DNA of 41,050 bases, from the IMG/VR virus record IMGVR_UViG_3300044229_003513, positions 1-41,050 of that record; one strand, written 5' to 3'. Below the pieces are notes generated by a model. The model saw only the letters and a list, made by a program, of their open reading frames with translations, was not told where the DNA came from and did no database searches. This DNA comes from a virus (Duplodnaviria > Caudoviricetes). A program made the translations under genes and the position numbers. Of this stretch, positions 1 to 41,050 are shown piece after piece (positions within the stretch are counted from its first letter, which is position 1; each line of letters opens with the position of its first letter).

Positions 1-543
1 CGCAATGAAAGCAAAGTCATAGTTTCGTCTGACCAAGACTATTACCAGCTACTAAATGAAAAAACTAAGATATATCGCCTAGGCAAAAAAGAAGTTGTCG
101 AAGCTCAAGACGTTATTGATTTGACAGGTGTGTCTTGCGAAAACTACTGCTTAGCAAAATGCTTAGTAGGTGATAGTTCTGACAACATCAGCGGGATTAA
201 GGGTGCAGGATTTAAATCTGTTGCTAAAAGATTTCCTGTATTGACAACAAATAAAGAAGCAGATTTAATGCAAATATTTGAGGCTGCTTCTGCAAACATA
301 GATAAGAAAATTAAGCTGTACAGAGAGATAGTTGATAATTTTGACGTCGTGAAAAGAAACTGGCGTTTGATATACTTAGATACGAGCAATCTGTCGGCGG
401 GCCAAATGGATCAAATCAATCACATAATAGATACATTTGAGCCGTCCAGGAATAAGATTACATTGATGAGAGAACTGATTAAACTAGGCATTCAAAATTT
501 GGATGTTGAGGGCCTCTTATTAAGCATGATTTACGTGAAATAA
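1..543 (+). CDS. 5'-3' exonuclease / flap endonuclease (T4 RNase H / PolA N-terminal-like), 5'-truncated
   Basis: Frame is open from base 1 (RNESKVIVSSDQDYYQLL). Contains SxDxDxxQL and the H3TH motif LVGDSSDNISGIKGAGFKS. Confidence 0.88.
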   Translation, partial: RNESKVIVSSDQDYYQLLNEKTKIYRLGKKEVVEAQDVIDLTGVSCENYCLAKCLVGDSSDNISGIKGAGFKSVAKRFPVLTTNKEADLMQIFEAASANIDKKIKLYREIVDNFDVVKRNWRLIYLDTSNLSAGQMDQINHIIDTFEPSRNKITLMRELIKLGIQNLDVEGLLLSMIYVK

Positions 544-557
544 AAGGAGTAAGATAG

Positions 558-1964
558 GTGTCTTACGAAGATTCGAGTGTCTCTTTTGGAAGTTATGGAA
601 AAGCTTTCCAAGAAAAAATTGTTCAAGGGCTGTTGACAGATCGCCTTTGGGCAGAACAGATGTCTGAAGTTATTAATGTTGATTTTTTCGACTTGAAATA
701 TCTTAAGTTTTTAGCTGACAGATACTTTCGATATCACACAAAGTACAAAGATTTTCCAACTCTTCAACTGCTTGTATCGATAATAAGAGACGATTTAAAA
801 ACAGGTAATGACACTGTTTTAAGAGACCAGATAATTGAATATCTTCAGCGAATCCGCCACAATCCTGACATGGGCGATCTTGAATACGTCAAGGATAAGG
901 CGCTTGATTTTTGCAGAAAGCAAGCTTTTAGAGGTGCACTCGAGCAAGCTGTTGACCTCATTCAAACTGACAAGTTCGACTCAGTGATGGATCTCATGAG
1001 AAATGCACTATCAGTGGGGACCACACCTTCTATTGGGCACGACTTGTTTGAAGATATGGAAGCCCGGTTCGTTACTGTGAGTCGCCACCCGGTACCCACA
1101 GGTATGGAATCTCTCGACCAAAAAGGCATACTTAACGGAGGTTTAGGCAGAGGCGAAATCGGTGTTGTAGCTGCACCAACTGGAGTCGGCAAGTCTCACA
1201 TGCTGGTTAATTTAGGTGCAGCAGCTGTCAAAAGAGGGAAAAACGTAATTCATTATACGTTTGAGTTGACAGAAAACGCAACAGGCCTCAGGTATGATTC
1301 AAATATCTGTATGATTCCATCAAATGAGGTTCCGGAGCGCTCTGATGAAGTAAGAGGTGCATATGCAGAAATGGAAGGCCTAGGCAGGCTAATAATTAAA
1401 GAGTACCCAACAGGAGCAGCAACTGTTCAAACTCTCCGATCACATATTGAAAAGCTTTCTCTAAAAGGATTTATTCCTGATCTTCTTGTAATTGACTATG
1501 CAGATATTATGAGATCATCACGCCAGTATGAGTCAATGCGTCATGAACTTAAAAAAGTATACGAAGACCTTAGAAATCTTGCGATGGAAAAGCAGATTCC
1601 AATCTGGACAGCATCTCAAAGTAATAGAGAGAGTGCTTCTTCTGATATCGTAGGCTTAGAGAACATGTCTGAGTCTTATGGTAAGGCACAGGTTGCAGAT
1701 GTTGTAATTTCTATCTCAAGAAAGCCAACAGAGAAAGCGTCAGGATTAGGTCGTATTTTTATTGCTAAGAATAGAGCAGGCCGCGACGGAATCTTGTTTC
1801 CAGTTAAATTAAATACAGCAATGTCAATGTTCTCGGTTATCGAAAATGCTGACGAGATGACGCTCGAAGAAGCAAAAGACAAGAATGAAACTGACATAAA
1901 AAAGGTTTTGCAAAAAAAATGGAAACAAGTTAGCAAAAGAGAAAACAAAGCTGAAGAAAAGTAA
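558..1964 (+). CDS. dnaB: Replicative DNA helicase, DnaB / T4 gp41-like (SF4)
   Basis: Walker A APTGVGKS, TFEL, VIDYAD, TASQSNR, KNRAG. GTG start with AAGGAG SD. Confidence 0.93.
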   Translation: MSYEDSSVSFGSYGKAFQEKIVQGLLTDRLWAEQMSEVINVDFFDLKYLKFLADRYFRYHTKYKDFPTLQLLVSIIRDDLKTGNDTVLRDQIIEYLQRIRHNPDMGDLEYVKDKALDFCRKQAFRGALEQAVDLIQTDKFDSVMDLMRNALSVGTTPSIGHDLFEDMEARFVTVSRHPVPTGMESLDQKGILNGGLGRGEIGVVAAPTGVGKSHMLVNLGAAAVKRGKNVIHYTFELTENATGLRYDSNICMIPSNEVPERSDEVRGAYAEMEGLGRLIIKEYPTGAATVQTLRSHIEKLSLKGFIPDLLVIDYADIMRSSRQYESMRHELKKVYEDLRNLAMEKQIPIWTASQSNRESASSDIVGLENMSESYGKAQVADVVISISRKPTEKASGLGRIFIAKNRAGRDGILFPVKLNTAMSMFSVIENADEMTLEEAKDKNETDIKKVLQKKWKQVSKRENKAEEK

Positions 1965-1992
1965 TATTATAAAAAACCTATAATAAACAGGA

Positions 1993-4470
1993 ATGAAAAT
2001 GACAAATTATAACGAGGTATTTGAGAAGTCTTTACAATATTTTGGCGGTGATGAACTTGCTGCCTCCGTCTTTGCCACGAAGTACGCACTCCAGGATGAG
2101 CAAGGAAATTATCTTGAAACAGATCCAGACCAGATGCATAGAAGGATCGCAAAGGAATTTGCTAGAATAGAAGCAAAGTATCCTAACCCTATGTGCGAAG
2201 ATGAGATCTATGATCTTCTTAAAAATTTCAAGTATGTGGTCCCACAAGGTTCTCCTATGTCTGGAATCGGAAACACACACCAGATACAGTCACTGTCCAA
2301 TTGCTTTGTAGTGGATTCTCCGCAAGATTCCTACGGAGGTATTTTAAAGACAGATCAGGAGCAGGTTCAGATTATGAAGCGTCGTGGAGGTGTTGGTTTT
2401 GACATATCTACCATTCGCCCTAAAGGCCTAAGAACATCTAACGCAGCTAAGACAACCGACGGTATCGGAGTTTTCATGGAGCGGTTTTCTAACTCCTGTC
2501 GCGAAGTTGCTCAAGGTGGTCGAAGAGGCGCACTCATGCTTACAATCTCAATCCATCACCCAGACATTGAGACCTTTATTAATATTAAGCGAGACCTATC
2601 AAAGGTAACGGGAGCCAATATCTCAGTTAGGCTGTCTGATGAGTTCATGAAAGCTGTTGAAAACAATGAGGATTATGAGCTTCGCTTCCCTGTTGATGCA
2701 ACAGGTGATGAGAAAACTGTAACTACAACGACTTCTGCGACTGAGATATGGAATCAGATCATTGAGTCTGCGCATGGATCTGCTGAGCCAGGTCTTCTTT
2801 TTTGGGATAATGTTCTAAACTACACTCCTGCTCAAATTTACAAGGATGACGGGTTTCACACAATTAGTACTAATCCGTGCAGTGAAATCACCCTGTCCGC
2901 TTACGATAGCTGCCGCCTTCTTCTTTTGAATACGACTTCTTTTGTTAACAGCGCATTTTCTAAGAATGCAGAATTTGACTACGATCTTTTTCGAGAAATT
3001 GCCGGAAAAGCTCAAAGGCTTATGGATGACTTGATCGATCTTGAGATCGAATGTGTCGACAAGATAATCAGTAAGATTAAATCAGATCCTGAAGGCAGTG
3101 AAGTTAAAAGAAACGAACTTCTTCTTTGGAATAAAATTAAAGAGGTTGCTCAAGCTGGTCGCAGAACAGGCTTAGGGGTGACAGGAATCGGAGACACTTT
3201 GGCTATGCTTGGTGAAAAGTATGGTTCTAAGAAGTCTATTGATTTGACTGAAAACATTTACAGGACTTTGGCTGTTGGGTCTTATGAGTCTTCTTGTCAC
3301 ATGGCTACTGAGCGCGGTGCTTTCCCAGTTTATGATTTTGACAAGGAAGAAGGGCACCCGTTTATGGAAAGGCTTTTTGAAGCTGCCCCAGAGCTTCGAG
3401 AATTGCACAGAGATCACGGTAGAAGAAATATTGCATTAACTACAACTGCTCCTTGCGGCAGCGTTTCTGTGCTAACACAGACAACTTCGGGTATCGAACC
3501 TGCATTTATGCTTAAATACACCCGAAGAAAAAAGATTAATCCAAATGATGCCACAGCTCAAGTCGATTTTGTTGATGACCTCGGGGATAAGTGGCAAGAG
3601 TTTGATGTATATCATCATGCTTTTAAGCAGTGGATGGATACGACAGGCTTAACTGAAATTGAAGACAGCCCTTATGCAGAAGCAACTGCAAACGAGATCG
3701 ATTGGGAGTCTGCAGTAGATTTACAGGCAGCAGCACAGCGCTGGGTGTGTCACGCAATTAGCAAGACCATCAATTTACCTAATAAAGTATCAGTCGACGA
3801 CGTCAAGAAAGTTTACTGGAGAGGCTGGAAACAGGGCTTAAAAGGAGTCACAGTGTATCGAGACGGATCTCGATCTGGCGTCCTTGTTTCTAGCGAAACC
3901 ACATCGAAAGATGATGATTCTTTCTCTGAAACTCCAGCACCAAAGCGACCTGATCTTCTAGATTGTGATATCCATCAAACTTCCGTAAAAGGAGAGAAGT
4001 GGACAATTCTTGTCGGCCTAATGGACGGAAAGCCTTATGAAGTTTTCGGCGGGTTAGCTAATAAGATTGAGATCCCTAGATACTACAAAGATGGAACACT
4101 AACAAAAAGAGTTAGAAAAACAAAGAACTCTAAGTACGATCTAAGATTTGGGCACGCGACAGATGAGTTTTGCATCAAGGACGTTGTGGAAGTATTTGAT
4201 AATCCAACACACTCAGCTTTTACTAGGACAATTTCTCTCGCGCTTCGACATGGCGCCCCAGTTTCTTTTATGGTTGAGCAGCTTCAAAAGGATAAAGACA
4301 CTGACTTCTCATCTTTCTCTCGAGTCATTGCAAGAGTGCTCAAAATTTACATTCCTGATGGTACAAAAGCAAGCAGCGGTGCATTAGAAAATTGCTGTGA
4401 CGATCCAAACATAGTATACCAAGAAGGTTGTGCCACTTGTTTATCGTGCGGATATGGAAAGTGCGGATAG
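1993..4470 (+). CDS. nrdJ: Class II (adenosylcobalamin-dependent) ribonucleotide reductase with C-terminal TSCPD/Zn-ribbon
   Basis: SLSNCFV, GGVG, QGGRRGALM, TNPCSEI (thiyl Cys), APCGSVS, SKTIN, KGVTVYRDGSR; C-terminus EGCATCLSCGYGKC. Confidence 0.92.
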   Translation: MKMTNYNEVFEKSLQYFGGDELAASVFATKYALQDEQGNYLETDPDQMHRRIAKEFARIEAKYPNPMCEDEIYDLLKNFKYVVPQGSPMSGIGNTHQIQSLSNCFVVDSPQDSYGGILKTDQEQVQIMKRRGGVGFDISTIRPKGLRTSNAAKTTDGIGVFMERFSNSCREVAQGGRRGALMLTISIHHPDIETFINIKRDLSKVTGANISVRLSDEFMKAVENNEDYELRFPVDATGDEKTVTTTTSATEIWNQIIESAHGSAEPGLLFWDNVLNYTPAQIYKDDGFHTISTNPCSEITLSAYDSCRLLLLNTTSFVNSAFSKNAEFDYDLFREIAGKAQRLMDDLIDLEIECVDKIISKIKSDPEGSEVKRNELLLWNKIKEVAQAGRRTGLGVTGIGDTLAMLGEKYGSKKSIDLTENIYRTLAVGSYESSCHMATERGAFPVYDFDKEEGHPFMERLFEAAPELRELHRDHGRRNIALTTTAPCGSVSVLTQTTSGIEPAFMLKYTRRKKINPNDATAQVDFVDDLGDKWQEFDVYHHAFKQWMDTTGLTEIEDSPYAEATANEIDWESAVDLQAAAQRWVCHAISKTINLPNKVSVDDVKKVYWRGWKQGLKGVTVYRDGSRSGVLVSSETTSKDDDSFSETPAPKRPDLLDCDIHQTSVKGEKWTILVGLMDGKPYEVFGGLANKIEIPRYYKDGTLTKRVRKTKNSKYDLRFGHATDEFCIKDVVEVFDNPTHSAFTRTISLALRHGAPVSFMVEQLQKDKDTDFSSFSRVIARVLKIYIPDGTKASSGALENCCDDPNIVYQEGCATCLSCGYGKCG

Positions 4471-4473
4471 TTA
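4467..4473 (+). promoter_or_regulatory. Candidate late promoter ATAGTTA (before clpP)
   Basis: Member of the recurrent ATA[T/G/C]TTA motif at gene boundaries. Confidence 0.45.
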
Positions 4474-4493
4474 TATCCAAGGAGAAGGTCATT

Positions 4494-5099
4494 ATGAGAA
4501 AAACCATACACATCGACGACAAGATCAGCGAAGTTAAACTAAGATACAACCCAATTATTGTCACTGTTAATAAGTTTGATGAAGATGCTGCCAGAAAATT
4601 TAGGGATGAAATTAATGCTGCTCATAATACTGGACAACCTGTAATTCCTGTTGTTATTGCATCATACGGCGGTGCAGTATACTCACTCTTAAACATGATT
4701 GACACGATTGAAAGTGCATCTCTACCTATTATGACAATCGCGGAAGGAAAAGCAATGTCTTGCGGCGCAGTTCTTCTCTCTTGCGGAACTAAAGGCTATA
4801 GATATGCTGCTCCTAATTCAACAATTATGATTCACGACGTTAGCTCCATGAGCAGCCGACAAAAAGTGGAAGAGTTAAAAGCAGACGTTAATGAGTCTGA
4901 CCGGCTAAATAACAAGATTATGCGCCTCATGTCATCCAATTGCGGCAAAAGACCAGACTACTTTCTTAAAGAGATTCACAAGCGCGGAAGAGCAGATTGG
5001 TTTCTCGAAGCCGATGAGTGCCTAGAGATCGGTTTGGTTGACCATGTCGGCATGCCGGAAATGAAAATATCAGTTGATGTAGGTGTCGAAATAGAATAG
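4494..5099 (+). CDS. clpP: ClpP-like protease subunit
   Basis: SYGGAV, GKAMSCGA (catalytic Ser), MIHD (His), DWFLEADECLEIGLVD. Start placed at ATG 4494 after the AAGGAG SD. Confidence 0.88.
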   Translation: MRKTIHIDDKISEVKLRYNPIIVTVNKFDEDAARKFRDEINAAHNTGQPVIPVVIASYGGAVYSLLNMIDTIESASLPIMTIAEGKAMSCGAVLLSCGTKGYRYAAPNSTIMIHDVSSMSSRQKVEELKADVNESDRLNNKIMRLMSSNCGKRPDYFLKEIHKRGRADWFLEADECLEIGLVDHVGMPEMKISVDVGVEIE

Positions 5100-5102
5100 T
5101 TA
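5096..5102 (+). promoter_or_regulatory. Candidate late promoter ATAGTTA (before aminotransferase)
   Basis: Recurrent motif overlapping the upstream stop codon. Confidence 0.4.
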
Positions 5103-5130
5103 ATAGATGTGCCTTTAGTGGAGAGCATCT

Positions 5131-6378
5131 ATGTCAAAGTCTGTGTTTCGTCAGGTCCCAAAAACTGGTGTCATTTTTACAACAGCCTCAGCTATGAAAT
5201 TAGGTTTTTATCGAGGGCATCCAGATTGGTGTAATTTCGGTCAAGGCCAGCCTGAAACTGGGTATCTCGATGGCGGCCTAGAGCGTATTAGCCACATTGA
5301 TATCGATGAAGGTGATCATGAGTACGCACCAGTCGGTGGGCTTCTTGAACTCCGCGAAGCGATTGCGAACATGTACAATGTTCTTTATCGAAAAAATAAG
5401 AAATCTAAATACACAGCAGAAAATGTCTCCATTGCAGGCGGAGGTAGAACTGTTTTAACTCGAGTGGTTGCTGCCCTTGACGCTATTAACTTGGGTCATT
5501 TCTTACCTGATTACACAGCCTATGAAGAGCTTTTGTCAACATTTAAGGGTTTTAATACTATTCCAATCATGCTTGATCCTGATAACGGATACACTTTTTC
5601 TCACCAGGATTTAAGAAAAGAGATCCAGGGGAGAGGTTTAGGTGCAGTGCTTGTTTCAAATCCTTGTAATCCTACAGGCAAGACAATATCGGGAAGACAC
5701 CTCAGAGAGTGGATTAAAGCAGGAAGAGAGACAGGATGTTCTCTGATCATGGATGAGTTTTATAGCTCTTACGTTTGGGAAGGTGTCCCGTCAGGAGAGA
5801 CATTAAGCTGTAGCAAATACATCAACGACGTTAACGAAGACAACGTGTTAATAGTTAACGGTCTCGGAAAAAACCAAAGATATCCAGGATGGAGAATTGG
5901 TTGGGTCGTTGGCCCTAAAGATGTTATTAAGTCCATCAATAGCGCTGGCAGTTTCTTGGACGGCGGAGCCCCTCGCCCAATTCAAAGAGCAGCAGTATCT
6001 CTCGTAACACCTGAAGCTGTGACACAAGAGACACAGTCCATCCAGAAAGAGTTTAGGCAGAAACGACAAGCCATGATGGACGGCCTCAGAAAAATAGGCG
6101 TAACATTTGACTGTGAGCCTGGCGGATCATTCTACTTGTGGGGAAATGTGTCAGCGCTACCTGAGGGCTTAAATACTGGTATGGATTTCTTTCACGCTTG
6201 CTTAGAAAAGAAGGTGATTGCTGTCCCAGGAGAGTTTTTTGATGTCAACCCAGGCAAAAGAATGAAGAATGCTGGGTCAAGATTTAAAAATTATTTAAGA
6301 TTTTCGTACGGCCCTGACATTGATACGATTAACAAAGGCCTAACCCGCCTCGAAGAGATGGTTCAACAAAGGCTCTGA
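5131..6378 (+). CDS. PLP-dependent aminotransferase class I/II
   Basis: NFGQGQPE, SNPCNPTG, MDEFY, GLGKNQRYPGWRIGW (Schiff-base Lys), YLRFSYG. Confidence 0.92.
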   Translation: MSKSVFRQVPKTGVIFTTASAMKLGFYRGHPDWCNFGQGQPETGYLDGGLERISHIDIDEGDHEYAPVGGLLELREAIANMYNVLYRKNKKSKYTAENVSIAGGGRTVLTRVVAALDAINLGHFLPDYTAYEELLSTFKGFNTIPIMLDPDNGYTFSHQDLRKEIQGRGLGAVLVSNPCNPTGKTISGRHLREWIKAGRETGCSLIMDEFYSSYVWEGVPSGETLSCSKYINDVNEDNVLIVNGLGKNQRYPGWRIGWVVGPKDVIKSINSAGSFLDGGAPRPIQRAAVSLVTPEAVTQETQSIQKEFRQKRQAMMDGLRKIGVTFDCEPGGSFYLWGNVSALPEGLNTGMDFFHACLEKKVIAVPGEFFDVNPGKRMKNAGSRFKNYLRFSYGPDIDTINKGLTRLEEMVQQRL

Positions 6379-6457
6379 CTTAAAATATAGAGCTCCATAC
6401 GTAGTTTACAGCGCACTCATCTTCGAGTGACAAAACAAACACAACAGGAGCTTTTAA

Positions 6458-9007
6458 ATGAATCCAACAAATCTAGTCGCAGGCGTCAATCGCGTCGTAT
6501 TAAACTTAGCTGCTCCAGCAGCCCCCACTGACGGTGTAGCAGATGACGCTAACATTGCCGGTATGTTCATTTACTCCCGGGTGCCAATTCGCATCTGGCA
6601 GATGAATAACGCCAACGCCTGGTCTGAACTAGACACCCTCACAGGTGGCGCAGGGTCTAGAATCGTCACAGTCTACTTTGACTCAACTGATGTCACCAGA
6701 ATCTTCCTGCAGTCAACTGGACAAGACAATGTCACAGTCCGCGTGGTTCGCAGAGAGCAAGAAGGATCAAACGTTCAGCAAGAAGGCGCCAATCGAAGAG
6801 TTCACGTTGCTGCAACATTTAGAAGTTTATCTGACACGCCTAACGCCTATACAGGCCAGGCCGGAAAATATCCACGCGTTAACGACGGCGAGACCGGCAT
6901 TGAATTTGTTGAGTCTTCCGGTGAAGGCGCACAGGGTCCAGCAGGCCCACAAGGTCCAGCAGGCCCACAAGGTCCAGAAGGTCCACAAGGCCCGGCAGGT
7001 GCAGATGGCGCAGCAGGAACTTTAAGTGCGCAGCATGTTCATGAAGGAAGCTTAACAATTGACACTCCGGGAGACACAGCCACGTGGTCGATTAAGCCTA
7101 CAAGATTTTGGGGTAGAGACCAAGATCCTGATAATCGTGAAGTTCCATATCTCAATCCACTTGGTGCGGGTCTAACGCCTAATATTACAAATAATTTACC
7201 TTCTGAGACACTAATTTCAGATTTTCACGTCGGCGGCACGCATACTTTCGGTTCCGCACATTTTCACGCAACTTATACGACCCCTTATGCAGGCTGGGCA
7301 CCGATTCACGGCAAGAATAGAGACCCACGCTATACTAGCCGAAACAATTCAATGACTCACAACTATAGCAACTGGGTCAACTGGACAGCAAACGGCGACA
7401 GTGAAAACGGCATAGGTTTTTATTCAAATCCTCGCTTCTATACCTACGGACCTGTTGGAGGAGGTCCTTCTGGTGCTAAGTTAAATGTGACAGGTACAAT
7501 TTCCATGACTTCGGAGTCAAACATCTTCATTGGAGATCCAGCCGGTACTAACATGGACCAGTATCCAGAGACTTGGGGTGCAGGAGACGCAGATGCCCTT
7601 TTCATCTCTCGACATAACTATGTAAACAATAGCAATGACACATATTATCAGTTCGGTGACAGACGCTCTCTCGTGAATTTTGCTAGTTCTTCACACATTG
7701 ATTTTAAAAATGCCACCATGAAAATAGACGCTTGGGCCCCCTATCATACTCCAGATCATGATAAGCCTATTCTTCAAATTGACAAATACAGACAAGACGA
7801 ATACGGGTATTGGTATTATACCGAATCCGGTCATATGGAGAAGCAGCGATTTAACCTCATTGATCCTTGGGGCCGCATCAGTCTTCCCCTCGGAACCAAA
7901 ATATACAATCAAAAAGTAGCCCAGGGTGCGGAGACTACGTTTAACAGAGTTAGTATTGAAACTGATGAATACGGTTATTTCCATTGTAATCCGAAAGCTG
8001 ACTTTTTTGGAAGTACTAAATTCTGGGCAGGCGTTGGGACAACTAATACTGCTGAATTCAATGCAGATGTAGAGTTTAAGGGAGATGTAGACTTTTCAGA
8101 AGCTAATTCAGTAACCGGGCTGCCCGCGTCTGCATTACCATCAGAATTTCCTAATCACGTGCACTTTGCTACCAAGATCGATGTTGAGCGTCTTCACCTT
8201 AATAAGGGGAATAATAGCGTACAACCTTCTGGGATGAGTTCGCCTATGATGATTCGCCAAGACGGAGTTAACTTTGGGCACGGCATAACGATTGAGGCTC
8301 CTTACGCAGGCACATACACTCAAGGGTGGGGTGTGCGCGTTGACAGCACTAAAGAATTAGTTTTCCAGGCATTCCAGCTTGAACATGATGGTAATCTTAA
8401 AGATAACACATGGAACAATCCAGGCTTTGGACGAGGCTATTTATCTGACGCTACGGATGTGGGCCAGATCACATTTACAGGACAACATAGATCTCTTCCA
8501 TCTGAAGGAACAGTTGCAGATTTTGAAAACAAAGTCGGGATGATCGTTGTTTCTACAGGCAAGTATGCCTCAATGACAGAAGAAGATATCACTATAAATG
8601 ACGCAATGCCAAAGGTAGAACTTTCTTCTAAAGCAAATGATAAAAGAGCTTTCGGTGTTGTCTCTAATGTTGAAGATGCTGATAGTAATGAGAGAAGATT
8701 TCAACTTGGTCTCTGGGGTTCGTCAATGGAAAAACCTGAAGGCGACGATCGCGTCATCATTAACTCTGTAGGTGAAGGTGCAATGTGGGTAACAGATATC
8801 AACGGCAACCTTGAGAACGGTGACTACATCACAACCTCAGACCTCGCAGGGTACGGTATGAAGCAAGACGACGATCTACTTCACAACTACACAGTTGCTA
8901 AGATCACGATGGACTGCGACTTCGATCTCAACTCCACTGAGTATCGTTGCGAACAGATCGGTCCTTACAAGCGTGCTTTCGTTGGAGTTACATACCACTG
9001 CGGATAA
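6458..9007 (+). CDS. Virion fibre/spike protein: shared N-terminal anchor, collagen-like linker, C-terminal chaperone-like domain
   Basis: N-terminal ~150 aa paralogous to ORF 20734; 11 Gly-X-Y triplets; G/N/T-rich body; C-terminus FTGQH...NSVGEGAMW...GDYITTS...NYTVAKITMDCDF...YHCG. Confidence 0.75.
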   Translation: MNPTNLVAGVNRVVLNLAAPAAPTDGVADDANIAGMFIYSRVPIRIWQMNNANAWSELDTLTGGAGSRIVTVYFDSTDVTRIFLQSTGQDNVTVRVVRREQEGSNVQQEGANRRVHVAATFRSLSDTPNAYTGQAGKYPRVNDGETGIEFVESSGEGAQGPAGPQGPAGPQGPEGPQGPAGADGAAGTLSAQHVHEGSLTIDTPGDTATWSIKPTRFWGRDQDPDNREVPYLNPLGAGLTPNITNNLPSETLISDFHVGGTHTFGSAHFHATYTTPYAGWAPIHGKNRDPRYTSRNNSMTHNYSNWVNWTANGDSENGIGFYSNPRFYTYGPVGGGPSGAKLNVTGTISMTSESNIFIGDPAGTNMDQYPETWGAGDADALFISRHNYVNNSNDTYYQFGDRRSLVNFASSSHIDFKNATMKIDAWAPYHTPDHDKPILQIDKYRQDEYGYWYYTESGHMEKQRFNLIDPWGRISLPLGTKIYNQKVAQGAETTFNRVSIETDEYGYFHCNPKADFFGSTKFWAGVGTTNTAEFNADVEFKGDVDFSEANSVTGLPASALPSEFPNHVHFATKIDVERLHLNKGNNSVQPSGMSSPMMIRQDGVNFGHGITIEAPYAGTYTQGWGVRVDSTKELVFQAFQLEHDGNLKDNTWNNPGFGRGYLSDATDVGQITFTGQHRSLPSEGTVADFENKVGMIVVSTGKYASMTEEDITINDAMPKVELSSKANDKRAFGVVSNVEDADSNERRFQLGLWGSSMEKPEGDDRVIINSVGEGAMWVTDINGNLENGDYITTSDLAGYGMKQDDDLLHNYTVAKITMDCDFDLNSTEYRCEQIGPYKRAFVGVTYHCG
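6926..7024 (+). repeat. Collagen-like Gly-X-Y tandem repeat
   Basis: 18-bp unit GGTCCAGCAGGCCCACAA occurs twice perfectly (6935-6970), then degenerate copies. Encodes GAQGPAGPQGPAGPQGPEGPQGPAGADGAAGTL. Confidence 0.95.
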
Positions 9008-9068
9008 AGTTTATAAACATTTTGGCTCGGAGTCAATACAATTAGTCATAAATGCCAAGGAGGTATAC

Positions 9069-9302
9069 ATGGCTAAGAAAGTTTATAAGTTGCATGATGA
9101 AGTGATCGGTGAAGTTGCTCGCTCTTTACAGCGCGCTCTGCTAACCGGAACTGATATCGTAGATCATCTACGTCAGATCGAACTCAATGTTCAGCGAGGA
9201 GATAGTTCCGTGACGCTGTCTGAGGAATTCGTTCGACGCCAGACTGAGAACGATCAGCGCATGGTCGATGAAGCTGAGGCGCTAAATCTCGAGACTGAGT
9301 AA
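9069..9302 (+). CDS. Hypothetical protein (77 aa)
   Basis: Strong SD AAGGAGGT before ATG 9069 (MAKKVYKLHDEVIGEVARSLQRALLTGTDIVDHLR). Confidence 0.75.
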   Translation: MAKKVYKLHDEVIGEVARSLQRALLTGTDIVDHLRQIELNVQRGDSSVTLSEEFVRRQTENDQRMVDEAEALNLETE

Positions 9303-9303
9303 G

Positions 9304-9687
9304 ATGTCAGAAACATCTTCTGATAGATTAGATGCCATTTTCTTTCTCCAGGAAAGATTTATGGAGCAGCTGTCGCAGAACAAAGAGCCTCTTCCTGAGT
9401 GGCCTGTGGACCCTTCTGATAAGAAGGCACAGCAGTTTATTCGTGATATCATTCATAGAGGAACTGAAGAGGCATTTGAAGCGCTACTCCATCTTAAAAA
9501 TTGGAAGCCTCATAAGCACACTGAAAACAAAGAATTTAATCGAGATGCGTTTCTCGAGGAGATGATTGACGACTTCACGTACAAGCTTGAAGCGTTAATT
9601 TTAATGGGATATGAGCCAAAAGAATTTTTTAACGCATTTTGCGAAAAGAATAGAAGAAATCTGGACAGGGTCAGAGGAGAGTACTGA
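9304..9687 (+). CDS. All-alpha (dimeric dUTPase / T4 gp56 dCTPase-like) dNTP pyrophosphatase
   Basis: Acidic helical motifs TEEAFEA...NWKPHK...EEMIDDFTY typical of the dUTPase_2/MazG-like fold. Confidence 0.75.
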   Translation: MSETSSDRLDAIFFLQERFMEQLSQNKEPLPEWPVDPSDKKAQQFIRDIIHRGTEEAFEALLHLKNWKPHKHTENKEFNRDAFLEEMIDDFTYKLEALILMGYEPKEFFNAFCEKNRRNLDRVRGEY

Positions 9688-10618
9688 CCTACTTGAGTAT
9701 TTGTTCAAGGCGCAAAATGATTTTTCTTCAAAGTTTATCGATCAAGAAAATTTGTCACTTGAAGAAAAAGAGCGACTTACTCAAGAGTTTGCTCTGGCGC
9801 TACACAATGAAGTTTCATCTCTTGTAAGAGAAATTAATTTTAAGCACCACGCAAGTGAAAGAAAAGACATTGTAAAAAACTCCATTCTGTTTGAAGGAAT
9901 TGATTGCTTTCGATATCTTTTAGCGATTATGAATTTGTGGGGTTTTACGCCTAAAGAGTTCCTCGAAGCGTTTGATGACAAATCTGCTTATCTGGATATT
10001 AAATACAACAATGAGCAAGAGTGGGCAGGACAACCTGTTATCCTGGTCGATGTCGATGATGTTGTCGCAAACTTCAGAGAAGGATATGCTGAATACTTAA
10101 ATTCTTTGGATGGAGTCAGTGTTGATGTAAGCTCCAGTGAGTACTATTTCACAGAAGGAATCCCTAGAGAAAAGTACAATCCTGAGCTAATCTTTCAAGA
10201 CTTCATCGAAGCCAGAATGCTAAGAACGCTATCATCAGATCAAAGCATGGTAGATGCTGTTAATAAACTATACGAACAAGGTCACTGGATTCATGTTCTA
10301 ACTGCTAGGCCTGACTGGAATCAAACTTGCAAGTACGACACTTACACGTGGCTTGCAAACTCAGGAATGAAATTTCATAGAGTGTCATTCTCACCTGAGA
10401 AAATGATTTGGGCTGCAAAGTCAAAATACTACGATGAGGATGCAATACTTTGCGCAATAGATGATTCTCCGAAACACTCCAGAGAGTATGCAAAGCACGG
10501 GGTTAAGGTAATCTCTCCAAGCAAAACATACAACACAGAGCTTCAAAATGTTGACAATGTCTTTGTTGTGAATGACGGCAAAGAGGTGGACCAAGTAATT
10601 CAAAACTTTGGAGGTTAA
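9611..10618 (+). CDS. Fusion of a second all-alpha NTP-PPase-like domain and a HAD 5'(3')-deoxyribonucleotidase (NT5C-like)
   Basis: N-domain LHNEVSSLVREINFKHH...FEGIDCFRY parallels the upstream ORF. C-domain has VDVDDVVANF, LTAR, IDDSPKH. Start is uncertain (77-nt overlap). Confidence 0.72.
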   Translation: MSQKNFLTHFAKRIEEIWTGSEESTDLLEYLFKAQNDFSSKFIDQENLSLEEKERLTQEFALALHNEVSSLVREINFKHHASERKDIVKNSILFEGIDCFRYLLAIMNLWGFTPKEFLEAFDDKSAYLDIKYNNEQEWAGQPVILVDVDDVVANFREGYAEYLNSLDGVSVDVSSSEYYFTEGIPREKYNPELIFQDFIEARMLRTLSSDQSMVDAVNKLYEQGHWIHVLTARPDWNQTCKYDTYTWLANSGMKFHRVSFSPEKMIWAAKSKYYDEDAILCAIDDSPKHSREYAKHGVKVISPSKTYNTELQNVDNVFVVNDGKEVDQVIQNFGG

Positions 10619-10621
10619 TGC

Positions 10622-10628
10622 ATATTTA
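10622..10628 (+). promoter_or_regulatory. Candidate late promoter ATATTTA
   Basis: Intergenic, 19 nt before ATG 10648. Confidence 0.55.
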
Positions 10629-10647
10629 ATTCTGCAGAGGATTTTGT

Positions 10648-10929
10648 ATGTATAACCTTCCTTATCTCTCAGATATTAGAGAAAAGATTGACAAAAAGAT
10701 CGATGAAGACCCGGACTTCTATGACAATGTAAGAGTCAACGGCCTGAGAAAAGATATCGTAGATCTTCTTAAAGACATGAGAGCGTGGGTTGACAACAAA
10801 GATCAAAATCAGATTTTAGGCAAGAATAGAACATATTTACCTGTGAAAGATTTAAACAATAACGTAAATGATTTTTTACAGCGCCATTCTGACATAGTTG
10901 ATACAGCAAAGCGCCTAGGAATTCTATAA
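10648..10929 (+). CDS. Hypothetical protein (93 aa)
   Basis: GAGGA SD, preceded by ATATTTA; TAATG overlap with the next gene. Confidence 0.65.
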   Translation: MYNLPYLSDIREKIDKKIDEDPDFYDNVRVNGLRKDIVDLLKDMRAWVDNKDQNQILGKNRTYLPVKDLNNNVNDFLQRHSDIVDTAKRLGIL

Positions 10930-11864
10930 TGAGAAAAATTAAGATTAAAAAAATCATAAGTGAGGCTTTGCCAGATGCTTCAAAAGGTGATTGTGACGTT
11001 TTTGCTGTTTTTGATTTTGATGAAACAGTAGCTATAACAGACTCTGTCATTCACGTAGTAGACAAAGAATCGGGCAAGAGAAAAAGATCTTTCTCACCTG
11101 ATGAGTACGCTGTTAAGTTTGGAACAGGCGAGGAGTCGTTGTCATCAACGGAAGAGTTTGATTATTCTGAATTTGATGATGTTGACCCAGACACAACTCA
11201 GACAACTGAGGTTTTTGAAATACTGAAAAATGTTGTTGAATGCGGTGTTACGGCTGCAGCAATTTTAACAGCGCGAGGAAGAGAAGCTCGACCAGGCATA
11301 AAAGATTTCCTTTCAAAATTAGGAGTTAATTTACAGGTTATCGATGCAGTAAGTACTTCGTCTCCCGCAGCAAAGGTTGAAAAGTTTAGAGGATATGCAA
11401 GGCAGTTCAACCCTTCAACAATGCATTTCTATGAAGATTCAGATCCTAACAGAAAAGCAGTAGAAGACATGGTAAGGAAGTCTGCAGATTTTGAAGGTAT
11501 TACGGTTTTTATTCACAACGTTAAAAAAGGTGAAAAACAGTCTGGTGGTCACGCTGAAGTAACTTATGAACCTCCAATGCAACCCGATAATCCCATGCTA
11601 AAAGAAGCAAGAGAAAAGACGACGAGCCTTATACTTGAAGCGCTATCTGACACAGACGTTCGTCGCATTGAAGGTATTGCGAGAAGAGAAATTAGAGACT
11701 TCTTAAGACAAAACCTTGAGAAAAAAGTAATGAGCTTTGTGCAAAAAGAACTCAAGGGAAGAGACAACGAAAAGATAATCAGAGATATTGCAGCTAAAGT
11801 AATTGTTGATCTTTATCGCGCTCTCTGGGTCAAGAGATCTTTTTGGGAACAAGATCTAAAATAG
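10929..11864 (+). CDS. HAD-family phosphatase with N-terminal tag and C-terminal helical domain; possibly virion-associated
   Basis: FDFDETV (motif I), ILTARG, FYEDSDPN. N-terminus MRKIKIKKIISEA; extra C-terminal domain ending LWVKRSFWEQDLK. Confidence 0.7.
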   Translation: MRKIKIKKIISEALPDASKGDCDVFAVFDFDETVAITDSVIHVVDKESGKRKRSFSPDEYAVKFGTGEESLSSTEEFDYSEFDDVDPDTTQTTEVFEILKNVVECGVTAAAILTARGREARPGIKDFLSKLGVNLQVIDAVSTSSPAAKVEKFRGYARQFNPSTMHFYEDSDPNRKAVEDMVRKSADFEGITVFIHNVKKGEKQSGGHAEVTYEPPMQPDNPMLKEAREKTTSLILEALSDTDVRRIEGIARREIRDFLRQNLEKKVMSFVQKELKGRDNEKIIRDIAAKVIVDLYRALWVKRSFWEQDLK

Positions 11865-11923
11865 TTTGAACAATCTGGCACGATGATGTAGTATTTCTTA
11901 TGCTTTCATAGGAGATAAACAGC

Positions 11924-12907
11924 ATGCCTCAAAACCCTAATCTTGAACCTGTTACTTTGCCCATGCCTCTTCGGTTTGAAGAGAAGCCGGAAACTGAATT
12001 TGTTAATGATCTTGATGCATTACGTGTTGAGCTTGTTGATAGTCCTACTGGTGAGCAGATTCGCAATGTCGCGTACCGCTATGTAAAAGCTACCTGGGCT
12101 GATTCCCCCGAAGAAACTGACCCCTTGAATGCCACGCAGCGCGAGCTTTCTGAGACTCTTGAAGATGTTATGCAGTTTCGCGCGCTTCCTGCTGGAATGG
12201 AAGCAATGTCCTTTACGTTCCTCGTCGGGGGAATCGACCTCCAGACTGTTACACACTTGATTCGACATCGAGCAGGTACTTTCGCCGCTCAGTGCACTGG
12301 CGATCGCTGGCAGTCTCATAGCCGAGCTTTAATCCCTGCTGCTGTCCAAAACAGTCCTGAAATCTATAACCGCTGGAAGGACCACGTTGAAGCAGGTAAG
12401 CAGCTTTATGCAGATATGATTGACACTAGAGAGATTAGTATTATGGACGCACGAACCATCCTGCCTCGTGCTATCGAAACCTTTTATTACGCTCGATTTA
12501 ATCTGAAAGACTTGATCGGCTTCATCCGACAACGATGTGACAAGCAAATTCAACCTGCAGTAGATAATCTAATGGCAGCCAAGATGGCACTCGAGGTTTG
12601 CAAAGTCATCCCTGAGGCGGCAACTGTTATTGGCACCAAGACACTGACTGGGCCTGCTATGCACTACGTGCGTAATCTTCGAGCTGGAACAGGTACTAAC
12701 CTTTACTGGCCAGATGCAGACACTGATGCCAAGATCGAATATCACCCAAATGATACGATCTATCAGGCTGAAAGAGACGACGTTAACGGAACTAATCCTC
12801 CTGAAAACGAAACTGGAGAAAATAGTAAGTTCCGTCAACACTGGAACTCCTTGTTAGGTCAAATTAACGACATCGAAGTTGAATATCGAGACCGAATGGG
12901 CAGATAA
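11924..12907 (+). CDS. thyX: Divergent flavin-dependent thymidylate synthase (ThyX-like)
   Basis: FTF, HLIRHR-x7-C (Ser in canonical ThyX), DARTILP, NLKDLIGFIRQR. AGGAG SD. Confidence 0.75.
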   Translation: MPQNPNLEPVTLPMPLRFEEKPETEFVNDLDALRVELVDSPTGEQIRNVAYRYVKATWADSPEETDPLNATQRELSETLEDVMQFRALPAGMEAMSFTFLVGGIDLQTVTHLIRHRAGTFAAQCTGDRWQSHSRALIPAAVQNSPEIYNRWKDHVEAGKQLYADMIDTREISIMDARTILPRAIETFYYARFNLKDLIGFIRQRCDKQIQPAVDNLMAAKMALEVCKVIPEAATVIGTKTLTGPAMHYVRNLRAGTGTNLYWPDADTDAKIEYHPNDTIYQAERDDVNGTNPPENETGENSKFRQHWNSLLGQINDIEVEYRDRMGR

Positions 12908-12908
12908 G

Positions 12909-13181
12909 TTGCCGTTTTCAAACAAAAACACGTGCAGAAGGCGAGAGCTAATCTACAACTCTATTGATCTAGATTTAAGCTACGCCGAGGTAAATTCAGT
13001 TTTATTATCAAATAACGAGAAAGAATTATCTGAGCAAGAGTTTCTTATTTGGGAACAGTATTTGCACCCAATCGCAAAATCAGACGAGTTTTTGTATCGA
13101 GATATAGTTGAATTTGGAGCACAGCTACCTGATATTGGGCACGCACTAAGAAAAAGATCTAAAAGAACATCTTTGTCATAG
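12909..13181 (+). CDS. Hypothetical protein
   Basis: ORF fills the gap; probable TTG start just after the thyX-like stop. Confidence 0.55.
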   Translation: MPFSNKNTCRRRELIYNSIDLDLSYAEVNSVLLSNNEKELSEQEFLIWEQYLHPIAKSDEFLYRDIVEFGAQLPDIGHALRKRSKRTSLS

Positions 13182-13191
13182 GAGCATAGAT

Positions 13192-13407
13192 TTGAGCCTT
13201 CAAGAGTTAGACCTGCATGGATTTGATCACGAATGGGCTAGAAAAATGGTTATTTCTTGGTCTAAGCAAAATTTTCCACCTTACAAGATAATAACCGGAA
13301 ACTCAGCGCAAATGCAAAGAATAGTCAGAGAAGTACTTGGAAAAAAATACAATATTGAATATGAAAGTTATCATAATTTAGGAGCACTCATTGTTACCCC
13401 CAGATAA
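13192..13407 (+). CDS. Stand-alone Smr/MutS2-like domain protein
   Basis: ELDLHG and KIITGNS motifs; AGGAG SD with TTG start. Confidence 0.78.
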   Translation: MSLQELDLHGFDHEWARKMVISWSKQNFPPYKIITGNSAQMQRIVREVLGKKYNIEYESYHNLGALIVTPR

Positions 13408-13432
13408 TTTAAACCCAGAGATTTTAAGAGTC

Positions 13433-13555
13433 ATGTTAATGGCTGCCATCATAGAGCTGGAAGAAACTAAAAGAAAGAATTCTTTATACTCTGTGCTTAT
13501 ACCGTTTATGTTTACAGTAGGCCTAGGCGTAGGTTTCTACATTGGAATTTCATAA
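13433..13555 (+). CDS. Small membrane protein (40 aa), not in the ORF track
   Basis: MLMAAIIELEETKRKNSLYSVLIPFMFTVGLGVGFYIGIS* fills the intergenic gap; basic patch followed by one TM helix. Confidence 0.55.
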   Translation: MLMAAIIELEETKRKNSLYSVLIPFMFTVGLGVGFYIGIS

Positions 13556-13568
13556 TTTTGGAGAAAAA

Positions 13569-14006
13569 ATGAAAGTTTATATCGCATCACCGTTTTTCAA
13601 CCCTAAGCAAGTTGATCAAGTCGAGTTTATGAAGAGTGCTTTGACTGCAACTGGCCATGAGTACTTTAGCCCAAAGGATTTTTTCGTCCTTAATCCGAAC
13701 GCAACTCAAGAAGATCGTCAGCGCATTTTTGACGTAAACTGCGAAAAGATTCAGTGGGCTGATTTTGTTCTATGCAACACAGAAGCTAAGGATCTTGGCA
13801 CTATCTGGGAAGCGGGTTACGCTTATGGTATCAACAAGCCTGTTGTTTTCTTTGCTGAAGGACTTCCAGAAGGCAAGTTTAACGTAATGCTCAGCGAAGC
13901 CGGCAAATCTGTTAACACTGATCGTGAACAGCTTGTTGATTACTTAGACCGTGTCCATGAAGCAGGCGAACTTATTTTTGAACAATATACAGGATTTACG
14001 CAGTAG
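13569..14006 (+). CDS. Nucleoside 2-deoxyribosyltransferase / nucleotide N-glycosidase family
   Basis: KVYIASPFF, IFDVNCEKIQWAD, DLGTIWEAGYA (catalytic Glu), FNVML. GGAG SD before ATG 13569. Confidence 0.88.
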   Translation: MKVYIASPFFNPKQVDQVEFMKSALTATGHEYFSPKDFFVLNPNATQEDRQRIFDVNCEKIQWADFVLCNTEAKDLGTIWEAGYAYGINKPVVFFAEGLPEGKFNVMLSEAGKSVNTDREQLVDYLDRVHEAGELIFEQYTGFTQ

Positions 14007-14008
14007 TC

Positions 14009-14332
14009 ATGAAGCACGATATCATTACTGAAGAAAACTCTAGCAGATTTAAAGACCAGACTCAAATGCCAAATTTGGTTCTGTATCCTATTAAGAAAGT
14101 AGACGATAATATTTTTGAAGTAATGAAAAAGGAAACAGTGGTTTTCTGGGGGAACAAAGAAGGCGACAGCATCAGATCTTCCAACGTAACCTTAAAACCC
14201 ATTGGAAAATTTGATGGAGAATTAAGCGAGGCTTTAAACGTTTTAAAATCAACGCTTCCTCCTTCTCAAGCCTTTCTAATTCACATAGAAGGAAAAAATA
14301 TCAGTCGGGCAATGGTGCCTCTGAAAAAGTAA
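14009..14332 (+). CDS. Hypothetical protein
   Basis: Tightly packed ORF in the operon. Confidence 0.6.
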   Translation: MKHDIITEENSSRFKDQTQMPNLVLYPIKKVDDNIFEVMKKETVVFWGNKEGDSIRSSNVTLKPIGKFDGELSEALNVLKSTLPPSQAFLIHIEGKNISRAMVPLKK

Positions 14333-14340
14333 GGTATTTT

Positions 14341-14691
14341 ATGAACATTAATGAGACAAAAAGTATTTTAATCGAAGCTCATGAGCAACTTTGTTCATTT
14401 GCAAAGTCACTTTATTCTTTAGGATTCGACGAAGACTATTTTGATTTTGAATTCGAGTGGATTCAAATGTGCGTAGGATTGTGCGAAATCTATTCCGCGA
14501 GCACAGATGAGTTTGTAAAAAGCCGTGCTCTGAAGAAACTTAATGCTTTCTTGGAAAACGACAACTCAGATACACAACTTTCTTTTAATTTTACTGATTC
14601 TGATAAGTCAAATAGAGTCAAGGCAGTTCGGCCTACTAAAGAAAATACCATGTCGCTTGATTTTGAGAGCGTAAATTTCATTGACGACTAA
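14341..14691 (+). CDS. Hypothetical protein
   Basis: AAGG SD, tightly packed ORF. Confidence 0.6.
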   Translation: MNINETKSILIEAHEQLCSFAKSLYSLGFDEDYFDFEFEWIQMCVGLCEIYSASTDEFVKSRALKKLNAFLENDNSDTQLSFNFTDSDKSNRVKAVRPTKENTMSLDFESVNFIDD

Positions 14692-14881
14692 CGAAAGAAA
14701 ACCTATTCTGGAAGATGAGAGCATTCTTTGGCCCGGAACAAAGATCGTGGTTAAAGAAACCAAGGAGCAAGCGATAATCTTGCACTCTCTCAGATACGGT
14801 GAAACTTATTCTGTTCAAACGCCCTCGGGTAACGTTTTAACTCTTAAGAAAACAGATATGGAGATCATGTCATGCGAGTAA
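14681..14881 (+). CDS. Small hypothetical protein (SH3/KOW-like beta pattern)
   Basis: PGTKIVVKETKEQAIIL...YSVQ; overlaps both neighbours by a few bases. Confidence 0.5.
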   Translation: MTTNERKPILEDESILWPGTKIVVKETKEQAIILHSLRYGETYSVQTPSGNVLTLKKTDMEIMSCE

Positions 14882-15843
14882 TGATCACAGGCGAAGCAGG
14901 ATTTATAGCAAAAAATCTACCTGCCTCCTTTAATGCACTTGGGCACGAGTTTGTTCCGTTTTTGAACAACAAGAATTTGGTGTGCCTTGATACAGGTGAA
15001 CCTTGTGTGCATAGAAACACAGAAGATGACTGGGCTAGAGAGTTATCTGCCAACGAAATTAATTTAATAGTGCACAATGCTGCTGTTGTAGGCACTGACG
15101 TTGTTGCGCTTAACAGTGCTGAGTCTACGCAATCTAATGTGACAGGAACTTACAATATTTGCAGAGCTGCAAAAAAGCTGAATATTCCAGTTTGCTATAT
15201 CGGAACCACAGTGATTTACGATACATCTGCCTACCAAAGAAACGTCATTCACGAAACGTCAGCGAGATTTCCAAGAACTCTTTATGGAATCCAAAAAAGA
15301 GCATCAGAAGATATCGTGATATCAGTTTGCAATGACTACAATATTGTGAGGCCTTTGTTTGCGTATGGAGGTGTCGGCGACATGAACAGTTTGATTTCAA
15401 AAACTTTCTACGCTGCTACTAAGGGCGTAGAACAAATTGATATGTTTCTTGATCCAGCTAAGGTTAAAGACTATATGCATGTTGAAGACTTTTGTGACGG
15501 TGTTGCAATAGCATGTCATAACCGGGCGTGGGGAACTAGCTTCAATATTGCAGCAGAAAATCCTTATGACACTCGAGAAATAGTTAGAGTGATGGAAAGA
15601 ACCTCAGGTCTAGATTTAATGCATAAAATAAAGTGGCACCCTGAGACTGACTACCTTGGAAATCATAGACTTTCCGCAGAAAAGTTTAAGACAGCTTTTA
15701 ATTGGAAACCTAGGTATACACTCAAGACGGGAATTCAAGAGGCTTGGAATTCAATCTCAGCTTCCCAAGACATAAACTACGATCCTCTTAAGCACTTAAA
15801 TGAAGCAAAAGAAAAAGGTGTGGATCTAACGCAGTTTTACTAG
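14872..15843 (+). CDS. NAD-dependent NDP-sugar epimerase/dehydratase (extended SDR), divergent
   Basis: ITGEAGFIA, HNAA, YGIQK (YxxxK), KDYMHVEDF. Confidence 0.88.
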   Translation: MRVMITGEAGFIAKNLPASFNALGHEFVPFLNNKNLVCLDTGEPCVHRNTEDDWARELSANEINLIVHNAAVVGTDVVALNSAESTQSNVTGTYNICRAAKKLNIPVCYIGTTVIYDTSAYQRNVIHETSARFPRTLYGIQKRASEDIVISVCNDYNIVRPLFAYGGVGDMNSLISKTFYAATKGVEQIDMFLDPAKVKDYMHVEDFCDGVAIACHNRAWGTSFNIAAENPYDTREIVRVMERTSGLDLMHKIKWHPETDYLGNHRLSAEKFKTAFNWKPRYTLKTGIQEAWNSISASQDINYDPLKHLNEAKEKGVDLTQFY

Positions 15844-15855
15844 AGTAGAAATAAA

Positions 15856-17016
15856 TTGCCAAAAGATTTACCTGATAACGTAATTCCTTTTCCGCTGGAA
15901 AAAATCAATCCACCAAAAGAGGAAATGTTTTATCACGACATCATTAAAACGAAAACTGCGTCGGAGATGACTGACGAAGAGTTAGTTTTCTGTCTTCTTA
16001 ACACGCCACTCTCTACGCTTGGTGATGCTTACGATGAAAAATTTTGGTCTAGAAGAATTTCTTTGCTAATCAAAATAGGCGCTTCATTAGGCCATCCAGA
16101 TATTATAGATGTGTTTGACTGCGTAGAACCTGAAGATCAAATTGAAGTCGAAAAACATCGATTTGATGTATGCGTTTCTCGAGGCAATAAAATAGTAACC
16201 ATTTGTGAGCTTAAGTGCCTCGCAGGGATCTCTGAAAATCAACTTGAAAAGTATAGCAAAAAACTTGAGACCAAAAAGTCAAAATCGGCAGCAAGGTATT
16301 TGATCTCTTTGTTTGACCCAAACTACGATCAGGTGCCAGATCAATGGAAAGATATATCACTCTGTTATTTCTCAGAAGCCTTTAGAGAAATCTCAGAAGT
16401 CTTGGTTCGAAATCCTGCTATCGCAAACGATTTTTTAAACTGTCATGATTTTTTAATACTTGTCGATGAGCTCGCTTACAGGTTTGATTCAGATATGAAC
16501 AATTTTGATGACAATACTGCAGACCTGATTAGAATAAAAGAAATGGCGCTTAGAACTGACTTCTTTAAGCCGCTAGACAGGATTGTCCAACAAGTGTGTG
16601 CATCTGATGCTTGCAAGACTCTTGAGAAAAATAAGCAAGATTTCTTTCTTCATGCAGGAAATACACGCGGAAATAACTACTTCAATATTTTTACCAACGT
16701 TGAAGGAGTCGAAGTAGGAGTTCAGTTTCAAAACGGTGCGTTAAAACTGTATAGAAATAGTCAAAAAGATACTCCAGAATTAAATGAAGTGCTGAGCAGA
16801 ATTGCAAACTTCATATCGAAGTCAGAAAGAGGATTTTCGATTGATCGAGGCAAAGGATTCAGGTCTATTCGATTAAATGCTCTAAAAAGTAAGTGTGACC
16901 CCTGGACACTCGAGGGAAAAAAGCAGATTATTAAAACTTGTGTCGAAGCGATTATTTTATTGAATTCGATATCGTGTAAAAATGAAATGCTTGTGATAGA
17001 ATCTTTACATGATTAA
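15856..17016 (+). CDS. PD-(D/E)xK nuclease-family protein
   Basis: E-x3-FD...ICELK...ENQLEKY motif. Confidence 0.65.
   Translation: MPKDLPDNVIPFPLEKINPPKEEMFYHDIIKTKTASEMTDEELVFCLLNTPLSTLGDAYDEKFWSRRISLLIKIGASLGHPDIIDVFDCVEPEDQIEVEKHRFDVCVSRGNKIVTICELKCLAGISENQLEKYSKKLETKKSKSAARYLISLFDPNYDQVPDQWKDISLCYFSEAFREISEVLVRNPAIANDFLNCHDFLILVDELAYRFDSDMNNFDDNTADLIRIKEMALRTDFFKPLDRIVQQVCASDACKTLEKNKQDFFLHAGNTRGNNYFNIFTNVEGVEVGVQFQNGALKLYRNSQKDTPELNEVLSRIANFISKSERGFSIDRGKGFRSIRLNALKSKCDPWTLEGKKQIIKTCVEAIILLNSISCKNEMLVIESLHD
16975..17002 (+). promoter_or_regulatory. Sigma70-like promoter TGTAAA-N16-TAGAAT, probably leaderless
   Basis: Same architecture as 22365-22392; the helicase ATG lies 6 nt after the -10 box with no SD. 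Confidence 0.5.
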
Positions 17017-18649
17017 AACCGAAGACTGGATTGACTATTTTCCTCACGAAACGCCTCGGCCTGTTCAAGAAGACGCTATCAACAGAGTCTTGAATTGTTT
17101 TTTATCGTCTGATAAAAAGTTCTTTATAGCAGAGATGGGAACAGGTTGCGGAAAGTCTGCAATTGGGGTAACAGTTGCAAGATATCTTAACTACGTTGTC
17201 GGAGAACAAATTGAGGGTTTCGCCCGCGGCGCATATTTTGTCACTACTCAAAAAATCCTTCAAGACCAGTATGTAAAAGATTTCGGTGGCTATGGCCCCA
17301 TGAGAAGCATAAAATCTGCGTCAAACTACCAGTGCGCTTTCCACAAGAAAAACAATTGTGCAGAGTCTCAGGCAATGCTAAGATCTGTTGAGAGAGATAC
17401 ACCTTTCTTTAAGACGTGCTCAGGGCATTGCACATACAGGAAAGCCAAAGATGATTTTTTAAAATCACCTGAGTCGGTTGTTAATTTTCCATATTTTTTG
17501 ACTGAGGCAACTTATAACGGAAAAATTACTCCTCGAAATTTTCTTGTGCTTGACGAATCTCACAATGCCGAACAAGAACTCTCAAGGTTTATTGAAGTTA
17601 CAGTTTCTGAGCGATTTGTAAAAAGCACACTAAAGATGAATTGGCCAGGAGAAAAGAGCCAACTTAACTCTTTCTTGTGGATTAGAGATAAGTACTTTCC
17701 AAAAGTCAAAGATCGATTAAGTCACGTCGAAGGTATACTCAAGAAGTTTGAGGGCTTAAAAGAAAAACTTGAAGAGTTCGCTGGTTTTGCAAAGCAGCAC
17801 GACATGTTAAAATCTCATGTTGATAGATTAACTACATTTATCAGACACTATGATAAAGAAAACTGGGTCTGCGAATATGACTCTGGATACGGTAGAAAGC
17901 TAGCAAAAACTGTCTTTAAGCCAGTAGATGTATCAGACTTTGCTAAGGACTATTTGCTTAGGCTTGGCCATAAAACTCTTTTGATGTCTGCAACCATTGT
18001 AAATCACAAGTCTTTTTGCAGATCACTGGGTATCCCGCTAGACGAAGCCGAGTTTATCTCAACTCCTTCGCCTTTTCCTAAAGAAGGGCGCCCAATAGTT
18101 GAGCTACTGGTCGGCAAGATGAACGCAAAAGAGATAGATAACACTCTTCCAGTTTTATCACAAACTGTAGAAGAGATCTTAAAGATGCACCCTGAAGAAA
18201 AGGGTATCATTCACTGCCACACTTTTAAAATCGCAAAGTATCTCTGGGAAAACGTAGGCGAAGGAAACCCTCGTCTTCTTTTGCATGACACAGACACCCG
18301 AGATGAAGTGCTGCAGCAGCATATGAAGTCAGAAGAACCTACAGTTTTGCTTAGTCCTTCAATGCAAGAAGGCGTTGACCTTAGGGGTGACTATTCAAGA
18401 TTCCAGATCGTTTGCAAAGTACCTTTTCCATACCTTGGTGACAAGGTCGTCAAGAAGCGAATGTCCAAGTGGCCTGAGTGGTACTCAACTCAAACTGCAA
18501 AAACTGTGATACAGGCAGTAGGACGCAGTGTAAGATCTGAAGACGACCATGCTGTCACCTACATTTTAGACGAAGGCTGGCGATACTTTTATAATCGTCA
18601 CAAGGAATACTTTCCAAAAGACTTCAGAGAGTGTTTACAAAGGTACTAA
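17009..18649 (+). CDS. DinG/YoaA/XPD-family SF2 DNA helicase with probable Fe-S cluster
   Basis: Q-motif PRPVQ, EMGTGCGKS, four Cys (NYQC, NC, TC, HC), DESHN, LMSAT, EGVDL, KVPFP, QAVGRSVRSEDD. Confidence 0.9.
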   Translation: MIKTEDWIDYFPHETPRPVQEDAINRVLNCFLSSDKKFFIAEMGTGCGKSAIGVTVARYLNYVVGEQIEGFARGAYFVTTQKILQDQYVKDFGGYGPMRSIKSASNYQCAFHKKNNCAESQAMLRSVERDTPFFKTCSGHCTYRKAKDDFLKSPESVVNFPYFLTEATYNGKITPRNFLVLDESHNAEQELSRFIEVTVSERFVKSTLKMNWPGEKSQLNSFLWIRDKYFPKVKDRLSHVEGILKKFEGLKEKLEEFAGFAKQHDMLKSHVDRLTTFIRHYDKENWVCEYDSGYGRKLAKTVFKPVDVSDFAKDYLLRLGHKTLLMSATIVNHKSFCRSLGIPLDEAEFISTPSPFPKEGRPIVELLVGKMNAKEIDNTLPVLSQTVEEILKMHPEEKGIIHCHTFKIAKYLWENVGEGNPRLLLHDTDTRDEVLQQHMKSEEPTVLLSPSMQEGVDLRGDYSRFQIVCKVPFPYLGDKVVKKRMSKWPEWYSTQTAKTVIQAVGRSVRSEDDHAVTYILDEGWRYFYNRHKEYFPKDFRECLQRY

Positions 18650-18652
18650 TCA

Positions 18653-18970
18653 ATGGATCAATCTGAGCGCAACAGACAGATGTTAGTCAGCATACGCCTC
18701 GGTGATCTAGTTACCCTTGAACCAAAAACAGTTAAAGATGACAGGATATCAAAGCCCTGTCTTTGGAAACCGATCAAAATTGTCACTTGGAACGAAGATC
18801 TAAGTTTCTTTTATAGTGGTTTATATTCAGAGATAGAGTCTGGAATAGTGATTAAAAAGCACATGTACACGATGTGGCATGGTAAACTTTTTCAAGGCGT
18901 AGAGATCATGACTTCACAGGGTTCTGCTATGCTAAGCATCTCTGATTTTAAAAGTATAAAAGTAATTTAA
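18653..18970 (+). CDS. Hypothetical protein
   Basis: Tightly packed ORF followed by a T-rich tract. Confidence 0.55.
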   Translation: MDQSERNRQMLVSIRLGDLVTLEPKTVKDDRISKPCLWKPIKIVTWNEDLSFFYSGLYSEIESGIVIKKHMYTMWHGKLFQGVEIMTSQGSAMLSISDFKSIKVI

Positions 18971-19007
18971 AAAGCTCTGGGTTTTTTTTATTTTAAAAAA
19001 GAAACTA

Positions 19008-19014
19008 ATATTTA
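19008..19014 (+). promoter_or_regulatory. Candidate late promoter ATATTTA
   Basis: Intergenic, 8 nt before ATG 19023. Confidence 0.5.
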
Positions 19015-19022
19015 CAATTGAT

Positions 19023-19307
19023 ATGCTTCCATCGTTTCCATACTTCGATTTTGATGTGTTTAAAAAAACCTCCTATAGAGACTTATATTTTGGAACCATC
19101 ATCAAAAACATCCAGAAAGAAAGAATCAATGACCCAGGTTTTATGAATCCAAGGGTAAAGAATCTTTTGCAAGATATAGACGCAGTTAGCGCTGAACTAG
19201 AAGCATACGCTTTGCAAAATCCGCTCGCAGCGCCTCCGACTGAGACTAAGAAGAAGATAGATGAAATATATGAGACTGCAAAGCGCTTAAGCGTTTATCC
19301 TGATTAA
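19023..19307 (+). CDS. Hypothetical protein
   Basis: ATG 8 nt after an ATATTTA motif, no SD. Confidence 0.55.
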   Translation: MLPSFPYFDFDVFKKTSYRDLYFGTIIKNIQKERINDPGFMNPRVKNLLQDIDAVSAELEAYALQNPLAAPPTETKKKIDEIYETAKRLSVYPD

Positions 19308-19310
19308 CGT

Positions 19311-19317
19311 ATACTTA
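19311..19317 (+). promoter_or_regulatory. Candidate late promoter ATACTTA (before rseP-like gene)
   Basis: Sits in a 17-nt gap, 7 nt before ATG 19325. Confidence 0.5.
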
Positions 19318-19324
19318 TTCACGT

Positions 19325-20131
19325 ATGATCACATTTATTTTAATACTTCTTGTACTTATTGGGATTCATGAGCTTGGGCATCTGGTCGCCGGGCATCTGC
19401 TTAAAGTGCAACCTAAAGTTTTTTCCATCGGGTTTGGTCCTGCCCTCATGAGATGGCACTGGAAAGGCACGCTCTGGAAGCTCAGCTTATTCCCCTTGGG
19501 TGGCTACGTTAGATTTAAGGGTGATCAAGATTTAGAATCAACTGATCCGACTACTTTTTGGGGTTGCGCTCCTTGGCGCAGAGCTGCTATCGCTTTTGCT
19601 GGTCCTGCAGTCAACCTCGTTTTTCCGTTCTTTCTCTACTTTTTCTACGCATGGGGGCACGAGGTGCCTCGAGGCCCAGATGATATTCCCCCACCACCGG
19701 GCGCACAAATTGCAACGATAGACGCTGCTTGGGCTGCTAACATCTCTTGGCGAATCACAACAGATATGTACGGCGCGATGTACGTAGGTGTAAAAGAGAT
19801 GGTAACAAAAGCACCTACTCAAGACACTTTAGGCGGCCCAGTGATGATCTATGAGATGTCAAAAGCAGCAGAAGAAACGACTGTAAAGCAAAAAGATTTA
19901 GGGCATGTGATCGACCTTTTAGCAATGCTCAGTATCAACTTAGGTTTTTTAAATCTGCTTCCCATACCCGCGCTTGACGGTAGTCACATTGTGCTGTCAG
20001 GCGTAGAGACTGTGACTAGAAGAAAGATATCATATCGAACTCGCATGCGCCTCACAATGGTAGGTGTTGTCATGCTAGTCTCAATCATGGTGTTTGCAAT
20101 CTATTCAGATGTCGCAAGATATTTTCTGTGA
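19325..20131 (+). CDS. rseP: Site-2 protease, M50 family (RseP-like) lacking PDZ domains
   Basis: HELGH, FSIGFG, PLGGYV, AGPAVN, LGGPV, NLLPIPALDG. Only 268 aa. Confidence 0.9.
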   Translation: MITFILILLVLIGIHELGHLVAGHLLKVQPKVFSIGFGPALMRWHWKGTLWKLSLFPLGGYVRFKGDQDLESTDPTTFWGCAPWRRAAIAFAGPAVNLVFPFFLYFFYAWGHEVPRGPDDIPPPPGAQIATIDAAWAANISWRITTDMYGAMYVGVKEMVTKAPTQDTLGGPVMIYEMSKAAEETTVKQKDLGHVIDLLAMLSINLGFLNLLPIPALDGSHIVLSGVETVTRRKISYRTRMRLTMVGVVMLVSIMVFAIYSDVARYFL

Positions 20132-20140
20132 GGCGCGCCC

Positions 20141-20554
20141 ATGAGAAACCTTTTAATAGCAATGACAGCTTTCGCTCTATTGAGTTTAGGGTGGTTTTCC
20201 CCGGGAAGTCGATCTGCTGACCTTATTATTCAAGGTCACGATCACACCTGGGTTGGTAGTTACGCAAATATTAGCTTGCAAATTGTACCTCCGAAAGGCT
20301 TGCAGTTGAAGGAGGATGCCCCGCTGAGATTGAAAGTGGAAGCGACGCCTAATCTAAAGACTTTCGATGATGTTTTACGGGCAAAAGAAGAAAATTTTGT
20401 ACAGGGTATTGCAACGTTTAGTTTGCTTGTCAAAGGCATCAAGCCAGGCTTAGGTAAAGTAACAGTCAGCGTTTCGTACTTCTTGTGCTCAGACACAATC
20501 TGCAAAAGATATTCCGACACAATTAGTCATCCTGTCTACGTCAAAAAAGACTAG
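20141..20554 (+). CDS. Exported beta-sandwich protein with CxxxC (DsbD N-terminal-like)
   Basis: N-terminal signal-like segment; KEDAPLRL; YFLCSDTIC. Confidence 0.5.
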   Translation: MRNLLIAMTAFALLSLGWFSPGSRSADLIIQGHDHTWVGSYANISLQIVPPKGLQLKEDAPLRLKVEATPNLKTFDDVLRAKEENFVQGIATFSLLVKGIKPGLGKVTVSVSYFLCSDTICKRYSDTISHPVYVKKD

Positions 20555-20668
20555 CGTCAATATTTTTCTGTAAAAAAAATAGCATAAATTTAACACAGTT
20601 CTCCGCTGCAAAATATACACATTTTTGCGCACAAAAAATCGGTTAATGATTAGTCAAAAACAGCATAC

Positions 20669-20675
20669 ATAGTTA
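20669..20675 (+). promoter_or_regulatory. Candidate late promoter ATAGTTA (before fibre gene)
   Basis: Context ATACATAGTTAA, followed by hairpin TGATAATG-ATCAA-CATTATCA (20679-20699). Confidence 0.55.
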
Positions 20676-20733
20676 AGATGATAATGATCAACATTATCAA
20701 TTAATCCTTATTACGATCGATTGGAGATCCGAC

Positions 20734-22311
20734 GTGAATTTAACACAATTACCCAATACCGGCGTAAGCAGGGACACAGCAACGACTGCTGCTCCTGCAG
20801 GTCTGGTTGGAGTCGCAGAAGCGCTTAATCAAACAGGCGTCTTCATTTACGCAAAACATGCAGTTAAAATTTGGACCTACAGCGGTGGAGCTTGGTCTGA
20901 AGCCACAGCCCTTACTGGAGATGTAGGCTCAAGAACGCACACTGTCGATTGGGCTAATGCTGATCGTCTTTGGATACAATCCCTCGGGCTTGATTCTGTA
21001 ACAGTGAGAATGGTTGCACAAACTGGAGCACTCGGGGCGGCACAGCTCGGAAGCCCAGTTAGTACATGGGCCAGCCTCACAGACACTCCAGGTAATTTCA
21101 CAGGCCAATCTGGAAAATACGTAAAAGTAAAAGATGACGAGACCGGCATTGAGTTCGTCGCCTCGGGTGCAGGTGGAGGAACACCTGGGGGTAATAATCG
21201 CCAGCTGCAGTATAACAACGACGGTTCTTTCGGCGGAACGATGGCTCTTTACTGGGATTCCAACTTTTTAAACTTAGGTGTAGGTACAAGCACGTTTAAC
21301 AACGACATGTCAAACAGTATCGCCATCAGTGCAGGCGCAAAACCTACAGCAGGCGAAGCGGGGCAAGCTACAATATCAGCAGCTCAAGCTTTGGTACCCT
21401 CCTACACTGATCTTAAACTTCTTTGTCACTTTGAAGACTTGACTGATTCCTCCACGCTAGACAATGGTTCTGCTGCGGTAACAGTCGCAGGTTCAATTTC
21501 CGCAGAGGAGGCGAAGTTCGGATCAAATTCGCTTAAGTCGGAATCTGGTGGAGCGACAGGAAAAGCTTGGTCAATAGCAGCCACAGGCGATGAGTACAAT
21601 CCAGGAACAGCAGACTTCACAATTGAGTTCTGGATGAAGGCAGGAGCAAGCATGGTGTCAGGTTCTAAGTTTGTTTTTGGTACTGACGGCTGGCGCTGGG
21701 GCGGTCCCGCAAGGCAAATCGCATTCTTAGGTAATAGACTCTATCAAGGTAATACTGCTTACAGTTCTGGACTGACTATACCGGCAGACACCTGGACACA
21801 CATCGTCATCCAAAGGCGAGCAGGAACTTTAGAGTACTACATGAACGGTGAAAACACCGGTACTAGCTACTCCAATTGGGGCGGAGATATAGATGACTGG
21901 TCAGGATTTCAAGTCGGAAGAGACGCATCCGACAATTATGGTTGGGATGGCTATATTGATGAGCTTGCTGTTGCCATTGGAACTGCAAAGTACACAGAAA
22001 ACTTTACGGTTGCTACTGAGGCTCACTCTTCAGACGCAACACCAGCCCCAGCAGAACTTTGGGTCGGTGACGGCAGCAACAACCTCACGCAAATCAGTCC
22101 TCACAACGCAGATAATGAATGGGAATTCTTCTCTAAGAACGTTGAAACAGGGCGAGTAGTTAGAGTCAACATGGAAAAAATGATTAAGCGCCTAGAAGAG
22201 ATTCACGGCGAAACATTTATGGAAGAGTGGTATGAGACTCCTACGCAAAACGACACAAGACAAATCATAGATGCATCTACAGTTCTACCTGACGCAAACC
22301 CGCCAGAATAA
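20734..22311 (+). CDS. Virion fibre protein with LamG/ConA-like jelly-roll domain
   Basis: N-terminal paralogy to ORF 6458; PGGNNRQLQYNNDGSFGG; DFTIEFWMK...WTHIV...YYMNG...GYIDEL; C-terminus TQISPHN...WEFFSKN. Confidence 0.75.
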   Translation: MNLTQLPNTGVSRDTATTAAPAGLVGVAEALNQTGVFIYAKHAVKIWTYSGGAWSEATALTGDVGSRTHTVDWANADRLWIQSLGLDSVTVRMVAQTGALGAAQLGSPVSTWASLTDTPGNFTGQSGKYVKVKDDETGIEFVASGAGGGTPGGNNRQLQYNNDGSFGGTMALYWDSNFLNLGVGTSTFNNDMSNSIAISAGAKPTAGEAGQATISAAQALVPSYTDLKLLCHFEDLTDSSTLDNGSAAVTVAGSISAEEAKFGSNSLKSESGGATGKAWSIAATGDEYNPGTADFTIEFWMKAGASMVSGSKFVFGTDGWRWGGPARQIAFLGNRLYQGNTAYSSGLTIPADTWTHIVIQRRAGTLEYYMNGENTGTSYSNWGGDIDDWSGFQVGRDASDNYGWDGYIDELAVAIGTAKYTENFTVATEAHSSDATPAPAELWVGDGSNNLTQISPHNADNEWEFFSKNVETGRVVRVNMEKMIKRLEEIHGETFMEEWYETPTQNDTRQIIDASTVLPDANPPE

Positions 22312-22332
22312 TTTTTTAAAAAATCTGGTATT

Positions 22333-22364
22333 CAAGAAGCCTGCCCATGTGGCAGGCTTTCTTG
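22333..22364 (+). terminator. Rho-independent terminator
   Basis: Stem AAGCCTGCC / GGCAGGCTT with 5-nt loop, followed by TCTTG, just downstream of the fibre gene. Confidence 0.75.
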
Positions 22365-22392
22365 TGTAAATCTTAATTTTGCTGCGTATAAT
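22365..22392 (+). promoter_or_regulatory. Sigma70-like promoter TGTAAA-N16-TATAAT for dnaE
   Basis: Perfect -10 box right after the terminator, followed by AGGAG SD and GTG. Confidence 0.6.
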
Positions 22393-22412
22393 ATGCGCAG
22401 GAGAAACAACAC

Positions 22413-25400
22413 GTGTCATTTAAAGATTTTAAAATACCAAACCGCTTCGTAGGCCTGCATGCGCATTCCGGTTTTTCAACCTATGACGGCCTTGGTTACC
22501 CTGCTGATCATATCGATTTCGTCCTAGAAAACGGCATGGATGCATGGGCGCTAACAGATCACGGCCACGGGTCAGGATTAGCTCATGCTCACAAGCATTA
22601 TGAGAAGATGAAAAAAGCAGGCAGGAAGTACCGACAAGTTTACGGTGTTGAGTTTTACTTTGTTGAAGATCTAGATGAGTGGAAGCGCCAATATGAAAAT
22701 CATCGTGCTCGCATTAAAGCCGAACGAGATGCAAAGAAAATTGAGGCTTTAGCAACAACTGACGTCAATGTTGACAATGAAGATGAGTTAATGTCTGAGG
22801 GCCACACTATTGAAAACGAAGACGAATCTAAACAGGGATCGAAAGGTAAGCCTGAGTGGATGCGTCGTTACCATTTGTGTGTCACAGCTAGAAATCCAAT
22901 AGGTTTGGCAAACTTGTTCACCCTTGTTAAAAGAGGCTACAAGGACGGATTTTATCGTTTTCCTCGCATTGATTTTAAGATGCTTAAAGAGTACGGCGAA
23001 GGTCTTAGCGTAACTACAGCATGTGTTGGCGGGATTTTTAGCGGAAGAACTTTCCAAGAATTTCCTGACTTGACATTCGACCAGCTCGGGCCCGAACTTC
23101 TTGACGATCCTGCCAAAAAAGCCAGTTTGATGAGAACCCTAGGTAATCTCACCGACCGCTTTGTTGATGCAGTTGGAGAGCAAAATTTCTTCTATGAAAT
23201 GCAATTCAACAAGCTTTCAGCACAGCACATGGTTAATCGTGCGCTAATAGATCTTCATGATCAAACAGGTGTCAATCTTGTTACTACTTGCGATTCACAC
23301 TATCCTACACCTAACAAGTGGGAAGCTAGAGAGCTTTATAAAAAACTTGGATGGATGGGCAAGGAGATGACACCTCTTCCTGTCTTTGATGAGCTTAAGT
23401 GTGAGCTCTATCCAAAGAATGCTGAACAAGTTTGGGATGAGTTTGAGATCGGCTGGAACAATTACGACTTTTATCATGGGCGCGAAGATCTTGTAAGAGA
23501 CAGTATTGAAAGGACACACGATCAAGTCTGGGATCGCTACCAAGACATGTGGGTGGATTCAAAGGCTAAGCTGCCGAATTATGCTGTGCCTCAAAAGAGT
23601 CATTCCTGCTACCCTTCTCCACCTGAAGAGACACCGTTCCAGCAGCTAGCGCTCAAGGTAAAGAATGCAATGATCAGCACAGGCCTTGCTTCTAAGCCTG
23701 AATATGTCGCTCGTGTCAAAGAAGAGCTTGATGATATCAAGTTTCTTGGTTTTGAGAACTACTTCTTGACTATGCATGACGTGTTTCACCTCGCAGCTGA
23801 AAAGACTCTGTTTGGTCCTGCTCGAGGTTCAGGCGGCGGATCGCTCGTTAACTATCTATTGGGCATCACTCAAGTTGATCCCATTCCATACGGTTTGCTT
23901 TGGTCCCGATTCCTTGGGCGACATCGAACTTCTTGGCCTGATATTGACTCTGATGCTGGTGATCGTGATGCTCTTATTGACGCAGCCAGAGAGCTTTTTG
24001 GTGAGGATGCAGTTATTCCTGTTTCCAACTTCAATACTCTTAAACTCAAGTCTATTGTCAAGGACGTTGCCAAGTTTTATGATGTTCCGTTTCAGGAGGT
24101 TAACGCTCTTACAGGCCCGCTGCAATCCGAGGTTGAACCTCATGCTCGAGATGCTAACACTGAGAAATCTGTGTTCGTCCTCACCCATGAGGATTGCATG
24201 AAGTACTCTAAGAAGTACAAAGATTTCATGGAAAAGTACCCAGATGTTGAAAAGCATGTGAGCACCTTGTTTATGGAACAGCGATCAATCGGTCGCCATG
24301 CTGGGGGTGTACTAATTGCTGATGAGCGTGAGCTTGAGCAGACAATGCCCTTGATATCAGTTCGAGGAGAGTTACAAACTCCCTGGACTGAAGGTATGAA
24401 CTTCCGCAACTTGGAAGATAACGGATTTATTAAGTTTGACTTCCTTGGTCTTACGCTGATGAAAGACGTTGAAAACTGCATTAAAAGAATCCTTCGTAAG
24501 GACAGTGGCGAAAACCCTTCTTTCCTCCAGATTAGAGATTACTTTGACAAGCATCTTAACTGCAGGTATGTCGAACAAGACGACCAAAAGGTTTGGGAAA
24601 ACACTTATCATAACTCGTCCTTTGCACCGGGCATCTTTCAGTTTACTGCTCAAGGTGCCAGAAACTTCTGTCATCAAGCTAAGCCTCGAAACATTGAGGA
24701 GCTTGCTGCCATCACCGCCATTTATCGTCCTGGCCCACTTAAGGCAAATGTGCACGTTAAGTACGTCGAAGCAGGCAAAGACATTGAAAACATTCAGTAT
24801 GCCCACCCGATTATCGAAGAGGTCTTAGGGCCAACAAGAGGTTTCATTACGTTCCAAGAACAGTTTATGACTCTCGCTGTTAAGCTCGCAGGGTTTTCAC
24901 CAGGCGAATCAGATAAGATGCGCAAAACTCTTGTGAAGAAGTCTTTGGACACGATTGGTAAAAAAGGCTCTGAGCGTGACCAGCTTCGAAAGCAGTTTGT
25001 CGAAGGTGCTGAGCGACTTCACGGCCTAGATCCAAAGGACATGAACGAGCTTTTTGACAAGATCGAGTTCTTCTCTCTTTATGGGTTTAATAAATCACAC
25101 GCCGTTGCTTACGCAATCGATAGCTACTACGCTGCGTGGTTATACACCTATCATCCTAGAGAGTGGATCGCTACGGTTCTTGAGTCTGAAAACAATTCAC
25201 CTCAAGGACTAGCAAAGGCCATCCGAGAATCCAAAGCGCTAGGTTATAAGTTTGCTCCAGCAGATGTAAACTATTCGGGAGATGAATGGACTTACAATAA
25301 AGAGTTGCAAGCTCTTATGCCGCCACTCTCATCAATTAAAGGTCTCGGTGACAAAGCGATGGATGAGATACTAGAAGCTCGACCATTCAAGAACTTAAAT

Positions 25401-26342
25401 GATCTCTTTTATGATAGCGATGGTGAGTGGCGTCACTCTAAGGTAAACAAGACTTGCTTTGAAGCGCTATGTCAAATTGAAGCCTTTTCTTCTCTAGAGG
25501 AGTTTAAAGAAGGCCAACTAGACAACCATAGGCAGTTGCTGCACATCATCTCAGAAAATTATGAAAAGATCAGAAAAGGTCGCACTGGAGAAGATAAGCT
25601 TCGTGAGCGCTTAGTTAGAATCGGTGAGCAAATCAAAGAAGAGTTCGACAAGATTCTGCGTGTTTACGAGAAGACTAAGATGTCCGATTTGCAAGAACAG
25701 GCGTCTCAACACATCTTCAATTGCAGTGTTGTTGACTGGTGTTATAGCGAGCACGCTGCAGATTTAATCAAGGGCATTGGTCATCCTAACCACAAGCGAC
25801 AAGCACAACTTGATAAGTGTTTTGAAAGGCTTGAAAACTACTACGCCAGAAGAGATAAGATTGCTGATAGAATAGAATCACTATTCAGTATTGACTCGTC
25901 TATTCTCGGAGTTTCTCACATCAAAGACTGGTCTCGAGACGAGAAGATAGTCTTGTACCAGCAAATAACTTCTGCTATCAATAATGCACTCGTCTTCCCT
26001 GCAGAAGTCATGCGTAGAATTGAAAAAGCTGATGTTAAATCATTGTGTGAAATGGTCGGTGGCGACAAAGGCGTTGCTTGGGGGTGTGCTACTGAGATCA
26101 TCAAAAAGAAGACCAAGAACGGCAAAGAATTTTACCGAATTAGAATGATGGACGATCAGAACAGGACTGCATGGCTTCGAGTTTGGGGCAAGTTCTTTGA
26201 CTGGGGTGAGGAGAGAGGTCAAAAGATCTACTATGAGCCACAACCTTTCTCTTACTGGCTCATGGAGACCGAAGTTGATCCAAACTGGGGTGCATCCTCA
26301 GCTGCTTGGAAAATGAGAAAGATACCTCTTTACGATGATTAA
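22413..26342 (+). CDS. dnaE: DNA polymerase III alpha subunit (family C)
   Basis: PHP domain LHAHSGFS..DG, ALTDHG, GVE, CDSHY; ARGSGGGSL; PDIDSD; GRHAGGV; KFDFLGL; GIFQF; YRPGP; YGFNKSHA. Confidence 0.96.
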   Translation: MSFKDFKIPNRFVGLHAHSGFSTYDGLGYPADHIDFVLENGMDAWALTDHGHGSGLAHAHKHYEKMKKAGRKYRQVYGVEFYFVEDLDEWKRQYENHRARIKAERDAKKIEALATTDVNVDNEDELMSEGHTIENEDESKQGSKGKPEWMRRYHLCVTARNPIGLANLFTLVKRGYKDGFYRFPRIDFKMLKEYGEGLSVTTACVGGIFSGRTFQEFPDLTFDQLGPELLDDPAKKASLMRTLGNLTDRFVDAVGEQNFFYEMQFNKLSAQHMVNRALIDLHDQTGVNLVTTCDSHYPTPNKWEARELYKKLGWMGKEMTPLPVFDELKCELYPKNAEQVWDEFEIGWNNYDFYHGREDLVRDSIERTHDQVWDRYQDMWVDSKAKLPNYAVPQKSHSCYPSPPEETPFQQLALKVKNAMISTGLASKPEYVARVKEELDDIKFLGFENYFLTMHDVFHLAAEKTLFGPARGSGGGSLVNYLLGITQVDPIPYGLLWSRFLGRHRTSWPDIDSDAGDRDALIDAARELFGEDAVIPVSNFNTLKLKSIVKDVAKFYDVPFQEVNALTGPLQSEVEPHARDANTEKSVFVLTHEDCMKYSKKYKDFMEKYPDVEKHVSTLFMEQRSIGRHAGGVLIADERELEQTMPLISVRGELQTPWTEGMNFRNLEDNGFIKFDFLGLTLMKDVENCIKRILRKDSGENPSFLQIRDYFDKHLNCRYVEQDDQKVWENTYHNSSFAPGIFQFTAQGARNFCHQAKPRNIEELAAITAIYRPGPLKANVHVKYVEAGKDIENIQYAHPIIEEVLGPTRGFITFQEQFMTLAVKLAGFSPGESDKMRKTLVKKSLDTIGKKGSERDQLRKQFVEGAERLHGLDPKDMNELFDKIEFFSLYGFNKSHAVAYAIDSYYAAWLYTYHPREWIATVLESENNSPQGLAKAIRESKALGYKFAPADVNYSGDEWTYNKELQALMPPLSSIKGLGDKAMDEILEARPFKNLNDLFYDSDGEWRHSKVNKTCFEALCQIEAFSSLEEFKEGQLDNHRQLLHIISENYEKIRKGRTGEDKLRERLVRIGEQIKEEFDKILRVYEKTKMSDLQEQASQHIFNCSVVDWCYSEHAADLIKGIGHPNHKRQAQLDKCFERLENYYARRDKIADRIESLFSIDSSILGVSHIKDWSRDEKIVLYQQITSAINNALVFPAEVMRRIEKADVKSLCEMVGGDKGVAWGCATEIIKKKTKNGKEFYRIRMMDDQNRTAWLRVWGKFFDWGEERGQKIYYEPQPFSYWLMETEVDPNWGASSAAWKMRKIPLYDD

Positions 26343-26520
26343 TCCGGGTGAACTAGTTCGTGTAACAAAAACCGCGATACAAGATAGCAGGTTTTTAAAC
26401 AAGGTCGGAATTCTAATACGAGATGACGGTGTTGACGATTGCGGAAACCCAGAAGTATTCATTCTTGTCGAAAATGATATAATATGTGTATACCCCGACG
26501 GATATGAGGTAGTGGAGTAA
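26335..26520 (+). CDS. Small hypothetical protein (SH3/KOW-like)
   Basis: MINPGELVRV...KVGILI; overlaps the dnaE stop. Confidence 0.55.
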   Translation: MINPGELVRVTKTAIQDSRFLNKVGILIRDDGVDDCGNPEVFILVENDIICVYPDGYEVVE

Positions 26521-26522
26521 AA

Positions 26523-27434
26523 TTGATTACTTTTCCTGTAAATAAAATTGCCCTAGAGGGATGTGATCTCTCAGGAAAAACAACGCTTTACAATGAAATT
26601 CATAAAAAATCAGGCTTTAAGTGGAACATGGATGACCGATCCGGTATTTCTATGTGTGTCTACTCTAAGCTTTACAACAGAGATGATTTTTACACTCGAA
26701 AAAATCTGCATCTGGAGATGTCAAATCTAAACAACCAGTTTATTCTTCTATATCCAGATATTCACACTATTCATGAAAGGTTTTTAAGCAGGGGCGATGA
26801 AGCACAAGATATCTCTTCTTTGAGTGATCTACACATCCTCTTTGGAAAAGAGCTTGAAAGATATTGCATGCTACCTAACTTTCACGTATTTCATTCAGGA
26901 CAAACAGAAGAACAGGCAGAAGAAATTGTAAGACGATGCCGACGCCTTGAAAACATTTCCGTAGACACAGTCGGAAACTATGTTAGAGAGTTTGCTAAGT
27001 TTCAACCTAACAGAGAGTCGACAACAGTTCAATTTCACTTCTACGATGACGGAACGTTCAGTTCAGTTAATGAAGGAATTCTTTTCACGCCAGGCGAAGA
27101 AGAATATTACCAAAAGATTAGGAATACTTTTTTGCAAAAGATTAAAAACGAGCTCAAAGGAAACAATCATTACGGTAGAAAAGAAACATCTAGTTCCAGG
27201 CGTTTTGTATTCGCAGGTGAAGAGTGCATATCATTTATTCAAGCAGTTTTTAGGGATGATTTGCTTGATGTGCACGCAGTATTCAGGTCTTCAGACACCG
27301 CACACAAAACAGGAACAGATATTCAACTAATACACATGCTTGGAAGAGATGCATTCGATCTTCTTGGTTTAGATGCATCCCGACACAAGGCACGCTTTAG
27401 ATTTAACATCAATAGTGCTCACGTACTAAGCTAG
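26523..27434 (+). CDS. Fusion of dNMP (thymidylate-like) kinase and minimal thymidylate synthase / dCMP hydroxymethylase-like domain
   Basis: P-loop ALEGCDLSGKTT and DDRS. C-terminal SSRR, ECISFIQ (Cys), FRSSD-x7-D, NSAH. Confidence 0.75.
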   Translation: MITFPVNKIALEGCDLSGKTTLYNEIHKKSGFKWNMDDRSGISMCVYSKLYNRDDFYTRKNLHLEMSNLNNQFILLYPDIHTIHERFLSRGDEAQDISSLSDLHILFGKELERYCMLPNFHVFHSGQTEEQAEEIVRRCRRLENISVDTVGNYVREFAKFQPNRESTTVQFHFYDDGTFSSVNEGILFTPGEEEYYQKIRNTFLQKIKNELKGNNHYGRKETSSSRRFVFAGEECISFIQAVFRDDLLDVHAVFRSSDTAHKTGTDIQLIHMLGRDAFDLLGLDASRHKARFRFNINSAHVLS

Positions 27435-27441
27435 GCAAAAA

Positions 27442-27882
27442 ATGTCAGATCCAAAACACCGTAGCTCAAAATATCCACTCAGCACAATGTCTGCGCCTAT
27501 AAAACCCACAGATATCACAATGCATAAGGCTGAGACTCTTAAGGTTACAAATCACTATGTAAAAAAAGAATACGACCGTCTTTATGAGCAAGCAGAAGTT
27601 CTTATGAACCAGTTTAATGATCTTGATAGACGTGTTAAAATAACAGCTATGATCGAAACGGTTCGAAGAAAATTTAAACCTGTACCTGGAAACACATATT
27701 GGCTTTATATGAGAGATCGTGGAGATTTATTTTTAAGCTTAATAGGAAAAGACGATTGGGCAGCTGGAATACCAGGAAAATATGTTGCTCAAGTTGAAAG
27801 ACTGGGTGATAGCACCTGGGAAGTAATACATACACATGAAGACTTTGAGTTATTTTGGGAAAAAATCAAGGGAGACGAATAG
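27442..27882 (+). CDS. DUF2452-like protein
   Basis: YP...API, FKPVPGNTYWLY, LSLIG, W pattern recalled from DUF2452; not verified. Confidence 0.6.
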   Translation: MSDPKHRSSKYPLSTMSAPIKPTDITMHKAETLKVTNHYVKKEYDRLYEQAEVLMNQFNDLDRRVKITAMIETVRRKFKPVPGNTYWLYMRDRGDLFLSLIGKDDWAAGIPGKYVAQVERLGDSTWEVIHTHEDFELFWEKIKGDE

Positions 27883-28809
27883 ATGAGAAGAGCATTAGTC
27901 ACCGGTGCTGCCGGTTTTATAGGATCCAATTTAGTTAGTCGCCTTTTATGCGAAGGTTGGGACGTAACAGGTGTAGACGATCTAAGTTCAGGAAGCCTTG
28001 ACCTGCTTGAAGGCTGCAAAGGCCTGCGCTTAGTCGTAAATGATTTTGCTTGCGATGCCATTCTTGAAGAAATAAAAAACAAAGAGTTTGATGTTGTGTT
28101 TCATCTTGCTGCGATCCCAAGGGTTAGTTACTCTGTCGAGCACCCAGCTAAAACCACGCAAACAAATGTTGCAGGAACTTCTGCGCTGATGGAAGCATGC
28201 CGCGACAATGTCAAAAGGTTTGTGTATTCATCTTCTTCTTCTGTTTACGGTGGTGCAGATGTCCTCCCTACGCCTGTGTCTTATCCAAGAGATCCAAAGT
28301 CACCGTATGCGTGGCAAAAGTCTTCGATTGAAGATCTGCTTAGAATCTTTGGCAACCTGTACGATTTTGACTCTGTGTGCCTGAGGTATTTCAATGTGTT
28401 TGGCCCAAATCAATATGGTGACTCTCCTTACTCCACAGCAATTTCTGCTTGGTGTCACGCAATTAAAAATGGCGGGATTCTAAGAAAAGATGGCTCTGGA
28501 GAACAAAGTCGAGATATGTGCTACGTCGATAACGTTGTTGATGTAAACATTCGTGCAGCAAACCACGAAGGCGCATTTAGAGGCGAGGCTTTCAATGTAG
28601 CATGTGGCGACAGAACGAGTAATAACCAGATTCTTGAAGCGTTTAAAGAGCGGTTCGGTGATTTAGAGATAGAGCAAGCACCATTTCGTCCAGGAGACGT
28701 CATGCACACGCAAGCAGATATATCAGAAACAGAGCGTGTTTTTGGCTATAAGCCCCTTGTTCGCTTTTGGGAAGGTTTAGAGAAAACTTTTGACTGGTGG
28801 GACATTTAA
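27883..28809 (+). CDS. NDP-sugar 4-epimerase (GalE/WbpP-like extended SDR)
   Basis: VTGAAGFIGS, FHLAA, SSSSVYG, SPYAWQK, LRYFNVFGP, GEQSRD, RPGDV. Confidence 0.92.
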   Translation: MRRALVTGAAGFIGSNLVSRLLCEGWDVTGVDDLSSGSLDLLEGCKGLRLVVNDFACDAILEEIKNKEFDVVFHLAAIPRVSYSVEHPAKTTQTNVAGTSALMEACRDNVKRFVYSSSSSVYGGADVLPTPVSYPRDPKSPYAWQKSSIEDLLRIFGNLYDFDSVCLRYFNVFGPNQYGDSPYSTAISAWCHAIKNGGILRKDGSGEQSRDMCYVDNVVDVNIRAANHEGAFRGEAFNVACGDRTSNNQILEAFKERFGDLEIEQAPFRPGDVMHTQADISETERVFGYKPLVRFWEGLEKTFDWWDI

Positions 28810-28831
28810 TAACGCGATCGCAACAAGATAC

Positions 28832-28838
28832 ATATTTA
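28832..28838 (+). promoter_or_regulatory. Candidate late promoter ATATTTA
   Basis: Context ATACATATTTACAGCGC, 19 nt before ATG 28858. Confidence 0.6.
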
Positions 28839-28857
28839 CAGCGCTTGGAGCAGCTTA

Positions 28858-30735
28858 ATGGGTGGAATTGCATTTAAAGACAGCCAGGGAAACTCGTTAG
28901 CCAGCGGAGTTGACAGAAAGTATGTAAAAGACACACTAGATGATCTTTTTGCAAACCACTTAAAAGATGCAGGAATTTCTGGGTACGAGCCGGTCGGCTC
29001 TACAGGAAAGAAATCTATCGCTGGTGATCTTGATATCGCAGTTCAACCAGCTCAGAAAGATAACAAGTTAGCAAAAACTCAGATCTATAGAAATCTTGTT
29101 GGTTCACTAGGCGCTGATAGAGTAAAAGTGATCGGCCCTAATCTCACAGTTCTATACCCTATTAAAGGAGACCCAGAGGACCGAGACGCTCAGGTTGACT
29201 TGATGATTGCCCCAGATCTCGAAAGCGCAGGTTGGTTAATGGCAGGCGTTGGAGACGAAGGCATTAAGGGTATTTTTAGAAATGTAATGCTTGGGCACAT
29301 TGCCGCAGAGCGAAGCAAAGAGCTTGGGACTCATGAGAAGATGACTGTTGCCACACCCGGTGGATTAGGTAGGCTCTCTCTTGACCCTGCACTTGATCCA
29401 GCGTTACCAAAAAACAAGAGAAAGTTTAAACTAGTGGGGCAGAGGATCACCAGCCCGCAGGCAATTTTAGATGGATTAGGCATTCCAAGCAACCCATCAG
29501 AGACAGCTAGTTTCGAGGGTTTGGTAAATGTTATGACTAAAGATCCCGATTTAAAACAAATGCTCTCAACCTTTAAAGATTATTTATCACAAAGAGTGTC
29601 TAATGCACAACACCCGCAGTTTCAAAGAGTGCTAAGTCACGTGGAGTCAGTTATGAGTGAAGCTATGATTAGAAACGCAGTAAGAAAAATGCTAGAAATG
29701 AAGCAGAAACAACTGCAGGAAAAGATTGTAAAGATAGGTGAGGATGAGCTTTACGATCTCACAGATGACAATCTCGAATCTCTGAGAACATTTATACGCA
29801 GTGAGCTAGGTGTAAGTGAATACGACCCTGACGCATCACGTCAATCTTATATTGATTCGATCGATGCGGTCCGCGGTGACACACAATTTTCTGATGCTAT
29901 GAAAGGTTATCCTGATGAGTATAAAAAGCTTGTTTTAGATTATCTCATGTCTGCTGAAGAAGGCCCAGATGAGATTGGCCCAATGCTATTTTCTCTTTCT
30001 GCGGGCAATTCGTCTGCCGTAGATATACCGGCACAGTTTTTAGATATTCTTCACTATAATGAAGGACAGGGTCTCGGCCGTGGTGAGCTTTTAACACCGC
30101 TTCTTTACGATAAGTCTTCTTGGGTTGGTGGTGCTTCCGCTACTCACGACGTAGATATCGGAGATCAGGCTTGGGAAATTAAGCATCACAGATCTTTCAA
30201 CGAACCTTTCGTTTTCGGTGGCGGAGCAAAGTCTTTCTTTAGATCTCCTAATAATCTGGCCGCGGCAATAAAAGCCACTGGGTACGACATAGATCAGCTG
30301 CAAACAATGGGTAGAGACGAAAGTTTGAAGGCAATTGAGGATATCGCTACGAATTACAAACCAAAGATTGACGGCAAGGTCATAGACACTTCTGCAAAGC
30401 TGCTGCACCTGCTTGATCAAATTGCTAGAGAGCACGTTCTGCCCAAGGGAGAGGCTGGGGTTCTTTTGTACCAGTCCAAGTCAGCCGCAGGATCCCCTAC
30501 AAAAACTAGATTTGTTGACAAGGATGATCTTTATTTTTATGCTTTTGGCGGAAGAAAGACAGGTAGATATTTGCTATATGCGCCAGAATCACCAAGTCCA
30601 GCTCGAGAATCTATGGCACCTCCAGTCGTTGATGAAGAAGAACCAGCACAGACAGAAGAACCTGAGCAATCAGAAGAAAACCTGAACGAGTCAGCTCAAA
30701 ACCGCTGGCAGTTAATAGCAGGAATAAAAGAATAA
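28858..30735 (+). CDS. Multidomain protein: Pol-beta-type nucleotidyltransferase plus PD-(D/E)xK-like domain; putative virion cargo
   Basis: VGSTGKK...GDLDIAV...QVDLM; GRGE...HDVD...WEIK; acidic tail ending LNESAQNRWQLIAGIKE. Confidence 0.6.
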   Translation: MGGIAFKDSQGNSLASGVDRKYVKDTLDDLFANHLKDAGISGYEPVGSTGKKSIAGDLDIAVQPAQKDNKLAKTQIYRNLVGSLGADRVKVIGPNLTVLYPIKGDPEDRDAQVDLMIAPDLESAGWLMAGVGDEGIKGIFRNVMLGHIAAERSKELGTHEKMTVATPGGLGRLSLDPALDPALPKNKRKFKLVGQRITSPQAILDGLGIPSNPSETASFEGLVNVMTKDPDLKQMLSTFKDYLSQRVSNAQHPQFQRVLSHVESVMSEAMIRNAVRKMLEMKQKQLQEKIVKIGEDELYDLTDDNLESLRTFIRSELGVSEYDPDASRQSYIDSIDAVRGDTQFSDAMKGYPDEYKKLVLDYLMSAEEGPDEIGPMLFSLSAGNSSAVDIPAQFLDILHYNEGQGLGRGELLTPLLYDKSSWVGGASATHDVDIGDQAWEIKHHRSFNEPFVFGGGAKSFFRSPNNLAAAIKATGYDIDQLQTMGRDESLKAIEDIATNYKPKIDGKVIDTSAKLLHLLDQIAREHVLPKGEAGVLLYQSKSAAGSPTKTRFVDKDDLYFYAFGGRKTGRYLLYAPESPSPARESMAPPVVDEEEPAQTEEPEQSEENLNESAQNRWQLIAGIKE

Positions 30736-30781
30736 AATTTCTTAAAATACGTTATAATCATTTATAGCAAACGGAGAGAGT

Positions 30782-31810
30782 GTGAAGATCCTCGAAACCC
30801 TGTCTTATGACGACGTATTATTAGTTCCACAGTATAGTGATATTAGATCACGCGCAGAATGCGATACATCAGTAAAGCTAGGCCCAGGAGTTGAACTATC
30901 GATTCCAGTCATTTCTTCTTGTATGGATACGGTAACAGAAGATGTGATGGCTGCCGCAATGAGCTTGATGGGCGGATTAGGTGTTATTCACAGGTATAAT
31001 TCACCTCAAGAACAATCTGAGTTGGTCCAGAACGCTGTCAAATTAGTAGATCATTCCGCGCCTATAGCTGCTGCGATTGGAGTCACTGATGACTTTATGG
31101 AAAGAGCAGAGCTTTTGGCTAACTCTGGTGTTTCTGCGCTTTGTGTTGATGTGGCGCACGGCCATCACATACTAGTCAAAGACGCGCTTAATAAACTCAG
31201 GTCAGCACTTGGAGACGGTTTGTGTATTATTGCGGGAAATGTTGCAACACTACAAGGAATAAATGACCTTTCAGATTGGGGCGCAAATGCCGTCAGGTGC
31301 AACATTGGGGGAGGATCAATCTGCAGTACACGAATTCAAACCGGTCATGGCGTGCCAGGCCTCCAGACAATCTTTGATTGCGCTCAAACTGATCGAGACG
31401 TTAAAATTATTGCTGACGGAGGAATTAAGAATAGTGGCGACGCCGTAAAGGCTCTAGCTGCAGGTGCGGACTGCGTTATGTTGGGCTCGATGCTTTCTGG
31501 GACAGATGAATCTCCAGGAGATATCATTTATAATGACGGCCAAAAGAGAAAAGCTTATCGAGGCATGGCAAGCCCTGAAGCGCAGTTTGATTGGCGTGGC
31601 AGAGCTAGCTCTCTTGAAGGTATTTCAACCACTGTTCCTTATAAAGGCAGCGTAAGAGACATAATTAATATATTGATGCAAGGCATAAGAAGCGGCTTTT
31701 CATATTCAGGAAGCAGAAATTTAAGTGAATTGCACACAAAAGCAAGGTTTATAAAACAGACCGGAGCAGGAGCAGCAGAAAGTGGGACCCATATTCTCTC
31801 AGCTAACTAA
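30782..31810 (+). CDS. guaB: IMP dehydrogenase / GMP reductase family, no CBS domain
   Basis: [36 protein letters not shown] (catalytic Cys), ADGGI, YRGMAS. Confidence 0.88.
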
Positions 31811-31889
31811 GATTTTGCAAGGCGTGATAAATAGCTTTGTCGCAAATGAAATGAAGGAAGCTTCTTGCGAGAACAACGAAGGTAAAGTT

Positions 31890-32480
31890 ATGAATTGCAG
31901 TAACAGGTACATGTGGATTATTGATCACGGTCACGGTGAATCTACGCCAGGCAAAAGATCTCCTCTCTTTGAAGATGGAGCACAGCTTAGAGAGTACATT
32001 TTTAACAGGAATGTTTCTAAGCACTTAATGAGAATGCTAGACGAAGTTGAAGTTTGCTATCACAATTTAGTGCCTGAAGTTGAAAACGATGTTAAGCTTT
32101 CTGAAAGAGTTAGAAGGGCTAACAAGCTAGAATCAGACATGCCTAGAGTTCTCATATCAATTCACGGAAATGCTTTTGGTACTGATTGGACCAGCCCATC
32201 AGGTATCGAAACTTACCATTGCAAAGGTAGTAAAAAAGGCGAAAGTATTGCTCAAATCTTTCAAAATAAACTAGCTATGCAAACTGGCTGGAAAGATCGC
32301 GGCGTAAAGACTGCTGGATTTTATATATTGAAGCATACCAGCATGCCTGCCATCTTAACAGAAAACGGATTTTTTACAAACAAAGCAGAGTGCAAGAAAA
32401 TGATGACAAATGAATGGTGTGAAAAAATTGCTACAGCTCACTTTGATGCTATCATGGAGATTGAGAGAGAAGGACTATGA
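31890..32480 (+). CDS. N-acetylmuramoyl-L-alanine amidase (Amidase_3), putative endolysin
   Basis: IDHGHG, E, LSERVRRAN, ISIHGNA, PAILTENGF. Start uncertain (31851, 31890 or 31911). Confidence 0.88.
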   Translation: MNCSNRYMWIIDHGHGESTPGKRSPLFEDGAQLREYIFNRNVSKHLMRMLDEVEVCYHNLVPEVENDVKLSERVRRANKLESDMPRVLISIHGNAFGTDWTSPSGIETYHCKGSKKGESIAQIFQNKLAMQTGWKDRGVKTAGFYILKHTSMPAILTENGFFTNKAECKKMMTNEWCEKIATAHFDAIMEIEREGL

Positions 32481-32680
32481 TAAAAGCTAATGACTTAAAA
32501 AAATTCAAAAAAGCGATAGAAGAGGCAATCAGAGATCTTCCTCGTGACATTAACATGGGAGCATCTTCAGCGCGAGGCTATGCCCGTGATAAGATTTATG
32601 ACAGGCTTATGGATGAGTTTCATGTAAGAGATCTTAAGAATAACGATGTTCCACCTCTTGAGATTGAAATGAGCATGTAA
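32477..32680 (+). CDS. Hypothetical protein
   Basis: ATGA overlap with the amidase, AAGGA SD. Confidence 0.6.
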   Translation: MIKANDLKKFKKAIEEAIRDLPRDINMGASSARGYARDKIYDRLMDEFHVRDLKNNDVPPLEIEMSM

Positions 32681-32866
32681 ATGAGGCGGCGTCATAGGCG
32701 CATTCTACTAAACAACGACATTTACAAGATTATAATGAAAGTGTTTAGCCGAAAAGGTAGGTTCTGGCTGGTGCGAACGCCTTGCTTAAAGAGATTTTTG
32801 GCACATGAGATTGCTAACGCAGTTGCTAAGAGGTGTGAAGAGGAAATAGATAGTGAGACATCCTGA
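32681..32866 (+). CDS. Small basic hypothetical protein
   Basis: Abuts both neighbours. Confidence 0.5.
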   Translation: MRRRHRRILLNNDIYKIIMKVFSRKGRFWLVRTPCLKRFLAHEIANAVAKRCEEEIDSETS

Positions 32867-33425
32867 GTTTATCATATTCACTGGGCCTATGTTTGGATCT
32901 AAGACCACACGACTCATGGCAGTCGTTGATAGGTTCAAGTATCAAAACAGAAAAGTTTTAGCTTTTAAGCCTAAGATGGACGACAGGTACGATCAAGCTG
33001 ACATTGTAACACACAATGGTGGAAAGATAACTGCCAACACCATACATGATGCCGCTGAGATAATCATGCACTTAGCAGAGTCAGAAGATAATTACGATGT
33101 TGTAGCAGTAGATGAAGCATTTATGATTAGCGGCATTGCTGACGTGCTTATTTGGCTTTATCAGAGAGGAATAACTGTTGTGGTTTCTTCTTTAGACATG
33201 TCAGCAACTTGTAACCCTTTTGATGAGCTTCAAAAGATGATGCCCTGGGCAACAAAAATTGAGAAATGCCCAGCAGTTTGTCCTGTCTGCGGTAGAGACG
33301 CTTACTATACTTATAAGAAGAACAACGACGGCATCGAAATTGCAGTGGGCGGATCAGAGCTTTATGAGCCAAGATGTTTTGATCACCACCCACTTATGAA
33401 CAAGAGAGAGTACAATGATACCTAA
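32853..33425 (+). CDS. tdk: Thymidine kinase (type II)
   Basis: GPMFGSKTT, VDEAF, CPVC, VGGSELYEPRC. Confidence 0.92.
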   Translation: MRHPEFIIFTGPMFGSKTTRLMAVVDRFKYQNRKVLAFKPKMDDRYDQADIVTHNGGKITANTIHDAAEIIMHLAESEDNYDVVAVDEAFMISGIADVLIWLYQRGITVVVSSLDMSATCNPFDELQKMMPWATKIEKCPAVCPVCGRDAYYTYKKNNDGIEIAVGGSELYEPRCFDHHPLMNKREYNDT

Positions 33426-34272
33426 CCCTAGAGACGTGGATCTTGTAATTTATCACAAGAACTGCACAGATGGATTTGGTTCTGCTTACGCTGCTTGGCG
33501 TCTTTTAGGCAATAGAGCTGAGTATATTGCTTGTGCTCATGGAGAAATACCTCCCGATGTCAAAGGAAAGAAAGTTGCTATTTGCGACTTTTCCTTCAAG
33601 AACGCTGTAACAAAGAAAATGATCGAAGAAGCAGACGCACTTGTCGTGCTTGATCACCACAAATCAGCAATGGTCGAGCTGCATGATATCCCAGATGCAA
33701 TTTTCAATATGGAGAAATCAGGCGCTGTGATTACATGGGAATTTTTTCATCCTGGAAAAGAAGTTCCAAAGTTTATTCAGTACATTGAAGACAGAGATTT
33801 GTGGAAATGGGATCTTCCTTATTCAAAGGAATTTGCAGCTGCTTTTGATATGGTGCCTTTTGAGTTTGAAGAGTTTGAGAAGTTTGAAGATGACTCTGTG
33901 TTTGATGACGCAGTTAAAAGAGGCAGCTACATTCTTGCCTACTCAAAAACAGTTGTTAAAAAGATTGCAGATAAAGCGATTCCAAGAAAGCTTGCAGGTC
34001 ACGAAGCACTTGTTGTTAATGCCTCTCACTGGATGTCGGAGATAGGTAATGCTCTATCGCCTCATTGTGACCTTGCACTTATTTGGTTTCACGATCACGA
34101 AGAGAAGAAAATTCGTGTAAGCTTAAGAGCTTTCCACGATAACATAGACGCGTCAGAGATTGCCAAACAATTCGGCGGCGGAGGCCATAAGTCTGCTGCT
34201 GGATTTACATGGGAAAAAAATATTGAGGATTTATTCGATAAGCCAAAGAAAAAATCGAAAAAGTCTACTTAA
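33415..34272 (+). CDS. DHH/DHHA1 phosphoesterase (NrnB/nanoRNase-like)
   Basis: YHKNCTDGFGSA, CDFS, LDHH, EDRDLW, SLR, GGGGH. Confidence 0.88.
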   Translation: MIPNPRDVDLVIYHKNCTDGFGSAYAAWRLLGNRAEYIACAHGEIPPDVKGKKVAICDFSFKNAVTKKMIEEADALVVLDHHKSAMVELHDIPDAIFNMEKSGAVITWEFFHPGKEVPKFIQYIEDRDLWKWDLPYSKEFAAAFDMVPFEFEEFEKFEDDSVFDDAVKRGSYILAYSKTVVKKIADKAIPRKLAGHEALVVNASHWMSEIGNALSPHCDLALIWFHDHEEKKIRVSLRAFHDNIDASEIAKQFGGGGHKSAAGFTWEKNIEDLFDKPKKKSKKST

Positions 34273-34286
34273 AAAAGCAAAGATGA

Positions 34287-34832
34287 ATGAAAGGGAATTT
34301 TATGAAGTATTTATTGATGTTTAGTTTGATGATGTTACCTGCTGTATCACAAGCAGAAGAGCAACGGATCGGTTTCGTTGCTGGATCAACTTATGGTGTA
34401 GGTTTAGGCTACAGCAAGCAGCACAAGGACGGTACCGGCTGGCAAGTTTCAGCCCTGCCCATTGTTGAAGATGACTTTGACTCCACTGTCTTTCTTGGCG
34501 GAACTTACTTTAAGACACTTAACTCTACTACTTGGGGTCGTGCTTACTGGTCACTCGGCGTCGCTGCGTTCTACAGCCGCAACACCGATGAGCGGTTTGA
34601 GTGGGTTTGTGATGAACCTAATGTGAATTGCAGAGATATTAGCCTGGGATCAACGCTGGACGAAGGTGTTGTACTTTCTTTCGGGCCGGGTGTAGGCTTG
34701 GAGCGCCGCTGGAAGCAGTTTGCGCTGTCTCTGGAGCTTCCCCTTGCCGTTCAGGTTGGCTATGCTGAGCATAAGCCACGTTTCTTCGGTATACATCCTA
34801 TTCCTAACTTTTCACTGATGTATTTCTGGTAA
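34287..34832 (+). CDS. Exported small outer-membrane beta-barrel-like protein
   Basis: Signal peptide ending SQA; alternating amphipathic strands; C-terminal aromatic FSLMYFW. Start may be 34302. Confidence 0.6.
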   Translation: MKGNFMKYLLMFSLMMLPAVSQAEEQRIGFVAGSTYGVGLGYSKQHKDGTGWQVSALPIVEDDFDSTVFLGGTYFKTLNSTTWGRAYWSLGVAAFYSRNTDERFEWVCDEPNVNCRDISLGSTLDEGVVLSFGPGVGLERRWKQFALSLELPLAVQVGYAEHKPRFFGIHPIPNFSLMYFW

Positions 34833-34833
34833 G

Positions 34834-35325
34834 ATGTCAAAGTTTCCTGATGATCCAAATTGTTATGACTGCGGGTGCGATAGCAAGCCTGCGTGTCCAG
34901 GCTATCAGGAGGATGGCCGTCCCGAGTGGGATAATGTATGGATGAAGGTTGCTCACAACGTGGCTGAACGATCTTATGATCCTAGGCACAAAGTGGGTGC
35001 CATTATCGTTACTGAGGATAACACGCAACTGCTTTCTTTAGGTTACAACGGCAACTATAAAGGCGGCCCAAACAAAGCTGAATCAGAGCATCCTGGTGAA
35101 TCTGGTTTTATACATGCAGAGCAGAACGCTCTTATCAAGCTAGATTACAACAATCCAAAAGTAAAAAAGATGTATATTACTTTAAGCCCTTGTGCTCATT
35201 GTGCTAAAATGATTGTTAATTCTAACATCGAAGAAGTGATATACGATCAAGAGTATAGAGACCCTCGCGGTCTAGATATTCTTCGAGAAGCAGGAGTAAA
35301 GGTAAGGCAGTACAGTGCATCATAA
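34834..35325 (+). CDS. dCMP deaminase
   Basis: VGAII, GYNG, HAEQNA, SPCAHC. Confidence 0.92.
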   Translation: MSKFPDDPNCYDCGCDSKPACPGYQEDGRPEWDNVWMKVAHNVAERSYDPRHKVGAIIVTEDNTQLLSLGYNGNYKGGPNKAESEHPGESGFIHAEQNALIKLDYNNPKVKKMYITLSPCAHCAKMIVNSNIEEVIYDQEYRDPRGLDILREAGVKVRQYSAS

Positions 35326-35346
35326 TGAAAATGCTGTTTTTGCTGA

Positions 35347-35353
35347 ATATTTA
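35347..35353 (+). promoter_or_regulatory. Candidate late promoter ATATTTA
   Basis: Intergenic, before GGAG SD and GTG 35375. Confidence 0.6.
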
Positions 35354-35374
35354 TACGCAGACTGGAGTGTTAAT

Positions 35375-35680
35375 GTGAATAATAAACTTACAAAGCAGAG
35401 ACTTCTCCAGATTATCGAAGAGGAAAAAAGCAAGCTATCTCAAGAAGATGAGTGCAAAGCGAACAAGGTACCTCTAAAGATAGATTTAAAATCAATTTCT
35501 CCTGGCTTAAAAGTGTGTGATAAGAAGTCTGGATTGGTTTACACCGTCAGCGCTGTAAACTTAAAAGATGTTTCTGAGGCAGATAATCAAACTGAAAAAG
35601 GTGTATCTTTAAAAACACCAACAGGTCAGATCTTCCACGTCAGCGAGAAAGAATTTAAGAAGAACTATAAGGTAGAGTAG
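35375..35680 (+). CDS. Hypothetical protein with N-terminal tag (putative virion protein)
   Basis: GGAG SD before GTG 35375; MNNKLTKQRLLQIIEEE; ATATTTA upstream. Confidence 0.65.
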   Translation: MNNKLTKQRLLQIIEEEKSKLSQEDECKANKVPLKIDLKSISPGLKVCDKKSGLVYTVSAVNLKDVSEADNQTEKGVSLKTPTGQIFHVSEKEFKKNYKVE

Positions 35681-35684
35681 TGAT

Positions 35685-36377
35685 ATGAAAAAGAATGAAG
35701 TTGCTGAATTGATTAAAGATACACTTGAGATCGAAACTGCAGAAGATAGTAAAGATTTAAACGAAGCGCTCGTCGCTCAAACAAAGACTTATGCTATGTC
35801 AACTGAAGCACTTTCTCAGGCAAATAAAAAGAATCATTACGAGCTTTACGAGCAGTACGTCAAGGATTTCAACAGAATCAGTGCTGAACTTGATGCAGTC
35901 TCACGTGCAAACGCTAGTGGCAACCATTCACTATTCAGATCGTTGAAGATTGACGAAACTTACAATTTAAACGCAGTTTATTTGCACGAACTGTATTTTG
36001 CTAATATTGGCGATCTTCAAAGTGAAATAACTATGGATACGCTTGCCTTCATGAGGCTAGAAAGAGACTTTGGATCTTTTGACCAGTGGCAAATGGATTT
36101 TCTTGCTTGCGCACAAGCTTCTCGTTGTGGATGGGTAGTCACAGGCTATAACATCTTCACTCAAACTTATATGAATTACGTGATGGATTTGCATAGCTTG
36201 CAATCTCCTGTAGGCGTCATACCTGTTATTGTGCTGGATGTTTGGCAGCACGCTTATTATAAAGACTATCTTAAAGATGTTTCTGAGTACGCACAAAACA
36301 TGATGCGTGAATTAAATTGGAACGTTATTGAAAGTCGCTTCGAGCGCGCAGAAAAAGTTGCGCAGGTTCTCAAATAG
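35685..36377 (+). CDS. Fe/Mn superoxide dismutase-like protein
   Basis: HYELY, LHELYF, FGSFD, GW, LDVWQHAYY; metal ligands H/H/D/H retained. Confidence 0.85.
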   Translation: MKKNEVAELIKDTLEIETAEDSKDLNEALVAQTKTYAMSTEALSQANKKNHYELYEQYVKDFNRISAELDAVSRANASGNHSLFRSLKIDETYNLNAVYLHELYFANIGDLQSEITMDTLAFMRLERDFGSFDQWQMDFLACAQASRCGWVVTGYNIFTQTYMNYVMDLHSLQSPVGVIPVIVLDVWQHAYYKDYLKDVSEYAQNMMRELNWNVIESRFERAEKVAQVLK

Positions 36378-36387
36378 GAGATTACCA

Positions 36388-36984
36388 ATGGAAGAAATGA
36401 TTAAAAATATCATACTTGAGATTATGCAGACCCTTAATGAGCAAGATGACAACGATGAGAAGGGTTTACCTGACTCTCTTGACGCTCAAATCGACGCCCT
36501 TCTAATAAAGTACGATACAGTTGCCGCAGACAGTGCTGACCAAGGTGATCTGAGTGAAGCTAATTTCCCGCAGTCTCTTTCTTTCTTGCTCGAGCAAGCT
36601 GAAGAACCTGAAGCTGCACCAGGACCTGATCAAGTGCTTGACCAGGAGGATGAGCCTGAAGCCGAAGAAGCACCTGAAGAAGCCCCAGAAGAAGATCTTC
36701 CTGAGTCAAAGCCTAAACTGGACGTTCAAATGTTTACAGAGAGAGTTGCCAGATTAGCTTCTATGCCTGATAGAATCTTAGATATTGTAACAGTAATTCT
36801 TGTGAGAGCAGAAAACTACGTTAGAGAAAACTACGATGATGCAACGGCTGATGAAATGAAAGAGCTTCTTTACACTGAACATAGGCTTGAGTTACCCGAA
36901 GATGCTGTCGAGAGAGTTCTTGACACAGATGTCCCACCTCCAGCTGCGCAAGGCGCTGGACCCGGTGGAGGATCGGCGGCCTGA
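36388..36984 (+). CDS. Acidic hypothetical protein (putative head/scaffold-type)
   Basis: AGGAG SD before ATG 36388; E/P/A-rich linker; LNEQ, LSEA and LLEQ sites. Confidence 0.65.
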   Translation: MEEMIKNIILEIMQTLNEQDDNDEKGLPDSLDAQIDALLIKYDTVAADSADQGDLSEANFPQSLSFLLEQAEEPEAAPGPDQVLDQEDEPEAEEAPEEAPEEDLPESKPKLDVQMFTERVARLASMPDRILDIVTVILVRAENYVRENYDDATADEMKELLYTEHRLELPEDAVERVLDTDVPPPAAQGAGPGGGSAA

Positions 36985-37272
36985 TTGAGCAAATATAAAG
37001 ACTTTGATCACAGAAAATCAATCCACGTCAAGCTCTTGACAGAGACCCACGCAGCTTTTAGAATAGAACTCATTAGAAAGAAACTCTCAATGCAAGAAGT
37101 CTTTGAGGATTTCGCACAAAGAGTAGTTAGAGGCGATGGATTTGCCCACAGGGTTTTAGACACCATAGCTAGAAAGAAGCGTGAGAGACACATCGAAAGA
37201 CTTTCAGACACAGATGCTGAGTCAATATTTGATGCCATCGAAGACACAAACTTGGATCCGGATGATATCTAA
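36985..37272 (+). CDS. Ribbon-helix-helix-like DNA-binding protein
   Basis: KSIHVKL beta strand followed by two helices (ETHAAFRIEL, SMQEVFEDF). Confidence 0.55.
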   Translation: MSKYKDFDHRKSIHVKLLTETHAAFRIELIRKKLSMQEVFEDFAQRVVRGDGFAHRVLDTIARKKRERHIERLSDTDAESIFDAIEDTNLDPDDI

Positions 37273-37545
37273 ATGTTTGGGAGAAAAAACAAGTCAGAAA
37301 AATCAAGAAATCAAGCTCTGCAGCAAAAAGTTGATACTCTTGAACAAACAGTTAAATCACTTGTTGATGCGATCGAGATAATTAATAATCGCCTAGACAA
37401 GCATGTGGAGTTCATTTCGTCAGTAAGCAAGACCAATAGTTTAATTTTAAAAATTTTAGATTTTCAAAATTCTCCTAAGGGTAACGACAGTGATGATGTG
37501 AAGTTCCTCGGCTTTGTTTATGACGAAGATGAGGAGGAAAAATGA
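37273..37545 (+). CDS. Coiled-coil hypothetical protein
   Basis: Heptad pattern LQQKVDTLEQTVKSLVDAI. Confidence 0.6.
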   Translation: MFGRKNKSEKSRNQALQQKVDTLEQTVKSLVDAIEIINNRLDKHVEFISSVSKTNSLILKILDFQNSPKGNDSDDVKFLGFVYDEDEEEK

Positions 37546-37727
37546 TGCCAGCATTTGTTGACAAACATGTTTCTAAATTTATATCAAGAAAGTTCTTGGT
37601 GTGGCTTTGTTCTTGTGGTTTTCTTTATGGCGAGCTTCTTACCGGAGAGCAGTGGACTTTCCTTTCTGTTGTTTATATCGGCGGCCAAGCGGCCATTGAT
37701 GCGTTTTTGAAATGGAAAGGTAGATGA
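37542..37727 (+). CDS. Small two-TM protein, holin-like
   Basis: SRKFLVW followed by two hydrophobic segments and a basic C-terminus; GAGGAGG SD. Confidence 0.55.
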   Translation: MMPAFVDKHVSKFISRKFLVWLCSCGFLYGELLTGEQWTFLSVVYIGGQAAIDAFLKWKGR

Positions 37728-38122
37728 AGTCTGTGTTAAAATCAGTAAAGAAACTTTGGGTTTCTTCAAAAGCAACCATTTTAATCTTTGGCGCTTTTAT
37801 GGTTGGGCTAGGTCTTTTGTTTTTGCTACGCGGTAAAGACGTTGATCCTTGGGAGATTTTAAACGAGCAAAAGAAGGCTCGTGACAAGGAACTTGAAGCA
37901 ATCGAAGGTGCACATCAAGAGCTAGCTAAGAGAAACGCAGAGATCGATAAGAATCTAAAAAATACCTTAAAAGAGATCGATCAAAAGTACGCAGAAGAAA
38001 ATAAAAAACTTGATAAGAAAACCAAAAAACAAATAGAAAAAATAGTCAAAGATACAAGTCTCAGCCCAGAAGAATTAGCTAAAAAATTAGCTGAAGCTAC
38101 GGGTTTATCTTTGGACAAGTAA
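37724..38122 (+). CDS. N-terminal TM anchor plus coiled coil (i-spanin-like architecture)
   Basis: One TM helix then a long K/E-rich helix; ATGA-coupled to the holin-like gene. Confidence 0.5.
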   Translation: MKSVLKSVKKLWVSSKATILIFGAFMVGLGLLFLLRGKDVDPWEILNEQKKARDKELEAIEGAHQELAKRNAEIDKNLKNTLKEIDQKYAEENKKLDKKTKKQIEKIVKDTSLSPEELAKKLAEATGLSLDK

Positions 38123-38159
38123 GAGATATAATGCAAAGTAAATTGGATGGAGTATACCA

Positions 38160-39191
38160 ATGAGTGAATTTGATTTTGTTGACCACTATGAAGACCAGGA
38201 AGAGTCTGCAAATCTTCTTCCTGAAAACGAAGCTGAGTCTGCAATTAATTGTGCCTTTATTGGCGTCGGTGGCGGCGGCTGCAAGATTGCTAAAGGATTT
38301 TTAGATTTAGGTTTTACAAAGACTCTTTTGATCAACACGACAGACAAGGATTTTCAAGCAGGAATCGACAAGGATCACTTGCTAGCACTCCCGGGCGCTG
38401 ATGGCGTTGCAAAGAACATTGAACTCGGGCGCAAGGTACTCAATGAAAACAGCGCACTGGTCGAAGATGCACTGCGCACTAGGCTTGGCAAGGTTGACTG
38501 GCTTTTCGTTTGTGCAGGTGGCGGCGGAGGGACTGGTTCTTCTGCAGCAATCTTGGATCCTGTTTTTAAGCGCTTTCTTGAGATCAATGAAGCATCTGGT
38601 AAAGTTGTTTATGTTGTGACATCACCCACATCTCAAGAGAAGTTAAACGCAACTATTAAGAGTAACGCTAAGTCACTAGAGGCAGACGTTGCAGATAACC
38701 CTCACATCGTGCTTGACAACGAGCGCCAGCTAAACTCTTTCCGTGGCAAGGTAGGAGTTCTCGGTCTTTACCCTGCTGCGAATAAAGCATTTGCTAAAAT
38801 GTTCTGGCAGCTTTTGCGCCTTGCATGCGAGCAATCACCAATCCAAGCTTTTGACGGCAAGGACCTTGAGAGATTCCTCAGTGCAACAGGTAGAATTGTT
38901 TTGGGGTCTGCTATCGTGCAACCAAGCACAAATCTTGGTGTTGAACTTTATCAGAGCTGTATCAACAACTCTCCATGCCCAAAACCAACAGGGCATGCTG
39001 AAACCGGTGTTCTTTTACAGGTAATTACTGAAGATCACGCTAACGATGTTGATATTAGCGGTCACTTGGAAGCCGCCACTGCATACGTCGGCGGAAGAAC
39101 CAACACCCTGTTCTCAGGAATTTATGTTCGTGACGCTTTACCCGGGCTTGTAAGTGTTATGGCACTTGCAGGATTGCCATGCGACAACTAA
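38160..39191 (+). CDS. Tubulin/FtsZ-family GTPase (PhuZ/TubZ/CetZ-like)
   Basis: FIGVGGGGCKIA, INT, GADGVAKN, AGGGGGTGSS signature, VLDNE. Confidence 0.9.
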   Translation: MSEFDFVDHYEDQEESANLLPENEAESAINCAFIGVGGGGCKIAKGFLDLGFTKTLLINTTDKDFQAGIDKDHLLALPGADGVAKNIELGRKVLNENSALVEDALRTRLGKVDWLFVCAGGGGGTGSSAAILDPVFKRFLEINEASGKVVYVVTSPTSQEKLNATIKSNAKSLEADVADNPHIVLDNERQLNSFRGKVGVLGLYPAANKAFAKMFWQLLRLACEQSPIQAFDGKDLERFLSATGRIVLGSAIVQPSTNLGVELYQSCINNSPCPKPTGHAETGVLLQVITEDHANDVDISGHLEAATAYVGGRTNTLFSGIYVRDALPGLVSVMALAGLPCDN

Positions 39192-39619
39192 TTTCTTTCG
39201 CCTGCTTGATGTCTTTGCTCACCCCTGGCGTTGTTCAGGCTGAGTGTGCACAGATCTCGCCGATAAAGAAAGATGAAATTGCGGCTTGCGACGGAGTTTT
39301 AATTAGATCCGACGCAGTTCCAAGCGTCATTGTTAATCTAACTTCTGCTGACGAAAAATGCAATCTTAAATTAAAAAAACAGCAAGAAAAATCAGATGCT
39401 TGGTGCAATGCAGAAAAGCTTAAACTTGTTGAGAGGATTAGGGTCTCTTCTGAGCTTAATAAAAAGCGCATAAGTATCAAAAATGATCAAATAGCTTTTC
39501 TAACAGGAGAGATAAGAAGGCTAAAGGAACCCAGAACAGGATATTGGATCGCAGCGGGCGTAATTGCTGGTGTCGGGATGACTGTTGCAGCAGCTTGGTC
39601 GCTTAATCAAGTTAAGTAG
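39179..39619 (+). CDS. Exported protein with signal peptide, coiled coil and C-terminal TM helix
   Basis: Signal ending VQA, several Cys, C-terminal WIAAGVIAGVGMTVAAAW. Confidence 0.6.
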   Translation: MRQLISFACLMSLLTPGVVQAECAQISPIKKDEIAACDGVLIRSDAVPSVIVNLTSADEKCNLKLKKQQEKSDAWCNAEKLKLVERIRVSSELNKKRISIKNDQIAFLTGEIRRLKEPRTGYWIAAGVIAGVGMTVAAAWSLNQVK

Positions 39620-39640
39620 CTATTATTTCTGACAGAAACG

Positions 39641-39647
39641 ATATTTA
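39641..39647 (+). promoter_or_regulatory. Candidate late promoter ATATTTA
   Basis: Intergenic, before GGAG SD and ATG 39674. Confidence 0.6.
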
Positions 39648-39673
39648 TAACTGGATTGTCTCCGGAGATTTAA

Positions 39674-41050
39674 ATGTCTATTAAGGTAACAGAAAGAGCC
39701 GTTCGAGAACTTGTTAAGAGTCTGCTCGAGCAAGATATAAGCCCATCACCTGTTGATGGATCGTCTATGATGCAGCTTCCTATTGAAGCAGACCCAGTGG
39801 TTGGGGAAGAAGATTTAGGCCCACCCGTTCAAGATGCGAACTATAAACCAACTGACCATGACGAGTTAATGGTGGCAGCAGAAAAATTACTTTCTGATGT
39901 GCCTGAGAATTTAATTCCTGCAGTGTTTAAAGCGATAAGAAAACTGGTAGACAAAGCTCTTAGAATAGCTAAAGAACGTGCAGAGATGAATCCTCAAGAT
40001 ATCGTTTCTGAGCAAGCCAACATTCTTCCACTTCTAGAAGCAATAGTAGAGCAAATGATGCCCTACACTGTTGATATTGACGCAGCAAAGGGCGTTGGAT
40101 ATGACGATCCTGATCTTGAGAGAATCAAGATGAGGGGCGAGGAAGAGGACGATGAGGAGGAAGAAGTTCCCGCTGAACCTGAGCAGAAGCAAGCACCTCA
40201 GCCTCCAGGTAGAAAAATTTATGCAGTTGTCCCGCCAAAAGAAAAAGTAACAGCGTATACAGGCCAGGTTGACGACGAAGAAGAAGAGCAGCCAGATGCA
40301 GATTTAGCAGCAATGATAGGTGACCAGCCTAGAGTTTCTAAGGCGCAAAGAGAGAAGCAGCGCAAAGAAAAAGAAGCTCAAGCAAAACACAGTGCAGAGC
40401 AATCTCGTGTTGCAGTTGAATTAACTGCTAAATCTGACGAGCAAAAAGTTAACATTGCCAAAAAGCTTTTCGCAGATGACGAAGAGCTTATCGCAAAAAT
40501 AGACAAGCTCGAAGACAACAGAATGCTCGATACACTTCTCTCGCCAGATCAAGTAATTGACGTCGAAGAAGAATTTATAAAGTCTGATCTTGGGCAAGAA
40601 CTTGAGTCTCTTCCAACGATGACTTACAAGGATATGCCAGAAGCGCTAAGAGGAAAATATGCACCCATCATGCTTGATGTAGGTAAATCAATTTCAAACA
40701 GCGCATTCAGAAACATTAGAGATGCTGGTTTCATGAAGTTCTTGGCAGGTTTGGCTATGGGAGCTGACAAATTCCAAGAAGAACTTCTTTCAATAACTCA
40801 AGATGTTCCAGTAGAAGCAAAACCAATTCAAAAATTCTTGCTTGCTTCTCTTCCCTGGTCTGCTGAGTTTAAGAAAGAAGTTAAAAAAGCAGGCAAGATG
40901 CCAGAGCTTGATCCAGATGCCGCAGCTGATGTTTTAAATTATATGCGTCAAAACGAAGAAGGCGCCAAGGAAGGTGGAACTCTGCTTGATGATTACACTT
41001 CGCTTGTTCACTACTACCTCGCAGTTAGAGATAGTTTTCCAGGCGCTGTC
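39674..41050 (+). CDS. Large acidic hypothetical protein, 3'-truncated (putative virion internal protein); not in the ORF track
   Basis: GGAG SD and ATG at 39674; frame open to the window end (MSIKVTERAVRELVKSLLEQ...); ATATTTA upstream. Confidence 0.8.
   Translation, partial: MSIKVTERAVRELVKSLLEQDISPSPVDGSSMMQLPIEADPVVGEEDLGPPVQDANYKPTDHDELMVAAEKLLSDVPENLIPAVFKAIRKLVDKALRIAKERAEMNPQDIVSEQANILPLLEAIVEQMMPYTVDIDAAKGVGYDDPDLERIKMRGEEEDDEEEEVPAEPEQKQAPQPPGRKIYAVVPPKEKVTAYTGQVDDEEEEQPDADLAAMIGDQPRVSKAQREKQRKEKEAQAKHSAEQSRVAVELTAKSDEQKVNIAKKLFADDEELIAKIDKLEDNRMLDTLLSPDQVIDVEEEFIKSDLGQELESLPTMTYKDMPEALRGKYAPIMLDVGKSISNSAFRNIRDAGFMKFLAGLAMGADKFQEELLSITQDVPVEAKPIQKFLLASLPWSAEFKKEVKKAGKMPELDPDAAADVLNYMRQNEEGAKEGGTLLDDYTSLVHYYLAVRDSFPGAV

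Follow-up and report, generated by a model that had tools for sequence, protein, structure and literature searches.

A phage kinase fused to a minimal thymidylate-synthase fold, and a co-travelling ThyX paralog, in a module that probably makes a modified pyrimidine nucleotide

The 41-kb virus record analysed here (the window; all features described below lie on its plus strand) encodes DnaB, ribonucleotide reductase, DnaE and many nucleotide enzymes. One of its genes (26523..27434) specifies a 303-residue protein in which a YorR-type dNMP kinase is joined to a thymidylate-synthase (TS) fold of about 160 residues, called mini-TS in what follows. Inside and outside the window's clade, mini-TS is accompanied by a divergent ThyX paralog and by a nucleoside 2-deoxyribosyltransferase (NDT). 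The module formed by these genes likely makes a modified pyrimidine nucleotide, with cytosine as the probable base. For its full mechanism we offer a tentative proposal, plausible rather than probable: C5 of dCMP may be coupled to deoxyribose released by NDT and reduced by the ThyX paralog to polyhydroxypentyl-dCMP. It is a more speculative reading still that the TS reaction is divided between two enzymes, mini-TS working without a cofactor and ThyX without folate, with deoxyribose in place of methylene-tetrahydrofolate and a C-C bond formed at cytosine C5, and that 5-(polyhydroxypentyl)cytosine replaces cytosine in the genome. The type of pathway, pre-replicative replacement of a pyrimidine by way of a TS-fold enzyme, is known; the enzyme pair and the chemistry are undescribed. 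A literature search, with most subscription papers outside its reach, returned no description of the mini-TS family, of the mini-TS/ThyX pair or of a pentyl-cytosine.

The fusion gene begins at a TTG codon, 6-9 nt downstream of a GGAG ribosome-binding site (26514..26517), and its homologs share this start. The open reading frame carries a P-loop (EGCDLSGKT), S225-R226-R227, C235 (within ECISFIQ), R255-S256-S257-D258, D266 and N297-S298-A299-H300, all at the positions given in a first-pass annotation of the DNA. The fusion family has 210 representatives at E<=0.001, and the full-length model reaches pLDDT 95. Used as a single query, the 303-residue sequence found no match in Pfam at E<=0.01 and no meaningful match among PDB sequences. 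Searches with a single sequence also failed to find the C-terminal domain in Pfam, in PHROGs or among PDB sequences; low-scoring matches there to Spt5, spike and WzzB were set aside as chance. A tblastn search of 50,697 phage records with the fusion gave weak matches, eight of them to the kinase part, and no match covering 80%. The by-eye alignment made in the first-pass annotation is correct where standard annotation fails.

The kinase domain occupies residues 1 to about 145 (26523..26957). Its profile matches YorR (2axp) at E=4.4e-7, and the model of residues 1-150 superposes on YorR with a VIA Z score of 14.0 (rmsd 2.6, 139 residues aligned). The P-loop, the DR motif and the lid arginines place it in the YorR / thymidylate kinase-like group of NMP-kinase folds. 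Its best match, YorR of Bacillus SPbeta (2axp/3kb2), is an uncharacterised NMP-kinase fold that stands alone, unlike the fused kinase here, and no substrate of YorR was found in the literature searched.

The minimal TS-fold domain comprises residues 142-303 (26946..27431), as defined by profile, model and structure comparison, and when folded alone reaches pLDDT 93. The predicted structure matches only TS-fold proteins, as the first-pass annotation had anticipated from the motifs: VIA Z scores against seven TS-fold chains range from 7.9 to 11.0 (Foldseek E 4e-7), with AfhB (9iqc) at 11.0 (rmsd 2.9, 143 aligned), ThyA at 10.1, MilA at 9.7 and T4 dCH at 7.9, and the best unrelated chain scores 5.1. 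The scores of AfhB and ThyA are tied, and therefore the fold does not pick the chemistry. Of 275 distinct homologs, 230 extend over both C235 and D266 and were used to count conservation; the set includes near-identical relatives, so the counts do not represent independent events. C235 (27225..27227), which aligns with the catalytic Cys of T4 dCH and RB69 gp48, is kept in 224/230 and lost in six distant homologs. D266 (27318..27320), the cytosine-type residue at the N177/D179 position, is kept in 227/230 and replaced by Asn in one. R226, R227, C235, R255, S256, D266 and H300 are invariant in 56 aligned homologs. Such conservation greatly exceeds what chance would give.

The alignment of D266 with T4 D179, on which the cytosine assignment of the first-pass annotation hinged, is borne out by hhalign and by a mutant control. 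Against the family profile, wild-type T4 dCH gives E=0.004 and AfhB 0.017; the D179N change weakens the T4 match to 0.093, a drop that confirms the register. In the TS family, attack of the Cys at C6 activates C5. Aspartate at the 177 position selects cytosine, according to the available portions of PMC13326640 and PMC8670742, and in those of the latter it also tracks modified-cytosine contigs. Judging from these residues, dCMP is the likely substrate of mini-TS, and Cys235 the residue that probably activates C5. The other conserved elements are the R226-R227 pair for phosphate binding (27198..27203), R255-S256-S257-D258 (27285..27296), of which D258 occupies the D169 position, and the NSAH motif (27411..27422), whose SAH is common to AfhB and whose His300 lies near the protein end, the chain stopping three residues later.

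What the domain lacks is as distinctive as what it retains. It measures about 160 residues against 246 in T4 gp42 (dCMP hydroxymethylase) and 238 in RB69 gp48, and the loop that leads from its Arg pair to the Cys is shorter by 14 and 16 residues, respectively. With T4 gp42 and MilA it shares the Cys (Cys148), the RS-x-D-x7-D179 motif and the His, all in register; relative to T4 gp42 it is without the 14 pre-Cys residues, the C-terminal tail and the greater part of the helices in the middle, and given these deletions no folate site is evident. Also missing is the intact pre-Cys loop that in T4-type enzymes provides an acidic residue at position L143. Like ThyA (PF00303) it has the core sheet, a predicted back-to-back dimer, the Arg pair, the Cys and the His; unlike ThyA, it has Asp for Asn177, no His147, no Tyr209, no fixed Asp169, no folate-binding region and no C-terminal tail, and is about 100 residues shorter. 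The suspicion that the cofactor-side, folate-binding part had been lost is thus upheld by the structure comparison and by the alignments to T4 gp42 and RB69 gp48. Candidate acid/base residues that may replace the deleted segment are found in E192-x-x-Y195-Y196 (27096..27110): E192 is kept in 221/230, Y195 in 207/230 and Y196 in 212/230, and the mini-TS of the Geobacillus phage GR1 (see below) has EPYY. Three residues N-terminal of the Cys, the window's protein has Gly and 86/230 family members have Asp.

Mini-TS is predicted to form a homodimer with a composite active site. The homodimer model has an ipSAE of 0.91 against 0.01 for the best control, where the mark used is reached by 20/30 solved homodimers and 1/23 monomers and where the pass may come from likeness to TS dimers already solved. 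The runs agree in at least 95% of contacts, with a partner pLDDT of at least 91. The modelled interface consists of the sheet, R226/R227 and R255/S256, and R226 contacts S298 of the partner chain.

The gene that accompanies mini-TS (11924..12907) was recognised as a ThyX paralog by domain search, alignments and linkage. It has the motif RHR-x7-C-TGD and a Leu aligned with the His53 position; among PDB entries the S88C mutant from T. maritima matches it best. Both the Leu and the Cys are present in 75/75 distinct copies of the paralog, the Cys count being biased by a retrieval pattern that contained Cys. We take ThyX His53 to be the folate-stacking residue. The paralog keeps an Arg at the position of ThyX R174, a residue with a presumed role in uracil binding. 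A single-sequence scan of genome contigs for the paralog found nothing; an alignment-based scan found two Firmicutes MAG contigs. Together with the cultured Geobacillus phage GR1 (OK896991; 49% identity; grown on the harmless host Geobacillus stearothermophilus ATCC 10149) and ten more viral contigs, these make up 13 non-jumbo loci outside the window's clade. They fall into two groups, or three lineages when the window's clade is included.

In 12 of these 13 loci the gene directly after the ThyX paralog encodes a stand-alone mini-TS; the thirteenth is truncated by the end of its contig. The stand-alone proteins have 150-203 residues, with the Cys, RS-x-[ND]-x7/8-D and the His, and match the mini-TS family at Prob 96.2 (GR1, where mini-TS was located by way of its ThyX paralog) and 95.6 (locus L113). 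Their existence overturned the idea of an obligate kinase fusion, which had been suggested by a C-domain profile search among proteins of 84-307 residues that retrieved almost only fusions of about 300 residues. In its minimal form (loci L112, L113, L201 and L203) the module consists of six adjacent genes: a pyrophosphatase, a kinase::NDT fusion, a YfbR-like HD protein, the ThyX paralog, mini-TS and DnaE. The module of GR1 includes a glycosyltransferase and a nitroreductase, and its stand-alone kinase matches the kinase domain of the fusion at Prob 97.6. Fusion joins the kinase to NDT in one group and to mini-TS in another, and in GR1 the kinase is free; the pattern links kinase, NDT and mini-TS to a single pathway. 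It had been proposed that the TS-like domain hands its product to the kinase fused to it. A direct hand-off from the mini-TS domain alone is improbable; the domain also occurs unfused and is tied by gene order to the ThyX paralog, NDT, nucleotidase and pyrophosphatase. In the window's clade the paralog lies about 14 kb from the fusion gene.

Full-length TS genes of VPE25-type phages and of Lactobacillus phage ATCCB (281 and 269 residues), which lie beside a beta-glucosyltransferase, were considered as family members and rejected.

The window carries NDT at 13542..14006, identified by domain search and phage comparisons; NDT is present in 72/80 and 12/13 paralog loci. Its top two matches in cultured phages are GXN1 (40.8%) and GR1 (40.5%). 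With the Carin-5 protein it shares 30% identity, a background level: the value is the same for Enterococcus phage VPE25, a phage without ThyX. Upstream lie an all-alpha NTP pyrophosphatase resembling the T4 gp56 dCTPase (9304..9687; PHROG 12184/173) and a second all-alpha pyrophosphatase domain fused to a HAD 5'-nucleotidase-like domain (9611..10618), identified by domain searches, whose HAD part matches SP15_135 at Prob 93.1. Against T4/RB69 gp56 the module pyrophosphatases give Prob 95.0, the value for the family profile of the first window gene, and 98.2; the second window domain matches weakly (20.5). The gp56-like pyrophosphatase and the dedicated kinase are the counterparts here of T4 gp56 dCTPase and gp1 kinase, and differ in their setting by a polymerase that is DnaE.

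In the window's clade we compared 81 loci (80 from IMG/VR and the window), which are partly redundant and truncated. DnaE (22413..26342) lies upstream of the fusion in 81/81, an NAD-dependent epimerase is found in 67, and the ThyX-like gene and NDT in 35 each. Among the 65 loci with at least 9.5 kb of upstream sequence, 34 have the ThyX-like gene. It is also found in 5/10 further whole records, the other five being only 7-22% complete, and in all five large relative records. Two NAD-dependent epimerase/dehydratases (SDRs) appear to be accessory: one (14872..15843) is clade-specific and was seen neither in GR1 nor in the Clostridia-type module loci, and the second (27883..28809) is usually the next gene after the fusion. 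Apart from these two, the conserved clade neighbours include no glycosyltransferase or NDP-sugar genes. In G001, a T4-like myophage and the nearest large relative, a scan of 148 of the 206 ORFs shows a dUTPase of the trimeric type, encoded separately, and a large glycosylation island. Glycosyltransferase genes are thus seen in the GR1 module and elsewhere in G001, and are absent from the minimal module. With neither a glycosyltransferase nor an epimerase in the minimal module, we dropped an earlier idea that mini-TS takes the place of the former and uses NDP-sugars made by the latter.

The first-pass annotation had assigned the fusion a role other than making dTMP, and the gene content of the relatives agrees. 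None of the five large relative records has a ThyA; canonical ThyX accompanies the paralog in four of them, including one rated 100% complete, which indicates that dTMP supply is covered separately. A thymidine kinase (32853..33425) and a dCMP deaminase (34834..35325), each present in 65/81 loci, would also serve the normal supply of dTTP. It is very improbable, on this evidence, that the ThyX/mini-TS pair simply makes dTMP or that mini-TS is a non-catalytic nucleotide sensor for the kinase. GR1 and the complete genome G006 have no ThyA and the paralog as their sole ThyX, as a dTMP-making pair would allow, and the few homologs that have lost the Cys would suit a sensor; but another genome, G007, has a full ThyA, all three phage groups retain the Cys, Arg, Asp and His whether mini-TS is fused or not, and an unfused mini-TS has no kinase to regulate.

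Hydroxylation of C5, which the first-pass annotation gave as its lead example, requires closer comparison. The flavin-dependent dCMP 5-hydroxylases AfhB (HY126, 9iqu/9iqc), RB69 gp48 and DLP3 gp80 (PMC13326640) share with mini-TS the TS fold, the catalytic Cys, the RS and SAH motifs and the Asp at position 177, and their cluster likewise has a YorR-like kinase. Mini-TS may be a reduced flavin/O2-dependent dCMP 5-hydroxylase of the kind of AfhB or RB69 gp48, with reduced flavin supplied by the ThyX paralog or the nitroreductase and the product glycosylated by transferases encoded elsewhere. We regard this as unlikely, though it has several observations in its favour: AfhB is the top structural match and shares SAH, a YorR-like kinase adjoins the hydroxylase in DLP3 (Table 1 of PMC13326640, in the part available), and GR1 and G001 have the glycosylation genes noted above. 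The signature of a 5-hydroxy-dCMP synthase is D169N, and all tested hydroxylases covered in the available part of that paper have Asn (PMC13326640). At this position 106 of 230 family members do have Asn; 101 have Asp, 15 Glu and 4 His, however, and the window's protein has Asp258, so the signature is lacking and hydroxylation loses its place as lead example. Mini-TS is also about 75 residues shorter than RB69 gp48 and lacks 16 residues before the Cys, has no fixed D169N and is kinase-fused; it is paired with a ThyX paralog and NDT, whereas enzymes of the AfhB/RB69 gp48 type are accompanied by arabinose genes. The structural score of AfhB is tied with that of ThyA, there is no glycosyltransferase in the minimal module or in the module locus (L199) of G006, and a hydroxylase would leave NDT with no role beyond scavenging.

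One-carbon chemistry at C5 is normal for both folds, and T4 dCH is the best sequence-profile match of mini-TS. The ThyX paralog may on these grounds carry a methylene or hydride on FAD to dCMP activated by mini-TS, yielding 5-methyl- or 5-hydroxymethyl-dCMP, while NDT, the HD/HAD enzymes and the pyrophosphatase only deplete normal dC. A depleting NDT has a precedent in dZ phages, for which NDT, an HD enzyme and a pyrophosphatase have been proposed, in the consulted sections of 10.1101/2025.10.22.683976, simply to deplete the normal nucleoside, a role that needs no sugar transfer. Such a divided one-carbon system is nevertheless improbable: neither partner shows a folate site, with Leu at the His53 position throughout the paralog and the folate-side segments missing from mini-TS, and the split seems unnecessary when T4 makes 5hmC with one intact TS-fold enzyme.

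The linkage of NDT to a divergent ThyX has a parallel in phages with long-linker bases. Phage SP-15 contains 5-(4,5-dihydroxypentyl)uracil, made before replication (PMC5977210, as far as the part available describes it). Carin-5 and YerA41 are given in the available part of PMC13697223 as the other two phages with a confirmed long-linker T modification, and linkers of 104 Da and 88 Da are reported for YerA41 and Carin-5 in that of PMC12686479. By mass arithmetic, dU + deoxyribose - H2O + H2 equals dT + 104.05, and one oxygen less gives dT + 88.05; these values match the linkers of the two phages, for which the literature gives nominal masses, some as m/z and some as neutral mass. Ribose labelling has reportedly been described for the dihydroxypentyl base of SP-15. 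SP-15 clusters NDT, an SDR, the divergent ThyX gp130, a kinase-like gene (a weak match, Prob 38) and HAD, and homologs of gp130 are present in Carin-5 and YerA41. In GXN1 an NDT of the window's subfamily precedes HD, a gp130-type ThyX and the polymerase. The shared set of NDT with divergent ThyX, phosphatase and kinase genes is present here too, a set that we ourselves define, not a published definition. A FabG-like SDR was considered as the cause of the difference between 88 and 104 Da and rejected, as YerA41 also has one.

The link to SP-15 is an analogy of gene content, not orthology. The ThyX paralog is not an ortholog of gp130: it matches the N-terminal half of gp130 at Prob 4.6, where canonical ThyX gives 34.8, and another comparison gives Prob 0.2, which places gp130 on another branch. 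No mini-TS was found in a loose first search of the whole SP-15 record, nor by profile scan of five stretches of SP-15, GXN1, YerA41 and Carin-5. SP-15-type phages also differ in modifying uracil/thymine and in using PolA, and a different role for gp130 is proposed in the available part of PMC5977210. The occurrence of NDT with a divergent ThyX where no mini-TS is detected would fit a uracil-directed route as in SP-15, in which the ThyX paralog and NDT build pentyl-dUMP and mini-TS has only a feeding or finishing step, such as deamination, with help from the Cys, of either dCMP or a modified dCMP. The Arg retained at the R174 position agrees with such a route, and gp56-type enzymes also hydrolyse dUTP according to database annotation. 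We nonetheless think it rather doubtful, because an ordinary dCMP deaminase is already nearby in most clade loci, the Asp at the 177 position tracks modified-cytosine contigs, and these phages use DnaE, not a PolA of the SP-15 type.

We return to coupling of deoxyribose to cytosine. A folate site is apparent in neither mini-TS nor the ThyX paralog, and both are accompanied by NDT and a nucleotidase. The scheme that most simply employs every component has deoxyribose as the electrophile, replacing methylene-tetrahydrofolate, and takes the hydride from the flavoenzyme. The gp56-like pyrophosphatase, whose homology is clear and whose activity is presumed from it, would remove dCTP and yield dCMP, and a HAD/HD nucleotidase together with NDT would free 2-deoxyribose from a deoxynucleoside. 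By the chemistry of the TS family, Cys235 would add to C6 of dCMP held by Asp266, Arg255, His300 and Arg226/227 of the partner chain. The shortened loop would leave C5 open, and C5 could then attack the sugar aldehyde with loss of water. The ThyX paralog, without the folate-stacking His, would reduce the resulting alkylidene with FADH2. The kinase would convert the product to its diphosphate, and DnaE would incorporate the triphosphate in place of C. A nucleoside of 345.15 Da is expected; loss of one oxygen through the SDRs would lower this to 329.16 Da. Transfer of an intermediate between a TS dimer and a ThyX oligomer has no explanation within the pentyl mechanism. The available part of the GR1 paper contains no base analysis.

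The known route to modified pyrimidines in phage DNA starts with a TS-fold enzyme; those characterised have a full-size pocket and use folate or flavin. Mini-TS keeps only the nucleotide-activating core and is joined by a rewired ThyX, a combination that points to undescribed chemistry. The comparison with SP-15 names candidate enzymes for its dihydroxypentyl chain, the NDT gp127 and the ThyX-like gp130, and the logic of NDT plus ThyX, if true, would also explain the pentyl linker of SP-15, Carin-5 and YerA41. The module reaches across a widespread aquatic phage clade and Firmicutes phages, and its presence in the cultured phage GR1 makes this reading directly testable.

The minimal thymidylate-synthase (TS) fold also occurs unfused to a kinase, in a cultured phage. 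Geobacillus phage GR1 encodes a stand-alone mini-TS of 151 aa (UDY80710.1, L081:8969-9424), annotated as hypothetical, which directly follows the gene for a ThyX paralog. Another cultured phage, the marine podophage HTVC119P of Pelagibacter, carries a full-length TS homolog directly 3' of a kinase that resembles the N-terminal domain of the window fusion (L082:3998-5282); here kinase and TS form an adjacent but unfused pair.

Several other genes of the window and its clade deserve mention. A DHH phosphoesterase gene (window 33415-34272), flanked by TK and dCMP deaminase, is unusually conserved, being present in 54 of the 81 loci. A 625-aa ORF at 28858-30735, found in 10/81 loci, has no Pfam match; its N-terminal GS...DLD motif resembles, by eye, that of a nucleotidyltransferase. 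In eight loci (L013, L017, L020, L055, L060, L068, L074, and L078), other ORFs interrupt dnaE, which is encoded by two to four separate ORFs; this arrangement suggests the presence of introns or homing elements.

The gene at 38160-39191 belongs to the Tubulin/FtsZ family, with a weak match to PhuZ. G001, the nearest large relative of the window phage, resembles T4 in its capsid, portal and terminase genes. Its ~36-64 kb region (L084-L086), flanked by PhoH and baseplate genes, forms a large island that encodes glycosyltransferases and methyltransferases together with NDP-sugar enzymes, NeuB and a carbamoyltransferase, and that may act on either virion protein or DNA. PrkA, SpoVR and DUF444 genes are also found on this phage, as are ClpB, GroEL, FtsH and pyruvate phosphate dikinase (L084:6359-10810 and L092-L093).

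Homologs of gp130, the divergent ThyX of phage SP-15, were found in Carin-5, YerA41, GXN1, three Vibrio phages and phiXF1. In YerA41, the gp130-type gene lies 2.3 kb from YerA41_086 (L209:8380-8916), which is annotated as a mannosyltransferase and matches the nucleoside 2-deoxyribosyltransferase (NDT) profile at 38.9 bits. An NDT of the window NDT's subfamily, lacking annotation, is present in GXN1 (L208:3938-4423), where it is followed by HD, gp130-type ThyX and polymerase genes. SP-15 itself, whose DNA contains dihydroxypentyl-uracil, clusters a tandem-domain NDT, a FabG-like SDR, gp130, a kinase-like gene and a HAD gene within genes 127-135 (L207:18730-26106), which are candidate genes for dihydroxypentyl-uracil.
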